Positions 1 through 64,000 of a DNA stretch of 64,000 bases are shown here, in pieces. Source of the stretch: Epithemia pelagica (taxonomy: Eukaryota > Protista > Bacillariophyta); contig OX337230.1 of NCBI GenBank assembly GCA_946965045.2, positions 1,116,001 to 1,180,000 on the forward strand, in the 5' to 3' direction. Within the stretch, counting starts at the first letter, position 1. Every line of letters starts with the position of its first letter. The notes under the pieces were generated by a model. The model had not been told where the DNA came from. It saw only the letters and a program-made list of their open reading frames with translations, and made no database searches. A program made the position numbers and the translations under genes.

Positions 1-943
1 CTACTCCTACTAGAGACTAGTAGAGGTAGCTCTCTAGAGAAATAAGTGGTAGGAGTAGGAGTATGCTAATGCTAGAGAGGAGAAGGAGTTCTGAATGATA
101 GCAGTCCATAGTCCATACTATTTTCTCCTTATTGGCAGTCAATACTCAATACTCAATGCTCAAGTCTTCTGATTTCTGATACATTCTATTTCAACGCTCC
201 GCCTCCGCCGTGTATTACACGTCTACCTACTACCTACAATAGTGTTAGGAGTGTTGACGTTGACAGGTTGAGCATTGAGCATCAGGGTGTGGAAGTTAGA
301 AAACTGGCTTAATAATTTAACTTTTAGACTTGAAGTCTATTAGAGAAACTAGTACAATTTGACTTCCTTCACCGTAATCTCAGTAACATTTACTGCAATT
401 TAACTTCAACTAATCAATTCATAAGAACCACCTTACTGATTAGACTTTTAACTAATAATCTCAACACCGACACTTGCAATTTGACTTTATGTTGGGGCTA
501 AGTTCTTATTTCTACTAAATTTGACTTAGACGAACTTACTCATTTATAAGTCTTACTAACAAAGTCACAACTTGACTTTGGAAGTCAAATCGGAGAACCT
601 GTGCTTGTAACTTAACTTCATTCTCTCTCAGCCCATACTGACTTGACTTCAAGTTATAACTTCCACGATCAAAGTCCAACTTTACCATGTGTTTTGCGGC
701 ACTCCCCACACCAAGCCAGACTAGTAATCAACCCTTTATTAGTTGTCTTATGATGGAATATGCACTCGAAGGAGTACACTGCGATTGCTGCCTTCTTCTC
801 TCACTGAGGTGCGCTTAACAACAGTGTCTCTCATCGCAAACAAACACAACAGGCAACAAACAACAGGCAACGTCTCATACTTTCATATCTCCCAACTCCT
901 AAGTCCTAAGTTCTATATACTTTACCCATCAATCCAAATCTGA

Positions 944-2728
944 ATGTCTGGCATTGATGATTACTCAATCACTCTCCACTCATCATGCCACCAAATCTTC
1001 ACCATCACCCATGTCCCTGTCTCTTTCATGACAATGATGGTCGAATTCTCATCTTCTTGTCAACACACCGCCAATGAGGAACCCAACAACACCTTACGGT
1101 CCATAAAAGACCATATTCTACTTTGGTTGAATCGGAACAATGGGAATCTAATTTACCAACAAGTTGACGTTGTCACAAAATCAAGTCATCCCTGTTCGTC
1201 ACCCATGCACATGACATTCGAGCAAATCCTATGGACTCTTTCCAAAATGGTGTATCACGGTTTATTCTCAAAACAAGACGACAAGACCGACTATACCTTC
1301 AACATAAAACCTCCTTCGGACAATCTACCATTCATATCTCTCACCGGACAATGCCGTCCCCAAATCACCCTCAATTCTACTTGCAGAGGATTCTCTTCCT
1401 TCCAACAGTTTCTTCAAAGCCATCTTTCCCCCGTGCCCACTGAACTTACCAAAGACAATGTCCGTTGGAATCTTTTAACATGGATGAATCGATTCAATTC
1501 CAAAATCTCAGTCAGGAATTGTCATACATACCATTCTGAGCAGCCCATTTCAATCACTCCGAGCCTTGATGTCATAGTGAAAGAAAGTATGGCTTTAATG
1601 GTATCCCCAATGGATGCTGACTCCAATGTATATGCACAATGCGACGAAGGACCAACATTTCCAAGCGAAGAATCACCAGTGGTACTACCAACAACTCCAA
1701 TTATTGCTGGTCCTCCCCAGACTCCACCCTCGATGTCGTACTGGAGAGCCAGACAAAATTCACCGACAGCATATATACTGACCCGACAAAGAAAGACAGT
1801 TCTTTGCCACGCTCTTTTAGAAGCATCAGTTTCCAAAGGACCTATCGATTATGATGACGGTACACGGCACATGCCCGGCCAACCTGCCTTGACCAAACCT
1901 CCCATTCAAATCAAGCAAAGGCATTCTACTTGGCTTAATCAATCAACAATCAACAACAGATTGGTGTTGTTAGACAATTTATTGAAGCTACGTGAGACTT
2001 TCAAAAGGTCTGGCTTAGATACTCCAAGAGACACATGGGAAGACTGGATCAATGACAACCTTGACGATGATGACGACGACGATGCTGACCGGGCATTCAT
2101 GTGTCTCATTATCATCCTCATGAGTTCCAACACTTCGGACAAAAGTTTATCCCAAGTGGTTCCACGCCTTTTCCAGGCTGGAATAACAAGTGCAACTGGT
2201 ACAATCGAAGTGGCCAACTATTTCGGGATGGATGTATTCTGCAGCTTGCTTTCTGAATGTGGAAAGTTCAGACAAAATGCGGAAAGAATCGTCAATTGTG
2301 CCGATTATTTTATACAACGCCATAATGGCACAATCCCTAGCAACATTTCCCTTCAGGAACTCCTAACACTTCCCGGCATTGGGTACAAAACAGCTATCAT
2401 TATCCTGCACACCGCCTTCAACAGAAACGAAGGCATTCCATCCGACGTACACGTCATCCGGGCAACAAAGACCCTCAATTGGACTCCGACCAATGTCATG
2501 GATGGTTTGGAATGCTCAGTTGGATTGCAGTCATGGTTGCCCAATGATCGATGGCAGGAGATCAATCCTCTATTTGGTGCCTTGGGACAGCTGCTGAACA
2601 AAACAGAGACGAGGAAAGAATGTCATAGGATTATGGAGCAGTTTATCAAATCACATACGGAGATTGAGAAAAAACATCGTACCCCACTTCGTTTCTTCTT
2701 TCAGCAACTAATTGCAGCTTATGAATAA
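944..2728 (+). CDS. HhH-GPD superfamily DNA glycosylase/AP lyase (endonuclease III/Nth-like), 594 aa, transposon-borne, with a ~330-aa N-terminal extension
   Basis: C-terminal half has FMCLIIILMSSNTSD, the HhH motif LLTLPGIGYKTAIIIL (catalytic Lys) and IPSDVHVIR (catalytic Asp), then LPNDRWQEINPLFGALGQ. No C-terminal 4Fe-4S Cys cluster. Uninterrupted ORF lying wholly inside the TIRs. Confidence 0.9.
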   Translation: MSGIDDYSITLHSSCHQIFTITHVPVSFMTMMVEFSSSCQHTANEEPNNTLRSIKDHILLWLNRNNGNLIYQQVDVVTKSSHPCSSPMHMTFEQILWTLSKMVYHGLFSKQDDKTDYTFNIKPPSDNLPFISLTGQCRPQITLNSTCRGFSSFQQFLQSHLSPVPTELTKDNVRWNLLTWMNRFNSKISVRNCHTYHSEQPISITPSLDVIVKESMALMVSPMDADSNVYAQCDEGPTFPSEESPVVLPTTPIIAGPPQTPPSMSYWRARQNSPTAYILTRQRKTVLCHALLEASVSKGPIDYDDGTRHMPGQPALTKPPIQIKQRHSTWLNQSTINNRLVLLDNLLKLRETFKRSGLDTPRDTWEDWINDNLDDDDDDDADRAFMCLIIILMSSNTSDKSLSQVVPRLFQAGITSATGTIEVANYFGMDVFCSLLSECGKFRQNAERIVNCADYFIQRHNGTIPSNISLQELLTLPGIGYKTAIIILHTAFNRNEGIPSDVHVIRATKTLNWTPTNVMDGLECSVGLQSWLPNDRWQEINPLFGALGQLLNKTETRKECHRIMEQFIKSHTEIEKKHRTPLRFFFQQLIAAYE

Positions 2729-2766
2729 TTCTTTTACATATACTTGTCAATTGGTACTAATGCTAT

Positions 2767-5700
2767 TCACTTTTTGGTCCTTGGACTCGTCCTTCTGGTA
2801 GGTGTCTCTTGTGGTGCCGCCTTACGCTTGCCTTGCTTGGAAGGAGTTCGCACGACCGTTCTTGCTACTGACTCTGACAACGAATGTTGTCGGGACCGTT
2901 TGCTACTGCTACTCTTTTGTGACTTTGATCCCGACACCGATGCAACAGGAGGATTCTTCATTGTAGTGCTACTTCGATCCACTACTTCGATTTCCTCAGT
3001 TTTTTTCTTTGCCAAACTTTCGTTCACAATTTCTTGCTTTCTCTCTTCAATTGCTTCAATCATGTCCTCATAGGAATCCTCTCCCTCTGCATCCTTGGAC
3101 AATTCGCCATTTCGTGTAGTAACAGTCCTACTCATTGCTTCCATTTGATCCTGATCTTTTGGGTCGACCAAATCCAATAACTCTACTTCATCCCAAGTCC
3201 CTTGAGACACAACGCCCTTCTCTCCAACTTTTCTAAACTTGTAGTCACTCTCGGCAACAATCCCAGACTCACCAACAGTGCCTTGCAATTCGTATACCAC
3301 ATGCTTCTCTGCCGCTGCTAAGACGGTTTCCAGTCTCCGCGATTCCGATTGTGATGGTGACACTTGAACTTGACTGATCACCTGGCTCCCTGCCGTGCCT
3401 GACTGTGACTGTCCTTGTGTTATTGTCGTCGTTGTCGTTTCAGCTTGTCTCTCAGAACTATCGTCAATGACCACTGGGGACGAGGAAGAGTTACCAACTG
3501 ATTTTGCTGTTGCTGTCTTGTCCAACTTCTGCTCACTGTCCCCTTTTGGGAACGACGCGAGACTTTTCTCGTTCTCAAGTATCTCCGAACGCACTTTCCG
3601 TGTGATACTTTCCATCGTACGCATCTCAAAGTTCTTATCTAGTTGCCGACGCATTAATGGATTGCGGTCCATAAACGTGGAACGAGAAAAGACTCTTTCT
3701 TGAAATGCGTTGGTGGCAGGTTTTGAGATCCATACCAGTGCACTTGGGAACAACTTGGGAAAGAGGCTTCTGTTAGTCGACCACCATTTCAGGACATCGA
3801 AGTATTTGCCAACTGCATGAAAGTGGTTCTCTCTACATGCACATTGGAATTGAGCCTTGTCTTGATCGCTCCAAGATTTGGAGAATTTTTGGAATGCCTC
3901 TGTAGGATATTCGTTAATCAAATCTTCCCAGGAATTATGCACAACAGTATCACAGAACTCCAGGTATCGTCCAAACTGTTCATCGCATTTTTTGAAATGC
4001 ATTGCTCGTTGCTGTGTTGCCTGTTGACCTGCCACTACCGTCCCATCCGTCCCTCCTGTTCCTGCTAGGAGCGCAGCGTCTTCTTGTTCCCTTGTTTGCC
4101 GATGCGTCTTGAATATGTTAAAACAATCCATAACATCTGTTACTGCGTCAGGGACCTCGGGTTCTGTATCTGCCTCTATTGGAAGATCGTCGGTGACCAC
4201 CGTGTCGTCTTGTTGTTGGGTGGCATCTGTTTGGTTTGACGTTGCTGTTGTTGGTGGGGGCTTCGGTTCTGCGAATTTGTTGGCTACGTCTGTTACAAAT
4301 TGTTTCCTCACGCGCTTAATAGACTCCTCGTCATATACTTTGATCGACTTTAGGATATTTGGACCGTAGGATGCCAAGAAAGGATGCCCACACATGGCAT
4401 GTTCTGCATGCTTGTCGTTCCCTTCTTCCATGTAGTTTTCATATTCTGCTAGGACACGATCAATCAATAATCGGCTTGTGTCTGTCAGCTCCTGGTATTT
4501 CAAAATACCCCTGTACGGTTTGCTTTTTTTGAGTTTCTCAATGGTTAATTTGGCATCCCATGGACGAACAGAATTGCCAGTCAACTTCAAAACAGGGACG
4601 CCCATAGTTTTCATAGTGTCCAAGAAGTGTTTGCTGCTGAAAATTTCGAGGAGGGATCCAGCAGAGGCTGATGGATCGTCCACTTGCAACGTCATTGATA
4701 CAGCTTTGAGAGGTGAAAGAATACCCTCAATTTCAGACAGAGCTTGCCATTCTTCTTCTGTAGGGTATCGATCAATAAACTGTTGATCCTTGTTGTCAAA
4801 TGTATCGTTTACATATGCATCCATGACGAATTTGTTTCGTATGAGGCCATGGAACATTATCATGCAGCCTCCAACCCGGGTCATGTTCGGCATTGGGATG
4901 GCAATCAGCACCCTCCCATTTTTTTGGGCCCATGCACGAAGATTATCCCAGCGTTTTGCCCTCGAACTCATTAGCCACGCAGCAAACTTGAAGAACTTCT
5001 GGTATATCGTCATAAACTTGGGGTTGCTGTCTACTACCTCGCCTTTTTTCTTCCTCACGGCCAAACCGGTTGCGTGCTTCAAAATTAACTCCGCACGGTG
5101 CATGTCGCACTTTCCGCCGGTGTTATTTCCCAGGATGTACTTTCCAGCAAGTACGGCCGAATTGGTGTTGTCGTTGACGGACGACGACAGATCCGCTTGA
5201 GTGAATCCAACTGCATTGAGAATGTTTTTTGTGTGCTCAGCCACTTGAGCAGCAGAATGCCCCTTGGTCGAACATAAACCAACAGGAAGACGGTATATCT
5301 CACAGTTCCTGGGGTCAGTGAAGATTAGACTTACTCCCAATACGTCCTTGTCGTTCCCTTGCCACATATCATGTGTCACGGTGCAAAAAGCAATTGCTTT
5401 GTTGCACAGATTGTGGTAGGCCTGTCGGACCTTATCTCCAAGATCAGTGACGATCTTGATGAATTCATTGTAGGACTGTAGTCGCATCTTGGTGATAGCT
5501 TTATTGCTAAGGACACAGTCCTTTTCTTTTAATTTCGGTGCATTGGCGATTGCACACTTCAGAAGATTCCTGAAAGATTCTCGCTCTACCGTAGAAGCAG
5601 GAAACCCACAATCATTTACGAACTGGTAGATTGATTGTTGAAACAATACCTTTGCATCTGTCTTGCTCACCATAGAACCGGTGAACGATGACATCGTTTG

Positions 5701-6450
5701 CTGGGTAGGGTCGGTGGCAACGGAAGCTGAGTCTTCGAGTGCTTCCTTGTGATATCTTGACATGTGTTGTCCGATGTTCGAGGAGGAATTTCGGCCAAGA
5801 CCAAGAAGACACTTTTCGAGCTCTTTCTGTGGGTTCTGGAAGCAGTATGGGCAAACAACCAGTTTCTTCACAATGCTTGGGTAATGTTCGTTGTCATCCT
5901 GATCTTTTTTGGAAGCTGAGTCGAGCGTTTGGAAACAACTGAATAGACCAGGCATCCGGTCAAGATCAATTGTTTTATCTGCCTTAACCGTCTTCCTGGT
6001 TTCAGTCATCTTCTTGAAGTTCAAATATCTAACTTTCCCAAAATAGCTGCCCTGGAAATTGCGAAAGAATCTTTTGGGTGGGTGGGTGAAAGAAACAAAA
6101 GACTTCTCCTCCTTTATTTCTTTGATGCGAGCTTGTGTGAGGACCGTTTCCTCTGCATTGTCCCCTGGATTGTCGGCTTGAGATTCAACAGCACCACCTT
6201 GTGCTTCTGTTCCATTAGTGGATCCTGTTGTCCCTGCAGGTAAGTTATTTTGGTTATCATTGGTTGCTGTTGGACTCGGGTCTTGGTGGTTGTTTGCTTG
6301 AGCATCTTGGGAGGATGGGGGATTTTCATTCGATGGAGTGGTTTGTTGGTTGTTCCTTGGGGGGCCCATGGCGTGGGTAAGCGTTGAAAGACTGGAGAGT
6401 GAAGGTGAATTAGGATCAACTTCGATATCCAGCACAGGAAATAAAGACAT
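2767..6450 (-). CDS. hAT transposase, 1227 aa
   Basis: BED-like Zn finger (CPYC...HMSRYH), first Asp (VTHDMWQ), second Asp (VNDNTNSA), CxxH (CDMH), and C-terminal hAT dimerisation region (WW...FPKLF...ATNAFQERVFS) containing the catalytic Glu. No stops. Confidence 0.95.
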   Translation of the reverse strand: MSLFPVLDIEVDPNSPSLSSLSTLTHAMGPPRNNQQTTPSNENPPSSQDAQANNHQDPSPTATNDNQNNLPAGTTGSTNGTEAQGGAVESQADNPGDNAEETVLTQARIKEIKEEKSFVSFTHPPKRFFRNFQGSYFGKVRYLNFKKMTETRKTVKADKTIDLDRMPGLFSCFQTLDSASKKDQDDNEHYPSIVKKLVVCPYCFQNPQKELEKCLLGLGRNSSSNIGQHMSRYHKEALEDSASVATDPTQQTMSSFTGSMVSKTDAKVLFQQSIYQFVNDCGFPASTVERESFRNLLKCAIANAPKLKEKDCVLSNKAITKMRLQSYNEFIKIVTDLGDKVRQAYHNLCNKAIAFCTVTHDMWQGNDKDVLGVSLIFTDPRNCEIYRLPVGLCSTKGHSAAQVAEHTKNILNAVGFTQADLSSSVNDNTNSAVLAGKYILGNNTGGKCDMHRAELILKHATGLAVRKKKGEVVDSNPKFMTIYQKFFKFAAWLMSSRAKRWDNLRAWAQKNGRVLIAIPMPNMTRVGGCMIMFHGLIRNKFVMDAYVNDTFDNKDQQFIDRYPTEEEWQALSEIEGILSPLKAVSMTLQVDDPSASAGSLLEIFSSKHFLDTMKTMGVPVLKLTGNSVRPWDAKLTIEKLKKSKPYRGILKYQELTDTSRLLIDRVLAEYENYMEEGNDKHAEHAMCGHPFLASYGPNILKSIKVYDEESIKRVRKQFVTDVANKFAEPKPPPTTATSNQTDATQQQDDTVVTDDLPIEADTEPEVPDAVTDVMDCFNIFKTHRQTREQEDAALLAGTGGTDGTVVAGQQATQQRAMHFKKCDEQFGRYLEFCDTVVHNSWEDLINEYPTEAFQKFSKSWSDQDKAQFQCACRENHFHAVGKYFDVLKWWSTNRSLFPKLFPSALVWISKPATNAFQERVFSRSTFMDRNPLMRRQLDKNFEMRTMESITRKVRSEILENEKSLASFPKGDSEQKLDKTATAKSVGNSSSSPVVIDDSSERQAETTTTTITQGQSQSGTAGSQVISQVQVSPSQSESRRLETVLAAAEKHVVYELQGTVGESGIVAESDYKFRKVGEKGVVSQGTWDEVELLDLVDPKDQDQMEAMSRTVTTRNGELSKDAEGEDSYEDMIEAIEERKQEIVNESLAKKKTEEIEVVDRSSTTMKNPPVASVSGSKSQKSSSSKRSRQHSLSESVARTVVRTPSKQGKRKAAPQETPTRRTSPRTKK

Positions 6451-7625
6451 GTGCTATCACCAGGAAAGGGTTGTTCAATTGATGGCAAACTGCAGTCTCT
6501 AATTCATGTGCTTCATCCAGAAAGAGGTGCGTCGTTGTTGGTTGGGTTTGTGTGTAGTAAGTAGTAAGAATGGTAAGTGGTATATGTCAGTCGTATTGTA
6601 CGAGAGAAAACTGAGTATAGAATCAAGGAGTTGGGAGTTGGGAGATTGCAAGTTGCAAGTTACTAGTTACTATGTAGAGAGGTTACAACTTGACTTTATG
6701 ATATTAGTCGTTGTGCTGTGACTATCGATTAAACTTATGACTTCAAGTCACTACTAGAACGGAATGAACTTGACTTAACTTCAAGGGGAAAGTTACAACT
6801 TTCAGAATTGTAGTAGTGGGAAATAATGAGAGTTTGTCTCGGGCTAGTAATTGTGTAAGTTGGATCAATCCTAGTCAAGTTGGAAGAAGAAAAGCATCAA
6901 TTAGACTTTGACAAATAAGTTGGTAAGGAAAAAACCTATGATATGACTTAACTTGGGAAATTCGAGGAAAAAAGTTGGAAAAAGTTGAAATTTTGGAAGT
7001 CTTGGCCTTATGACTTCCACACCCTGTTGAGCATATCCCGACGAGAAAGAAGAATCTTATGAGCCCAAAAAGATTCAAATTCTAGAGTCTAGCGAATCGT
7101 TACCAAAACAAGCGACCCAGCGTTACCCGTGCTACTCCACGACAGAAAAAGAGCTTCTCTTCTAGAGGAGTTGGAGTAGGAGTACTTGCAGATTCCAGTA
7201 ACGATGTCACTCATTTTAGCCATCGAAGTCGTAGGAGTTAGGAGTAGCTCTTTGAGCTTTGAGAGATGGTGATCGAAAAGGAAGACCATATAGGGAGAAT
7301 GATTTCGGTACCTACTCCTAGTCTCCCTCGCTCGACGTAGGAGTGGATAGCATCCAGTTGGGGTAGAGACGCTAGCTAGCTAGGAGTAGTTAAGGTAGCA
7401 GTAGATACAAAGCTATCATTGACAAGTGACCAGCGACCACAGGAACCAGGAACCGCATCTGAAAAAGAGATGACAGCAACTTCCGGTAACTACACGTGAG
7501 TCGCATATTCTCTCCGAATACCCAACGGACGAAACCAAAACAAAGGATCGATATTAGTAGAAAGTACGTATTATGATACCATAGAATATGATTTACCATT
7601 CTCTACTAGTATGGAGCAAACGGGA

Positions 7626-7925
7626 ATGTCGAAAGGTATGTCGTTCGATGTCGAAAGGTATGTCGTTTGATGTTGTTTGATGTCGTTTGATGTCGTTTCG
7701 GGCTCGCGCGCAAACATGGTTTGCCTCAAAATCCAGCGGTACTCCTTCAGTTGATGGGCCTACCGTCAATCAGTGACTCGTAACCTTGTGATTTTTCTTG
7801 AAGAATTCCAGCTGCTGGAGAGTACATATTCTATTGGCGATAAAAACATCCGACATCCTCCGACATCATCCGACATCCTCCGACATCATCCGACATCATC
7901 CGACATCTACCAAATCCTCCGACAT
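7626..7925. repeat. Two short arrays of the hexamer ATGTCG/CGACAT in opposite orientation, ~10-bp spacing
   Basis: ATGTCG at 7626, 7638, 7648, 7660, 7680, 7690 (variant at 7670). CGACAT at 7851, 7861, 7871, 7881, 7891, 7901, 7920. Confidence 0.9.
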
Positions 7926-8156
7926 CCGTGACTCTCGATGTTTTCCTCATATTAAAATAATCTGTACCTACTATGACCATATCACAGGTATGGAACATCG
8001 CGAAATTGCCTTTTGCGCCTGATGTTAGCAACGTCGGCCACGGACACTCCTAGCAATGGCTCGTAGCAGGTAGAGCTGTAGCTTGCAACCTGTTAACCTA
8101 CGGATACAAACAATTGGCATACAAATAGACAACTAACATTCCTTAGGCGCTATAAA

Positions 8157-9123
8157 TTAATCTTTGTAGTCAACCTGAAAGAGTTGTTCACCGTTGTTTA
8201 TTGTGAGCTGGCAAATTACAGTAACAGCTCTGAAAACATCTCCGTGCTGATCGAGGTCGTGTCGAAAGGTTTGGGCGAGGCAGCCCCAAAGCTTAAACCT
8301 CTTGTTAATTGTCTCCTGGCGACTACGAACACGTTGTTGCATTCTTTTTGTTTGGGGTGGATTGGCGAAGCCCTTTGGGCATTTGACTTTTTTCGGATGC
8401 TCTCCGAGATACCCATCATCTGCTTCCACGCGTTCGTTTGGTTCTAGGTGCGAGAGTAGGGAGTTGCGGAAGATCATAAGATCATTCCACAACCCACACT
8501 CATACGGACCATTGATCCACACAATGTCTCCAGTGAGGATGCAAAGGCCTACCTCGTACCGGAGACCACTCTTTTTGAACTTGAACAAAAAGAACTTCCG
8601 GCCGTGCTCCGGTATGCGAAAGTCCGTACCATCCACTGACATGAGGCAGTCATTGCCAACATCTCTCTTAAACCTATTTTCAAATATTATCTGTAGCAAT
8701 GGGGTTAGATAAGAAAAGACCGACATCCCTTTCACAACAAGTAGCACCACTTACCACTAGGGGTTCTAGGTTAGCAATTGCCGGAATGAACAACCACGTC
8801 CACTTGCGGAAGGTTTCCGGGTCAACCCCACCTACAAGGGCACACAATGACTTTGCATTTGAGTAGACCTTCAGAAATAGAAGGGTCCACAACAAATGAG
8901 TGATTGTGCCCCCTTCAGGTATGGTGTCGGTCGTTCCCAGCAAGGACCACAAAGACAAAAACACTGCCACCGAACACCCAAAAAAGCTCCGAAACTCCAG
9001 ATCCTCGGTCTGGGTGGAACGCTCTCTAAGGCCATCGCGTCCCCAGATCCCACGCGCAATCCTCAGCACATCATCGGCGTGAGGTGCTTCGGACCGTTGT
9101 CGCTTTCGATCTGGCAAATCCAT
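8157..9123 (-). CDS. Harbinger-type (DDE_Tnp_4-like) transposase, ~300 aa; exons 9123-8755 and 8690-8157
   Basis: A GTAAGT...CTACAG intron at 8754-8691 joins the ORFs in frame. DDE motifs SVDGTD, EADDGY and RSRQETINKRFK; N-terminal helical HLLWTLLFLKVY region. Confidence 0.9.
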
Positions 9124-9612
9124 TCTTCTGTGACACGAGAGAGGAGAGGACTCTCACATAAAGATTTGAGTGTGTGGCTCTCGCAGTGCGGGAGATGGAT
9201 CGTGTGAGGTGCACCAACGGAGACTCAACAAATTATGCCCTTTAGATACTATTTCCCGATTTTTGATGTAGTAGTAGTGTAGTTATAAAGTTACAAGAAC
9301 AGCCCACAAGAACATGAGATGCATTGGAAATTTCTGAATGGCTTCCATTGGCCGATATCTAATATAGGGAACATGAGAAACTCGTAAATGATTCGATTGA
9401 AAATCACAGAGTACAACGAGTACACGCAGTCTCTGAGTAGCTACAGAGTCTAAAAATTTGTCCAAGACCCAAGACATCGAGTTGGTGTGATGTGACTCGG
9501 GGATCAGCACATAAAGAAGACAGAATCATTGCTTGCTTTCCATAAGAAGGCTTAAGCTAAAAAAATCCAAACCCGAATATCAGATGGTGATGGATCAGTC
9601 CTACTTACGACG

Positions 9613-9915
9613 TGCTCTACCGTTTAGCTCTGATCTGTCGTTTAGCTCTGATCTGCCTTTTTTCTCCGATCTGCCTTTTTTCTCCGATCTGCCGTTTAGC
9701 TCCGATCTGCCGTTTAGCGCCTTTCTGCCGTTTAGCGCCTTTCTGCCGTTTAGCGCCTTTCTTCCGTTTATCGCCTCCTAGTACAAAATCCTACGTGTTT
9801 TCTCGTAGATCCTTCCGTTTTTCGCCTTTCTTCCGCTTTTCGCCTTTCTTCCGTTTAGCTCCGATCTGCCGTTTAGCTCCGATCTGCCGTTTAGCTCCGA
9901 TCTGCCGTTTTGAGT
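9613..9915. repeat. 18-bp-unit minisatellite inside the Harbinger-like element
   Basis: Tandem variants of CCGTTTAGCTCCGATCTG / CCGTTTAGCGCCTTTCTG in two blocks, separated by a non-repetitive spacer around 9775-9815. Confidence 0.9.
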
Positions 9916-10323
9916 TTTCAGCTTATCTTCATTATTTGGTTAGCTTCATCGTAACTAATCCTATGTTGTGTGTGTGTCGTTTGTCTCCATCATTTTTTCA
10001 TTTATCAGTTCTTGGATCCATTGTTCCATTGTGGTTTGTTGTGTCACGTAGCACACACATAGGGCTGAGGATGCACACCGATCACCGATCCATACAATTG
10101 CCTACATAGATAAAGAATAACATTGCCCTACATCAATGAACATGGATCACATATGCCATGGGACACTAGTCTTCAAGTAGACCCGATCCATCGTGTCCGA
10201 TCAAAGTCATGTGTTTCGTCTCCCCATGTGTGATCTGTCACACATCAAGTTGTTCTTGTAGAAAACAACAAGTCTCAAATCTCTCTGATAAACCGGAAAA
10301 CATGCCATAAAACCACAAAACTG

Positions 10324-11396
10324 ATGTCGGACACCGGTAAATGGGGCAAGGACAACGACGCCAAGCTTCAAGTGTTGTTCAGCAAGCCTGTGTCTAAAGG
10401 TGGGGTCTCGACCACAAATTTAGACCAAAAGGCTATTGAACAAGTCCGCCAGCAGCACTTTCCGGAGCGAAAGTACCGTAACTTTGCTCCCCTCTTCCGA
10501 AAGAAGGCACGACAGTGGAACGTGGATCAGACGTTGAGTGGTAGTCGGAAGCCTCAAGGTAAGTACCACGGATGTGAGTGTTTCAACTACTGCATGTCTA
10601 ACTCATTTGTGTTGTACTAGAAGAGGACACCGGCGCTGCTGAACAAGAGGAGGACGACGAAGCAGAGGTGGACGGCAGTGACAACGGTGAAGAAGTCAGT
10701 GAGGACGAGAACGAAGACAAACAAGTGGACGGTATTACAGAGCTACTGGGAAAGATGAGTGTCGGTAAGGCCCCCACCAAGAAGCCTTTTTCCATGGATG
10801 TGGCGTTTCCCTACTTCCTCTACGAGTATGAAGAAGCCGACGAAAAACACTGCAGTGTTGACTTTTTGGTCTATGGCCTGCCAAACAGTGCCTACCGCCC
10901 CAAGGTCAGTCCCGGTGGTCAAGAGCTTCAACTCGGAGTTATAGTTCCTCCATTCTTTGTGAGCGATGACCGTCTATTTGTTGCGAATGACGAGATCAAC
11001 GGAAACACCCACAAGGCCACTGCCTACAAGATGGCAGTCGACAGCATCAAGAAAAAACACGGAGATGGCTCCGTGGAACAACGTCTGATGGGCAACCCGC
11101 AGAGTGTGAAGCTTCCATTTCCAGTTGAGGAACAAATTTCTCTCTGGGAAGTCCAAGCCTTTGGAAACAACGACACTGACTTTCATCTTGGTGGAGTGCA
11201 GCAGATGGTCTTCATCCTTGCCGTCGATCTTGTTGCTACGGAGAAGCGTTACAAAAAGAAAGAGGGTGGGATCCGCGTGTTTACCACCCCAACTACCCGA
11301 CGCCGCAACAACAACAACAACAATAACCGCAGGGGCAATGATGATGACGACTATGACTATGATGACGACGATGCCACCCATATGGTTCAGGACTGA
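10324..11396 (+). CDS. Harbinger accessory protein (ORF2), ~336 aa; basic helical N-terminus, acidic linker, putative alpha-crystallin/HSP20-like C-terminal domain; exons 10324-10558 and 10621-11396
   Basis: A GTAAGT...TACTAG intron at 10559-10620 joins the two ORFs in frame. Position is that of Harbinger ORF2. The C-terminal beta-strand pattern resembles HSP20 (by eye). Confidence 0.75.
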
Positions 11397-11627
11397 ATCT
11401 CATTCGAAGAACAACAACGACCACTATGGCCTGACGGTGCTTTCAGTTATGATCTTGACAGTAAATATTACTCCTAGTTAGTTCTCCAGTATTTCACTAC
11501 CTTCTATTTCACTTGCTAGGAGTGTCCGTGGCCGACGTTGCTAACATCAGGCGCAAAAGGCAATTTCGCGATGTTCCTATTACTGTGTGATAATCAAGAA
11601 TGTTATAGTGTGACGATACTCTGAGTA

Positions 11628-13162
11628 CGGACTCCGGGGGACAAAAAATTCCCCCACGATATCCCGTGTTTCACGTTGGTGAGACTTCCGGCCCTACGAG
11701 ATTCATGACTCCATTCATTTTCTCGAAGTAAAATGAATTGCCCCTCATCATCCACAAGACGTTCACGCATCTCGCAGTCGTAACTCGCACCGATGAACCT
11801 TTCACCATGACGAGGCGCTTACCCTTCCTGTGCGAGTAATAAACAACAATCATACAAGTGCAAAATATACAACCCACTTATTAATTGTAAGCCTATATTA
11901 TGTAGTCACCACCACTGCTGCTTGTTGTCATTGGTGTAGGTGATGGTTTCACTTGGAGTTGGTTGTTGCGTTTGTTGTCGTTGTCGCGGCACAGGATTGT
12001 CTCGTTCGGCCGAAACAAGGCGATGATCGTAGTGTTTGTTGTAGAACCGTAGAACTGAAAGAACCAGAGATAAAGAGAAGTTGATTGTTGCTTTTGGTGC
12101 CATTGTCATTGTCGTGGCCCCGGATTGTTTTGTTCGGCCGAAACGATGAGTTGATTGTTGTGATGACATGCATGCTACGCGAGGCCAAAACCAGTTGGTT
12201 GTGTAGTTGGTGGTATCTGTTGTCATGTTTGTGGGTGTCGTATCATCATCACCATCCGATGGCTCGGTCGTTGTGGCTGTTGGTTTTGTCGTCAAGATCC
12301 TCCCGCTTTTGATTGTTGCATTGGATCCTGTTGTTGTCGTTGTGGCCAAAACAAGGAGTGGATTGTTGCATTTAGGTTTTGTTGGAGGTCTAGAGTAGTT
12401 GATTGGTGCATTGGTGCCATTGTCTTGTACCATCCAATGGATTGGTCGTGGTGGATGTTGGTTTTGTGGTCGTGGGCTTCACGTCGTTGGGAAACAAGGG
12501 TTCACTTCGCGTCCAACTCGTCGTGTGGTGCCACAAATCAGTCGCTGTCTTTGTTGTGGCTAAGGTTGTTGCGGTTGTTGCGGTTGTTGCAGCCTTGATG
12601 ATGGAGTCGACCCTTCACTTCCACAAGGTGGCCGGTTGTTGTTGAGTTCTTGTGGTCTCGCAACATTGAAAGACGGTCTGTTGTTGGTGTTGTCGTTGTT
12701 GCGGCCGACTGTTTTGTTCAGACGAGAATCCTCCAGTTGGTGTCCTTGCCGCTGCTCTCCCACGACTCATCCATCCATTTAGAAGCTTCCATTGCCATCC
12801 CTCATTGCAATCTTTGTTCATTACGTCATTCTCCGACTCCAATCTTGGTAGTCTTGTTGCTTCCTTCCCACCAGGATTCGGAAGACTTCAAAACCTTGCC
12901 TTCGGTCCACCAAAATGGCCAACCCATCGCCGCCCGTTCATTCCGTCACAGTACACTTGATTCTGAGGACTCCGTGGTGGTCGGAGGAGTGCTAGCACCT
13001 TTAGTTGGAGGTGCACACCGGCTTGAGTTTGCCATGTTGGTGTCATGCAGTGTATCATGACCGTGGTTTCCTAAACCACCGGCCCGGATAACTATATACA
13101 ATAGAGTACAAGTATGAAAAGCACGGCTCACTGTGGGGGAATTTTTCGGCCCCCGGAGTCCG
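11628..13162. mobile_element. Non-autonomous TIR element (1535 bp), Tc1/mariner-like ends
   Basis: 30-bp TIRs CGGACTCCGGGGG(A/C)C(A/G)AAAAATTCCCCCAC, 28/30 identical (11628-11657, 13133-13162), flanked by TA on both sides. Interior is low-complexity with no transposase motif. Confidence 0.8.
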
Positions 13163-13348
13163 TAGTAGAAGGATTACCTACGTTTTGAGTCCATTACCGG
13201 AAGTTGCAGCGTGCACAGCGGCACTGTGTTCGTCCTTTGATGCAGGGGGTGTCGTTCACAGATGGAACTAAGTGTCCCCTGAAGAAAAGCCACCAGAGAC
13301 GGAACTTGGTTTTTTGGGCTGCATTGTATACGACGACCATTTGCCAGG

Positions 13349-14449
13349 ATGAGCAACCCACTACTACAGTACAAGCAACACGTCTTTGATTCCAATACGA
13401 GCTACCGCCGCTCTCTTTCTGCTGATGAAGTCCTACGTCGATGCAATGGCGAGTTCTTTGCTACATTGGAGAGCTTGTGTGAAACGGAGGACATGCGCCT
13501 GACGTCGTCGCCATTGCCGTTTTGCAACGTGCGAAGAGACCAGCAGCAGGGCCTGCGCATCTATCCTCGGTCGGCAAATCGAGAGTACATTGACAACTTG
13601 TCCGAAGCAGGAGCAACTGCTTCCTCCGATTTCACCAATACGCTACAGCTCAACTCATCCATTGATTTTCTGTACAATCTCGAAACAGAAAAGGCCCATC
13701 TCATGTGCAATGCAAAACTCTGCCATGATGCATACGTTCGGTTTGTACAGGCCGTGACAGGAGTATTCATCAATGACTTTGATAAGAGAAGAAAACTCCT
13801 CAATGGCATGAAGATGAGAACTCGACGAATGACTGACACTGGTGTGAAGCATAGTAAGTTTAACAAACTGTACCTGAAGATGCAGAGGAATTACCTAGAT
13901 TCAACGCCTCCTGCTTTGATTGTCCTTCCAATCATGTCACTGGAAGCTATTAAAGGGTGGAATGGCACCCGCCCCTATGACGCATTGGTGCTGCCCTGTG
14001 GAGAGAGAGGTCCAATCGCTGCAGCGGATGTGCTCCAGAATGCACGAGGATCTTGTTCCGAGCGGGAGTTGAAGACGGCATTATCGGTTCTGGAAACCTT
14101 TCTCAAAGATATCGCAGAGTCACTAATCGATACTGAGAATGACGTGTTGGCTGACTTTAACGTTGCTGCGAGCTACACAACGGATCCTTCGGTTGTTCGC
14201 TGGAAGAAGCTTGTGCAAGAGTTGAGAAGCGCTGCTCATCCAACAATCCAAGTTCCCAAACTCAGAGGAGGCATCAACTTTCAAACGACAAAGATTGCCA
14301 AAGGAAGACTCGATGTCCACACCTCGTGCTTGCCAGACCCACACCTGCTCGCTTTAAAGGGAGCAATAAATTTCTCATCATACCAAGGAACAAAGCTGAT
14401 GCCTACCTGTCCGGTTCCATATGAAGGTGACACGTCAGACAGTGATTAG
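13349..14449 (+). CDS. Uncharacterised 366-aa protein, possibly a degenerate HNH_2/Crinkler-type nuclease fold
   Basis: Long clean ORF with AHL(MC), KHSKFNKLYLKMQRNYLD and PDPHLLALKGAIN motifs, reminiscent of the AH...N.L.L....H..FD pattern. The true start is uncertain. Confidence 0.55.
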   Translation: MSNPLLQYKQHVFDSNTSYRRSLSADEVLRRCNGEFFATLESLCETEDMRLTSSPLPFCNVRRDQQQGLRIYPRSANREYIDNLSEAGATASSDFTNTLQLNSSIDFLYNLETEKAHLMCNAKLCHDAYVRFVQAVTGVFINDFDKRRKLLNGMKMRTRRMTDTGVKHSKFNKLYLKMQRNYLDSTPPALIVLPIMSLEAIKGWNGTRPYDALVLPCGERGPIAAADVLQNARGSCSERELKTALSVLETFLKDIAESLIDTENDVLADFNVAASYTTDPSVVRWKKLVQELRSAAHPTIQVPKLRGGINFQTTKIAKGRLDVHTSCLPDPHLLALKGAINFSSYQGTKLMPTCPVPYEGDTSDSD

Positions 14450-14550
14450 TTCGATCAGATCCTCTGTTACATGCTGTCAAACCTCTTTATGGTACACCCA
14501 CAATGGGTTCATGCGAACAAGAGCAAGAAAAGGGTCCAAAGATTTGTTTC

Positions 14551-16260
14551 TCACCAGATACCACCCTCATCGCAGCTGAGAAGTGGGTCACTCGGATGAT
14601 CTTGCGCTTGATGCAGTCGTAGTACGGGTTTGTTTCCCAAAATACGAGCTTGTCGGTGGGCGAGTTGACGACGTCCTTCACATGCCGGGTCGTTGGCCAT
14701 GGCCCCAGTGTTTGGTGTTCTCTTGGGAGAACAAGTGCCATTGTGTTTGTCCACGAGGTAAAAGACAGCAAGGACTGAGTCTTGTAGTTGAGATTCGGGC
14801 AAGGCCAGAATAATTTCATTCCAGTAATAATCCACCGTATAATGGGTTTGTGGCTCTTTGTATTGCGTCTTTGGGTTCCGTTTGCGATCAGCTCGTTCAT
14901 TTCTGTTTTGATGATGTTGTTCTTTGTTTCTTCTTTCTTCGTTAAGGAATTGCAGCTGTGTATTCATGGCGTTTTGCCATTGTTCCGGGGACCACGAAAA
15001 ACTACCCGAGTAGAGCCAGAAATCTCCTCTTCGTCGATTTAATTCGTCGTCTGAAATGGTGCAAACACAAGATGAGGATGCATCCATGCTTCCTCTGTTA
15101 CAAGAAGAAGAATCGACTTTATCCCATCCCTTGGAAAGAACGCCCTCGTATTGGTCTCGAAAAAGAGCATAGGGAGATTGAATATCTATTTCCTGCGTCA
15201 TTGCAGCAATTCTGTTCATTGTGTGTGGAAGTGAGCCGGCTGCTCTGTTTTCTTGCTTTATCAGTCGAGCAATATCGGTTCCATTCGTCATCCCATTCCA
15301 GATGGTCTTTGACAAAGTTTTGGTTTTCCAACGCCATGTCAAGGCAGACTGTCCCTGACTCATGGCTCCATCGTCGTACATATTCTTGCTTGACGGGTGA
15401 CGTGGCACGGCCGTAATAAAGTCCATGCAATCAATCTCGGAGGCAGTAGTATTGACGCCAAAATTCACAGTTTTGTAGTGTCGAATTTCCTGCTGCAATA
15501 CTTGTTGTTCCGCGGGTGTGTAACCGGGAAATTCGGGATCCCATTCAAACGGTCCACATCCAAAATCTTGCCGTTCATTCGAAACGGCATCGGTCGGATA
15601 GAGACATTGAACACGAATTGCCTTGGGGTCCAAGATCAAACCTACATTGCTTTTGGCCGGTAACACTTGGACACCAGTCAAGTAATTGATCCACGATGCC
15701 GACAAGTGTGTGCTTCCAATCAAGACTGTACACAAGGGGAAGGGGAAGCACATGGTTAATAAAATACCATGCGTCGACAAATATGCCGCAAGTCCTGAAG
15801 AGGAGGACGACGACGACCATGAGCGAGCATCATAGGGCTCTGTATTTTTATAATTGTCAGAGAGGCGGTGGGCGAGTTCGTCGCATTTGGATCCCGCCAT
15901 GTTGTTATGATTGTGCTCGTTATTGTGTCTGGAACAAGATTGTGGGTTCTTCGTTGTCGATCCTCGATAGCTTTGACGGAAGAGACGATGCCGTGAGAAC
16001 ACAACAAAAGATGAGCAGAGAATCCAGATTCCAGGATCCAAAATCCAAAAGAAAAAAACAAAAAACCGAAATGGAATGCCGGCGTGTCCGTTGAGCACGC
16101 GGGGGGACTGTCTGTTTCCAGCGGCGACATAGAGCCCACAAATGATCGGAATGGACGTGGTCGATGCAAACAGTTTGAGAGTGAAACAACTACGACGACG
16201 ATGATACTGACCACAAATACCATCGATATCAGTAACCCGGTACCACTTGTATAAAGACAT
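14551..16260 (-). CDS. Uncharacterised protein (up to 569 aa), hydrophobic N-terminal segment, probably membrane-anchored or secreted
   Basis: Long ORF with a globular core (HLSASWIN, VGLILDP, CLYPTDA, GCGP, YWNEIILALP...VLAVFY). The 5' end is ambiguous. Confidence 0.6.
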   Translation of the reverse strand: MSLYKWYRVTDIDGICGQYHRRRSCFTLKLFASTTSIPIICGLYVAAGNRQSPRVLNGHAGIPFRFFVFFFWILDPGIWILCSSFVVFSRHRLFRQSYRGSTTKNPQSCSRHNNEHNHNNMAGSKCDELAHRLSDNYKNTEPYDARSWSSSSSSSGLAAYLSTHGILLTMCFPFPLCTVLIGSTHLSASWINYLTGVQVLPAKSNVGLILDPKAIRVQCLYPTDAVSNERQDFGCGPFEWDPEFPGYTPAEQQVLQQEIRHYKTVNFGVNTTASEIDCMDFITAVPRHPSSKNMYDDGAMSQGQSALTWRWKTKTLSKTIWNGMTNGTDIARLIKQENRAAGSLPHTMNRIAAMTQEIDIQSPYALFRDQYEGVLSKGWDKVDSSSCNRGSMDASSSCVCTISDDELNRRRGDFWLYSGSFSWSPEQWQNAMNTQLQFLNEERRNKEQHHQNRNERADRKRNPKTQYKEPQTHYTVDYYWNEIILALPESQLQDSVLAVFYLVDKHNGTCSPKRTPNTGAMANDPACEGRRQLAHRQARILGNKPVLRLHQAQDHPSDPLLSCDEGGIW

Positions 16261-19200
16261 GTTTAGAATGGTGATAATCTGAATGGAACGAACAAGAGAC
16301 TTTGACTTCTTTGAGTACTTGTAGACAGGAGCGATATTGACAAATAATATATCTCGACTCTTGATGAGTCCTTCAGATGCTGTTTGTCATCAGGTTTGAT
16401 ACAATTGATAATTCGTGACATGCATATGCCATATGTCACGGGAACAACCGCATGTATAAATCAAATCTCAAGTCCTCCACCTAGATCGATCTCGTGAAGC
16501 TCCATAGGAAGGTACGGAACATGTTCACATCGTCATTTAGCACAGAAAGAAGGTGGTTATCCCAAAACATTCAAATACATGGACAACCTGCAGCCCGAAG
16601 TCCATCAACGATTGTCTGAAATTCCCACACCAGAACTCTAGCACAAAAACTGGCAAAGGCGTCCGCAAACTGTAGATAGAGCGACCATCTGAACAAAAGA
16701 ACGCCAAAAGATGGCATTTTAGCAAGTTTGTACCTTCAAACTTTCAAGTCTCATCCTCGAATGTAGGCCACCCAATGTCACCAAACCTTCCCCCTGATAA
16801 TCATGCCAATGACTGCTTCAATAAAAAGAAATAGTCTCGAGCTACGGAACAAGACTTTGTCCAACATGCAACAAGTCCCTGTAACAATTTTTGAGTTATA
16901 GAGGTATGGTATGGTAAACCATATATCTCGACTGCGTCAACATGACCTCTTTGAGTCATGGCACAAGCTCAAGAACATGTGACTCTTTTTCAACCAACGG
17001 GAAGAACAGGGCAGGGTTCTCGACACAACTGTCGTATGGTTGTAGCGAAGCCATAGTAACCTCGCCGTAATGATCACAGCTTCAATGAACAGCCATCGAT
17101 AGCTGGCAAGAACAGCCGGACATGTTGTGCCATAAAGTCTTTGTTGGCCTTCCTCAAATAAGAACCACGACCATCCCATTTCAGAGAAACATTTCCTGTG
17201 AGTCATCGTCTCGTTTGCGGGGAAGAAAAGAGATTCTTGGTATACCTACCTTCAGCCCCGTACCCTGAGACTCCAACAAAGTTCAGAATCGCTTTCTCAG
17301 CACTGCGTCACGGGATTCCGACCCATTGACAGAGACTCTATCCTTTGAAATGGACCTTCCGTGGTCCTGATGCTTAAACGCTATTTGTATACTTCTACAT
17401 GTTCTGAATTCTGAACACAACCATCAGCACAATGAAAGGTGAAGACAATCGCAGTAACGCTTGTGCGACTGACGGTCGCATCGGGAGAATCTCCCCAAAG
17501 TGTCGGAGATTCTTGCATTTTTTGTTCTGCTGTGTATTGTTTGTCTCATTCTTTTCACGTCCGTGTCGCCCCGCCCTCACTCTTGAAGACAACCACATAG
17601 ACTTACACAACTTTCGTTTACTGTCTCATGAATGGTGAACTGTTACTTGAACACCAAAGTGTTGTCATACAAGAACAAGCAACAAGCACCGTCGCTTCCT
17701 TGTGGCCAGCGGCACGAATCTCTCAGGGTCCCTTTTAAACACAATCCTATGACGGCCAATCACCACAAATGAGCATGTTCAAGATGCTTTTCAGCACTCT
17801 TCCGTCACAAACATTAGTTATTCAGCATCAAGTAAAAGTGTCAGCATTGCTCACCTTTTCCTTCCATACCACAAAACGACACGATTCTTCTCGATACACA
17901 GTCTCACAACTAGATGTCAGACGGTCCCTGCAGCATGATCTTCAACGGCATTGCACGGACAACGCCCTCACTGTATCGATGACACAATACTGCTGAAAAA
18001 GCCGTTCTCCATCAAGCCATCACTGAGGAAAACAGATCAAGAAACAAGAGTTCTACACCTCCTAACCTCTCTCCGTCCAAAGACAAGGTCAATCGGACGC
18101 CATTGCTCTGTCCTTTACCAATCTCAAGATACAGGTTCGAGAAGGAAACAACAGACCCGACTGTCACAACCCTTCAAGCAAATCGAGAGCGTGTGGGGAA
18201 ACAAATCCAAATCAATCGGACGGGAAAATGACACCGACAATCAACAGGACAAGTCCACACAAATCGACCAAAACAGCCACAGCAAACAAACCGCTGTGAT
18301 TGCATTGGCCCCTTGTATCGCCATGCCCTTGTTGCTTGTCCCCTTTTGTAGTCTACTCTCGGATTTGGATTTGCCCAACACGCTTCGCGATTTGCTGGAT
18401 TGGTTGTCGATGCCAGTTCCTTGTCGTGTGCCACACTTGTCTCTTGCGATTCAGCCAACAGGGCGGAGGACCTTCCCTGCGACTTACATTGGCTGAAGCA
18501 GGACGAACATTTGTGAGTGCTCTGCAAATCAACGGACTGGTGTCATTCGAACAGAAAAGGCCGACAAGTGGTCGTCGTCTATGTGGTTCGGTCTCCTTGC
18601 TTACAAACTGGGCAATGACATTATTGCTTTTTTGACGAGCTGTTTAAGCAGGTGTACAACAAGCGCCAAAACAACAATGGACGATCACAAGCAGACACAC
18701 CATGCGCCACTACAGTGCGAAGCAATGAACAAGCAGGAGCAAATGTCATTCGCACCATCACAAAAGACCCCTTCCTGCTTCAATCGTCATTTTCAAAGTG
18801 CTGGTGCAAGCTAAGACTCTATCATGACGGTTCGGCATAGGTATACCTCGGGATGGTATTCACCGTGGGTGTCGATGAATCACCATTAGCGATTGTGGGG
18901 TATGTACTATGTACACGTGTTGCACCGTTGACGATATGCGCAATGAAAAGGTTGGTTTGCGCCTTGAGTAAGTTAGATATTGGGATAGCTAGCTACCTCG
19001 ATTAAAAGAGGAGCTATGTATTCCGGTGATATATGGACAAACGACTCCCAGTCACGAGTTATTTTCGATTTGGCTGATAATGCGTAACGGGTAACGGGCA
19101 ATAGTATCATCATCAAATAAGGTAGAATGCCGGTGTGTCCGTTGAGCACGCGGGGGGACTGTCTGTTTCCAGCGACGAAATACGTCGCCACGAATGATCG

Positions 19201-21985
19201 GAATGGACGCATTCATTGCAAACAACAACACGAGAGTGAATACGACGATGATCATGACCATACAAGTGCACCTCATAGAAACGGAAGACTCCTACCGATC
19301 AAAACCAGTAAACCGGTATCTTTTGTATGAAACCCTTGTTTTGTATGGTGATGATCTGACTGGAACGAACAAGAAGCTATGACTTTTTTCGAGTGCTGGG
19401 AAACGAGCGGTATTACATAATTTTCTTGCGACTTCCGACATCAGATCTGGACACTTGACCATGCTTCATACATATGTTTCTTTTCTGTCTGTCATAAAGT
19501 TGGAAACAACTGGGAAGTCTTGACTATCATGTCTGGCGGTCACGGGAGCAACCGCATGTATAAATCAAATATCAATTCCTCGACCTTGATTGATCTCGTA
19601 AAGATGATGAACGTCCATAGCGAAGTAGGGGAACATGACCACATCGTCAATAAGCACAGAAAGATTGCAGTTATCCCAGAACCTTTCAAAGTCCATCAAT
19701 GCTTTCTACAACTCCCACACCATAATTCAAGAACAACAATAGGCAAAGAGAACCGCAAGCTGTAGCTAGAGAGATCGTCCGCTGAAACGACCGTCAAAAG
19801 ACAGCATTTTCGACAAGTTTCTACTTACGGAAGAAACGAGAGATGCCTTGTACGTCTCATCCTCGAATGTAGGCCACCAAATGTCACCAATCCTTCTCCC
19901 TGAAAATCATGTCCATGACTGCTTCAACGGAAACAAAAAGTCCCGAGCTACGGAAGAACACTGCCCAATACGAACAAAGAAACAATTAAAAAGTATCGTG
20001 GCGAACCAGCATGAGAATAATATCTCGACTGCGTCAACGTGTCCTCTTTGAGCCATGGCACCGCATCAACGACTTTGACCACATACGACTCTATATCACA
20101 CAAGGGATAGGACAGGGTAGGGTTCCAGACGCAACTGTCGCAAGGTAGTAGCGACGCCATACAGTAGTGGCCTCTCGCCGTCATGACAACAGCTTCCAAG
20201 AACAGCCGGACATGTTGTGCCGTAAAGTCGTTGTTGGCCCTCCTCAAATAAGAACCACCACCATCCCATTTCAGAAAAACAAGACTATCCTTCGAAATGG
20301 ACCTTCCACAGTCCTGCGGAATGTTCTGACACGCTTTTTGTATACTTCTACATGTTCTGAAATACCACCATCAGCACAATGACACGGTGAAGATAATCGT
20401 AATAACGCTTGTGCGACTGACGGTAGCAGCGGGAGAATCTCACCAAAGAGTCGGAGATTCTTGCATTTTTGTTCTGCGGTTGGTGTCCTGCATTGTTTGT
20501 CTCATTCTTTTCATGTCCGTGTTGACCCACTATGATCGTGGAAGACAACAACAGAGACTTACACAAATTCGGTGTTCTGTCTCATGAATGGTGAACTGTT
20601 ACTTGAACAGCAACGTTTTGTCTTACAAGAACAAGCAACAAGCACCGTCGCTTCCTTGCGGCCAGCAGCACGAATCTCCCAGGGTCCCTCTTCAACACAA
20701 TCTTTATGGCGGCCAATCACCACTAATGAGCATGTTCAAGATGCTTTTCAGGACTCCTCCGTCGTTATTCAGCATCAAGTAAGAGTCTCAGCATTGCTCA
20801 CCTCTACATTCCATACCACAAAACGACGCGATTCTTTTCAATACACAGTCTCACAACTAGATCTCAAAGACCCTGCTCTTCAACGGCGTTGCAGGCACAA
20901 CACCCTCACAGTATCAATGACACAACACTGCTGAAAAGCTGTTCTCCATCAAGCCATCACTGAGGAAAACAGATCAAGAAAAAGGCGCAGAAACGGGTTA
21001 TACCCCTCCTGACCTCTCTCCGTCCAAAGACAAGGTCAATCGGACGCCATTGCTCTGTCCTTTACCAATTTCAAGATACAGGTTCCAAGAAGGAAACAAC
21101 AGACCCCACTGCCACAACCCTTCAAGCAAATCGAGAGCGTGTGGGGAAACAAATCCAAATCAATCAGACGGGAATCACACCGACAATCAACAGGACAAGT
21201 ACACACAAATCGACCAAAACAGCCACAGCAAACAAACCGCTGTGATTGCATTGGCCCCTTGTATCACCATGCCCTTGTTGCTTGTCCCCTTTTGTAGTCT
21301 ACTCTCGGATTTGGATTTGCCCTACACGCTTCGCGATTTGCTGGATTGAACGACGATGCCAGTTCCTTTTGTCGTATGCCATACGCGTCTCTTGCGATTC
21401 AGCCAACAGGGCGGAGGACCTTCCATGCATTTTGCGTTTGCTGAAGCAGGACGAACATTCGTGAGTGCTCTGCAAATCCACAGACCGGTGTTATTCAAAC
21501 AGAGGCGCAGGCCGACATGTGGTCCTTGTCCATGTCGCTTCGGTCTTCTTGCTTACAAACTTTGCAATGACACCATTGCTTCTATGACCAGATGTTGAAG
21601 CAGGTGTACTGCAAGCGCAAAAACAACAAGGGACGGGTACAACACAATGCGCCACTACAGTGCCAAGCAACGAACGAGCAGGAGAAAATGTCATTCTCAC
21701 CATGCCGAAAGACCCCTTCCTGCTTCATTCGTCATTTTAAAGTTCTGGTGCGAGCTAAGACTCTATCATGATTGTTCGGCATGTGCATACCTCACCAACA
21801 TGTTCAGCGTGGATGGCGAAGAAAGCACCATTAGCGATTGTGGTATGGACTAAAGGACACGTGTTGCACGGTTGATATGAAATCTGGAAAGAAATTTGCG
21901 CCTTTTTCGCAAGGAGTAGCTAGAGGAGAAGGAGCAGAGCTACGTATTCCGATGATATTTGGATAATCGAATCCAGTCACGAATG
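16075..21985. repeat. Diverged tandem segmental duplication, two ~2.9-3.0-kb units (~16075-19050 and ~19125-21985)
   Basis: Collinear shared blocks, e.g. GTGTCCGTTGAGCACGCGGGGGGACTGTCTGTTTCCAGC (~16085/~19135), AACCGCATGTATAAATCAAAT, CCTCGAATGTAGGCCACC, AAGAACAGCCGGACATGTTGTGCC, CTCCATCAAGCCATCACTGAGGAAAACAGATCAAGAA, GCTAAGACTCTATCATGA. Boundaries approximate. Confidence 0.9.
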
Positions 21986-22046
21986 ATTGGTCATTGGGGG
22001 TATCTTTTCTTTCTGCTGATTGACATATCCTCACAACCACACAACC

Positions 22047-22589
22047 ATGTTCGCGATTTCGCAACTGACACAAAGATTGAAATCATCTTGTTCGTCTGCT
22101 CTCCAAAGTGGACGTTGGTCTCCCCAAGCTGTCGGGAGTTCCAATCTTTGCGTGAAGGACGCTGCCAAGGAAGGTCTCCTTGTTTGCGGTCTGAGACCCT
22201 GGCAATGTGTCCTAGATCTACAGTTTCGCCTTCGGAGCAATCGCTCTCGCCGTGGCTTGTACGATGGCAAGGATATTCGGTCAGGAAACAAAAGGTCACA
22301 TAGTATGAGGGCAACAAGGCGCAAGTTCAAACCAAATGTTCAAATGGCGAGTTTATACTCGGAAATCTTGGATGAAAAGATTCGATTTCATGTGACTACT
22401 TCTGCGTTGCGCTCGATTGACCGAGTCGGTGGTCTGGACAATTATTTATTGAACAGTAAGCATGTAACAGAAGGTGAAGGCATGAAGGCGAAAAAGAGAA
22501 TTCTGAGAAAGATGAAACTAATAGAGAAAGGCTACGCGCAGCACCCGCTACAGCACATATTCGACAACTTGCCCCTCAAGCAGCCTTGA
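22047..22589 (+). CDS. MRPL28: Mitochondrial ribosomal protein bL28m
   Basis: RSRRGLYDGKDIRSGNKRSHSMRATRRKFKPNV...SEILDEKIRFHVTTSALRSIDRVGGLDNYLL is the L28 signature. Basic Ser-rich presequence from the ATG at 22047. Confidence 0.92.
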   Translation: MFAISQLTQRLKSSCSSALQSGRWSPQAVGSSNLCVKDAAKEGLLVCGLRPWQCVLDLQFRLRSNRSRRGLYDGKDIRSGNKRSHSMRATRRKFKPNVQMASLYSEILDEKIRFHVTTSALRSIDRVGGLDNYLLNSKHVTEGEGMKAKKRILRKMKLIEKGYAQHPLQHIFDNLPLKQP

Positions 22590-22783
22590 TATCTAACACC
22601 TGGTAGTGCTCGTCACATGGGACGGACTGTGCACGAGATTGTATCCGTACGAACTGCTCCTCGGTGTCAAATCAACTCCCTAATCTTAGATAACAAAGCG
22701 TTGATATTGCATGTACGTCATATGTGAATGTCTAAAGACGTTGGCGCAAAACAAAGGGCACCAGCTCGTAGCGTGAAAGCACA

Positions 22784-25042
22784 TCAAGCAACCCCGTGTC
22801 CCTGCTTCTTTTGTGCCGTTATCTTTTGAAATTTCTTGATATGCCGAATCATTTCCTTTGCGTTCAAGTCTTCCGTGTCGCCGTCATCGTATAAAATATG
22901 CCACAAGTCTTCGTCGTCATCCTCCTCTGGTGGCAAATATTTCTCAACGGTGCCATAATACATCTCGTCATCAAACCTTTTTGCAACACGCCATTTTACA
23001 TAGCGCTTGGGAGATGCATGCAAGTCCTCAATATCAATGGGACGTTTTCTTTCATTCGAAACGCTTCCCTTTCGTGACGATGACGGGGGTAAATCCAAGC
23101 CGCCATCTTTTTTGGAATCTGAGCGATTCGGTGTTGTATGAGGTTCGCGCTGACCGCCAACTCTTGGTGCTTTGACCACGCCAACAGAATCTTCATCTTC
23201 TATTAGGGCCCTCGATCGTTTGTTCTTCTCCGAGGAATTTGTATTGCCACTGTCCCTTACCACATATTTCTGAACTCTGGAAGAGCAATCAGGAACAAGT
23301 CGTCCCATTTCTATGGCATACTGCTTGGCCCTTTGTTTTTGCTTTTCTTGTGCTTCTGTCGAATCCTGACGCATGGCCAAGACACGTTTCATTTCCCCAT
23401 TTACGGCATAGTTCATTAAGCAATCTTTTGCCAAGGAGACAGACAAACACAGACCCATTAGACGACGTCCATTAGAAACTGGAGAATGCGTACCCACCAA
23501 GGTTCCGCACACAAGAAAACGAAATCCATGAGACAACTTACCAAACAAACGGACGGGTGTCATGTCTGCCGTCGACCCATCATCATACATCACTTTGAAT
23601 ATATCATTGATCATGCTTGTCCCACTGTCACGTGCAATGTCAAAGACAGTTCCCCGAAGATGTCTTTCGGGATCCGTTGTCGACGTGAAGAGCGGCTGGA
23701 CCACTCGTGAACCAAGCAGCTCGTGTCGTATCGTTTCTACTTTCGACATGGCCGAGAGAGAAATCGATCGACTTTGTAACAAATGGCCAATACCATATGT
23801 AGCCAAATCTTCAAAGGTCTCCACTTTCACCTGATTCATAGTTTTCTGATGTTCTTCGTTTGGTTGCAGAATGTACGAAAACAGGGGATGGAGTAACTTC
23901 TTCACCACAACTGCTTCTGCCCCCGTCACCACCACAGTCAGTTGTTGTTGTTGAGATCCACGTCGTTCTTTTTTGATCTGCTTCACCCATGTCTGAATCA
24001 CATGAGAGAGAGCCCCTGCAGTCTCACGCAGCACCCCCACCAGCATGGCGTCCCGGGTATCCGTCCCTGCACAGTCGCTTAATGGTTGTTTGGTTTTACG
24101 ACAGTCTGCGAGTAGTTGTTCCAAGTCGGAATGGTGAATCAAGGGTAAGGCACCGGTACAATCATTCAAGGCTGTGAATTTGGCCCCAAATCCCAAGGTT
24201 GCTCCTCCACACCCTTGAATGTCACCCTTGCCGTTCGTGCCTATCCATGTGGTGATGGCCACTCCGGCATCCACCACCAGGACGGGGGATCCATACATGA
24301 GCTTGGCGGCATACAAACCGGAACAGTGTTCCACACCCAGTGTCTCAAATTGGCGTTCCAAGGGTCTTTTGATGTTGTCAAAGAAATCGGATGCTCTCAA
24401 TTGATGTATACGACAGGGTATGTATTCAAACATTCGTTGGAGGTATGCCGATTCTTGCGAAGAATTGCTGATAGCATAAACTTGCCAATAGGGAACGCGT
24501 TTTTGAGAAAGAAAGCCACGTAGATTGGTCAAGTTCTTGTCTTTCTCAAATTCGGGTCCACCCATCATGCGACAGGCTTCGGGTGACCAATACCCCTTGA
24601 AGATGTCTTGTTGCGATATTTCGACCGATGTCGATTTCTGATAAATTTTCTCGAAATGTGTTGTTCTATAAAGGCGGGACGTGATTCAGAAGGAGAGTAA
24701 ACAGCATCGTAGAACAAGACAAAGCATCGAGTGGTATAAGTGAACATGACCAACATCTTTCTCAATTCTCAATAGCCGCCGATTTCACATTCACCCCTGG
24801 CTGTGTCATCATGAAACGTACCGAAACGATAATATGAGAGCAAACTGCCCATTGGATCCACTGTGAATGCCCCAGTACAAATGGTCGATACCCACAATTA
24901 CCGAAACCACAAACTGGGCTTCTGGATGTGCACAACTATTGGGCCACGACGCGATCTCTATGGGACGAAATTCGACATGGGGAATGACCGCTGGGTTTGC
25001 TCTTGCCGCCGTGTTTTCGCCGTGGGAGGTAGAGTTGCTCAT
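22784..25042 (-). CDS. Type III pantothenate kinase (CoaX)-like fold fused to two Tudor-like domains; exons 25042-24822, 24665-23542, 23424-22784
   Basis: CoaX-like VSVIVGIDHLYWG and PVLVVDAGVAITT...GALP. Tudor-like FKVMYDDGSTADM and RVAKRFDDEMYYGTV...WHILYDDGDTEDL. GT-AG introns at 24821-24666 and 23541-23425 both restore frame. Confidence 0.75.
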
Positions 25043-25742
25043 GGTAGAAGAATGGTTCGTTTGTTTTTTGTCACTCTCGCTTCCTTTTTCTCTTGACGTT
25101 GCGGATCTGTGTTACACAACAAATGAGTGCAATCTCCCAGCGGGGGTGGAAATTTCGTCGTGAACTCTCTTTGTCAACTCAGGATGAATTCACCAAAAAA
25201 TTCTCGTCCTCGCTGAGGGGTAACAGCGACCTGCGGGGTTGCTGTCGATGTGTGTTGTGTGTTGTCAGGATGTAGCTAGAAACTAGAAGATAGTACGAAT
25301 ATCTATGTGAAGTTCATTATATTTTAATAGGAGTACTTTCTGAAAGTTTCTGAATCTTTCTGTGCTCGTCACAAAATAACTCGAACATAATATGGTATGC
25401 TGGGTTTTGTGATTTTTTCAATACCAAACTAAAGAACAAATAAACTACCCAGCGTTGACAAGAGAAGAAGCATGGAAGCGTCGCCAAAGACAACAAACAG
25501 TTATTGTTGGGTGTCTTTTCTCCATCGAAGAATCGAAGATTGACACCCTCAAGGCTCAAGGGATTGTGAATGTGACCTTGTGTCCCTCTTGGTTTGTTAT
25601 CAAGGCAAACTAAGAACAAGAGTCGAGAGACAAGGGACGTATCAGTGTCGAGAAAGGAGGACCCAGCGAGGAGAAAAAGCAGTACAATACCTAACTAGTT
25701 CATACAGTTCATTGCTCGCTCTCTCTCTCTCCTGTGACGAGT

Positions 25743-26414
25743 ATGCCCACTCGACGAAAACGAATTCAATTGCATGCATGTACCACCAAATCTCCACCGC
25801 CATCGGTGTCTCCATCCTCGACGGTACCCTTGACAGTGGGACAACAATTGCAAGAACGTTTGCTCCACTGGAATCTCTCCTCAACGACTTCTGCCAACAC
25901 CACCCTCAACGACACATCCAAAGACTGTGACAACAACAACCACAAGAAGAACCACCAGAACAAGAACCAAAAGACATTACTCCCTCGTATCTTTCCATCG
26001 TTGGCCAACAAAAGCAAGCAAGGAAGTCACTCCTCAACCTCAAACAGCCACACAACAAACAACCACAAAGGGAACAATGAGAGGGGTTCTACGAGCACTG
26101 ATGAAAAGCAATCACTGTCATCGGGGGAACTGCACAGCTTGAACCATCTAACAATCAATGAAGAAGTGATGTGCGAAAATAGTTCCTTGCAGACCTCGAC
26201 GACGATGAGAACTTCAGCACAATCAACGACAGACACTGAGCAGAAGGACTCTTCCAGTTACCGTGCAGACTGGATGAACGACGATGATGAACCGAAACAA
26301 CTAGTCAATAGTGACAAGACCGATGGTCAGAGTTGTGGATCCTTCTTTCAGCCTTTCCGGATGGAGGCGTTTCGGAAACGACTCCCAAACAACCACCACC
26401 TGAACAACATCTAG
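25743..26414 (+). CDS. Low-complexity Ser/Thr/Asn-rich ORF, probably the 5' exon of the lipase gene
   Basis: Overlaps the lipase ORF in another frame. A pyrimidine-rich TTCTTTCAG acceptor ends at 26351; the donor is not identified with certainty. Confidence 0.4.
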   Translation: MPTRRKRIQLHACTTKSPPPSVSPSSTVPLTVGQQLQERLLHWNLSSTTSANTTLNDTSKDCDNNNHKKNHQNKNQKTLLPRIFPSLANKSKQGSHSSTSNSHTTNNHKGNNERGSTSTDEKQSLSSGELHSLNHLTINEEVMCENSSLQTSTTMRTSAQSTTDTEQKDSSSYRADWMNDDDEPKQLVNSDKTDGQSCGSFFQPFRMEAFRKRLPNNHHLNNI

Positions 26415-27673
26415 CTCGAGAGCAAGTATCACTGAACGAAGTGAGGAACGAACACAGTGTAGAAATAGTGGCTGATGCAACAACAAACGACGTGGAAGTA
26501 GTCGACTCTACCGTCATCCATAGGGAACCACCGGACGGTGTGGACCCACCCACAGACCAGGAGCCATCAGCCCAAGAGTCACAGGGACAGCAATCCAAGC
26601 ATCAGCCACACACACCGTATGGCAATGCCTATCATGTGGATCGAGCTGCCATTATGGCAGCTGTAGCCAGTCATAGTTATGCCTCCTTGCACGAATTTCA
26701 AGCCGTCTTGCAAGGTCATGAAAACTTAACCTTTGGCCATGGTGATTTGGTGGAATTGGATGCGAGCAATCCCTTGCTTCTCATTGTCGCACGGGCGCAA
26801 ATCTTGCGAACCCAACGGGGCAGGGTGTTGGTTGTCAGCTTTCGGGGGACGGAACCCACCAATCTCTTGAACTGGGGCACCGATTTGAATACCGGTGTCC
26901 TACCGTGGCATTTGGATCCTCGCATTCTCGTCCATGAAGGATTTTTAAACAACTTTCGGGCCGTCTGGGATGGACCCTGGGGGATTTTGGCGCATTTGAA
27001 ACAACCACATCTCTTGCGACAACAAGAACCACAATCGGACCACGACGACGAAAATCACCAAAAAGAAGAAAAATCAGAGTCGATGAACTACCAGAAAGAA
27101 GCAAGCCATGGCAGTGAAGAGGAGTTTCCAGTGGAACACATTTATTTTACGGGGCACAGCTTGGGTGGTTCCATGGCGATGCTGGGTGGCTTGTACTTGG
27201 CTCAAGCTGAACCCGAATTGTATAAAAAAGAACGAGGAATCTACACGTTTGGACAACCCATGGGATTGCATCCGACTTCCTGTAGACTTGTTCACTCCAG
27301 GATTGGGGATCGCTTGTTTCGACATGTCTATCACAATGATTTGATTCCTCAAATGCCCAGTCTCCCCATGGGACGGTTTGCCCATGTCGGACAAGAATAT
27401 CGTTTTTTTCCCAGCCACGACAGTGCTGTAGAAGGCGGTGGTACCTGGAAACACATGCCACCGCATCATCATACGACACAGCTCTTGTCCAGTGTTGTGA
27501 CGATTCCCTTTGTGATTGCCGATGGCATGTCCACCACATTGGTCCCCTCCCAACTACAACCCTATCTACCCAAGTCACCCTGGTCCATGACCGATCACAG
27601 TTGTACAGGATATTGCGATACACTCATGGCTATATCATCTCCCCTGGCGCAAGGCGGCACCACGTCAAAATGA
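26333..27673 (+). CDS. Class 3 lipase (alpha/beta hydrolase)
   Basis: VVSFRGTE lid/oxyanion motif, VHEGF, nucleophile elbow FTGHSLGG, YTFGQP, HNDLIPQMP (Asp) and C-terminal TDH (His). Confidence 0.92.
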   Translation: MWILLSAFPDGGVSETTPKQPPPEQHLAREQVSLNEVRNEHSVEIVADATTNDVEVVDSTVIHREPPDGVDPPTDQEPSAQESQGQQSKHQPHTPYGNAYHVDRAAIMAAVASHSYASLHEFQAVLQGHENLTFGHGDLVELDASNPLLLIVARAQILRTQRGRVLVVSFRGTEPTNLLNWGTDLNTGVLPWHLDPRILVHEGFLNNFRAVWDGPWGILAHLKQPHLLRQQEPQSDHDDENHQKEEKSESMNYQKEASHGSEEEFPVEHIYFTGHSLGGSMAMLGGLYLAQAEPELYKKERGIYTFGQPMGLHPTSCRLVHSRIGDRLFRHVYHNDLIPQMPSLPMGRFAHVGQEYRFFPSHDSAVEGGGTWKHMPPHHHTTQLLSSVVTIPFVIADGMSTTLVPSQLQPYLPKSPWSMTDHSCTGYCDTLMAISSPLAQGGTTSK

Positions 27674-27782
27674 CGGGGAGACGACCAACAATGGATCAAG
27701 ATATGTTGTTCGTTATTTACCTGTTTGGGCTGCTTTGGGTTGTGGAAACGCCAATCAAGAGTGACAGTTTGTCCCTTCCAAA

Positions 27783-27852
27783 CAAGTGACCTCCATCCAC
27801 TATCCAATGAATAGCAATTAAGTGTGACCTCTATCCACTATCCAATGAATAG
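27783..27852. repeat. Short imperfect direct duplication (GTGACCTC(C/T)ATCCACTATCCAATGAATAG x2)
   Basis: Two near-identical ~29-bp copies downstream of the lipase. Confidence 0.8.
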
Positions 27853-28134
27853 AAGTGGTTTTGTCAGTGCGAAGTTTGAGTTGATCAATGCTCTAGCAAA
27901 TCAAGCGTTCCCTTTTGGATCTTGAACAAAAAGAGGGACCAAACGAGGAAAGCCAACATGGTCGCATGGCTAACAGGGGAAACTACCATTCCCATACGTC
28001 CTAGGTGAACTCGCTTGACTAATAAGAGTGGATGACTACAATTCACCTACGTCCCACGTGAAAAATCGGCAGCGTTCTACAGTGAAAACGTCTATCTCAG
28101 GTAACGGCTCCTCCACCGTAAGAACCAAATGCCT

Positions 28135-29847
28135 TTAAAGTTTAGACAAGGGATTATTGCTACTCGTTTGTCCATCTCTATGTTGTATCATCTTTTGCTT
28201 TTCGTTTGAGTTGGGAGAAGGAGTATGGGACCACCAGGCTGCCAATTCCATACCTTGACGGGGGGCAATGGTATCTGGATTGATACGAGGGGAATCCTTG
28301 CTCATGAACCATCCATGAGGTTCCAAGGTTCTTTGATAATCCGCAACGGTCACGGCAAAGGGTGGACCACAAAGTGGCGACTGGGACTTGGCATGTCCAC
28401 TCGAATCCTTCTTTGTTGCATCTGTTAGGGGGAACATGAGGGTGAGTAATTGTCCACTGGTAGCACTAGGATGTACTCGTTTGTGGGCCGTCGCCTGGTC
28501 CTCCACGCCAACCGACGGAGGAGAAGGAAGCAACAATTGGGCCATGCGTTGACCCCAGTTTGGTCGCAATTCAGGTGGCAAGGCACAAAAGAAGCAATAA
28601 TCAAAAATGAAATGAAATTGTGAGATTTGTTGTTTGATTTCGGGTTCCGCCACCACGTCCGGTGGCTGCAATGGTTCCTGGGGAGGATAGTAGTGGAAGG
28701 ACTGTTGAATGTTCCATGTCGAGCAGGAATCAAAGAAATCTCCCAAAACCAAATCCACACGAACCTGCGTCGTTTCGTGCAACTCTTTATCGCCGCTGCG
28801 TGTTGGTATAGTCGAGGACCTGTTGGTTTGATTCTTTTGTTCATCTGGGTTTTGTTGTTGCGTGTGGAGATAGGATACCGCTCGTTGCAAGGATAGAGGA
28901 GACAGTTCCAATCCGACAATCACAACCCTTTTGACTGCTGGCGACGGTTGGTTTTGAAACCATTGCGCCAGGGCATGCAAATCGTACCCTGCTCCACATC
29001 CTGGTACCAAGACCCCAAAGACGGAATCATCATCATCATCGTCATCATCATGGTTCACAACGTTCAAGTATTGGAGTTCCGACAACAAGGCCGGTGTGGG
29101 TCGTCCCAGATCCCAAGCGGTCAAGCCATCTCGCCAAAGAGATTCCCAAAACTCTGCCTGTTGCTCTTGAGTTTGTTGTTCTTGTTCTTGTGGCTCTTGC
29201 TGTGCTTCGACTTGTTGTTGTTGTTGCTGTTCGGCATATCGTTGCATGGCCAAATCGCGCATTTGTGTACGAGACATGGAAAACCTTTGGTGACGGCCAT
29301 CTTTAGTGTCTGAACCATTGCTACTACCATTACTCGTTCGTTCTCCTCCTCCTCCTCGTTCATCTCGTTGGATTGTTTCGTGCGTCGAGTTCTCGGGCGA
29401 GGATCCTCTTGGCGTGGAGGATGATGTCGTCGTCGTCAAAAATCGATGTTGCTGCCCCGGCCGCTGGTTGTGATGGGACGTTGCGACAATGGTGGTTCCC
29501 CAGCCCAAACCATTGGTGATGAGACCATACTGATGCTCATGCATCCGTCGATTTGTTCTTCCTGGTCGAATAGCAAAGGGTGTACCAAAGTGCGATGACG
29601 CAAGGGATGATGATGGAGAGTTCCAGTTCCCAGAATCCGCAACAACAACAACAACAGGCGCCGCCGAAGCTATGGTTCTACCGAACAGTCGTTGGCTTGG
29701 CGATCCTCCTCGAGTCACAGAAGAGAATGAGAATGCTGGTTCACACGGACAATGCCTGGAACGAAGGGGTGTTGCGAATTGTATGCGGTTTGTGCAGAAA
29801 AATCGATTCGTAGGGATTCCGTACCATGTCATGACCCACCTGCTCAT
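28135..29847 (-). CDS. SAM-dependent thiol/halide methyltransferase (TPMT/HOL-like) with a long Arg/Ser-rich N-terminal extension
   Basis: FWESLW...AWDLGRPTPAL, VLVPGCGAGYDL, LELSP, GDFF, IFDYCFFCAL, LLTLMFP and GPPFAV motifs. Confidence 0.88.
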   Translation of the reverse strand: MSRWVMTWYGIPTNRFFCTNRIQFATPLRSRHCPCEPAFSFSSVTRGGSPSQRLFGRTIASAAPVVVVVADSGNWNSPSSSLASSHFGTPFAIRPGRTNRRMHEHQYGLITNGLGWGTTIVATSHHNQRPGQQHRFLTTTTSSSTPRGSSPENSTHETIQRDERGGGGERTSNGSSNGSDTKDGRHQRFSMSRTQMRDLAMQRYAEQQQQQQVEAQQEPQEQEQQTQEQQAEFWESLWRDGLTAWDLGRPTPALLSELQYLNVVNHDDDDDDDDSVFGVLVPGCGAGYDLHALAQWFQNQPSPAVKRVVIVGLELSPLSLQRAVSYLHTQQQNPDEQKNQTNRSSTIPTRSGDKELHETTQVRVDLVLGDFFDSCSTWNIQQSFHYYPPQEPLQPPDVVAEPEIKQQISQFHFIFDYCFFCALPPELRPNWGQRMAQLLLPSPPSVGVEDQATAHKRVHPSATSGQLLTLMFPLTDATKKDSSGHAKSQSPLCGPPFAVTVADYQRTLEPHGWFMSKDSPRINPDTIAPRQGMELAAWWSHTPSPNSNEKQKMIQHRDGQTSSNNPLSKL

Positions 29848-30087
29848 GGTTCAGCAGCACCTTTTTGTCATCAGCCCCGCTATCCAACTCTGATCAGACA
29901 AGGTTCCCTTCTTGCTGTGTACGTTCGTGTCCAAAAAGGACGCCAAACAACCCGGATATATGGTCGTCTTGCATGACACCCTTTTCCCGAGTCCAACGCG
30001 ACAAAAAGAGAGGTAGCTCTTCGTTATCAGTTCTGCCGGCAAATTGTAAGCAATGCCATTGCTCATAATGGACTGTCACGAAGGAGT

Positions 30088-32013
30088 CTATGTGTGCTGG
30101 GGACAGGAAGACAGCAGCGAGGAAGACTCTCCTTGTCTTTGGGCAGCGGGTTCCTTTGGTGCTCGACGGTGCCTCTTCTCCAGTCTATTTTGAATCCACT
30201 GTGGCTCGGAGCACAGCTCGGGAATGGCGTGTTGCAATTCCACCGCCAAATCCAACGTGGTCAAGCGAGGTTGTCGGGTAAACAAATTAACGTGATACTG
30301 GGCCAATGGTCGGATCAACGCGTGATGTTGACGCAAGGCCTGGGCGACATACCACAAGGGATCTGTTCGGTTATCAAGCAGCAAATCGGATGAAGATGCC
30401 AGTTTCGCTTGGGTAGGTATTGGACGATGTACAAGTGGCTGTGTCAAGGAGGAGGTCATGTTGTCCGTGGAGAAATTTCCCTCAAGCACAGCAACCTGGG
30501 CCAGGTGTTCTTGCTCATTCCTCGTTGGATTTCTCACAACGTTCTTGTCACCGTGGTTCGGACCCACTGACGAATCAACGAGTTTGTACAAGGGAACAAA
30601 CAAATCTTGCCAGGCAAATCCATCCTGGATATAGTCCCGTGTGATTGTGGTAGCACTAATCGTAGGTTTGTTCTTCTTTTTGACCGACTCGAAACATGTG
30701 GGAATATCGAGACCCTGAGCCCACCGAAGCAACACAACCTCACTGGTCTTCAATTTCGAAGTGCTATTGTTCGTTCTGTCTGAAGGCGTGTTAGGGTCCA
30801 CCGTGTGTCGAGTTGTTTCGCTGAACGACGATGCTTCCCAGGTCTTTTCTTCTTCTTTCTCGCTTTCGTTTTGGACGGCCGTGATGGTGGATGTGGCGTT
30901 TTTCAAAGTCAAACGCAACGATTGATTGTTTCGTGGAAGGAAAGCTGATGGCGTCATAGTCCAGGTTGGTTGACAAAGGACTTGATCTGGAAACTCGCGA
31001 CTTCGTTTGAGTGCCCAGTCGTGTTCGGGGCGTTCCGTCAAGACAATGACAGGAGCCACTCCTCGAATGCGTTGGGCCGCCGGTACGAGGTAGGACAAAA
31101 AGTAGGGATATGGCGTATCCAAGACACCGTCAATGTCGTCCGAAGCAATGACCTGATCCAAGAGTCGATACATGGACTGCATCCACTCGTCCGTCACCAA
31201 GCGACAGGAGGATGAGGACAAGGTTGTTTGGTTGGTTCTCTGCCCAACCTTCGAGCGGGGACGCTGTTGTTGTTGTTTAGTTTCTTGTCGAAACCGTTTC
31301 TTGCCATTGGATGCAACCCTACCGTTCTCACAGTTTTTCATATCTCGAAAGGCTCGAACCAATTCATAATGAGCTTCCAGACCACTGCGATGGTTTGATG
31401 ATCCAGCTGCTCGAGAAACCACTGTCTGATTCCCGGTCCACTGGTTTCGTTGGCCCCTCGTTATCCTGTGCATTGTTTGTGTCCGGGATCTCAAGACAGA
31501 CCGGTTTTCCAGGTTCGTTTCCTCGGCCAGATCCAGCCTTCTTCGTCTTCTTTTGGCAGGCAGTTTGGACAGAGAATGGTCGAGTTCCTCCTGTAGGAAA
31601 GCTTCCCTACCGCCATCATGGGGGGAATCGACCGTTGTCGCTCGGACGGAACTCACACAATTTTGTCGAAAATGAACGGAAGGAATGCCTAATTGACACA
31701 AGGCATGGTACATGGTGCGTGTGGCCGTACTTCCTTGTCCGGCACCAATCACCAATGGCCGCCTAGGATGCCTTCCTGTTGGAGAAGAAGGAGCAATTGC
31801 ACGGGAATCGACGGCAATGGAAGCAGAATTTCCAGTCGTGGTCGTCCTCGTGGATGGTGCTGTTGATGATTTGGAGGACAATGGGGAGTAGAAGGACGAA
31901 GGAACAATCCACACCAGGGCCGTGTCGATCGGTCGTTCCTTGAGGAGCGTCTTGCAGAGCAATAACATGGACACTACCACAAGAACAAGGACCGCACAGT
32001 ACATCTTGGTCAT
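30088..32013 (-). CDS. Sulfotransferase-like P-loop protein with an N-terminal membrane anchor
   Basis: Hydrophobic MYCAVLVLVVVSMLLLC. PLVIGAGQGSTATRTMYHALCQLG, DGVLDTP and VIVLTER...W resemble the Sulfotransfer_4-type family. The ORF-track start (32250) is probably too far upstream. Confidence 0.65.
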   Translation of the reverse strand: MTKMYCAVLVLVVVSMLLLCKTLLKERPIDTALVWIVPSSFYSPLSSKSSTAPSTRTTTTGNSASIAVDSRAIAPSSPTGRHPRRPLVIGAGQGSTATRTMYHALCQLGIPSVHFRQNCVSSVRATTVDSPHDGGREAFLQEELDHSLSKLPAKRRRRRLDLAEETNLENRSVLRSRTQTMHRITRGQRNQWTGNQTVVSRAAGSSNHRSGLEAHYELVRAFRDMKNCENGRVASNGKKRFRQETKQQQQRPRSKVGQRTNQTTLSSSSCRLVTDEWMQSMYRLLDQVIASDDIDGVLDTPYPYFLSYLVPAAQRIRGVAPVIVLTERPEHDWALKRSREFPDQVLCQPTWTMTPSAFLPRNNQSLRLTLKNATSTITAVQNESEKEEEKTWEASSFSETTRHTVDPNTPSDRTNNSTSKLKTSEVVLLRWAQGLDIPTCFESVKKKNKPTISATTITRDYIQDGFAWQDLFVPLYKLVDSSVGPNHGDKNVVRNPTRNEQEHLAQVAVLEGNFSTDNMTSSLTQPLVHRPIPTQAKLASSSDLLLDNRTDPLWYVAQALRQHHALIRPLAQYHVNLFTRQPRLTTLDLAVELQHAIPELCSEPQWIQNRLEKRHRRAPKEPAAQRQGESSSLLSSCPQHT

Positions 32014-32594
32014 CCGTCGTTGAGGGGAAACTACCCGGAGGATGCCACGAATGTCAGATCGACAAGAGGAGAGTGGCCAAGCTCGTATGGAAATACGTCT
32101 CGTAGAGACGTGGAGGCATTGTTGCAGTGGTTGTGTTTGAGAGGAATCAGGATGGTCTTGCAGCTGCCAGTGTCTCGAATGGACCGCATTCGTAAGAACT
32201 TCAAACGGTTGTCGCTGTTCTATCCGTTTCTGTTGACTGATCGTCGCCATCCCACAATTTTCGTTTTGTTTCTACAAGGAGGAACAAAAGAGCTAAAGCA
32301 ATGCAGCAATGCATAATGCATCTGCATTGTCGAAAGACAAAAAGTGAGAAACTCAATCCGGCCTTGGCACGCAAATGATTTGCGACTAAAAATCCAAAAA
32401 AATTGCTTCAACGGTCCGAATCCCAGATAGATCGCATAAAGGTCGCGTTTATGATTTTTTTATTCACCTTCTATTCTCGCATTCCAACAAGAAGGCAACC
32501 AAGATTATCATTCAAGAGACGAGAAAGATCTGAAAGAAATGTGGTGCGGATCCAAAATGCTCCACCCATAAATGAAGAAACGTAGATTCTCGTA

Positions 32595-33845
32595 ATGAGA
32601 AAAGACACTACCGCATCGACCATGCGATTTGCCACAATTCACTCGGATGATGTACACGTGCAACCACTGCAAATACCAGTTCTAGATCGATCCATGCTGG
32701 ATACCCCAACACCAGACGATGTAGTCCAAGCCTTGGATCAAAGTCTATCTCGATGTGGAATGTTTCTGGTTGAGAATGCAAATGTTCCTATCGAATCTCA
32801 AACGCGAAACGCCTTTCAAGACTTTTTTGAGCATCCCGACGTACAAGCCAAGGCACAAACGGCAGTCACGGACGGAAGTGAGCAAAAGGATGAAATCATC
32901 TGGAGATACAAAGGCATGGGCAAAGAAGCAACGGGAGCACTTCTCCTCATCAAATCCAGCCGGGAACAAATCGAAGTCGATAGCGGTGTCCCAAAAGAAG
33001 AAGCACAGCTACCCAAGAATAATGCTCCTGACTGCAAGGAAAGTTTTCAAATGGGTCCTCTTACCGAAACACTTGATCCCCAAGCTGTCCAAGATTTAGT
33101 CCATAAAGGTGGTGGAGCCATGGTGGAACCCACTCTGTGGCCTCTCACACGGTCGAATGGTGGATGCGCTGGGGGTTCGTTGCGAGAGACAATGGAAGAA
33201 TTTCGAAACGAATCCTTCACCGAGGCAATGGAAATATTGAAATTGTTGGAACAAGGCTGCAGGTTTGCGTCAGGCAGTCTCACGACTGATTTGTTTGACA
33301 GTACGCAAGGTTTGACATCGACCAAATGTGCTTATTATCCATGGACAAGATCCCTGCCTGCGGAACAAGTGGAGAAACTAGGACATGGCCAACCGATGCA
33401 TATTGATCTCGGACTGGCAACGTTGATTCATCAAGATCCATCCTTTAATGCCGGAAACGTGGCCCATCTGGAGGTTTGGGATCCAGAATTGTCAGCGTTT
33501 TTCCGAGTCCCACCATCTTATACTGTGTTTTTGATTGGACATATGGGAAAACATATAGTGGAATCACGTTGGCGTGCTTGTGTCCATCGAGTCATCATGT
33601 CGGAATCCGATTTCCAGTGCAAGTCATCAAACGATTCGTTTCCAGGATGTGAAGAGGAAAAGAAGGATACGGATGAGGGACACTGTGAATGTTATCCAAA
33701 AGCCAAACCGGCTCGCATATCTCTCATATCCTTTCTTGTTCCTCGTCCCAATGCACCCCTTGGGAAAAGTGGACTGACCTCGACATCAGTACTTGCGGAC
33801 ATGTTTTCGGATATCGGATCTGCGTTTGCAGTCCCAAAGGCTTGA
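32595..33845 (+). CDS. 2-oxoglutarate/Fe(II) dioxygenase (IPNS/DIOX-like), 416 aa
   Basis: DIOX_N-like GMFLVENANVP and DCKESFQMGP; iron ligands HID...HRV; R-x-S (RIS). Confidence 0.88.
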   Translation: MRKDTTASTMRFATIHSDDVHVQPLQIPVLDRSMLDTPTPDDVVQALDQSLSRCGMFLVENANVPIESQTRNAFQDFFEHPDVQAKAQTAVTDGSEQKDEIIWRYKGMGKEATGALLLIKSSREQIEVDSGVPKEEAQLPKNNAPDCKESFQMGPLTETLDPQAVQDLVHKGGGAMVEPTLWPLTRSNGGCAGGSLRETMEEFRNESFTEAMEILKLLEQGCRFASGSLTTDLFDSTQGLTSTKCAYYPWTRSLPAEQVEKLGHGQPMHIDLGLATLIHQDPSFNAGNVAHLEVWDPELSAFFRVPPSYTVFLIGHMGKHIVESRWRACVHRVIMSESDFQCKSSNDSFPGCEEEKKDTDEGHCECYPKAKPARISLISFLVPRPNAPLGKSGLTSTSVLADMFSDIGSAFAVPKA

Positions 33846-34127
33846 GTGTGGACAGACCATATCAGACTGATGTCGAATGTTAGATCTCTTGGCTTTTGGC
33901 TTCAGCGTTTTACCGAAAGTTTCGATATGCGTAAAATAGTCACACGTCTTGGCAAAACACAAGTGTTGGTCTGAGTGCCGACCCCTTTTTGTTGACAAAC
34001 ATCCGCTTCATGGGCACGAAAGCAACAGCACTAAGGGAATTATAGCTTTGGGATGATTTCATGACGAGATGGATTCCCAGACAATGGCGCCAAAACAAAT
34101 ATTAATAGGATGGATGCAAGCCGTCCA

Positions 34128-35285
34128 TCATGTATTTCCAATCTTGGACAATGATCTGATTGGAATGTCATTCAACATGGCCAACAAACACGTATATATC
34201 CATGTATTCTTGTCCACAAGAGAAAGTTTCTCACATGTGTCCACATGGTGACCACTCATCACAAGGATTCCATCGGAAACTGAAACCATGCTACCTCCAT
34301 AATGTTCTGTTGTCAATTGTGGAAGGGACCAGATTACATTCGTTTTTGTGTCCAGAACCTCCACGGTTATTGCAACATCCTCATCGATTGACCCACTATC
34401 ACCACCTGCCACAATCAAACATGATCCAACGTTGACAACCATGCGCAGATAACGAGGCGGGCGAAGATAAAGGTCCTCGTGGATGTTCCAAGACGATGAG
34501 AATGGAACAACTGATGCTCCAGTCACTGACCCATGGACGGGTTCCTCATTGAACTCCAAAACCTCCAAAGAGTTCAGTCGACCATGTCCATCACATCCAC
34601 CAACGACGTAGATGCGCCGACCAATGACAGAAACTCCAAAGTCGTATCGAGCAACATTCAAGGGCGGTCCAGAAGTAATAGTTTGGGATCCAGTGTCAAT
34701 AACATCAACTGCAGACAAAGCACGTGCGTAACTCTGGTATCCTCCAATCACAACAATGAAGCGATTCTGAACGACAGTAGCCGCACACCAATCTCTTGTA
34801 GCGCACAATCTACAGTTCAGTGTCATCCATTGACTGTTGTTAGAGTTGGATCCATCGTGCAACAAATCTGTAACATTGATCCGTTCAATCGTGTCCAAAG
34901 GAAACCGGCGAGTGGATCCTCCTATCGCGTAAACAAAGTTATCGCAAACCACCGCTTCGAGAGCTAGTCTCTCTTCGTTCATTCGTGGCCCTTCTCGCCA
35001 TTCTTTGACTTCTTCTCCGAGATTCAACAGAATCACCGAATTCGTTATCCCTTCATTCTGCTTTCGTCCGCCGAAGACAGCCACAATTTCATCTGTTCCA
35101 CTGTACGCTGTTTGATCCAAAACAACCGACGCATGATTCGACCGCCATCCGCCGAGAAGCGGTGGTAATTCTTGGGAGTTCCATTGTGGTTCTTGGTTGT
35201 TGTGAACGTGAGCAAAGGCAAGGCCAGACGCCAGTGCTTGGTCTTTGATGGTCATTCGATTTTCGGATCTTCCAGCTTCGAACAA
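34128..35285 (-). CDS. Kelch-repeat beta-propeller protein
   Basis: Repeated GG-containing kelch units (VAVFGG, VYAIGG, IVVIGG, IYVVGG, LIVAGG) with R/W/P spacing. Confidence 0.92.
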   Translation of the reverse strand: MFEAGRSENRMTIKDQALASGLAFAHVHNNQEPQWNSQELPPLLGGWRSNHASVVLDQTAYSGTDEIVAVFGGRKQNEGITNSVILLNLGEEVKEWREGPRMNEERLALEAVVCDNFVYAIGGSTRRFPLDTIERINVTDLLHDGSNSNNSQWMTLNCRLCATRDWCAATVVQNRFIVVIGGYQSYARALSAVDVIDTGSQTITSGPPLNVARYDFGVSVIGRRIYVVGGCDGHGRLNSLEVLEFNEEPVHGSVTGASVVPFSSSWNIHEDLYLRPPRYLRMVVNVGSCLIVAGGDSGSIDEDVAITVEVLDTKTNVIWSLPQLTTEHYGGSMVSVSDGILVMSGHHVDTCEKLSLVDKNTWIYTCLLAMLNDIPIRSLSKIGNT

Positions 35286-35390
35286 TCACTTGCATTAAAG
35301 AGAAAGGATGAACGCTTCCCTGTGTGTCCATTCGTATTTCTAATACAATCGCTCGCCGCCGCATGGCATCGTCGTCTGCTACATGTGCTA

Positions 35391-35984
35391 AGGGCTGGGT
35401 AAGCCGATCCATGTTCGGCTAAGTAGGCTCAGTACATTAAGCTACGTAGTACTATTTTCATCACTGTAACAAGTGGGGCGAATGGTCACAAATCGAAAAC
35501 TTGCTGCCACGAGAAACAATGCAATCCGGAAACCATCACTCGACAATGGTCGAAGAAATCACCCCCATGGCAATAACTTCCTGGATAATTGGGCTTGACT
35601 GAATCACTTCTAGAATAAGACTCTTTACTACTAGATCAACTATGCTTTCAATTTGATTCAGTCACCGTTGAGAAATGAATGAGTTAGGAAGGTTTTTGGA
35701 TTACATCACCAGTATACCTTTTGATCCAATGCGACAAATCTTCTGTAGCTGCAGAACACAGTAATACAAGCAAACTCAAACAACTTACAGTAGTAGGATG
35801 TTGATGCGATGCATCGGTAAATGCATGCGGCATCAACGGATCTCGCCGTCATCGTGGAGTGTTTTTGCATTTTTTCGGACTTCCGACCATTTCAGGTATG
35901 ACGTGTACTATGGGATTTTATGTACGCTACGTAGCTTTTGTACTGAACCTACTTAGCCGAACATGGATCGGCTTACCCAGCCCT
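35391..35984. mobile_element. MITE, copy 1 (594 bp)
   Basis: 46-bp TIRs AGGGCTGGGTAAGCCGATCCATGTTCGGCTAAGTAGG(C/T)TCAGTACA, TA on both flanks, non-coding interior. Second copy at 51849-52453. Confidence 0.92.
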
Positions 35985-36019
35985 TATGTACCTCAAGAGA
36001 TGGACGAAATGTTTTGGAG

Positions 36020-36085
36020 TGGGTAGCTATTGCTATGTGCTCTCGGAGAAGTGGGTAGCTATTGCTATGTGCTCTTGGAGAAGTG
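36020..36085. repeat. 32-bp tandem duplication (GTGGGTAGCTATTGCTATGTGCTCT(C/T)GGAGAA x2)
   Basis: Two adjacent copies differing at one base. Confidence 0.85.
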
Positions 36086-38178
36086 TTTATTCATATTGTA
36101 GCCTCTATCTCTATCGAATCTTGTGCTTTTGGAAGATGTCCCCATCTACCTACTGAAAAGAAGTTGGCATGGGCGACTCTACAACGAAATCAGAAGGAGA
36201 AGGATTGATCCTCCACCGACCAAAAGTAGGACAAGGTCTTGGGACAAGACCCAGAATGGAAACAATTTCATGTCGACATCTGGACAGCTACGAAGAACGA
36301 GATCCATGTGACTTCGTCCATCCATATCATGTAAAGATACGAGATTCTCCCATGTTCAAATGAGTACTTATATACATCAGGCGCGTGAAGGGGAGCCAAG
36401 ATAAGAGCATGTGATCAAACAACCCCTCTAGGAGCAAGAAGGAGTAGGGGTATGAAACTACCTAGGAGTACTCCAGCTCCTATTCATGATCCGCCATCCG
36501 GTAGGTAGATGAGGTAGACCTGTGTTTAATCGACCCAGATACCAAATGCCAACCACGTTGCTGGAACTATGAAATTGAGAACCCTGCCATTGGCGGATGG
36601 GAGTACCTAGTTGCCGAGGACCATGGGCAAGACCATGACACCAATCGTCATGTTCCGATCAGATCATGAAATCTCTTTCTGTTGCTCTCGTTCGCAACGC
36701 ATCTTACCAGTGGAGATGTGAAGACGGGATGCGAGACTGCCTTTGGCTCGTCTGTTGTCTTGGTTCTATGTGTGACCATGTTCATTTTATGGCTAGTGCT
36801 GCATATATGTTGTATGTCAACCATGATCAATGTCGCATCTCACGATTGTATGTCGTTTCTTCTAGCCGGACTCGGGCAAGTTGCAAAACGCCTCGTTCAG
36901 CATGAATCGCCATGCTACAGTTCCCGACAGCGCAGTGTTCTCTTCAACACAATTTTTGTGCCGGTCGGCCAATACACAAATTCCCTTTTGACCGATCCAC
37001 AGACGGTTACGACCAACCAGGCCAATCGATGGCGTTGTAGCGACAGTCCATTTCCGAGAAGCGAGGACAAGTGAACGGGACCACAGCAGCCCAGGATCAC
37101 TTGAGTCAAACATATGTACCTGCCATCACAAGTTGAAGTGATGGTGGCTCGTTGACTGGTGTGATTGTGGGCTGATGGCGTCTTGTGGTGCTGCTGTAGA
37201 TGCTGTGCCTTGCTTGTTGTTGCATGACTTGGACTTGTTCCCACACGCTATCGATTTGCTTGGTAGGTCGTGACAGTCGGTTTCATGTTGTCAATCTCAG
37301 CATCTCCAATCGGTACGGTCTTTCCCTTTTCACTGGATTGACACATGCCTGAGCACCAGGAGATTATTCGTCCACGGTGGTCATTTTCTGCCTGCTACCA
37401 TTGTAGAACCAGGTTTCTTGCCAAGGATCCGTTCCGGGTATACCTACACGTCGACAAGGGTGGCATGTCATCCCTCGATGCCCTGAAGTCGGAAAGGGTT
37501 CCAAAGTCGTCCCTGCTTTCGTGTTGGCTGGGATTCGTCATCTCGCAGATTCTTGCATTTGGATCGTCTCCAGGTTCTTGCACAAAGAGAGCAGAGGGTC
37601 GCAGCACATCAAGAACACTCCTTGGGTCCGAAACAGCAAGAGTTAGTCATTGTGGTGTGGTCCTGGCAACAAAGAGCTTATGGGATGGTTATCTGAGACG
37701 TGAGCTCATCTGCAGGTAACCATGTCGAAACAGCAACTGTTATCATGTCCCGAGGCAAGGGTCCAGTCGTCGGGTAGTGGAACCATTCCCAATTCCCAAA
37801 TATGATAGCTGATTGATCTCTCACCTTTCATCTCTTGCTGGACAACATAAGGTGGATATGTAGGCATTAATGATAACATTCGTCAACAGAGAAGGGGGCC
37901 ACCGACGAAGATGATTGATGTGTCTACTGCGTCTACGAATTGATGAGGTGGATGGGAATCTGAATCTGCGGGGGAGATTCGGAAGTTTCCGGTCGCACAA
38001 CATAGAAGAATGGTCTATCTTTGGGAATCCATTTCGCTGTCTTTCCTCGCTTCGCAACAATCACCAATCCATTGCCATCCTTCTCCCAATACGACAACGA
38101 AATCTCGAGAGCATTACACCTGTAGAAACCAAAGGACAGGAAAAAAAAAGAGGCATAAACCTTTATTCGAAAGCAGCG

Positions 38179-39390
38179 ATGAAGTTGGAAACGGTTGCAT
38201 CGTCTGGTAAGGGGCAAGTACGAGCACTTGAAATACCAGTGTTGGATCGATCTACCTTCGAGACAACACCAGCTCTATTGAGTGCACTGAATGCAAGTCT
38301 TTCTCGATATGGAATGTTTTTGGTTGAGAATGCAAATGTTCCCATCGAAAATCAAACACGAAAAGTCTTTCAAGACTTTTTTGAGCATTCCGATGTACAA
38401 GCCAAAGCCCAAACAGCAGCCACGGACGGCATGGAACAAAATGAGGGCAATATATGGAGATTCAAAGGCATGGGCAAAGAAGCGTCAGGAGCAGTCCTGT
38501 TGAGTAAATCGACCCTAGAGCGAATCGAAGTCGATCGCGGTGTCCCAAAAGAAGAAGCAAAGCTACCCAAGAATAATAAACCTGACTGCAAGGAAAGTTT
38601 CCAAATGGGGCCTCTTGCAGAAACACTTGATCCAAAAGCCGTCCAAGATTTGATCCATAAGGGTGGTGGAGTCATGGTGGAACCTACCCTGTGGCCTCTC
38701 ACGCGGTCCAACGGTGGATGCGCTGCAGATTCGTTACGAGAGACAATGGAAGAATTTCGAAACGAATCCTTCACCGAGGCAATGGTAATATTGAAATTAT
38801 TGGAACAAGGTTGCCAGTGTACACCAGGCAGTCTTACGACCGACTTGTTTGATAATACACAAGGTTTGACATCGACCAAATGTGCTTATTATCCATGGAC
38901 AAGATCGTTACCTTCTGAGCAGGTGGAGAAACTGGGACATGGCCAGCCGATGCATATTTATCTCGGACTGGCTACATTGATTCATCAAGATCCCTCCTCT
39001 CATGCCGGAAATGTGGCTTATTTGGAGGTATGGGATCCGCAGTCGTCATCTTTTTTTCGAGTCCCACCGTCGTATACCGTGTTTTTGATTGGTCACATGG
39101 GCAAACATGTAATGGGATCACGTTGGCGTGCCTGTGTCCATCGAGTCGTCATGTCGGAACCCGAATCACAAGAGGAGATACTACATGGCTCGACTTCAGA
39201 ACCGAAAGAAGAGAAAAAGAACAACGAGGAAAAGTTAGATTCCACAGCAAAACTATCTCGAATATCGTTCATATCGTTTCTGATTCCTCGTCCGGATGCG
39301 CCCCTTGGGGACAGTGGACTGACCTCGACGTCACTGCTTGTGGACGTGTTTTCTGAAATTGGATCAGCCTTCGCAAAACCAGATACATGA
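38179..39390 (+). CDS. 2OG-Fe(II) dioxygenase paralog of 32595-33845, with HxD changed to HxY
   Basis: Highly similar to the first copy along its length, but GQPMHIYLG instead of GQPMHIDLG. Start taken at ATG 38179 by homology. Confidence 0.85.
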   Translation: MKLETVASSGKGQVRALEIPVLDRSTFETTPALLSALNASLSRYGMFLVENANVPIENQTRKVFQDFFEHSDVQAKAQTAATDGMEQNEGNIWRFKGMGKEASGAVLLSKSTLERIEVDRGVPKEEAKLPKNNKPDCKESFQMGPLAETLDPKAVQDLIHKGGGVMVEPTLWPLTRSNGGCAADSLRETMEEFRNESFTEAMVILKLLEQGCQCTPGSLTTDLFDNTQGLTSTKCAYYPWTRSLPSEQVEKLGHGQPMHIYLGLATLIHQDPSSHAGNVAYLEVWDPQSSSFFRVPPSYTVFLIGHMGKHVMGSRWRACVHRVVMSEPESQEEILHGSTSEPKEEKKNNEEKLDSTAKLSRISFISFLIPRPDAPLGDSGLTSTSLLVDVFSEIGSAFAKPDT

Positions 39391-39942
39391 GGGACTAAAG
39401 TTCGAAGAGGACGTATGGATTGAGACCTTTTTGGACATTCTGCAACTGACGAACATAAATGCGCAGAACAAAGGTTGACGATGACAGGCGTCCGAATAGC
39501 ATTTACATGTCGCAGCGAACATTCCTTAAACACAGCATAGATGGCATGTTTCAATAGTGTTCGCCATGATGTGTAGTACTGGATCTTTGCGTTGGTCAAT
39601 GTACAGCCGATGAATCTCGGAGTGGAACACCGGACGGTAAACTTGTGGGGACAGCGGGGATAGAAAAGAACTCCATTCTGGATTTGCGAATGGATCATGG
39701 CAGTGTTGGATTGAATGGGTAGCGTAATTCAAAATGTCAATGACCATAGGAAATTTGTCGTTAATTTATATAGATAGAGTTGCAATGTTTCTTTTTCAAT
39801 GGGGCATAGATGGAACAGAAGAAAACACGGAAAGCACGAGATTTTTTGGTTCGGACACGCCGCAGATTCATTATTCATTATCTGTACCACCCACACAAGG
39901 CAAACGAGCGAAACGTTTGAGTAGGTGTTTAGGGGACCAAAG

Positions 39943-40554
39943 TTAAAATCGTCGTCGCCCCGTGGTTCCAACGGCATCATGGGCCGACGGTGCTCCTGTA
40001 TCTCCATGGTCACACAAAAACATGCGTCGTTCGGCTTCGACCCACCGTGTTTCGTCCACACAAAACAAGTAGGGTCCATACTGGTTATTGCCTCCCTTGG
40101 CGGCGTAATGACGTGTCGTGAGGGTATAGGGCAAGTCGTCGGGAGACAAGCCAAAGGAGGACGATCGGCTCTTGGTAAAGGAATACGAAGCAAGCTGTGC
40201 ATCACGCCTAGAAATCGTTGGAACAGACGATCCATAATGGCTACCGGTATCGCCATTGTCAACAAGCTTCATGCGGCCTGGAACCATGGCCCAGCTGTAG
40301 GCAATACTTGATGGTGCAGCTGGTTCTGGAGAGGGTGGTTCATAGGGTTGCATGGCACTGTCCATACTGGGAGAAGGCGGGGCCATCATTTCGGGTTCCA
40401 TGGCGACATCGGCCGTCGTAGTTTCCAAGGAAGGTTCGGATATTGCTAGTGGAGACATGCGGCCAAGGGGCATGGATGGAGCATGAGGTTGAAAGGAGTC
40501 GACGGCAGTGCCAAACAAAAGGCATGCAACAAGTGATAGCGTACGGGTCACCAT
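39943..40554 (-). CDS. Small putative plastid-targeted protein, family member 1
   Basis: Signal peptide MVTRTLSLVACLLFGTAVDS followed by F (bipartite-type cleavage site). Shares QPY, IAYSW and WVEAERRMFLCDHGDTGAPS with the neighbouring gene. Confidence 0.7.
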   Translation of the reverse strand: MVTRTLSLVACLLFGTAVDSFQPHAPSMPLGRMSPLAISEPSLETTTADVAMEPEMMAPPSPSMDSAMQPYEPPSPEPAAPSSIAYSWAMVPGRMKLVDNGDTGSHYGSSVPTISRRDAQLASYSFTKSRSSSFGLSPDDLPYTLTTRHYAAKGGNNQYGPYLFCVDETRWVEAERRMFLCDHGDTGAPSAHDAVGTTGRRRF

Positions 40555-41230
40555 GGTCGATGGGGATTCGTCCTGTGGAAACGAGAAGACAAGAAGTGTG
40601 TTTGTTGACGTGAGAGCAGCTTTCAACACCAACAACCCAAAAAGAAGTTGTCAACGTAACCAAGCAAATCTTTTTCTCGGGTGACGAAATAGGAGGGCTG
40701 TTCTTCGGAATCCTTTTCTCACCCTAGCAAACGCTCCCACACCACAGCCATACTCACTCTCGAAAATTGAAGGATGCAAGAGCAACTCTATACGTCAGCA
40801 AAGATCCTTCTTCTTGGAAGGAGTACACGAGTAGAGTTCTGAATCTGAAGGATGGATGGATGCGTGTGTGGTGGCGTCCAAAGTCCAAAATCCAAAAGGT
40901 GTCAAACCAAAATGGAAGTGGAACTCGTGACTCGTGATTTCTGTCCCGTTCAGAGTACGTCTGTCAGCTGTCGGTGTCTTTTCCGCTCAACTCGGAAGCA
41001 GTTCAAGTCAAATGTATATAGGAGTATTTCGTAAAAGCATCGACCTAAAATGAAATTGGCACGTGAAATGCCAAGCAACATGTAAATGGGAGTGAAGCAC
41101 TTGCTTCATGAACGTGAAACTTCGTTTGGTTCGTGTTAATACGTGTGACCATGAAGAATGGGGTCTGTCATTATTTGCTTGTTTGCGGGTAGTTATGGTA
41201 CTTAGCTCTTGTCATTTCATTTGTTCCCGA

Positions 41231-41902
41231 TTACTTAAAGTCGGGCCATTCCGTACGAAAGTTAGCACCGACTGCATACTGGCCTGAGGGAGCACCGGTA
41301 TCGGCACAATCGCACAAAAACATGCGTCGTTCGGCTTCGGCCCAGCGTGTGACATCAATGCAAAATAAGACGGGATTCATCGGGTCCATGGTAAAGAATT
41401 GTGGAGGAACAGGAGAGGGGCAGCCCTTGCCAAAATTCGCAAGTCCTGCATAAAAGGGACCTGTCGAATAGACGTCGCCACCATGGGCGGGTTTGGAAAA
41501 GGCCGCGTCTTCCGTTCTTGCACGAGATGAAGGAGATCCAACCAGTTTGCCAACCGACTCCCATCGATACGACACTGCTCTTGGTGAAGCAACCATTGAT
41601 TCGGGCTCGTATGGTGGTGCTGTATAAGGCTGGAGGGAAGATTCCTCCACCATCATGTCGTCTTCAACCAAGGGCATGGGAATGGAAGCGATCTCGTGAA
41701 TGGTCGATTCCATGACATCTGTGGGCGTGGAACACAACTGCCATGGTTCAACTCTCTTTGTTTCGGACTGGGGAGTGGTCATGGGCAACGACCTTGAGAT
41801 GGAAAAGGCATGGATGCCAGGTAAAGCAAGTGCCTGCAGCACAAGGATAATGGACGATGTCCAGAACGGATGAACAGAGGTTGCTGGGATGGAGTTTGTC
41901 AT
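41231..41902 (-). CDS. Small putative plastid-targeted protein, family member 2
   Basis: Signal peptide ending GIHA-F. QPY, VSYRWESVGKL and LFCIDVTRWAEAERRMFLCDCADTGAPS. Confidence 0.7.
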   Translation of the reverse strand: MTNSIPATSVHPFWTSSIILVLQALALPGIHAFSISRSLPMTTPQSETKRVEPWQLCSTPTDVMESTIHEIASIPMPLVEDDMMVEESSLQPYTAPPYEPESMVASPRAVSYRWESVGKLVGSPSSRARTEDAAFSKPAHGGDVYSTGPFYAGLANFGKGCPSPVPPQFFTMDPMNPVLFCIDVTRWAEAERRMFLCDCADTGAPSGQYAVGANFRTEWPDFK

Positions 41903-43122
41903 CTTAAGTTGGAATCCGAATGACTCGTATCCAAACGTCAAAAGCCAAAAGGTGATGATACAGAATGAAGGATTGCTTTTTCTTTGTTCTCGTTGCAGTG
42001 TCTCGGCAACATCAATAATGTGAGAGGCAGAAGCAGTTGGTGTCTGTGTCTCTTTCCTTGCGTCCACATCTGCGTGCATCATCCGGTGTTGCGATATATT
42101 CAACCAATGAAAAACTTCAATGGAACATACACGACATGTCTTATCGTCCAGCTCTTCATACGTCACATATGTGCGGTACGTACTGCGTGCGTACTTCTTG
42201 CGAGCGCGGCGATTCCCCCAACCACGTTGCTCCCACAAACTCTTCTGAAGTCGCAAATGGCAATATCCGTAGTCAACCATGTATGTACGTGTACGGCCCC
42301 AAATGCAATAAACCTTGAGGATTTGCGTTGTTGAGATAACCTAGAAATGATAATGTCAAAACTTTAAAGAGTTGTGAGTGCTTAGACGAGTTTTCGTGAA
42401 AGACCCTTTTGGAAACAGACCGTTCTCGAAATTTCACGGTTGTCCGGACTGCTACCATCGGTTCCACCATCAATCGCTCTATTGCTTGTCATCTATACAA
42501 GATGAATGTCGCAGCCTATGAAATGGCTTATGAAGAACTCACAGTATTGGTAATGATATTCCTGGCGAGAAAGTTGGGTTCTGTTTAACTCAGATTCCAA
42601 CACCCTCGGTTTAGGTATGGGCATGTAGAAAATGGAAGGGGTATAATCCATAAAAAACATTTCTCCAAATAACAGAGCTGCGCGCCAATGACTCAATGAG
42701 AACACCTTACTGTGTGTTCCGACATGAGAGGTCATGAATGAAGGATACACAATGACTTTTTGCACCGCCTCGTGGTTTCGTCGTACTAAAACATGTATGT
42801 TACACAAGGATTCACAATGCAGACATCTACTTGACGCAGACATCGTCAGCAAGTTCAAGATTGGGGGTACAAGCATGGGTTTGCTAGTCACATTGGCCTG
42901 GATCTTCTTTTCAAAGTTTGTTTATAAAACCATTGGTACTAAATTACTACGGCTTATGATGAGGTGCTAAAGGTAGAACATCATCTCTGCACTGGAATTC
43001 TGTAGAATAGCACCTTCACGATCAAATATTACGACAGGGCAGGATTGACGAGCAACTCGGTCATGATGGCTATTCTCTTTTCTTTTCTTCGTGTTATATC
43101 TTTTGTTTACAATTCAAACAGA

Positions 43123-43689
43123 TTACAATCGGGGATTGGGCATGCACGAACCAAAGTCGTGAATTCCAAAATACTGAGGTCGCCCACCAGTGGCATGATC
43201 TTGGGGCAAACGTTGACCAGATCCATGGGCAGTCAATCGTCGAATGGCATCCCAACGGTAGGTGATTTGATAGTGGGGATTCGTGATGAAGGAGGCCGCC
43301 GGCGTCGAATGCTGAATGGAAGTTCCAAAATCGCGAATGCCGTACTGAGACCCTTCATAGTAGCGCGAATAACGTTCGTGCTGAATGAGTTTGCGAATGG
43401 CATCCCAACGATAGGAAATTTGATACGGCTCCGCGTCGACATAGCCAGCCGCTTCTTCTTCGGAGACGGCTCCATACGGCTGAATGGCACTGGCCGTGTC
43501 CGGGGAGGGCGGAGCCATAGAAACAGGTGTTCCCATGACTTGTTGCGACGTCGTCGTTTGCGTCGCCATGCTAGGCGTTGCAGACAAAACAGTCGTGGGA
43601 CGAGACAACGGAGCAATTTGGAAAGCGTGCGATGTACATCCCGAAAGCAACACAACAAGGGAAGAAAAGGCAAATAACGAGAGCTTCAT
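43123..43689 (-). CDS. Small putative plastid-targeted protein, family member 3
   Basis: Signal peptide ending TSHA-FQIAP. QPY and an internally duplicated YQI(S/T)YRWDAIR(K/R)L...(Y/F)GI(R/H)DFG unit. Confidence 0.75.
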   Translation of the reverse strand: MKLSLFAFSSLVVLLSGCTSHAFQIAPLSRPTTVLSATPSMATQTTTSQQVMGTPVSMAPPSPDTASAIQPYGAVSEEEAAGYVDAEPYQISYRWDAIRKLIQHERYSRYYEGSQYGIRDFGTSIQHSTPAASFITNPHYQITYRWDAIRRLTAHGSGQRLPQDHATGGRPQYFGIHDFGSCMPNPRL

Positions 43690-44986
43690 CTTTGACGTTC
43701 TTCGTGCAATGGTTCGTCTTCTGGAATGCTTTGGTGTCGAAGAACAAGGGACAATAAATGAGATGATTTACGATGACACCGGATTGGGTGTATTATTGTG
43801 CCTGTGCCTACCGCGTTCGTCTTCAGCTGCTGTCTCTCCAGCAGTAGGTTTGTCTTGTTCTCTCTTTTGTTCATGCTGAGGAACGACATCTTGGGGATCG
43901 AATCGAAGCCATCGTTAGTCGCAACGTCACACCTTTTGATGGATGTCAAGAAGTACGTGTGTTCGGATCCGCGACCTATTAAGCGACCAATCCACAGACT
44001 CCGACTTCCGAGTGGGTCTGGCCAGTCCCGCCATTTGCCTTTTTGTCTTCAGTCTTCAGTCGCCCTGGTTTTGTCCTAGACACGGACAAGGGACCGAATT
44101 ATCGGTGTCTAGAGGGACAAGTCAAAGGTTTCTGCCGTAGAAGCAACGCATAGCAAAAGCTCAGATATTACTCTTATGTTCGAGATATTATCCAAGCAAA
44201 GTCCTGATACTACCGTAGGAGTAACTATTTTTGACTGTAAATGCAGGTCCCTCGACGTACCATCGGTAAATCACCGTCTATGTTAGTATTCGCATGAACT
44301 TGGAGTACTCTCTTTTTGATCGACTAGAATCGTACGAATCCTTCGACATTCTGTTAATGAACTGAGTGATGAATCAACCAGGATCGATCTCATGATCAAT
44401 CGATTTCTAGTTTCGTTGTGCCGTCTTGCAATTTGTGACGATGACTTCTGGAGGATCCCGAAATCATAACCTGTCGAACCGATGTTGTTTGTCGTGGCCA
44501 TGAAAGCGCTTGACCTCAAACATCTTTGTATGTAGCTAGGGCCTGTCAAGAGGATTGTGGCTTTTAGTCGTTCATCACAAGAGACGAGCATGACAAAAAA
44601 CAAATCCTGTACTCCCAAAAAAGTCGAGAGAGAGAGAACTCGTGAGGAGGCATGTGTGGCGCGAACGAGGGAAGTTCGGCACGCTTTGTCATTCGTTGAA
44701 CGGAAGAATATGAGCGACCCCAACGGTCGTTATAATTAAGCCATGCATGAACAAATAGGATGCCCTCAAGAATTGGCTATTGCCCCCTTTTTCGTTCAAC
44801 GAAAATCCCAATCCCAGGGTCAGGGTCTACCTGACTTGGTAAAATCTTGGGTGGAGACTGGAGACGACGGCACAGAAAAATAGAAAGGGGAACTCGCAAC
44901 TCAACTTTTCGTTGTTCCCTTCTTGTCCATCTTTCCAGTTGCACTTTTGTCTCTCTTATTCCTAACAAGCGACGTAGTTCTTCAAA

Positions 44987-45964
44987 ATGTTGTGTCGTGG
45001 CCGTTTCGGAGTTACTCCAACATGGTCTCGTTGGTTGGTTGCATGTGTCGCTGTCCTGTCGTTGGGAAACCTTCCTCAGATGACCATGGCGACAAAATTT
45101 CAATTCGTGAACATGACTTGTACAGGCAATTTGGACCCGGGCGATGATTTCTATGCAACCTGTGAGGCAGCCGATGGAACTCTCGGAGCATGTGATGGAG
45201 GCGATCAATTGAAGGTAGAAGGCTCAATCTCTGTCAACGCTTCCTTGCCCACAGCCTACAATGTAACATGGAAAATCTGCTTGTTCTCCTTGCCGAGCCT
45301 GGGTTCAGTTATATGCGTGTACAGCGACACCCTACCGGGTGAATTATGCGATTTGGCCTCATTGACCGACAGGTACGTACGAAGAAAAATAGCATACGGA
45401 AAAAGTGATTCACGTTACGGCATCTTCCTCACATAGATCATGCACATGAAAATTGATGTATTCAGTACTGGCGGTGAAGCAACATGTGGAGATGAGGGAG
45501 ATTTTGATGTGTCGGTCGATGAAACACTGCCACCGTTCGATCTATCTTTTGGACACGGTATGTAGTTCCGGTGAAAAGCTGAATTATTCTCGCCTTACTC
45601 ATTCGTCTTGTCTCACGCCTCACACCGCGTAGGGTATAAATTGCATGTGGAAGCAACTCTGGAGGACTTGTCAAAAGACGAAAACTCAGCGGATCGTGAG
45701 TTTGCAAAATGCGACGTAACTATAATGACCACTTCCAGTAGTGATGATACGTCCCAGACCACGGCATCAATGGTCTTGACGTGGTCGGCTGTCTTTGGTG
45801 CCGCAGTGGTTGCCTTGGCCTGGCGACGAAGACGTGTGGTTGCGGTCAGGGAAGCGTCGTCGTCGTCTTCATCCCCTTCTGGATCGGCCCCTACCACGGC
45901 ATTTGTGGAAATGACCGATCAAGAAGCACGAGAGATGAGTGGTCGTGGTACTGGAGTTGTGTAG
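44987..45964 (+). CDS. Type I membrane protein with ML-like ectodomain (array member A); exons 44987-45372, 45466-45557, 45633-45964
   Basis: Signal peptide, Cys pattern ...GELCD / TCGDEGDF...TLP / KCDV, TM followed by RRRR, tail AFVEMTD...GVV. Phase-2 and phase-1 GT-AG introns restore frame. Confidence 0.8.
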
Positions 45965-46552
45965 GAGGTTTTGTATTGTTTCGTTTTCGTCCAAACTGTG
46001 TGTCTATGTGGATTCATGGGTGAAATGAAAAGATCTTGAACTCTCAACAAAATGAATCAAGGACAAACAACGGAAAAACATTCAATTGAGTTAATAGTAC
46101 AGATAGTCTTTTTGTTGTAAGTATATGGCATTCAGTTCTGATCATGAAAGACGTTGTAGTTTTCCGTGGTCCATCTGTTGCGGTACTGGAGTACGAATTT
46201 ACCAATCCTGGCTCATAGGAGTAACGGATTGCAGGCAACGCTCACTTTGTCAGATTCCACCGCACGCAACGAAGATTGGGAATTGGGAGAGCCCACGCGA
46301 CCATCGGGTCTTGAAGGGAACGTGTGATACATGGTTTCATTAGTTCTAAGTTAACCTTTTTGCTCATGTGGTACAACCGCGATCTAACTAGTCTACATGC
46401 ATGCAGCTCTGAACTGTTCCTTCAGCACTCATGACTCCGACAACACTTTCATCGGGTGCGATCAAACCCTTGGTTTGTTGGAACCGACCAATGGCACGTG
46501 GACGCGCATGGCTAACATGATTTCACTCCTTTTTCGATAAAAACAAAACACA

Positions 46553-47459
46553 TTACACAACTGTGCCTTGTTGGGCGGTAACATCCACAATTTTGGGCCG
46601 ATCAGTGAGTTCGACAAAGGCCGTCGTATTGTTGTTGTTGGTGGGCGTTAACGGTTCAAGAACCGCCTTAGAGGATGCTGCCGTAGCGAGACGGCGACGA
46701 CGTCTGCGTTGCAAAGATACGACAATCACAGCCACGGCACCCAGGGCAGCGGACCAGGTCATGACAATCGACGCGCCGTTACCGCCGCTGCTGTTGTTGG
46801 CATGAAGCGTTGCTTTACAAGTTTCGAACGTAGATCCACTACTGTCGCTCATCGATGCACTGGCATGAATATTGTAATCTAAAAAAGACCATAACGAGCG
46901 ACAAGGACAAAGTGTCAAATGAGTGCATGACAAACCCAAACACTACACATGATCAAGACAGACCAACGTACTAGACCCCATATTGGCAGGAAGGTCAGGC
47001 AATTTCTGGTCAATGTCCAAGTTAAAGGTACCAACTGAACCGCAATTATTACCAAAACTGTGGGTTTATCAAAACATTAACATGGTAGCGTGTCAGTGAT
47101 GAGAGAGAGTGGATTTGTGTCTTCAAGACAGAACCCAATCGAACTTACCCCACTTTATCGCACACATCAAAATCATCGAATTCTTTCGTGTAGGGGCAAC
47201 CCCAAAGGACTCCCATGGTATCAAATTTGCACACTTTGACCTCCAAATCGTATGTGCTGGGGAAAGCATTGTTGACAGTAACTGTGCCCGTCACCTGGAG
47301 GTTAGCGCCGCTGTCGCAGGCGCCACCGTCGCAGGAACCCGTCACACCCGACAGAGTAACCTTCCCCTTCGAACAACTGATGGATTTGACGGTCCACGTT
47401 GTAGCACGGCAAGAGACAAAGAGTCCTGACAACAGGAGGAAGACTCGAGCGATATACAT
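46553..47459 (-). CDS. ML-like type I membrane protein (member B); exons 47459-47149, 47057-46972, 46878-46553
   Basis: Signal peptide, DVCDK / NCGSVGTF...KLP / TCKA, TM plus RRRRR, tail AFVELTDR...TVV. Same intron phases. Confidence 0.82.
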
Positions 47460-48661
47460 GATGAATCGTCCGTGAGATTGGATGATCAAAGCGCAGTTGC
47501 AGAGAAGGAATGGAACTATGCTTGTTCTTCTTGATACCAAACAACAAGAATGGTTTGCCTGCTTGTACTTTCTTTGTATCAAGCAAAAGAACAACCTGTC
47601 GTCGAAGGACACGTCAAATAAGCTTACAATACACACAATCAACTGCACGAACGAGGAGACTTCCTCTCCTCGCTATTTTGGTCTTTGTTGTCGCAAACAA
47701 TTACGGGTTCTGTACACTACAATACGAATAAGAAGCCGTCTTGATTCGTAGTGTACCGATCCAACCGACAACTTGAACATTCGATCATCCGTTGAGACAA
47801 AAATTACTATGGCGCACCTCGCGTGCATCGGGAGCAGCTCGCCGGGCGAATCAGAGTGCGCAATAATTTTAGTAGCGACCCGCACAAATTTCTCCATCAA
47901 GATCTTGAAAACCGGCAACCTAAGAGAGACTCCATGAGCAAAAAAAGGGCATGGTCTATATCATGGTGCACATATCCATCCTCTGCCACGGGATGTCAAT
48001 TTTATCCCGTTTCCAAACCGAAGTCCTTCTGAGAAGCGCAACAACCAGGCTGAATCCAAATAATGGTGTGTGTCCAACAATCACACACTACCGTATAACC
48101 GTTCTTGGCTGCTGCAACTTGAACAGTCAGTACATTTTCGCTGCATTCCTATCTCTTGAAAGATTCCTGTCAGCCACGTACTCGGGGCAAGGATCTGTGG
48201 CCGTCTAACCGGGTTTTTGGTAGGTACGGCTCTAGTTAGGAGTATTGTAAGAAGGAAAGCTGGTCGAAAACAAGAGAGAAATAGTGTTGATAGATGATAG
48301 TAGTGAGTGGGGCAAGTGTCGACTCGCTCAGAGGCAACAGTTTCGCCACTGCGGGTAGGAGTAGGAGTACTCCTTGAGAATAGGCGAGTAGATGCACTCC
48401 TAGAGTAGTAGGTTTGTGATACAGCAAGGTAGGAGTAGGTTAGCTAGCAAAGAACACACCAACCGATACTCCATGGCGTTTGTAATAGTTGAATTTTAAA
48501 ATTTTGTAGGGATTGAAATTCCTTCAGAGAAGTTGGGGAGTAGACATTCATGTTTCACAATCCTTGATCCTTCTAATATCAAGAAAGCGGCCTACTAGGT
48601 AGGAGGACACCAGATCACAAGAGAGCAGCAAGCTCTTGTACCTTCGCTTGAAAACGTCGTC

Positions 48662-51601
48662 ATGAGTCAAAAGAGCAACCCACCGACCACTGGCACAAAG
48701 TCCAGCTGGTTGTTTTCGTCGTCGTCGTCCACTCCATCGACGACCACGCAGTCGTCATCATCGTGGTTTGTTCCACCCTCGTTTGAATCGGCCAAGGCCA
48801 CCTTTCAACAAGCCTTGGAAAGTACAGGAGATGCCTTGGAGAAAACGGGTGATGCCTTGACACAGGCCGCCCTGAATCCGTCCAGTCGACAAACACAACA
48901 ACAAAAACAACAACAACGACCACCATCCATGCAACCACAGCAAGCGTCGCATACCGCCAAATCCTCACAACCATTGCAAAACCAACAACAACAATCATCA
49001 TCATCCTCTTCCTGGTCGTCACGATGGATGGAATCGACCAAGGCTGGTTTGAAACAAGCCCAATCGGTATTGGAAGAACATCAAGCCAAATTGCATCATC
49101 ATTGGGTGGAATCCCAAAAACAACCGCAAGTAACGCCGCGTGATCCCTCCTTGCCACTCGATGTGGCAGCCTTGCACGAAACCAAATTGGTGTACATTAC
49201 CACACGCATTTTAACCTGTCGACATCCGGCCATGGATTCCAACACGAGCGATGCAGATACAGGTCGTGGCGGTAGTCGTGCGAGTCCAGGCATGTCGGGC
49301 GGCCGCAAATTGGCCGCCGTGGCACAATTGTTGGAACAACGCCATGGTTTGGATCATGTTCGCGTGTGGAATTTGAGTGAAGTGGATTACGATGCGACAT
49401 TGCTTCACAATCAAGTCGTGACCTATTCCTTTCCTGGTTCCCCCAGTCCTCCCTTGGGAATGTTGTTGAAATTATTAATGAGTTTGCAGGAATGGTTGGA
49501 TGCGCATCCACGCAATGTGGCCGTCGTTCATTGTTTGACGGGACAAGGTCGGACCTGTACGGTCGTGACGGCCTTTTTAACCTGGATGGGCCAAGCCGGA
49601 TTGGGTGTCTCGTGGCAAGATACGCTCCAATATGTCGCCGAATGTCAATCGGTACCCGTCCAAGAATTGACCATTCCCAGTCAACGACGCTATCTGTCCT
49701 ATTTTCAAAACATGCTTGATCAAGTCCGACCCAGTCAACCACCCCTGTGGTTGCAACGCATTATTCTCAACCAAGCACCCAAATTTGCGCAAGGGCCACC
49801 ACCATCGCCGACTGCTTCTTCGGCTACGACTACTGCAGCTTCCACCAGTCCAGAGGAGGCCACCAAACCAACAGGTACTAGTCAGAAGGAAACGGAAGTG
49901 TCTGAGCGCCCCTGGGGATGCTCACCCTATATTCAACTATTCAAGGAAGGAAAATTAGTTTTTACCGCACCCGCATCACTCTCCTATCCCACACAACAAG
50001 AACAATCCTCCTCGGAACCATCCAAACAACCATCAGCCGAAGGAGCAACGGACCCTACCACCAACAAGGACGCTCCCACGAATGGTCCTGTCGAATCTGC
50101 CAAGGACACGACTACTACTACTGCGGATGATGATGGCACCACCAAGCCAGCCAAAGCCTCATCGTCCACCGTTCTTCCCTTTTGTACCACCAACGGCGGC
50201 GCGGTCCAATTTCATGTTCATCAAATTGTCCAGGGCGACGTTTTGATTCGATGTCGTCACGTGACACCGCGTAAGAATGCCAAACCGGTTCGTACTTCCA
50301 TGTTTCGAGCCGCCTTTCACACAGGATACATTGGGGGCAATGTGTTGCGATTGACCAAATCGCAATTGGATGGAGCCTGCAATGATGACGATCGATTCCC
50401 CAATGACTTTTATGTGGATTTTATTTTTGAACCCATGGATTCGGAAGAAGCCGCCAAATTGTTTGCCCAACAACAAGCACGACAACAGGCCGAAGAAGAA
50501 GCGGCTCAATTTGAACAAGCACAACAACAACAGGGACCGTCCCCACCAAAAGGAGGAGGATCCGCAACACCCTCCACGGTGGTCACGGCCAGTGCCTACG
50601 ATACCATGTTGGACCGAGATTCGAAATTTTGGGAAGTGATTGCCAATCGCAAACAAGAACAGGCGAAACGGGAACAAGAAGCCAAGGACCCACAAAATGA
50701 TAAGGATAACAAGGAGCAAACACCAGCGGACAGTAAAAAAGACAAGGATGGTACGACGGGTGATGATTCCAAAACTAGTAACAATCCATCTCAAGACGAT
50801 CCATTTTGGGGACCGACCGTAGGTCGACGCCGGCCATTGAAACAAGCCGAATCTTCCTCGTCGTCATCTACAGGGGCTACCGCTTCTGCTGCGGCACAAT
50901 CGACATCGGCGGGTGGTGTTGCCACTGCGGTGGAATCGAGCAAAGCCGCTGCCTCCGCCTTGGCTGCCATGGCCTTTTCGATTGGTGGGGACATGGACTT
51001 TGTACCGCCCTCTCCTCCTAGCAACAAGACTTCGATCAAACCGAAAAAGAAAGCAACCGATTCGCTATTGGCGGCCTTGACGGGGGCCTTGGATGAAGAC
51101 GACAAGGACGAGGAAGAAGAACACGAGGTTGTATTCATGCCCGAAAGTGACGATGATAGAAGCGCTGCTGGAACCTCCGCGACCACAGGAGCAGCGAGTG
51201 CGACGGCCTCGGTGAGCTCCCATACCTCAACAGGAACAGAACCAGTGGCAACGACCACTCCCACCGAAGTTTCTTCGGACCAAAACACGAGTGCACCTAG
51301 TAGTGGCAGTAGTAGCACCGTTCCTGTCAGCAATACAACTGCGACAACGCCGGTGCCACCGCAAAGCAACGAAACAGGGACCACAACAACGGCCGTCACA
51401 TCCAATACGAACGCCGTGGCGGTAGAAGGGCAGGATGAGGGTGATATTAATGTGGACGATGTAGATCAACTGCTTTCCCAGGTCGGAGCTGTAACCGGGA
51501 TTGATATGGATGATATCCATATCGACTTGGATGGTGTTGATGACGACGACGATGATTTGGACGATTTGGAAAACTTGCTGTCGTCTACCAGAAAGACGTA
51601 G
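48662..51601 (+). CDS. PTEN/tensin-like phosphatase plus C2 domain protein, 979 aa, with a long acidic Ser/Thr-rich tail
   Basis: LVYITTRIL, VWNLSE, intact CX5R loop (VHCLTGQGRT), IPSQRRY, and C2 motifs GDVLIRCRH, MFRAAFHTG, LTKSQLDGA, RFPNDFYVDFIF. Confidence 0.92.
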   Translation: MSQKSNPPTTGTKSSWLFSSSSSTPSTTTQSSSSWFVPPSFESAKATFQQALESTGDALEKTGDALTQAALNPSSRQTQQQKQQQRPPSMQPQQASHTAKSSQPLQNQQQQSSSSSSWSSRWMESTKAGLKQAQSVLEEHQAKLHHHWVESQKQPQVTPRDPSLPLDVAALHETKLVYITTRILTCRHPAMDSNTSDADTGRGGSRASPGMSGGRKLAAVAQLLEQRHGLDHVRVWNLSEVDYDATLLHNQVVTYSFPGSPSPPLGMLLKLLMSLQEWLDAHPRNVAVVHCLTGQGRTCTVVTAFLTWMGQAGLGVSWQDTLQYVAECQSVPVQELTIPSQRRYLSYFQNMLDQVRPSQPPLWLQRIILNQAPKFAQGPPPSPTASSATTTAASTSPEEATKPTGTSQKETEVSERPWGCSPYIQLFKEGKLVFTAPASLSYPTQQEQSSSEPSKQPSAEGATDPTTNKDAPTNGPVESAKDTTTTTADDDGTTKPAKASSSTVLPFCTTNGGAVQFHVHQIVQGDVLIRCRHVTPRKNAKPVRTSMFRAAFHTGYIGGNVLRLTKSQLDGACNDDDRFPNDFYVDFIFEPMDSEEAAKLFAQQQARQQAEEEAAQFEQAQQQQGPSPPKGGGSATPSTVVTASAYDTMLDRDSKFWEVIANRKQEQAKREQEAKDPQNDKDNKEQTPADSKKDKDGTTGDDSKTSNNPSQDDPFWGPTVGRRRPLKQAESSSSSSTGATASAAAQSTSAGGVATAVESSKAAASALAAMAFSIGGDMDFVPPSPPSNKTSIKPKKKATDSLLAALTGALDEDDKDEEEEHEVVFMPESDDDRSAAGTSATTGAASATASVSSHTSTGTEPVATTTPTEVSSDQNTSAPSSGSSSTVPVSNTTATTPVPPQSNETGTTTTAVTSNTNAVAVEGQDEGDINVDDVDQLLSQVGAVTGIDMDDIHIDLDGVDDDDDDLDDLENLLSSTRKT

Positions 51602-51848
51602 ACTCATAGCTCGCGTATAACTACTCCTACGTACGGGGCATGGTTTTCCTTTGGGGTTCCGCTTTATTCATAGATTCATGTACACTAATGATAAGACACA
51701 CTGACATCACTATGGGCACAGTCTCTTTTAGGACTGTACAGTCTTCTTTTCGATGTCGAGAGAGGGGTTCAGTGTTGACGCAATGACTCCCTTTTCCGTT
51801 TTTGCGCAACGAGCTAGAGGAAGTGGAGATGGCGAGACTTGCTAGGTA

Positions 51849-52453
51849 AGGGCTGGGTAAGCCGATCCATGTTCGGCTAGGTAGGCTCAGTACAAAACCT
51901 ACGTAGAGTACACAAAATCTCATAGTTGACGTCACGCCGGAAATGGTCGGAATTTCAAAAAAATGCAAAAACGCTCGACAATGATGGCGAGATCCGGTGA
52001 CGCCGTATGCATTCACCCATGCATCGCATAAACATCCAACCACCGTAAGTCCTTTGCCTTAACCTTTGAAATTGTTGTCTAAAATTACAGAAGATTTGCC
52101 AAGTTGGCTGAAAAGGTACGCTCATTTTTCTGCAGTGATGAAATCGAACGACCGCCCTAACTCACTCATTTTTCAATGCTGACTCGACCGAATTGAAAGC
52201 ATAGTCACTCTAGTAGTAAATAATCTTCTTGTCAAAGCGGTCGAGGCAAGCTCTATTATTGAGGAAGTTATGGCCATGGGGGTGATGGCTTCCACCATTG
52301 TCGAGCGATGGCTTCCAATTTGCATTGTTTCTCGTGGCAATAAGTTTTCAATTTGAGACCATCCGCCCCACTTCTTACACAGACGAAAATAGTACTACGT
52401 AGGTTAATGTGCTGAGCCTACTTAGCCGAACATGGATCGGCTTACCCAGCCCT
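51849..52453. mobile_element. MITE, copy 2 (605 bp), inverted relative to copy 1
   Basis: Same TIRs and TA flanks. The interior aligns with the reverse complement of 35391-35984 with many substitutions. Confidence 0.92.
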
Positions 52454-52954
52454 TAGGTGGGTAGGTCTAGGTTGTCTCAATTCTTTGTCCGGCCTATCGT
52501 TTCGGTCGCATTAATCGCCGCCATAGTGTACTCGTATATCAATCTTATGACCACTGACTTCTGCCGGAAGAATCCGACACTCCATGTTGCAATAAGCAAT
52601 AGGCGAGAACCCAGTTTGTTGTCTGTCGGAGTTCCATACTTCTGGTTCTCTGCTCTGGTTTCTGCACTTCCTATCGCACGCGGATTGATATAGGGAATCG
52701 ACAACAATGATGTAATTGAGAAGCGGTATCGACTCCAGATCGCTAGGTTGCTCCTATGCCGAGCAAAACTACCGGAACACCAAATGTTTGGTTTCTGGGG
52801 CAGTCTTATTTTGTAGGAGTATTTCGTCATCTGTGGTTGTGGTGTCCATCAACAATCAACAATCTACTCGTAAGACACGAGGAAGGAGCAACGATATCCA
52901 CAAAATCATTTTTGAAATCCACTCATTCATCTACAAAGATACTCCTACGAGACA

Positions 52955-54184
52955 ATGGATATGATGAACTCTCATGACGCAGAACCAGCAGACTATTCAG
53001 CCTACCGAGCTGCATTGGCATTGAACAATCTCTCAGTGACAATGATGCATCGCGGTTGCTTTGGTCCTGCCGTGAGCACGCTATGTGATTGTTTGACTAC
53101 AATGCAGCTTGCCTTTGTGCCCAAAGCCTATCGAAAAGCACGGCATCACAATAGCACTGTCGGGACGAATACTAGTGCCATTCTTCGTGCACGTCTCAAC
53201 CAAATTGTGGTGAATGCGTCTCGACGCTATCGCCGCACCATGAAACTACTATCGAAACGGGACGGCAATAGTCTTCAGGATACTGCAGCCTCTTTCCCAG
53301 AAGTGGTTCCATTGGACAATGATGACATTTCCGGACTTTTGTCAGTCGCTCAATACGGTCCATCCTTTAGCATGGTATCACCGATTCGGATAGTGGGAGT
53401 TTGTGACAACGCTGAAGGTGACCAGGAAACTGATGAGATCATCAAGCACTTTGGTATAATGTTGTATAATCATGGATTGGCCAGTTTCCTCGTGGCCACA
53501 ACGACAAACAAGCGATCCAGGAACCAACCGAGCCTCAAGCACAAAAAGACACAAAACAAGTATCTTCAGAGATCTCATAAATCCTTGGAAATGGCGGAAC
53601 GAACACTACTCCAAGTGTTTGCTCAAGGACATGAAAGCTATATGAATGGCCAGGGTCGTCACTGCCGTCGTCCCACAAGCCATTCTCCTCCATGCTCCAT
53701 CACGGAGGACAGTTCCGTACGGCTCCTTTTGGCCATTACATTAAATTCGCTGAGCACCACCTTATCCATGAGCGATGAATCGAACAGCGTTTCCAGGAAT
53801 GTGAAACCCAACGAACCACAAGAGACGCAACGATGTACTACTACTACTACCTTGTCGTCGTCCTTGTGCTTGCAGGCCAAGGAACGAGCATCGGCTTTTA
53901 CACGAAATGTGATGCCGCCATCCCGGCTGCATAGCCATACAATTACAATAGCGCGACTGCGTGCTGATGCATGTGCCTGCTCGCACAACGGACAAATTAT
54001 GGCAGCCAGAAGAAGACTTAAGGGAATCTATAGTATATCCTTAGTTATCTACTTAGTGTACCTTTCTCCTGTGCACGTGCGTGTCTCGTGTTTCGAACTC
54101 GGAAGCACAGGGAATTGGCGACATATCTTCTTCGCCCATTCACTTTCAGTTTCCGAAGTCCCCAAGATGCCTGGCGATGACTGA
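52955..54184 (+). CDS. Uncharacterised helical (TPR-like) protein
   Basis: ALALNNLSVTMMHRG, IMLYNHGLA and LAITLNSLS resemble TPR-type helices. The C-terminal part of the ORF looks degenerate. Confidence 0.5.
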   Translation: MDMMNSHDAEPADYSAYRAALALNNLSVTMMHRGCFGPAVSTLCDCLTTMQLAFVPKAYRKARHHNSTVGTNTSAILRARLNQIVVNASRRYRRTMKLLSKRDGNSLQDTAASFPEVVPLDNDDISGLLSVAQYGPSFSMVSPIRIVGVCDNAEGDQETDEIIKHFGIMLYNHGLASFLVATTTNKRSRNQPSLKHKKTQNKYLQRSHKSLEMAERTLLQVFAQGHESYMNGQGRHCRRPTSHSPPCSITEDSSVRLLLAITLNSLSTTLSMSDESNSVSRNVKPNEPQETQRCTTTTTLSSSLCLQAKERASAFTRNVMPPSRLHSHTITIARLRADACACSHNGQIMAARRRLKGIYSISLVIYLVYLSPVHVRVSCFELGSTGNWRHIFFAHSLSVSEVPKMPGDD

Positions 54185-54359
54185 CTGAACGGTCTGTCTT
54201 GTCTTTGTTGCATTACAGGTAGCCTTTGCATCATTGTCAACACGCTTGTTGTTGTAAGTCTGAGCGTGTGACCCGTAATTTCTATTCCGGGGCAACGCAC
54301 TCTTTTCTTTTCATCAAACTAGAACGAGCAACCCAGGCAGGAGGAAAGCAACAAGGACG

Positions 54360-55999
54360 ATGAACAGTATTCCGTCTCAGCATAACCATCAACAAACTTG
54401 TCGAGTAACGTCTCTCCATCAGTTATCCAATGCATTCTTGGTCGTATTGCTGGTGTCTACGTTGCCATTCTTATGCGAAGCCACAATCACTACTTATTCG
54501 TATGCTGGATTGAGCTGTCGTGAGAAACATTGGACCGTCTCCAATGTAATAATTCAATGTTACTCTTCTTCTCCAAATCCCAACTTTTCCTACGTGAAAC
54601 ATTACAGCAGCAACAACGACAAGGTCACTTGTAAACCAGGCGATACCATGTCCATTACGGGCGATTTGTACATCAAAAAGTCTACTCCAGCCACGTACTC
54701 TGTGGAAATTGATGTCTGCACTCACCGTTCCGCGTCATGGTGGAATAAATGGCTCTTGTGTTTCTCCCAAGAAATCTTCCCAAGTAGCGATCCCGATGCA
54801 TCCAATCAAGCCTATGGTAAGAACTACGTTTCGAACAATAATAACGAGGCACAAGAAATGCAAGATGAGAACGTCAATGACGTCCAAGGAGAAGAAGCAG
54901 GAGACCAGACACAACAATGGAACCAACAACAACAACAAGAAACTACCTCTACAGAGACTGTAAGCGAGTCGCCAAAGTATCTAAATGTTTGTCAGAACGC
55001 TACACTCCAATCCACGCAAAAACAAAGTAGCAGCAGCAGCAACAAGTAAGTATCAGACAGAACGGGGACGCCTGAGAGCGCCAAACGTCAGAAATGGGTG
55101 TACCTATAAGACGGAAGGGAGCTCGTCCCACAACCACTGCTATGACAAAGATCAGGCTATACTCACTATCATTGCTCTCATTGGGTTCGTTCTTCTGTTG
55201 CATATTTTGTTGTAAATAGAGCTTGTGGTGGTACTGGAACATATACGTTTTCCATTGCGGAGACATTACCTGGAAGCGACTGGCATATGGGAAGATCAAG
55301 TAAGTGCAACAAGAACTAGCACATGCCTGTCTGTGAGCTTGTTTCGGTTTTTGTCTGATGATTATTTCAACACCCAATTTCCATATTTTGGTATCTGGAA
55401 CTTCTTTTTGTTGCTTTCGTCATGTCGATGATTCTCCACTGTAAACGTCAGTGCAATTTTACTGGGAACACGAATATTCGGTGTTTATTGACGCCATCCT
55501 TACAGATAAAACTCATTCTTCTGCCAGGACCTACGAGCGCTGCACTTTGGAACTTCATGCATCGACATCCTCCTCATCGTCGTCGACATCGTCGTCGACA
55601 TCGTCGTCGACATCGTCGTCTTCGTTATCGTCTTCGGCTTCCTCAATCGTGGTGACGTGGTCGATGGTCGGTGGAGTGGCCTTTGTGGCATTGCTCATTG
55701 CCAATGTGTCTCTCCTGTTTGGTAATGTATCATCATCTTCTCAATCGTCGTCAGCTGGAACAGCAAGACCTCGTCGAAGAATAGTACGCCAGCGTCCTCC
55801 TCCTGAACCAATTCCCGACGAAGACGAGACATCGTCTGCCTTTCCCTGGTCCAGTCCATCCCCGTTACAAAACCATGGATCCAACCGCCGTGCGGTTTTC
55901 ATGGCAGCCGTCTACCGCAGCAAACCAGCATCGGCACCTGCAACAGCACCCACAGGCACGTCCTTTGTCGAACTTACGGATCGGGGAATGGCAGTCTAA
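54360..55999 (+). CDS. ML-like type I membrane protein (member C); exons 54360-55045, 55220-55299, 55452-55999
   Basis: Signal peptide, TCKPGD, NVCQ / ACGGTGTY...TLP / RCTL, TM, tail SFVELTDRGMAV. Same intron phases. Gln/Asn/Glu-rich insert in exon 1. Confidence 0.8.
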
Positions 56000-56802
56000 C
56001 ATATAGCCCACAGACTGTCAAGAACCCGCAACCACCTATATGAAGAATTGAAGATTTGCTTCAAACGAACGGCCTGTAGGTTATGTTCCCATAAAAATGT
56101 GAATCCTCACTGTCAAGGAGAGTCTACGAAAATCATGCGTTCAAGAATGAAGAAGAAAGCAGGGGAATCATTCACTTTCATGCTTCTCCAAGAGGACAGA
56201 AAGGTAAAGAACAACAAGCGGAGAAGATATCGGTTTTAGAGCAACTCAAAGCAAAATATCGTCATCTACAGAATCCGCCTCGAAAGAGGCTTTGAATGCA
56301 ATTAGTTATGTGTAGGAGTAAATGTATCTTTGTACAACTACTTACTACTCCTAGGTAGTTTCTCCTCGCTTGCCTTTTTAGCAGTAGTCGTATATTCCTC
56401 TAGCTAGCTGCAAATCCTAGAGCTCTATATTCCAATTCTCCGACTGCGACTGGAATCACGAAGATTCGTATTCTTGAGTAATTACACTTAACCCACGTGT
56501 CTCAATCGGGTCAGCGAGCTTTTTCAGCAATAGATACGAAACACACGCTTGTCGGTGCGCCGTATGTCCCATTTCCCACATACCCTCACATATTGTAAAA
56601 GGGCGTTGGAATCCTTGATCTGTAAATACGCCTCTCTAGAGACGTTCTTCGCCACGATACAGACTTCAACGGAAACTCCAACAGACGCAAAGTTCTGTTG
56701 AGTACTGTCGCTACAAACTGGACAAGCAAAAGCGTTTCGTTGACTTCATTCGGCGTATCCTCATATCGATATTATCTTCCTTCAATCCGTCAAACCCAAG
56801 CA

Positions 56803-58285
56803 ATGCCATCAAGCGTCTCCTGCACTATCCATGCCGCATTGGTATTCTTAGCTCTCTGGTTGACATGGCCATCTTGTCATGCGACCACGTTTTACTATCA
56901 TAAAATGACTTGTTATCATGGCAAATATGAATTTGCGCTGCAAAAGGCTGAATTGTGCAGTACAACTTTACAACAACATGAAGAACAACAACAACAACAA
57001 TCGTCGTGGTTCCAATCTAAGTGGGAACAACTTACCCAAGTCACTAGTCAGGACCAAGAAAGCAGTGATGGTGGTGATAGTAGCAGTGGTAATGGTGTCT
57101 TGTCTTGGTTTCAAACACAATGGTCCAACGTGAAAGAAAACTTTCAGCAACAAGAACAACAGCAACAACAGCAAATGGGAGACTCGTGGGAAGATGGAGA
57201 ACAAGATACTGAACAGCAAGCCTCTGAAAATCAACAGCAATCGCAACTAACACAAGTTTGTTCCAATGATGGAGACATTTTTGCCTTGGGGGGGATCTTG
57301 ACCTCATCTCAAGTACTTTTCCCCCACTTCTATGAAGTGAAAGCTCGACTTTGTCACTATCATTTCAATGGTACAAGCTTGGGTTGTAAATTTGAAAAAA
57401 CCATTGAAAGCGGCGAATTGAGCTCCTTCACGCGTTATGGAGAAGTCTGTGGTCAGATTTTTGCCCAACACAAGTACGTAAATCATTCGCGCTTGGTGTT
57501 GTTACATGTTCATCGTCATGTGGATTGCTCCCGTTCTCATTTTTATTTCCATTTTTTCTCCCTCTTCCCTCGATATCGTAATGATCGAGTAGCAGCTATT
57601 TCGTTTGTCCCAGCGCTGGAGTCTACCCCTTCTATTACGAACAATACCTGGATAGTGACAGTGTCTCACATCTAACAAACACCGGTAAGCCATCACAGTT
57701 ATTGTGTCTATTGGCCGACAAAAAGCGGGCGGCTATCCTTCTATTTTTCCGGCTTGTTTCTCAAATATGGTTTTATGTTTTTTCCCTGTCGCTTCTGTCG
57801 TCACTGATATTAAAGTGTTTGAGTTCTTCCATTTAAACTATACGGTATATCTTGAACTTTTGGTCACCGACATAAGCAACAACACCGTGTATGAACAATG
57901 TGATCTAGAATTCACGGCCCAGCCCGAGTCCACCACAAGCTTTGCCGACGAGCAAGCCTCACAAGAGTATACCATGGCCATGGCGGCAGCTGCATTCCTA
58001 ATTGTGGCCTTGGTTCGACGAAGTAGGCACTGTCGCAGCGACCGACCGCGACACTTGCAAGCCAAGCGCCCCGAGGGGGAACAAGACGAGCAATTGGACG
58101 TATCCTCTACACGGGAATCGAATAGCATCGATCACTGGGACAGTTACACCAACAGTTTGGACCATGATGAATCGTACTCGACGAGTCCAACCCTGCATTC
58201 GTCTCAGACTCACAATGGGTTTGTGGAACTGACGGATCGGGTTACAACCGACCGAAGAATGAGGGGATCACAGCACGTCGTCTAA
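56803..58285 (+). CDS. ML-like type I membrane protein (member D); exons 56803-57473, 57596-57684, 57816-58285
   Basis: Signal peptide, VCSNDGD / VCPSAGVYPF / QCDL, TM plus RR, tail GFVELTDR...HVV. Same intron phases. Gln-rich insert in exon 1. Confidence 0.78.
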
Positions 58286-58987
58286 GCCCTTGATCGAGGA
58301 AGGGACTTCTCGTCATTCCAAAGAACGACCGACATTCCACATTAGTGGGCAAAGTACATACGTCTGCATTCCAGTTACACATTGACACATAATACGTTTT
58401 TAGTTTTTAGTCCCAACCGGTTAAGTCATCAACAGTTTGATTGTTTCATCTTGAAATTCATTCCTTTCGCTCCAGTTTACTTCTAGCCAGTGTCAAAAAC
58501 TGTTCTTCTCAACTTGATCCAGACAGCTTGTACGCAGTCGCTTTGCGACTGAGACGACTGTCCTGGTGCGACTGACCTTTTCCCTTTCCACCACGGCAGA
58601 CGGCCGGCGTAACAAGCCGCCGCGCGATCGGCAAAGTTTTTTCTCTCGTTCAAAATGTGTGATTCTTCTCGAAGGCACAACAAGGGAGATGAGTATGAGT
58701 CCGCTTCGGGCAGAAAGAGGGAGACTTTGTCCATGTGTTTGGTATGGTCCGTCCCTCCACGAAAGAGACGTTGAGTGGTTGTTCGATTCGGACGAATCCA
58801 CGCCCTCCCAACACGGGCGTTGGGTTTGTGTTGGATGAATTTTTGCACGATACATGCCGCCGACAACATATGTGTTCGTCGCGATGTCCACGATGGTTCG
58901 TTGCCGTGTCGACCACAAATCGCCACAAATTGGTACCATCACCACATCTGAACGTGAACGTGTCGGTCCGACCACTCGAGTACCACG

Positions 58988-59929
58988 ATGACAATGACTC
59001 TGTTCCATCTACACCATGCACGACAATTGTTTTTCGTGGCGATCTTGTTCTGTGGATCGGTTTGCCATGTCACTGGTACCAGCTCGTCGTCGTCCACCTC
59101 CTTTGAGTATATGACGAGTTATTGCATGAAGAATCATTGGACCCTTTCCAATGTGGACGTTGAGTGCCATTCGGATGGCCAAGACGACGAGACTGCGTCT
59201 TTCCCCGGTGATACGCTGCATGTTACGGCAAATGTGGCAGTGCACGCGGCGTTGCCATCGTCCTATTCAATCCAATTGCAAATGTGCAAACAAAATTGGA
59301 TTTTTGCCAGCAGTTGGTCGTGCATGGCCATCACTCAGCAGGCTTTGGAGGATGTGGATTTTTGTGACGAGGAATACCTTGTAGCCACAAACGAGTACGT
59401 TGTGGAGAAAAAAGGCTTCTCTTTGTATTGTTCATATTTTGTTTCTCACCATCATCATGTTTGCTTGCCATGGTTTTCGATTCCTCCCGCTGTGTAGCTC
59501 TACCACATGTGGAACTCGTGGGAACTATACGTTGGACATGGAAGTGCCCTTTCCGGGAGAAGCCAATTTCACGAACGGCAATGGTACGTTCGATGGTCGT
59601 TGGAACAATGAGACTCGTCTACCTCGATTCTGATGCGTTTGCGTTCGTTGCGGAATATAGGCAGCCCTCTCTACCTACAAGCAATTCTCCTGTATACAGG
59701 AACCGGGACGGGAGTTTACGAAAAGTGTTTGATGGAATTTGCCGCCCAACATTCTCAGAGTGTGGCGTATGCCTGGGTCGGCATGGTCGCACTGCTCGTG
59801 GTGGGGGCCGCAGCCTGGCGCAAACGCAAACGACATGTCCTCTTACAACTGGACAATGTCGACTTGCAGGAAGCCCTCGCTGCTGTAGAGGCCGACCAAG
59901 GGCATGCGACGGAGCTACCCGTGGTGTAG
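58988..59929 (+). CDS. ML-like type I membrane protein (member E); exons 58988-59394, 59498-59583, 59661-59929
   Basis: Signal peptide, PGD, DFCD / TCGTRGNY / KCLM, TM plus RKRKR, ends ELPVV. Same intron phases. Confidence 0.8.
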
Positions 59930-60076
59930 GGTTCGTCGATGGTCGGGACCAGTTTCCCGAAACTCGTCCTCCTATACTGCATCGATGAGAGAAGGACACG
60001 ATAGTAGAAACGGCACGAGATGAAAACTATAGAAAAACGCAGATGGTGGCTCGAACCAGGGACGTTTGAATCCTAG

Positions 60077-60190
60077 GATATCGTTTTGTCTTGTAGTGTG
60101 GTTATTCCGACCTACGAAAGCACCTTGGTTCGTTCGATATCGTTTTGTCTTTGAGTGTGGTTATTCCGACCTACGAAAGCACCTTGGTTC
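60077..60190. repeat. 59-bp-period tandem duplication
   Basis: GATATCGTTTTGTCTT...GTGTGGTTATTCCGACCTACGAAAGCACCTTGGTTC at 60077 and 60136. Confidence 0.9.
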
Positions 60191-60890
60191 TTTGCGAACG
60201 GGGGGTTCATCCATATTGTAAAGATGCCATTTGCATGAACGAACAGTCGGTAGGCGTAATCGTTGGGTGTAAATCCCGTACGCTTTCACGGGCCCAATGT
60301 GATCAATGCAGATGTAGAGGATATAAAGTCGACCTAGGTAGGTAGACAATAGACGTCAACCACTCACCAAGGACCATCACAACCGACGATGGGGGATTCG
60401 GGGAGAGTTCTCTCTCCAACTTCCAATTCCAACGGCTTCCTTCTATAACAGGAAGTTATGCTGGCGCGACAGCGATATATGTATATGTGATATGTGTTAT
60501 GCGTTGCGCATGCGCCCTGATGTGGCAATTGTACATCTAAGGATACCTAGGAGACTCGCACGCTCCTTTCTTTCACCAGATTCTTCTCAACGGTCCATTG
60601 TGAGTTGTGAATCTTGGTGGTGGATAGACATTACACTATTGTACTCGTATTACAGATATTTGCACAATTTAAGCAGCAAACATGCGCTGAGTAATGGCAA
60701 TCCGTTGGGAGGATCATGTCCGCGCACGTCGGAGTCTTCATCGGCCAGCAGCGCTCACAATTTTTACGTGGATCCAACGACTGAACGAGCTGAATTTTGT
60801 CCCCTTCTCTCGCTCTCCCTCGTCAATCCTCTCTCTCGGTGTCGATTCAGCACTCTCAGCCCATTCTTAGCCACGACAACGATTACAGCC

Positions 60891-61944
60891 ATGCGTCCGA
60901 CCTCCTCTTCTCCTTCTACTAATCAAGGGTGTTTCACCGTACGGATGGTGACCGTTCTGGCAACGTTGTTGTCCATGGCGTCCTCGGTTCAAGCAAACAA
61001 CGTGGTGTATTCGTTTGCAAACCAAGCGAGTGCTAAACGGAACTCGATCACCAATGCCGTGGTGACCTGCAAATTCTCAAACTCCGAAACCTCTACCTAT
61101 ACGCAAAATTGTGTCGAAGGACAAGAACTCACTATTACGGCAGATATGTATTGGTACAATACCTTACCCGCTCCAACCACTGGCAGTGACGGTTCCACAA
61201 CCTACAAAATGCAAATGAAAATGTGCGAGTATGGCGGCAACCAATGCAATACAATCGAATTTGATGACGATCTTTGTGCTGGGGGTTATGAAGTGACGCT
61301 CACCCCTGCCGTGTACGTTGATCAAATGCGTGTTTTCAAATACTCGTGAACATATCTCACTGTTTTATTTCTTGCTTAACTTGTAATCCAGGTCCGGAAC
61401 ATGCGGAGCAGCAGGTTATTATTATCTGTCCATCGCAACAACTTTTGTGAACTCGGCGAACACTTGGGTTGACTACAGTAAGTACGAAACCCAGTATCTT
61501 CGGCTTCACTGCTTCGTGCTACGTACCTGAGTGCACGAACAACGTTGTCCTTCGTCTTTTTGGTGGACGTTGCTCTCCGATTGCTGACTTGGTCTTTTCT
61601 CCCCATTTGATGATTTGTTAGACGCTCGCATGAACTTGGATTTTATTATTTTGGCCGAAACTTGCCCGTCCTCGGGTGCGGAATGTACACAGTACACGGT
61701 TGAAGAATTGGACTTTCCCTTCACCACTGTCACCTGGGACGGGAATACTTCTTACCAAAGCACCGCCACGAGTTACGCCGGTTCCTTTGCCGCCGCCCTC
61801 GTTTTGGCATTGGCCGGTGGCGGTGCCGTCATTCGACGACGACGTCTTCTCCAGCAAGAGCAGCAAGATGAACCCGCTGAGGAGACTACTTCCAGTACCT
61901 TTGTCGAACTTGCCGACCGACCTGATCATTCCGCTGTTGTGTAA
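60891..61944 (+). CDS. ML-like type I membrane protein (member F); exons 60891-61312, 61392-61477, 61622-61944
   Basis: Signal peptide, CVEGQ, DDLCA / TCGAAGYY / ECTQ, TM plus RRRR, tail TFVELADR...AVV. Same intron phases. Confidence 0.8.
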
Positions 61945-62716
61945 CCAAGACTTGACAGCATACAAGTTTCTCCAACTATACTGCCCCTTCGTCGCCTCAC
62001 CTCTCAAGCCATTCACACTCCGTGTTATTCCACTCGTCACAATATCCTATTTTTAGTCTGTTGATGGAGGCTTCATCTGTAAAAATGTCCATTAACTAAA
62101 TTAAGAAATGTCCTCCTATATTCTAGACATGAGATATAACTACTCCTACCATCCCATCGCCAATAGTTGAAGGGCTAGAACAAGGGCAATTTCCGCTGTC
62201 AAAGTTGCTCATGACGGAGATCATGAACCGCTGCGTGGTTCGCAAAGGCATCAACACCACCAGTGATGCACAATCCTCATTCTTCATCATCGACATCGAC
62301 TGAGAGAGTCTTGGGGTAAGAACCGCGACCGCGACCGTTCAACCGACAGTTTGGGGGATCAGCGGATGGATCAACGGACGGAATATCTCATGGATTTAGA
62401 ACTTTTAGACATGAACGAATCTCAATGCAACCGTTGGAAGTACTTCGATGCCATGTTAGACATCCGTTCAACGCTTCCTTTGGCGGAATCATGTCCTCCT
62501 CATTTGGAGACGAACGCCGTAAGTATATCAATCTGCTTGGCACAACCCAAAGCACGACTGCGATTTGTCCAAAGAAGCACTGTGTATAGATACTGTTGAT
62601 CCGTCGTTGGAAGAATCCGGGAACAAATAATCACATCAACACCTCCAAGCGAAGCTCAAATACTGGAACAAATCTCATCAACATTACCAAAATCATCAGG
62701 ACCGAACTGACTGACG

Positions 62717-63881
62717 ATGAGAACCTTGGTCGGATTCCCACAATGCTTGTTATGTTTGCTTCTTCTGTCCCCGATGGTCCTTGTTCGGGCCCGCACATCC
62801 TTTGCTTACGTGGGCATGCAATGCAAAAGGAATCGTTGGTCCATGAAAGGAGAAACGGTCATTTGCAATCACCAAGATTCCTTGACCTGTTCAGCAGGCG
62901 ACGAAGTTACTATGGTCGGTGATTTGAAAATTCATACGAGTTTGCCCCAAGAATACCAAACAATTATCAAAGAATGCAAATATCACTTTGGTCCCTTCTC
63001 CTTTGCCTGTCCATACGATCAAAAGTTTGATGATTTGGATCTCTGTGAACGCGGAAATCTCAAGCCCCAAACGTACGTTATTGCAGATGTCGTTCTCTGT
63101 TCCAGTTTAGACAAACCATCATCAACCGAGTGCTGACACCATGAACTTGTTTTCTTTCTTGATTGGAATACTCGTTGCTCATGGATCGATTGGCTCATCA
63201 TCATGCAGTGATGATATATATTGTGGCAAAGCAGGAAGCTATTCCTTGTTCATTCAAGAGGAGCTGCCTGGATTTCGATTGGTGCTAGGTTTTGGTATGT
63301 TTGTCATGACTGTGTCCTTTTGAACTGCTTCTTGGTTCTTTCCATTCTGACAATACACTCCTTCAATGGATCATTCGCCTTTGTTCTAATGACATTTTCT
63401 CCGTCTTGAAGGCTACGCCATGTACTTGGAAGGATCGATTATTGATACGACCGATCCGAACAATCCCTTTGAGTATGAGCATTGTACGATGGAATTTCAT
63501 GCTGTACGACCCTCCTTTCTCTCGTCGTCAACGTACTCGAAATTGTTTGGTTCCGCAAATTCCGCCTACAGCTATGATGGAGTGGCGGCTGCGGTTGGTG
63601 TGTCGGCGCTCATCTTGATTTATTATCGTACATGCCGACGTGGTCAACAACGAACCGCCGCTGTGGAAGAAGAGGCCGTTCCAACCTTTCCCGAGGATGG
63701 ATCGTCCTACAAGATGAATCATCCTCTTCCAATTCATCCTCAAAATGCTCACAATACCAACAACAATCACAACCCATTGTCGCCGTCGTGTTCGTTTGTC
63801 GAAATGACCGACCGGCAGTCTCACAGTGTACACACGGCAATGGCAGGCACCTCCTTCATGGGTTCCTCGTCGGTGGTGTAG
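62717..63881 (+). CDS. ML-like type I membrane protein (member G); exons 62717-63072, 63209-63294, 63412-63881
   Basis: Signal peptide, TCSAGD, DLDLCE / YCGKAGSY...ELP / HCTM, TM, tail SFVEMTDR...SVV. Same intron phases. Confidence 0.82.
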
Positions 63882-64000
63882 TAGCGGCACATTCGACAAA
63901 GCCACGACATTTGATTCTTGAGCGGCGATCCATTGTTTGTCCTTGTCCTCCTGCCTTTAAAAGAGAGAAGACCCGACTCTTGCCCAACGCTGAACGTAGT

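What the first reader, a model, noticed from the sequence alone, without database searches (positions are those of the whole stretch)
44987..63881. Array of seven hyper-diverged, membrane-anchored ML-like receptors with identical gene architecture
Seen: seven genes, each with a signal peptide, a Cys-patterned ectodomain (C..C..GD...G.....LP..Y....C...C...[D/E]LC | C[GP]..G.[YF].....LP | ...C), one TM helix, a basic stop-transfer and a short tail. All have a phase-2 then a phase-1 intron around an 80-92-nt exon carrying C[GP]xxGx[YF], although the ectodomains share little else. Known: this Cys/Gly pattern is typical of ML domains (MD-2, NPC2, GM2 activator), which bind lipids including LPS and sterols and are usually soluble. 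Inference: an old, diversified cluster of lipid-sensing surface or endosomal receptors, a candidate pattern-recognition or lipid-uptake system. The ORF track misses it because of the introns.
Basis: partly seen in the sequence, partly recalled or inferred. Interest (0 to 1): 0.8.

Follow-up and report, generated by a model that had tools for sequence, protein, structure and literature searches.

The report
Membrane-anchored ML-like protein gene array
Seven neighbouring, very divergent diatom genes each encode a single-pass membrane protein whose outer domain is predicted to fold like the lipid-binding proteins NPC2, MD-2 and GM2 activator, an unannotated family whose ligand and role are untested.

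Summary
Seven intact three-exon genes lie at 44987-63881. All have a phase-2 then a phase-1 GT-AG intron around an 80-95-nt middle exon. Each encodes a signal peptide, an eight-cysteine ectodomain, one TM helix, a basic cluster and a tail ending in FVE[LM][TA]D[RQ]...[VA]V. Paralogues are 19-33% identical.

No exon or full-length relative matches any Pfam family, including PF02221. A profile search of 1.84 billion proteins found full-length relatives only in Epithemia clementina (hypothetical proteins), plus unnamed environmental diatom contigs. The two E. clementina genes mapped have the same exon layout, and the E. clementina copies are loosely clustered too.

AlphaFold models of two E. clementina members (26% identical to each other) give confident eight-strand sandwiches. 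In four fold searches the best matches are NPC2, GM2 activator, MD-1 and MD-2 (Foldseek E 2e-6 and 3e-5; Z up to 7.5). The ML-like fold is therefore supported at moderate strength. Lipid binding and receptor function remain inferred.

The window's own spliced proteins could not be folded because they have no reference. I rate it a new variant of a known kind, of moderate interest.

The parts
44987..45964 (+). Gene 1, 269 aa. Exons 44987-45372, 45466-45557 (92 nt) and 45633-45964. Mini-exon motif at 45485-45532; tail motif FVEMTDQ at 45902-45922; ends in VV.
   Evidence: Sequence read; splice enumeration; alignments; motif scan.
46553..47459 (-). Gene 2, 240 aa, tail-to-tail with gene 1. Exons 47459-47149, 47057-46972 (86 nt) and 46878-46553. 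Mini-exon motif at 46997-47044; FVELTDR at 46598-46618; ends in VV.
   Evidence: Exon 1 is 35% and exon 3 36% identical to E. clementina P0015, the highest exon-1 value among the window genes; the tree does not resolve its placement.
54360..55999 (+). Gene 3, 437 aa. Exons 54360-55045, 55220-55299 (80 nt) and 55452-55999. It has an acidic, Q-rich insert before Cys6 and a long poly-Ser stalk. Mini-exon motif at 55224-55271; FVELTDR at 55964-55984; ends in AV.
56803..58285 (+). Gene 4, about 410 aa. Exons 56803-57473, 57590/57593/57596-57684 and 57816-58285. A Q-rich insert of about 100 aa lies between Cys2 and Cys3. Mini-exon motif (CPxxGxY) at 57606-57653; FVELTDR at 58220-58240; ends in VV.
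   Evidence: It shares the insert (SSWFxxKW) and groups with E. clementina P0025 and P0027.
58988..59929 (+). Gene 5, 253 aa. Exons 58988-59394, 59498-59583 (86 nt) and 59661-59929. Cys3 is replaced by Ser, and the tail motif is degenerate (AVEADQ at 59882-59899). Ends in VV.
   Evidence: It groups with E. clementina P0039 and P0020 (support 96/98 for the trio). tblastn identity to the P0039 gene is 41-51%.
60891..61944 (+). Gene 6, 276 aa and the most divergent. Exons 60891-61312, 61392-61477 (86 nt) and 61622-61944. Cys1 is absent and there is an extra Cys seven residues before Cys8. FVELADR at 61900-61920; ends in VV.
62717..63881 (+). Gene 7, 303 aa. Exons 62717-63072, 63209-63294 (86 nt) and 63412-63881. 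Mini-exon motif at 63222-63269; FVEMTDR at 63795-63815; ends in VV. The window ends 119 nt later, so the array may continue.
   Evidence: It pairs with E. clementina P0024 (support 93/94).
48662..54184 (+). Two unrelated genes sit inside the array and are not part of the family. One is a PTEN-like phosphatase with a C2 domain, in an ORF at 48662-51601. The other is a 409-aa ORF at 52955-54184 with no family match.
   Evidence: Pfam PTEN_C2 at E 3.5e-20, and no significant hit for the second ORF.

Best explanation
This is a tandem array of seven intact paralogues of an unannotated diatom gene family. Named relatives were found only in Epithemia clementina; the other relatives are on unnamed environmental diatom contigs. 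Each gene encodes a type I single-pass membrane protein. From N- to C-terminus it has a cleavable signal peptide, an eight-cysteine beta-sandwich of about 150-170 aa predicted to have the ML (NPC2 / MD-2 / MD-1 / GM2-activator) beta-cup fold, an S/T-rich stalk, one TM helix, a polybasic stop-transfer and a variable cytosolic tail. The tail ends in a conserved FVE[LM][TA]D[RQ] box and a C-terminal [VA]V.

SHOWN: the gene structures, the homology among paralogues, the conserved intron phases, orthologues with the same layout in another genome, and the predicted ML-like fold for two family members.

INFERRED: the exposed (extracellular or lumenal) ML-like cup holds a hydrophobic ligand such as a sterol, glycolipid or other lipid. 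The strongly diverged ectodomains would then give different specificities. The shared tail box and terminal valine would serve a step common to all paralogues, either ER export and sorting or docking of one cytosolic partner. That would make these proteins membrane-tethered lipid binders or sensors, unlike the soluble carriers of the classical ML family.
For: Gene models: all seven are phase 2 then phase 1 with strong donors; gene 1 read by eye. Family conservation: showing 8 conserved Cys, GD..G, LP..Y, CGxxGxY, YExC, the tail box and the terminal V. Topology: with an N-terminal hydrophobic segment in all seven genes and a second, TM-like segment followed by R/K clusters (in gene 4 it is short and was read from the alignment). 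Relatives: HMMER against 1.84e9 proteins; names of the E. clementina hypothetical proteins. Same 3-exon layout, phases and middle-exon length (89 and 92 nt) in two E. clementina genes. Same motif order in an environmental diatom contig. Paralogues predate the species split. Fold: model of P0015 with ectodomain pLDDT 74-94; Foldseek top 21 hits all NPC2, GM2A or MD-1, best E 2.1e-6; VIA second look, top 22 all ML family, MD-1 Z 7.5 at rmsd 3.0 over 111 residues; Foldseek-independent search of 48,161 chains, ranks 1-4 MD-1, MD-2, NPC2, MD-2. The second paralogue, P0039, is 26% identical to P0015 and its ectodomain is confident apart from one 20-residue stretch at pLDDT 68-70. Its Foldseek top 16 hits are all NPC2 or GM2A, best E 2.6e-5, and the wide search ranks MD-1, GM2A, NPC2, NPC2 first. 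The ESM Atlas shape search returns PF02221 and fungal 'ML-like' TRP_N clusters. A C-terminal valine acts as an ER-export determinant in other type I proteins (proTGF-alpha V160G, PMC4907727).
Against: No sequence-level link to ML. There is no PF02221 or PF14558 hit at E<=1 for any exon or for six full-length relatives, and no PDB hit by profile. Fold Z-scores never reach 8, which the tool notes is a range also reached by unrelated common beta-sandwiches; TM-scores are 0.45-0.58. The folded proteins are E. clementina relatives, 20-51% identical to the window genes, not the window's own products. No coordinates were available, so neither a cavity nor the disulfide pairing could be inspected. The central hairpin of the profile also matches bacterial Ig-like repeat proteins of the DUF11 / He_PIG type, so part of the signal is generic to Ig-like sandwiches. 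No ligand, localisation or partner is known.
Confidence: 0.6

Rival explanations
1. The ectodomain is a generic disulfide-stabilised Ig-like (E-set) sandwich used for protein or carbohydrate recognition. Examples would be cell-cell or gamete recognition, or substrate or mucilage adhesion in a raphid diatom. On this reading it has no lipid pocket, and the ML resemblance is only that of a common arrangement.
For: Best Z is 7.4-7.5, within the range the tool reports for models without true relatives. Just below the ML rows come Wzt carbohydrate-binding domains, GH2 Ig-like domains, archaellins and ASF1. The family profile's central hairpin hits bacterial DUF11 / He_PIG / TIGR01451 surface repeats. 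Mucin-like S/T stalks and fast-diverging ectodomains with a conserved tail are typical of adhesion and recognition receptors. An embedding search of exon 1 gave Sushi-like neighbours, though weakly.
Against: ML proteins occupy the top ranks in all four searches of two different paralogues with two aligners, and Foldseek probability is 1.00. The C[GP]xxGx[YF]x5LP strand, and the Cys in the first and last strands, resemble ML hallmarks; that comparison is from my own memory of NPC2 and Der p 2 and was not tool-tested. The bacterial hits cover only about 40 profile columns each and reach significance only by summing 5-20 repeats.
Confidence: 0.27
2. They are silica-deposition-vesicle or frustule-associated membrane proteins organised like the silicalemma-associated proteins (SAPs) or Sin1. 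Those have a signal peptide, a lumenal domain with a Ser-rich region, one TM helix and a conserved cytosolic segment that links to cytoplasmic machinery.
For: The overall order (signal peptide, Ser-rich stretch before the TM, single TM, conserved cytosolic element) parallels the SAP description in PMC5647440. Gene 3 has a poly-Ser run of about 30 residues just before the TM.
Against: In SAPs the conserved segment is 28 aa and sits immediately after the TM. Here the juxtamembrane region is variable and the conserved box lies at the extreme C-terminus. No RXL site follows the signal peptides. The SAP paper mentions no Cys-patterned domain ('cysteine' occurs 0 times). SAPs are predominantly found in centric diatoms, whereas named relatives here are in the raphid pennate Epithemia. 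No SAP sequence was available for a direct comparison.
Confidence: 0.06
3. The models are decaying or unexpressed gene copies (pseudogenes), or artefacts of forcing splice sites.
For: There is no transcript evidence for the window genes. Gene 5 has lost one conserved Cys and has a degenerate tail box, and gene 6 has lost Cys1.
Against: All seven reading frames are open across three exons with canonical strong donors. Conserved Cys, Gly and Pro positions are kept at 19-33% identity, which requires long purifying selection. Two E. clementina genes that were mapped have the same exon layout, in an annotation that used RNA-seq and protein evidence (PMC12377750).
Confidence: 0.04

Closest known systems
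ML (MD-2-related lipid-recognition) domain proteins: NPC2, MD-2, MD-1, GM2 activator, Der p 2 / Der f 2 (Pfam PF02221)
   Same: The domain size is about 130-170 aa and the predicted fold is an eight-strand beta-sandwich or cup. These are the best structural matches for two family members. The proteins are secretory-pathway proteins with conserved disulfides. A C[GP]xxGx[YF]...LP strand and Cys residues in the first and last strands recall ML hallmarks; that last comparison is from memory and was not tool-tested.
   Different: No PF02221 HMM match. There are eight rather than six conserved Cys. Classical ML proteins are small soluble lumenal or secreted carriers, whereas these are tethered by a TM helix and carry a conserved cytosolic tail box. 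Ligand binding is untested.
Fungal Flc/TRP-like proteins with an N-terminal 'ML-like' domain (PF14558 TRP_N + PF06011 TRP)
   Same: An ML-like domain follows a signal peptide and is held on a membrane by the same polypeptide. In the Atlas shape search this cluster aligned over model residues 20-242, a range that includes the helix after the domain (row 4).
   Different: The fungal proteins are multi-pass channel-like proteins of about 700 aa, whereas these are single-pass proteins of 240-440 aa. There is no PF14558 hit. The tail motif is unrelated.
Silicalemma-associated proteins (SAPs) of diatoms (PMC5647440)
   Same: Diatom-specific type I membrane proteins with low overall similarity, recognised by motif order: signal peptide, Ser-rich region, TM and a conserved cytosolic element.
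   Different: The position and length of the conserved cytosolic element differ, and no Cys-patterned ML-like domain is described for SAPs. Sequences were not compared.
Bacterial DUF11 / TIGR01451 / He_PIG Ig-like repeat surface proteins (T9SS cargo of Flavobacterium and others)
   Same: They share a hairpin motif of about 40 residues (GD.hxhxG...LP) that the family profile picks up repeatedly. In two of these proteins PF02221 also gives weak hits, in one case at the same place.
   Different: The match covers only part of the domain. The bacterial proteins lack the Cys pattern and are giant multi-repeat proteins, and the diatom proteins do not match PF01345. This is probably generic sandwich similarity.

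Membership tests
ML domain (Pfam PF02221, E1_DerP2_DerF2) | Significant match to the family HMM | tested here: not met
   No PF02221 hit at E<=1 for the exon-1 and exon-3 pieces of all seven window genes or for six full-length E. clementina relatives. The short middle exons were not scanned on their own. Family profiles find no ML chain in the PDB at E<=10.
ML domain (Pfam PF02221, E1_DerP2_DerF2) | Beta-cup / Ig-like sandwich fold superimposable on NPC2, MD-2 or GM2A | tested here: met
   Tested on two E. clementina family members, not on the window's own spliced products. ML proteins fill the top ranks in Foldseek (E 2.1e-6 and 2.6e-5) and in VIA-align (Z 7.5 and 7.4, rmsd 3.0-3.5 over 111-122 residues). 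Strength is moderate, with no Z of 8 or more.
ML domain (Pfam PF02221, E1_DerP2_DerF2) | Conserved disulfides, including one tying the first strand to the last, and the CPxxGxxYxY..LP strand | tested here: inconclusive
   C[GP]xxGx[YF]x5[LF][PVD] is present in all seven genes. A first-strand Cys and a last-strand YExC are present in six of seven. Gene 6 lacks the first Cys and has gained a new Cys next to the last one, which fits that pairing. Actual pairings could not be read because no coordinates were available. The ML reference pattern is from memory.
ML domain (Pfam PF02221, E1_DerP2_DerF2) | Internal hydrophobic cavity that binds a lipid | not testable with these tools
Silicalemma-associated proteins (SAP) | Conserved 28-aa cytoplasmic domain directly after the TM, a Ser-rich lumenal region and RXL sites | tested here: not met
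   Compared with the published description, the juxtamembrane region here is variable and the conserved box is C-terminal. Ser-rich runs occur in only some members. No direct sequence comparison was possible.
DUF11 / TIGR01451 conserved repeat domain | Match to PF01345 across the domain | tested here: not met
   The diatom proteins have no PF01345 hit. Only about 40 profile columns resemble the bacterial repeats.
p24/TMED cargo receptors (type I, lumenal GOLD sandwich, C-terminal di-hydrophobic signal) | GOLD domain and a short (about 12 aa) tail | tested here: not met
   There is no GOLD hit in Pfam or among the fold matches, and the tails are about 40-110 aa. Only the terminal VV is reminiscent, and that is from memory.

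The most novel reading that the evidence does not exclude
These proteins are a diversified, single-chain pattern-recognition repertoire: MD-2/NPC2-type lipid cups wired directly to a TM helix and a common cytosolic docking motif. Diatoms of the Epithemia lineage, which house a Gram-negative cyanobacterial nitrogen-fixing endosymbiont, would use them to sense or shuttle bacterial or endosymbiont lipids (lipid A-like, hopanoid, glycolipid) at the cell surface or at the membrane around the endosymbiont. Named relatives were found only in E. clementina.
Probability: 0.08. Interest if true: 0.9.

Novelty: new variant of a known kind. Interest (0 to 1): 0.55.

Why it matters
ML-fold proteins are the soluble lipid handlers behind LPS sensing (MD-2), lysosomal sterol export (NPC2) and ganglioside breakdown (GM2A). 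A family in which that fold is tethered by its own TM helix would be a new architecture for it. The other features that set this family apart are the conserved cytosolic motif, the multiplication into an ancient tandem array and the fast-evolving ectodomains.

It would also give diatom biology candidate receptors for lipid signals such as sterol sulfates, oxylipins and bacterial lipids. Very few surface receptors are known in diatoms. The family has no Pfam model or functional annotation, and prokaryote-style ORF calling splits each gene into separate exon-sized ORFs.

If the family proves restricted to the Epithemia lineage, it becomes a candidate for host-endosymbiont interface functions. 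The conserved FVE[LM]TD[RQ]...V-COOH tail is a testable sorting or docking signal in its own right.

Tried and rejected
1. Pfam scans of all exon-1 and exon-3 pieces and of six full-length relatives found nothing above noise.
2. Word-index protein searches with gene-2 exon 1 and with the exon-3 alignment found only the window's own ORFs. A third search, with a mixed full-length and fragment alignment, added one more E. clementina paralogue and three metagenome fragments, and no named homologue from any other genus.
3. Profile searches against PDB sequences found only chance hits such as MCM8.
4. An embedding search of exon 1 alone gave Sushi-like neighbours at a recognition score below the trust threshold, so I rejected it as a lead. 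With the full-length P0015 it returned only an unnamed diatom cluster of 80 members.
6. A k-mer search for a shared upstream motif, 350 nt before each ATG, found nothing above shuffled controls.
7. Literature searches for ML domains in diatoms and for membrane-anchored ML-like domains found nothing relevant.
8. SAP, p24/TMED and DUF11 memberships were considered and rejected; see Membership tests.
9. The window's spliced proteins have no reference, so they were never sent to any search or fold tool. Joined models were built only inside scripts, for lengths, Cys and hydrophobicity counts, a local tblastn against L001 and a tree. Folding and HHpred-style comparison of the joined window proteins were therefore left out.
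10. A profile-profile comparison with an ML alignment was not possible, because no ML sequences were available from a tool.

Full report
**What is there**

The region has about 47% GC and no long ORFs spanning whole genes, but it has obvious exon-sized ORFs. Reading gene 1 by eye, then enumerating all GT..AG combinations that keep an open frame, gives one best model per gene. There are seven genes, six on the + strand and one (gene 2) on the - strand.

- Each gene has three exons, a phase-2 intron and then a phase-1 intron.
- Donors are GTACGT, GTAAGT or GTATGT, and introns are 75-174 nt.
- The middle exons are 80-95 nt.
- Coordinates are listed under parts.
- Two unrelated genes sit between genes 2 and 3: a PTEN-like phosphatase/C2 ORF at 48662-51601 and an unassigned 409-aa ORF at 52955-54184.
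- The family motifs occur nowhere else in the 64-kb window.
- Gene 7 ends 119 nt before the window's end, so the array may continue.

**Protein anatomy**

Exon-by-exon alignments, all made by reference, show the following order:
- an N-terminal hydrophobic signal sequence;
- a mature domain with eight conserved Cys and the landmarks TxFxY..C, C..GD.L..G, LP..Y....C, D.C, CGxxGxY.....LP (the whole of exon 2) and YExC.hEF;
- an S/T-rich stretch;
- a hydrophobic TM segment followed by R/K clusters;
- a variable tail.

The tail ends in a conserved FVE[LM][TA]D[RQ] box 4-21 residues before a C-terminal VV or AV. Paralogues are only 19-33% identical. Gene 5 has lost Cys3 and has a degenerate box. 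Gene 6 has lost Cys1 and gained a Cys next to Cys8, which fits a first-strand to last-strand disulfide.

**Handling of spliced models**

The joined proteins of the window genes have no reference, so they were never sent to a search or fold tool. All searches used exon pieces by reference. Joined models existed only inside scripts, for counts, a local tblastn against L001 and a tree. Folding or HHpred-type searching of the joined window proteins was therefore left out.

**Relatives**

Pfam finds nothing for any exon. Word-index searches found only the window's own ORFs. A profile of the seven mature exon-1 pieces was searched with HMMER against 1.84 billion representatives and gave 34 hits. They fall into three groups.

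1. The window's own ORFs.
2. Full-length proteins of 247-442 aa that contain all three exon parts in one chain and mostly end in FVE[LM][TSA]D...V. All of these are 'hypothetical protein' entries of Epithemia clementina. A later search added one more paralogue.
3. Fragments on unnamed Logan, JGI and ENA contigs, together with giant bacterial Ig-repeat surface proteins (Flavobacterium T9SS cargo, TIGR01451/DUF11 type). The bacterial proteins match only about 40 central profile columns and become significant only by repetition.

Evidence for a shared, old gene structure:
- Two E. clementina genes were mapped back to their contig. They have the same structure, with phases 2 and 1 and middle exons of 89 and 92 nt.
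- An environmental 587-kb diatom contig shows the same motif order.
- The E. clementina annotation used BRAKER2 with RNA-seq and protein evidence (PMC12377750). The spliced form is therefore at least annotation-supported in a relative.
- In E. clementina the genes also lie on one contig, but spread over about 180 kb of a repeat-rich genome. The g4-like and g5-like genes are adjacent and in the same order as here.
- A maximum-likelihood tree pairs gene 7 with P0024 (support 93/94). It groups gene 5 with P0039 and P0020 (96/98), and more weakly gene 4 with P0025 and P0027 (84/42).

The paralogues therefore predate the split of the two species, and 'old, diversified cluster' is supported.

**Fold**

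I predicted two E. clementina members using family alignments that included the window's exon pieces. P0015 is a short member whose closest window gene by exon identity is gene 2, and P0039 is the gene-5 orthologue. The two are 26% identical to each other. Both give confident eight-strand sandwiches for the ectodomain and a helix for the TM. P0015 has ectodomain pLDDT of 74-94. The P0039 ectodomain is confident apart from one 20-residue stretch at pLDDT 68-70.

| Search | P0015 model | P0039 model |
|---|---|---|
| Foldseek against the PDB | Top 21 hits are exclusively yeast, human or bovine NPC2, GM2 activator and MD-1; best E 2.1e-6 | Top 16 hits are all NPC2 or GM2A; best E 2.6e-5 |
| VIA-align second look at Foldseek's hits | First 22 rows are MD-1, MD-2, NPC2, GM2A and Der p 2; Z 7.5-5.9 | not run |
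| Foldseek-independent scan of 48,161 chains | MD-1, MD-2, NPC2, MD-2 rank first | MD-1, GM2A, NPC2, NPC2 rank first |

The Atlas shape search for P0015 returns an unnamed diatom cluster, then PF02221 clusters, then the fungal 'ML-like' TRP_N family.

Four cautions apply. No Z reaches 8, and TM-scores are 0.45-0.58. There is no sequence-level link to PF02221. I could not inspect cavities or disulfides. I put the ML-like fold at roughly 75-80%, and lipid binding at no more than about 45%.

**Mechanism proposed**

Shown:
- type I topology elements;
- an ML-like predicted ectodomain;
- a conserved tail box and a conserved terminal valine across paralogues and species.

Inferred:
- The cup binds a hydrophobic ligand on the extracytosolic side.
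- Ectodomain divergence diversifies the ligands.
- The common tail mediates ER export, sorting or adaptor binding. A C-terminal valine is an ER-export determinant in proTGF-alpha (PMC4907727).

Whether the proteins signal, take up ligands or merely present them is open.

**Rivals**

- A generic Ig-like recognition or adhesion domain, at about 0.27. It is favoured by the middling Z-scores and the DUF11-like hairpin.
- SAP-like silica-vesicle proteins, at about 0.06. The motif order is similar, but the conserved cytosolic element is in the wrong place.
- Silent pseudogenes, at about 0.04.

**Context**

The genome-size estimate (986 windows of 64 kb), the GC content and the high divergence from E. 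clementina fit E. pelagica as described in PMC12377750. I did not establish the species.

**Not done**

- Profile-profile comparison with ML.
- Cavity analysis.
- Selection tests, because divergence is saturated.

**Verdict**

This is a new variant of a known kind, a membrane-tethered ML-like domain with a conserved tail motif in an unannotated diatom family. Interest is 0.55.

Noticed in passing
window 48662-51601 (+): A single-exon 979-aa ORF inside the array encodes a PTEN-like protein. It has a phosphatase region with an intact CX5R loop (HCLTGQGRT), a PTEN C2 domain (PF10409, E 3.5e-20) and long Q/S/T/D-rich flanks.
   Followed up: partly
window 52955-54184 (+): A 409-aa ORF between the PTEN-like gene and gene 3 has no Pfam match above noise. 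Its function is unknown, and I did not check whether it is a real gene.
   Followed up: no
P0005, P0006, P0011, P0013 and similar (bacterial proteins): Giant bacterial T9SS / TIGR01451 Ig-repeat surface proteins match the central GD.hxhxG...LP hairpin of the diatom profile 5-20 times each. In P0005 a weak PF02221 (ML) hit falls at the same residues (826-927 against 880-923). This could be a distant sequence bridge between ML and DUF11-type sandwiches, or just generic similarity.
   Followed up: partly
window 59093-59392 (gene 5) and 60993-61310 / 61622-61700 (gene 6): Gene 5 has Ser in place of conserved Cys3, whereas its E. clementina orthologue keeps the Cys. Gene 6 lacks Cys1 but has an extra Cys seven residues before Cys8. 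This pattern suggests Cys1 normally pairs with Cys8.
   Followed up: partly
L001, L002, L003 (E. clementina contig JBGMNV010000286.1): The family cluster that occupies 19 kb here is spread over about 180 kb in E. clementina, at roughly 138 kb, 243 kb and 307-318 kb of the contig. Near-identical copies also lie on a second contig of 561,611 bp, probably the other haplotype or a recent duplication.
   Followed up: partly
L004 5810-7219 and 13231-15687: In the environmental diatom contig, the family gene is flanked by a DDE_Tnp_1_7 (piggyBac-type) transposase ORF and an RVT_2 (copia-type) reverse transcriptase ORF.
   Followed up: no
window 45780-45830, 46720-46770, 55415-55470: Genes 1-3 and E. 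clementina P0015 share a conserved segment, hVhTWSA, at the start of the TM helix. This suggests a constraint on the outer-leaflet end of the helix in that sub-clade.
   Followed up: no
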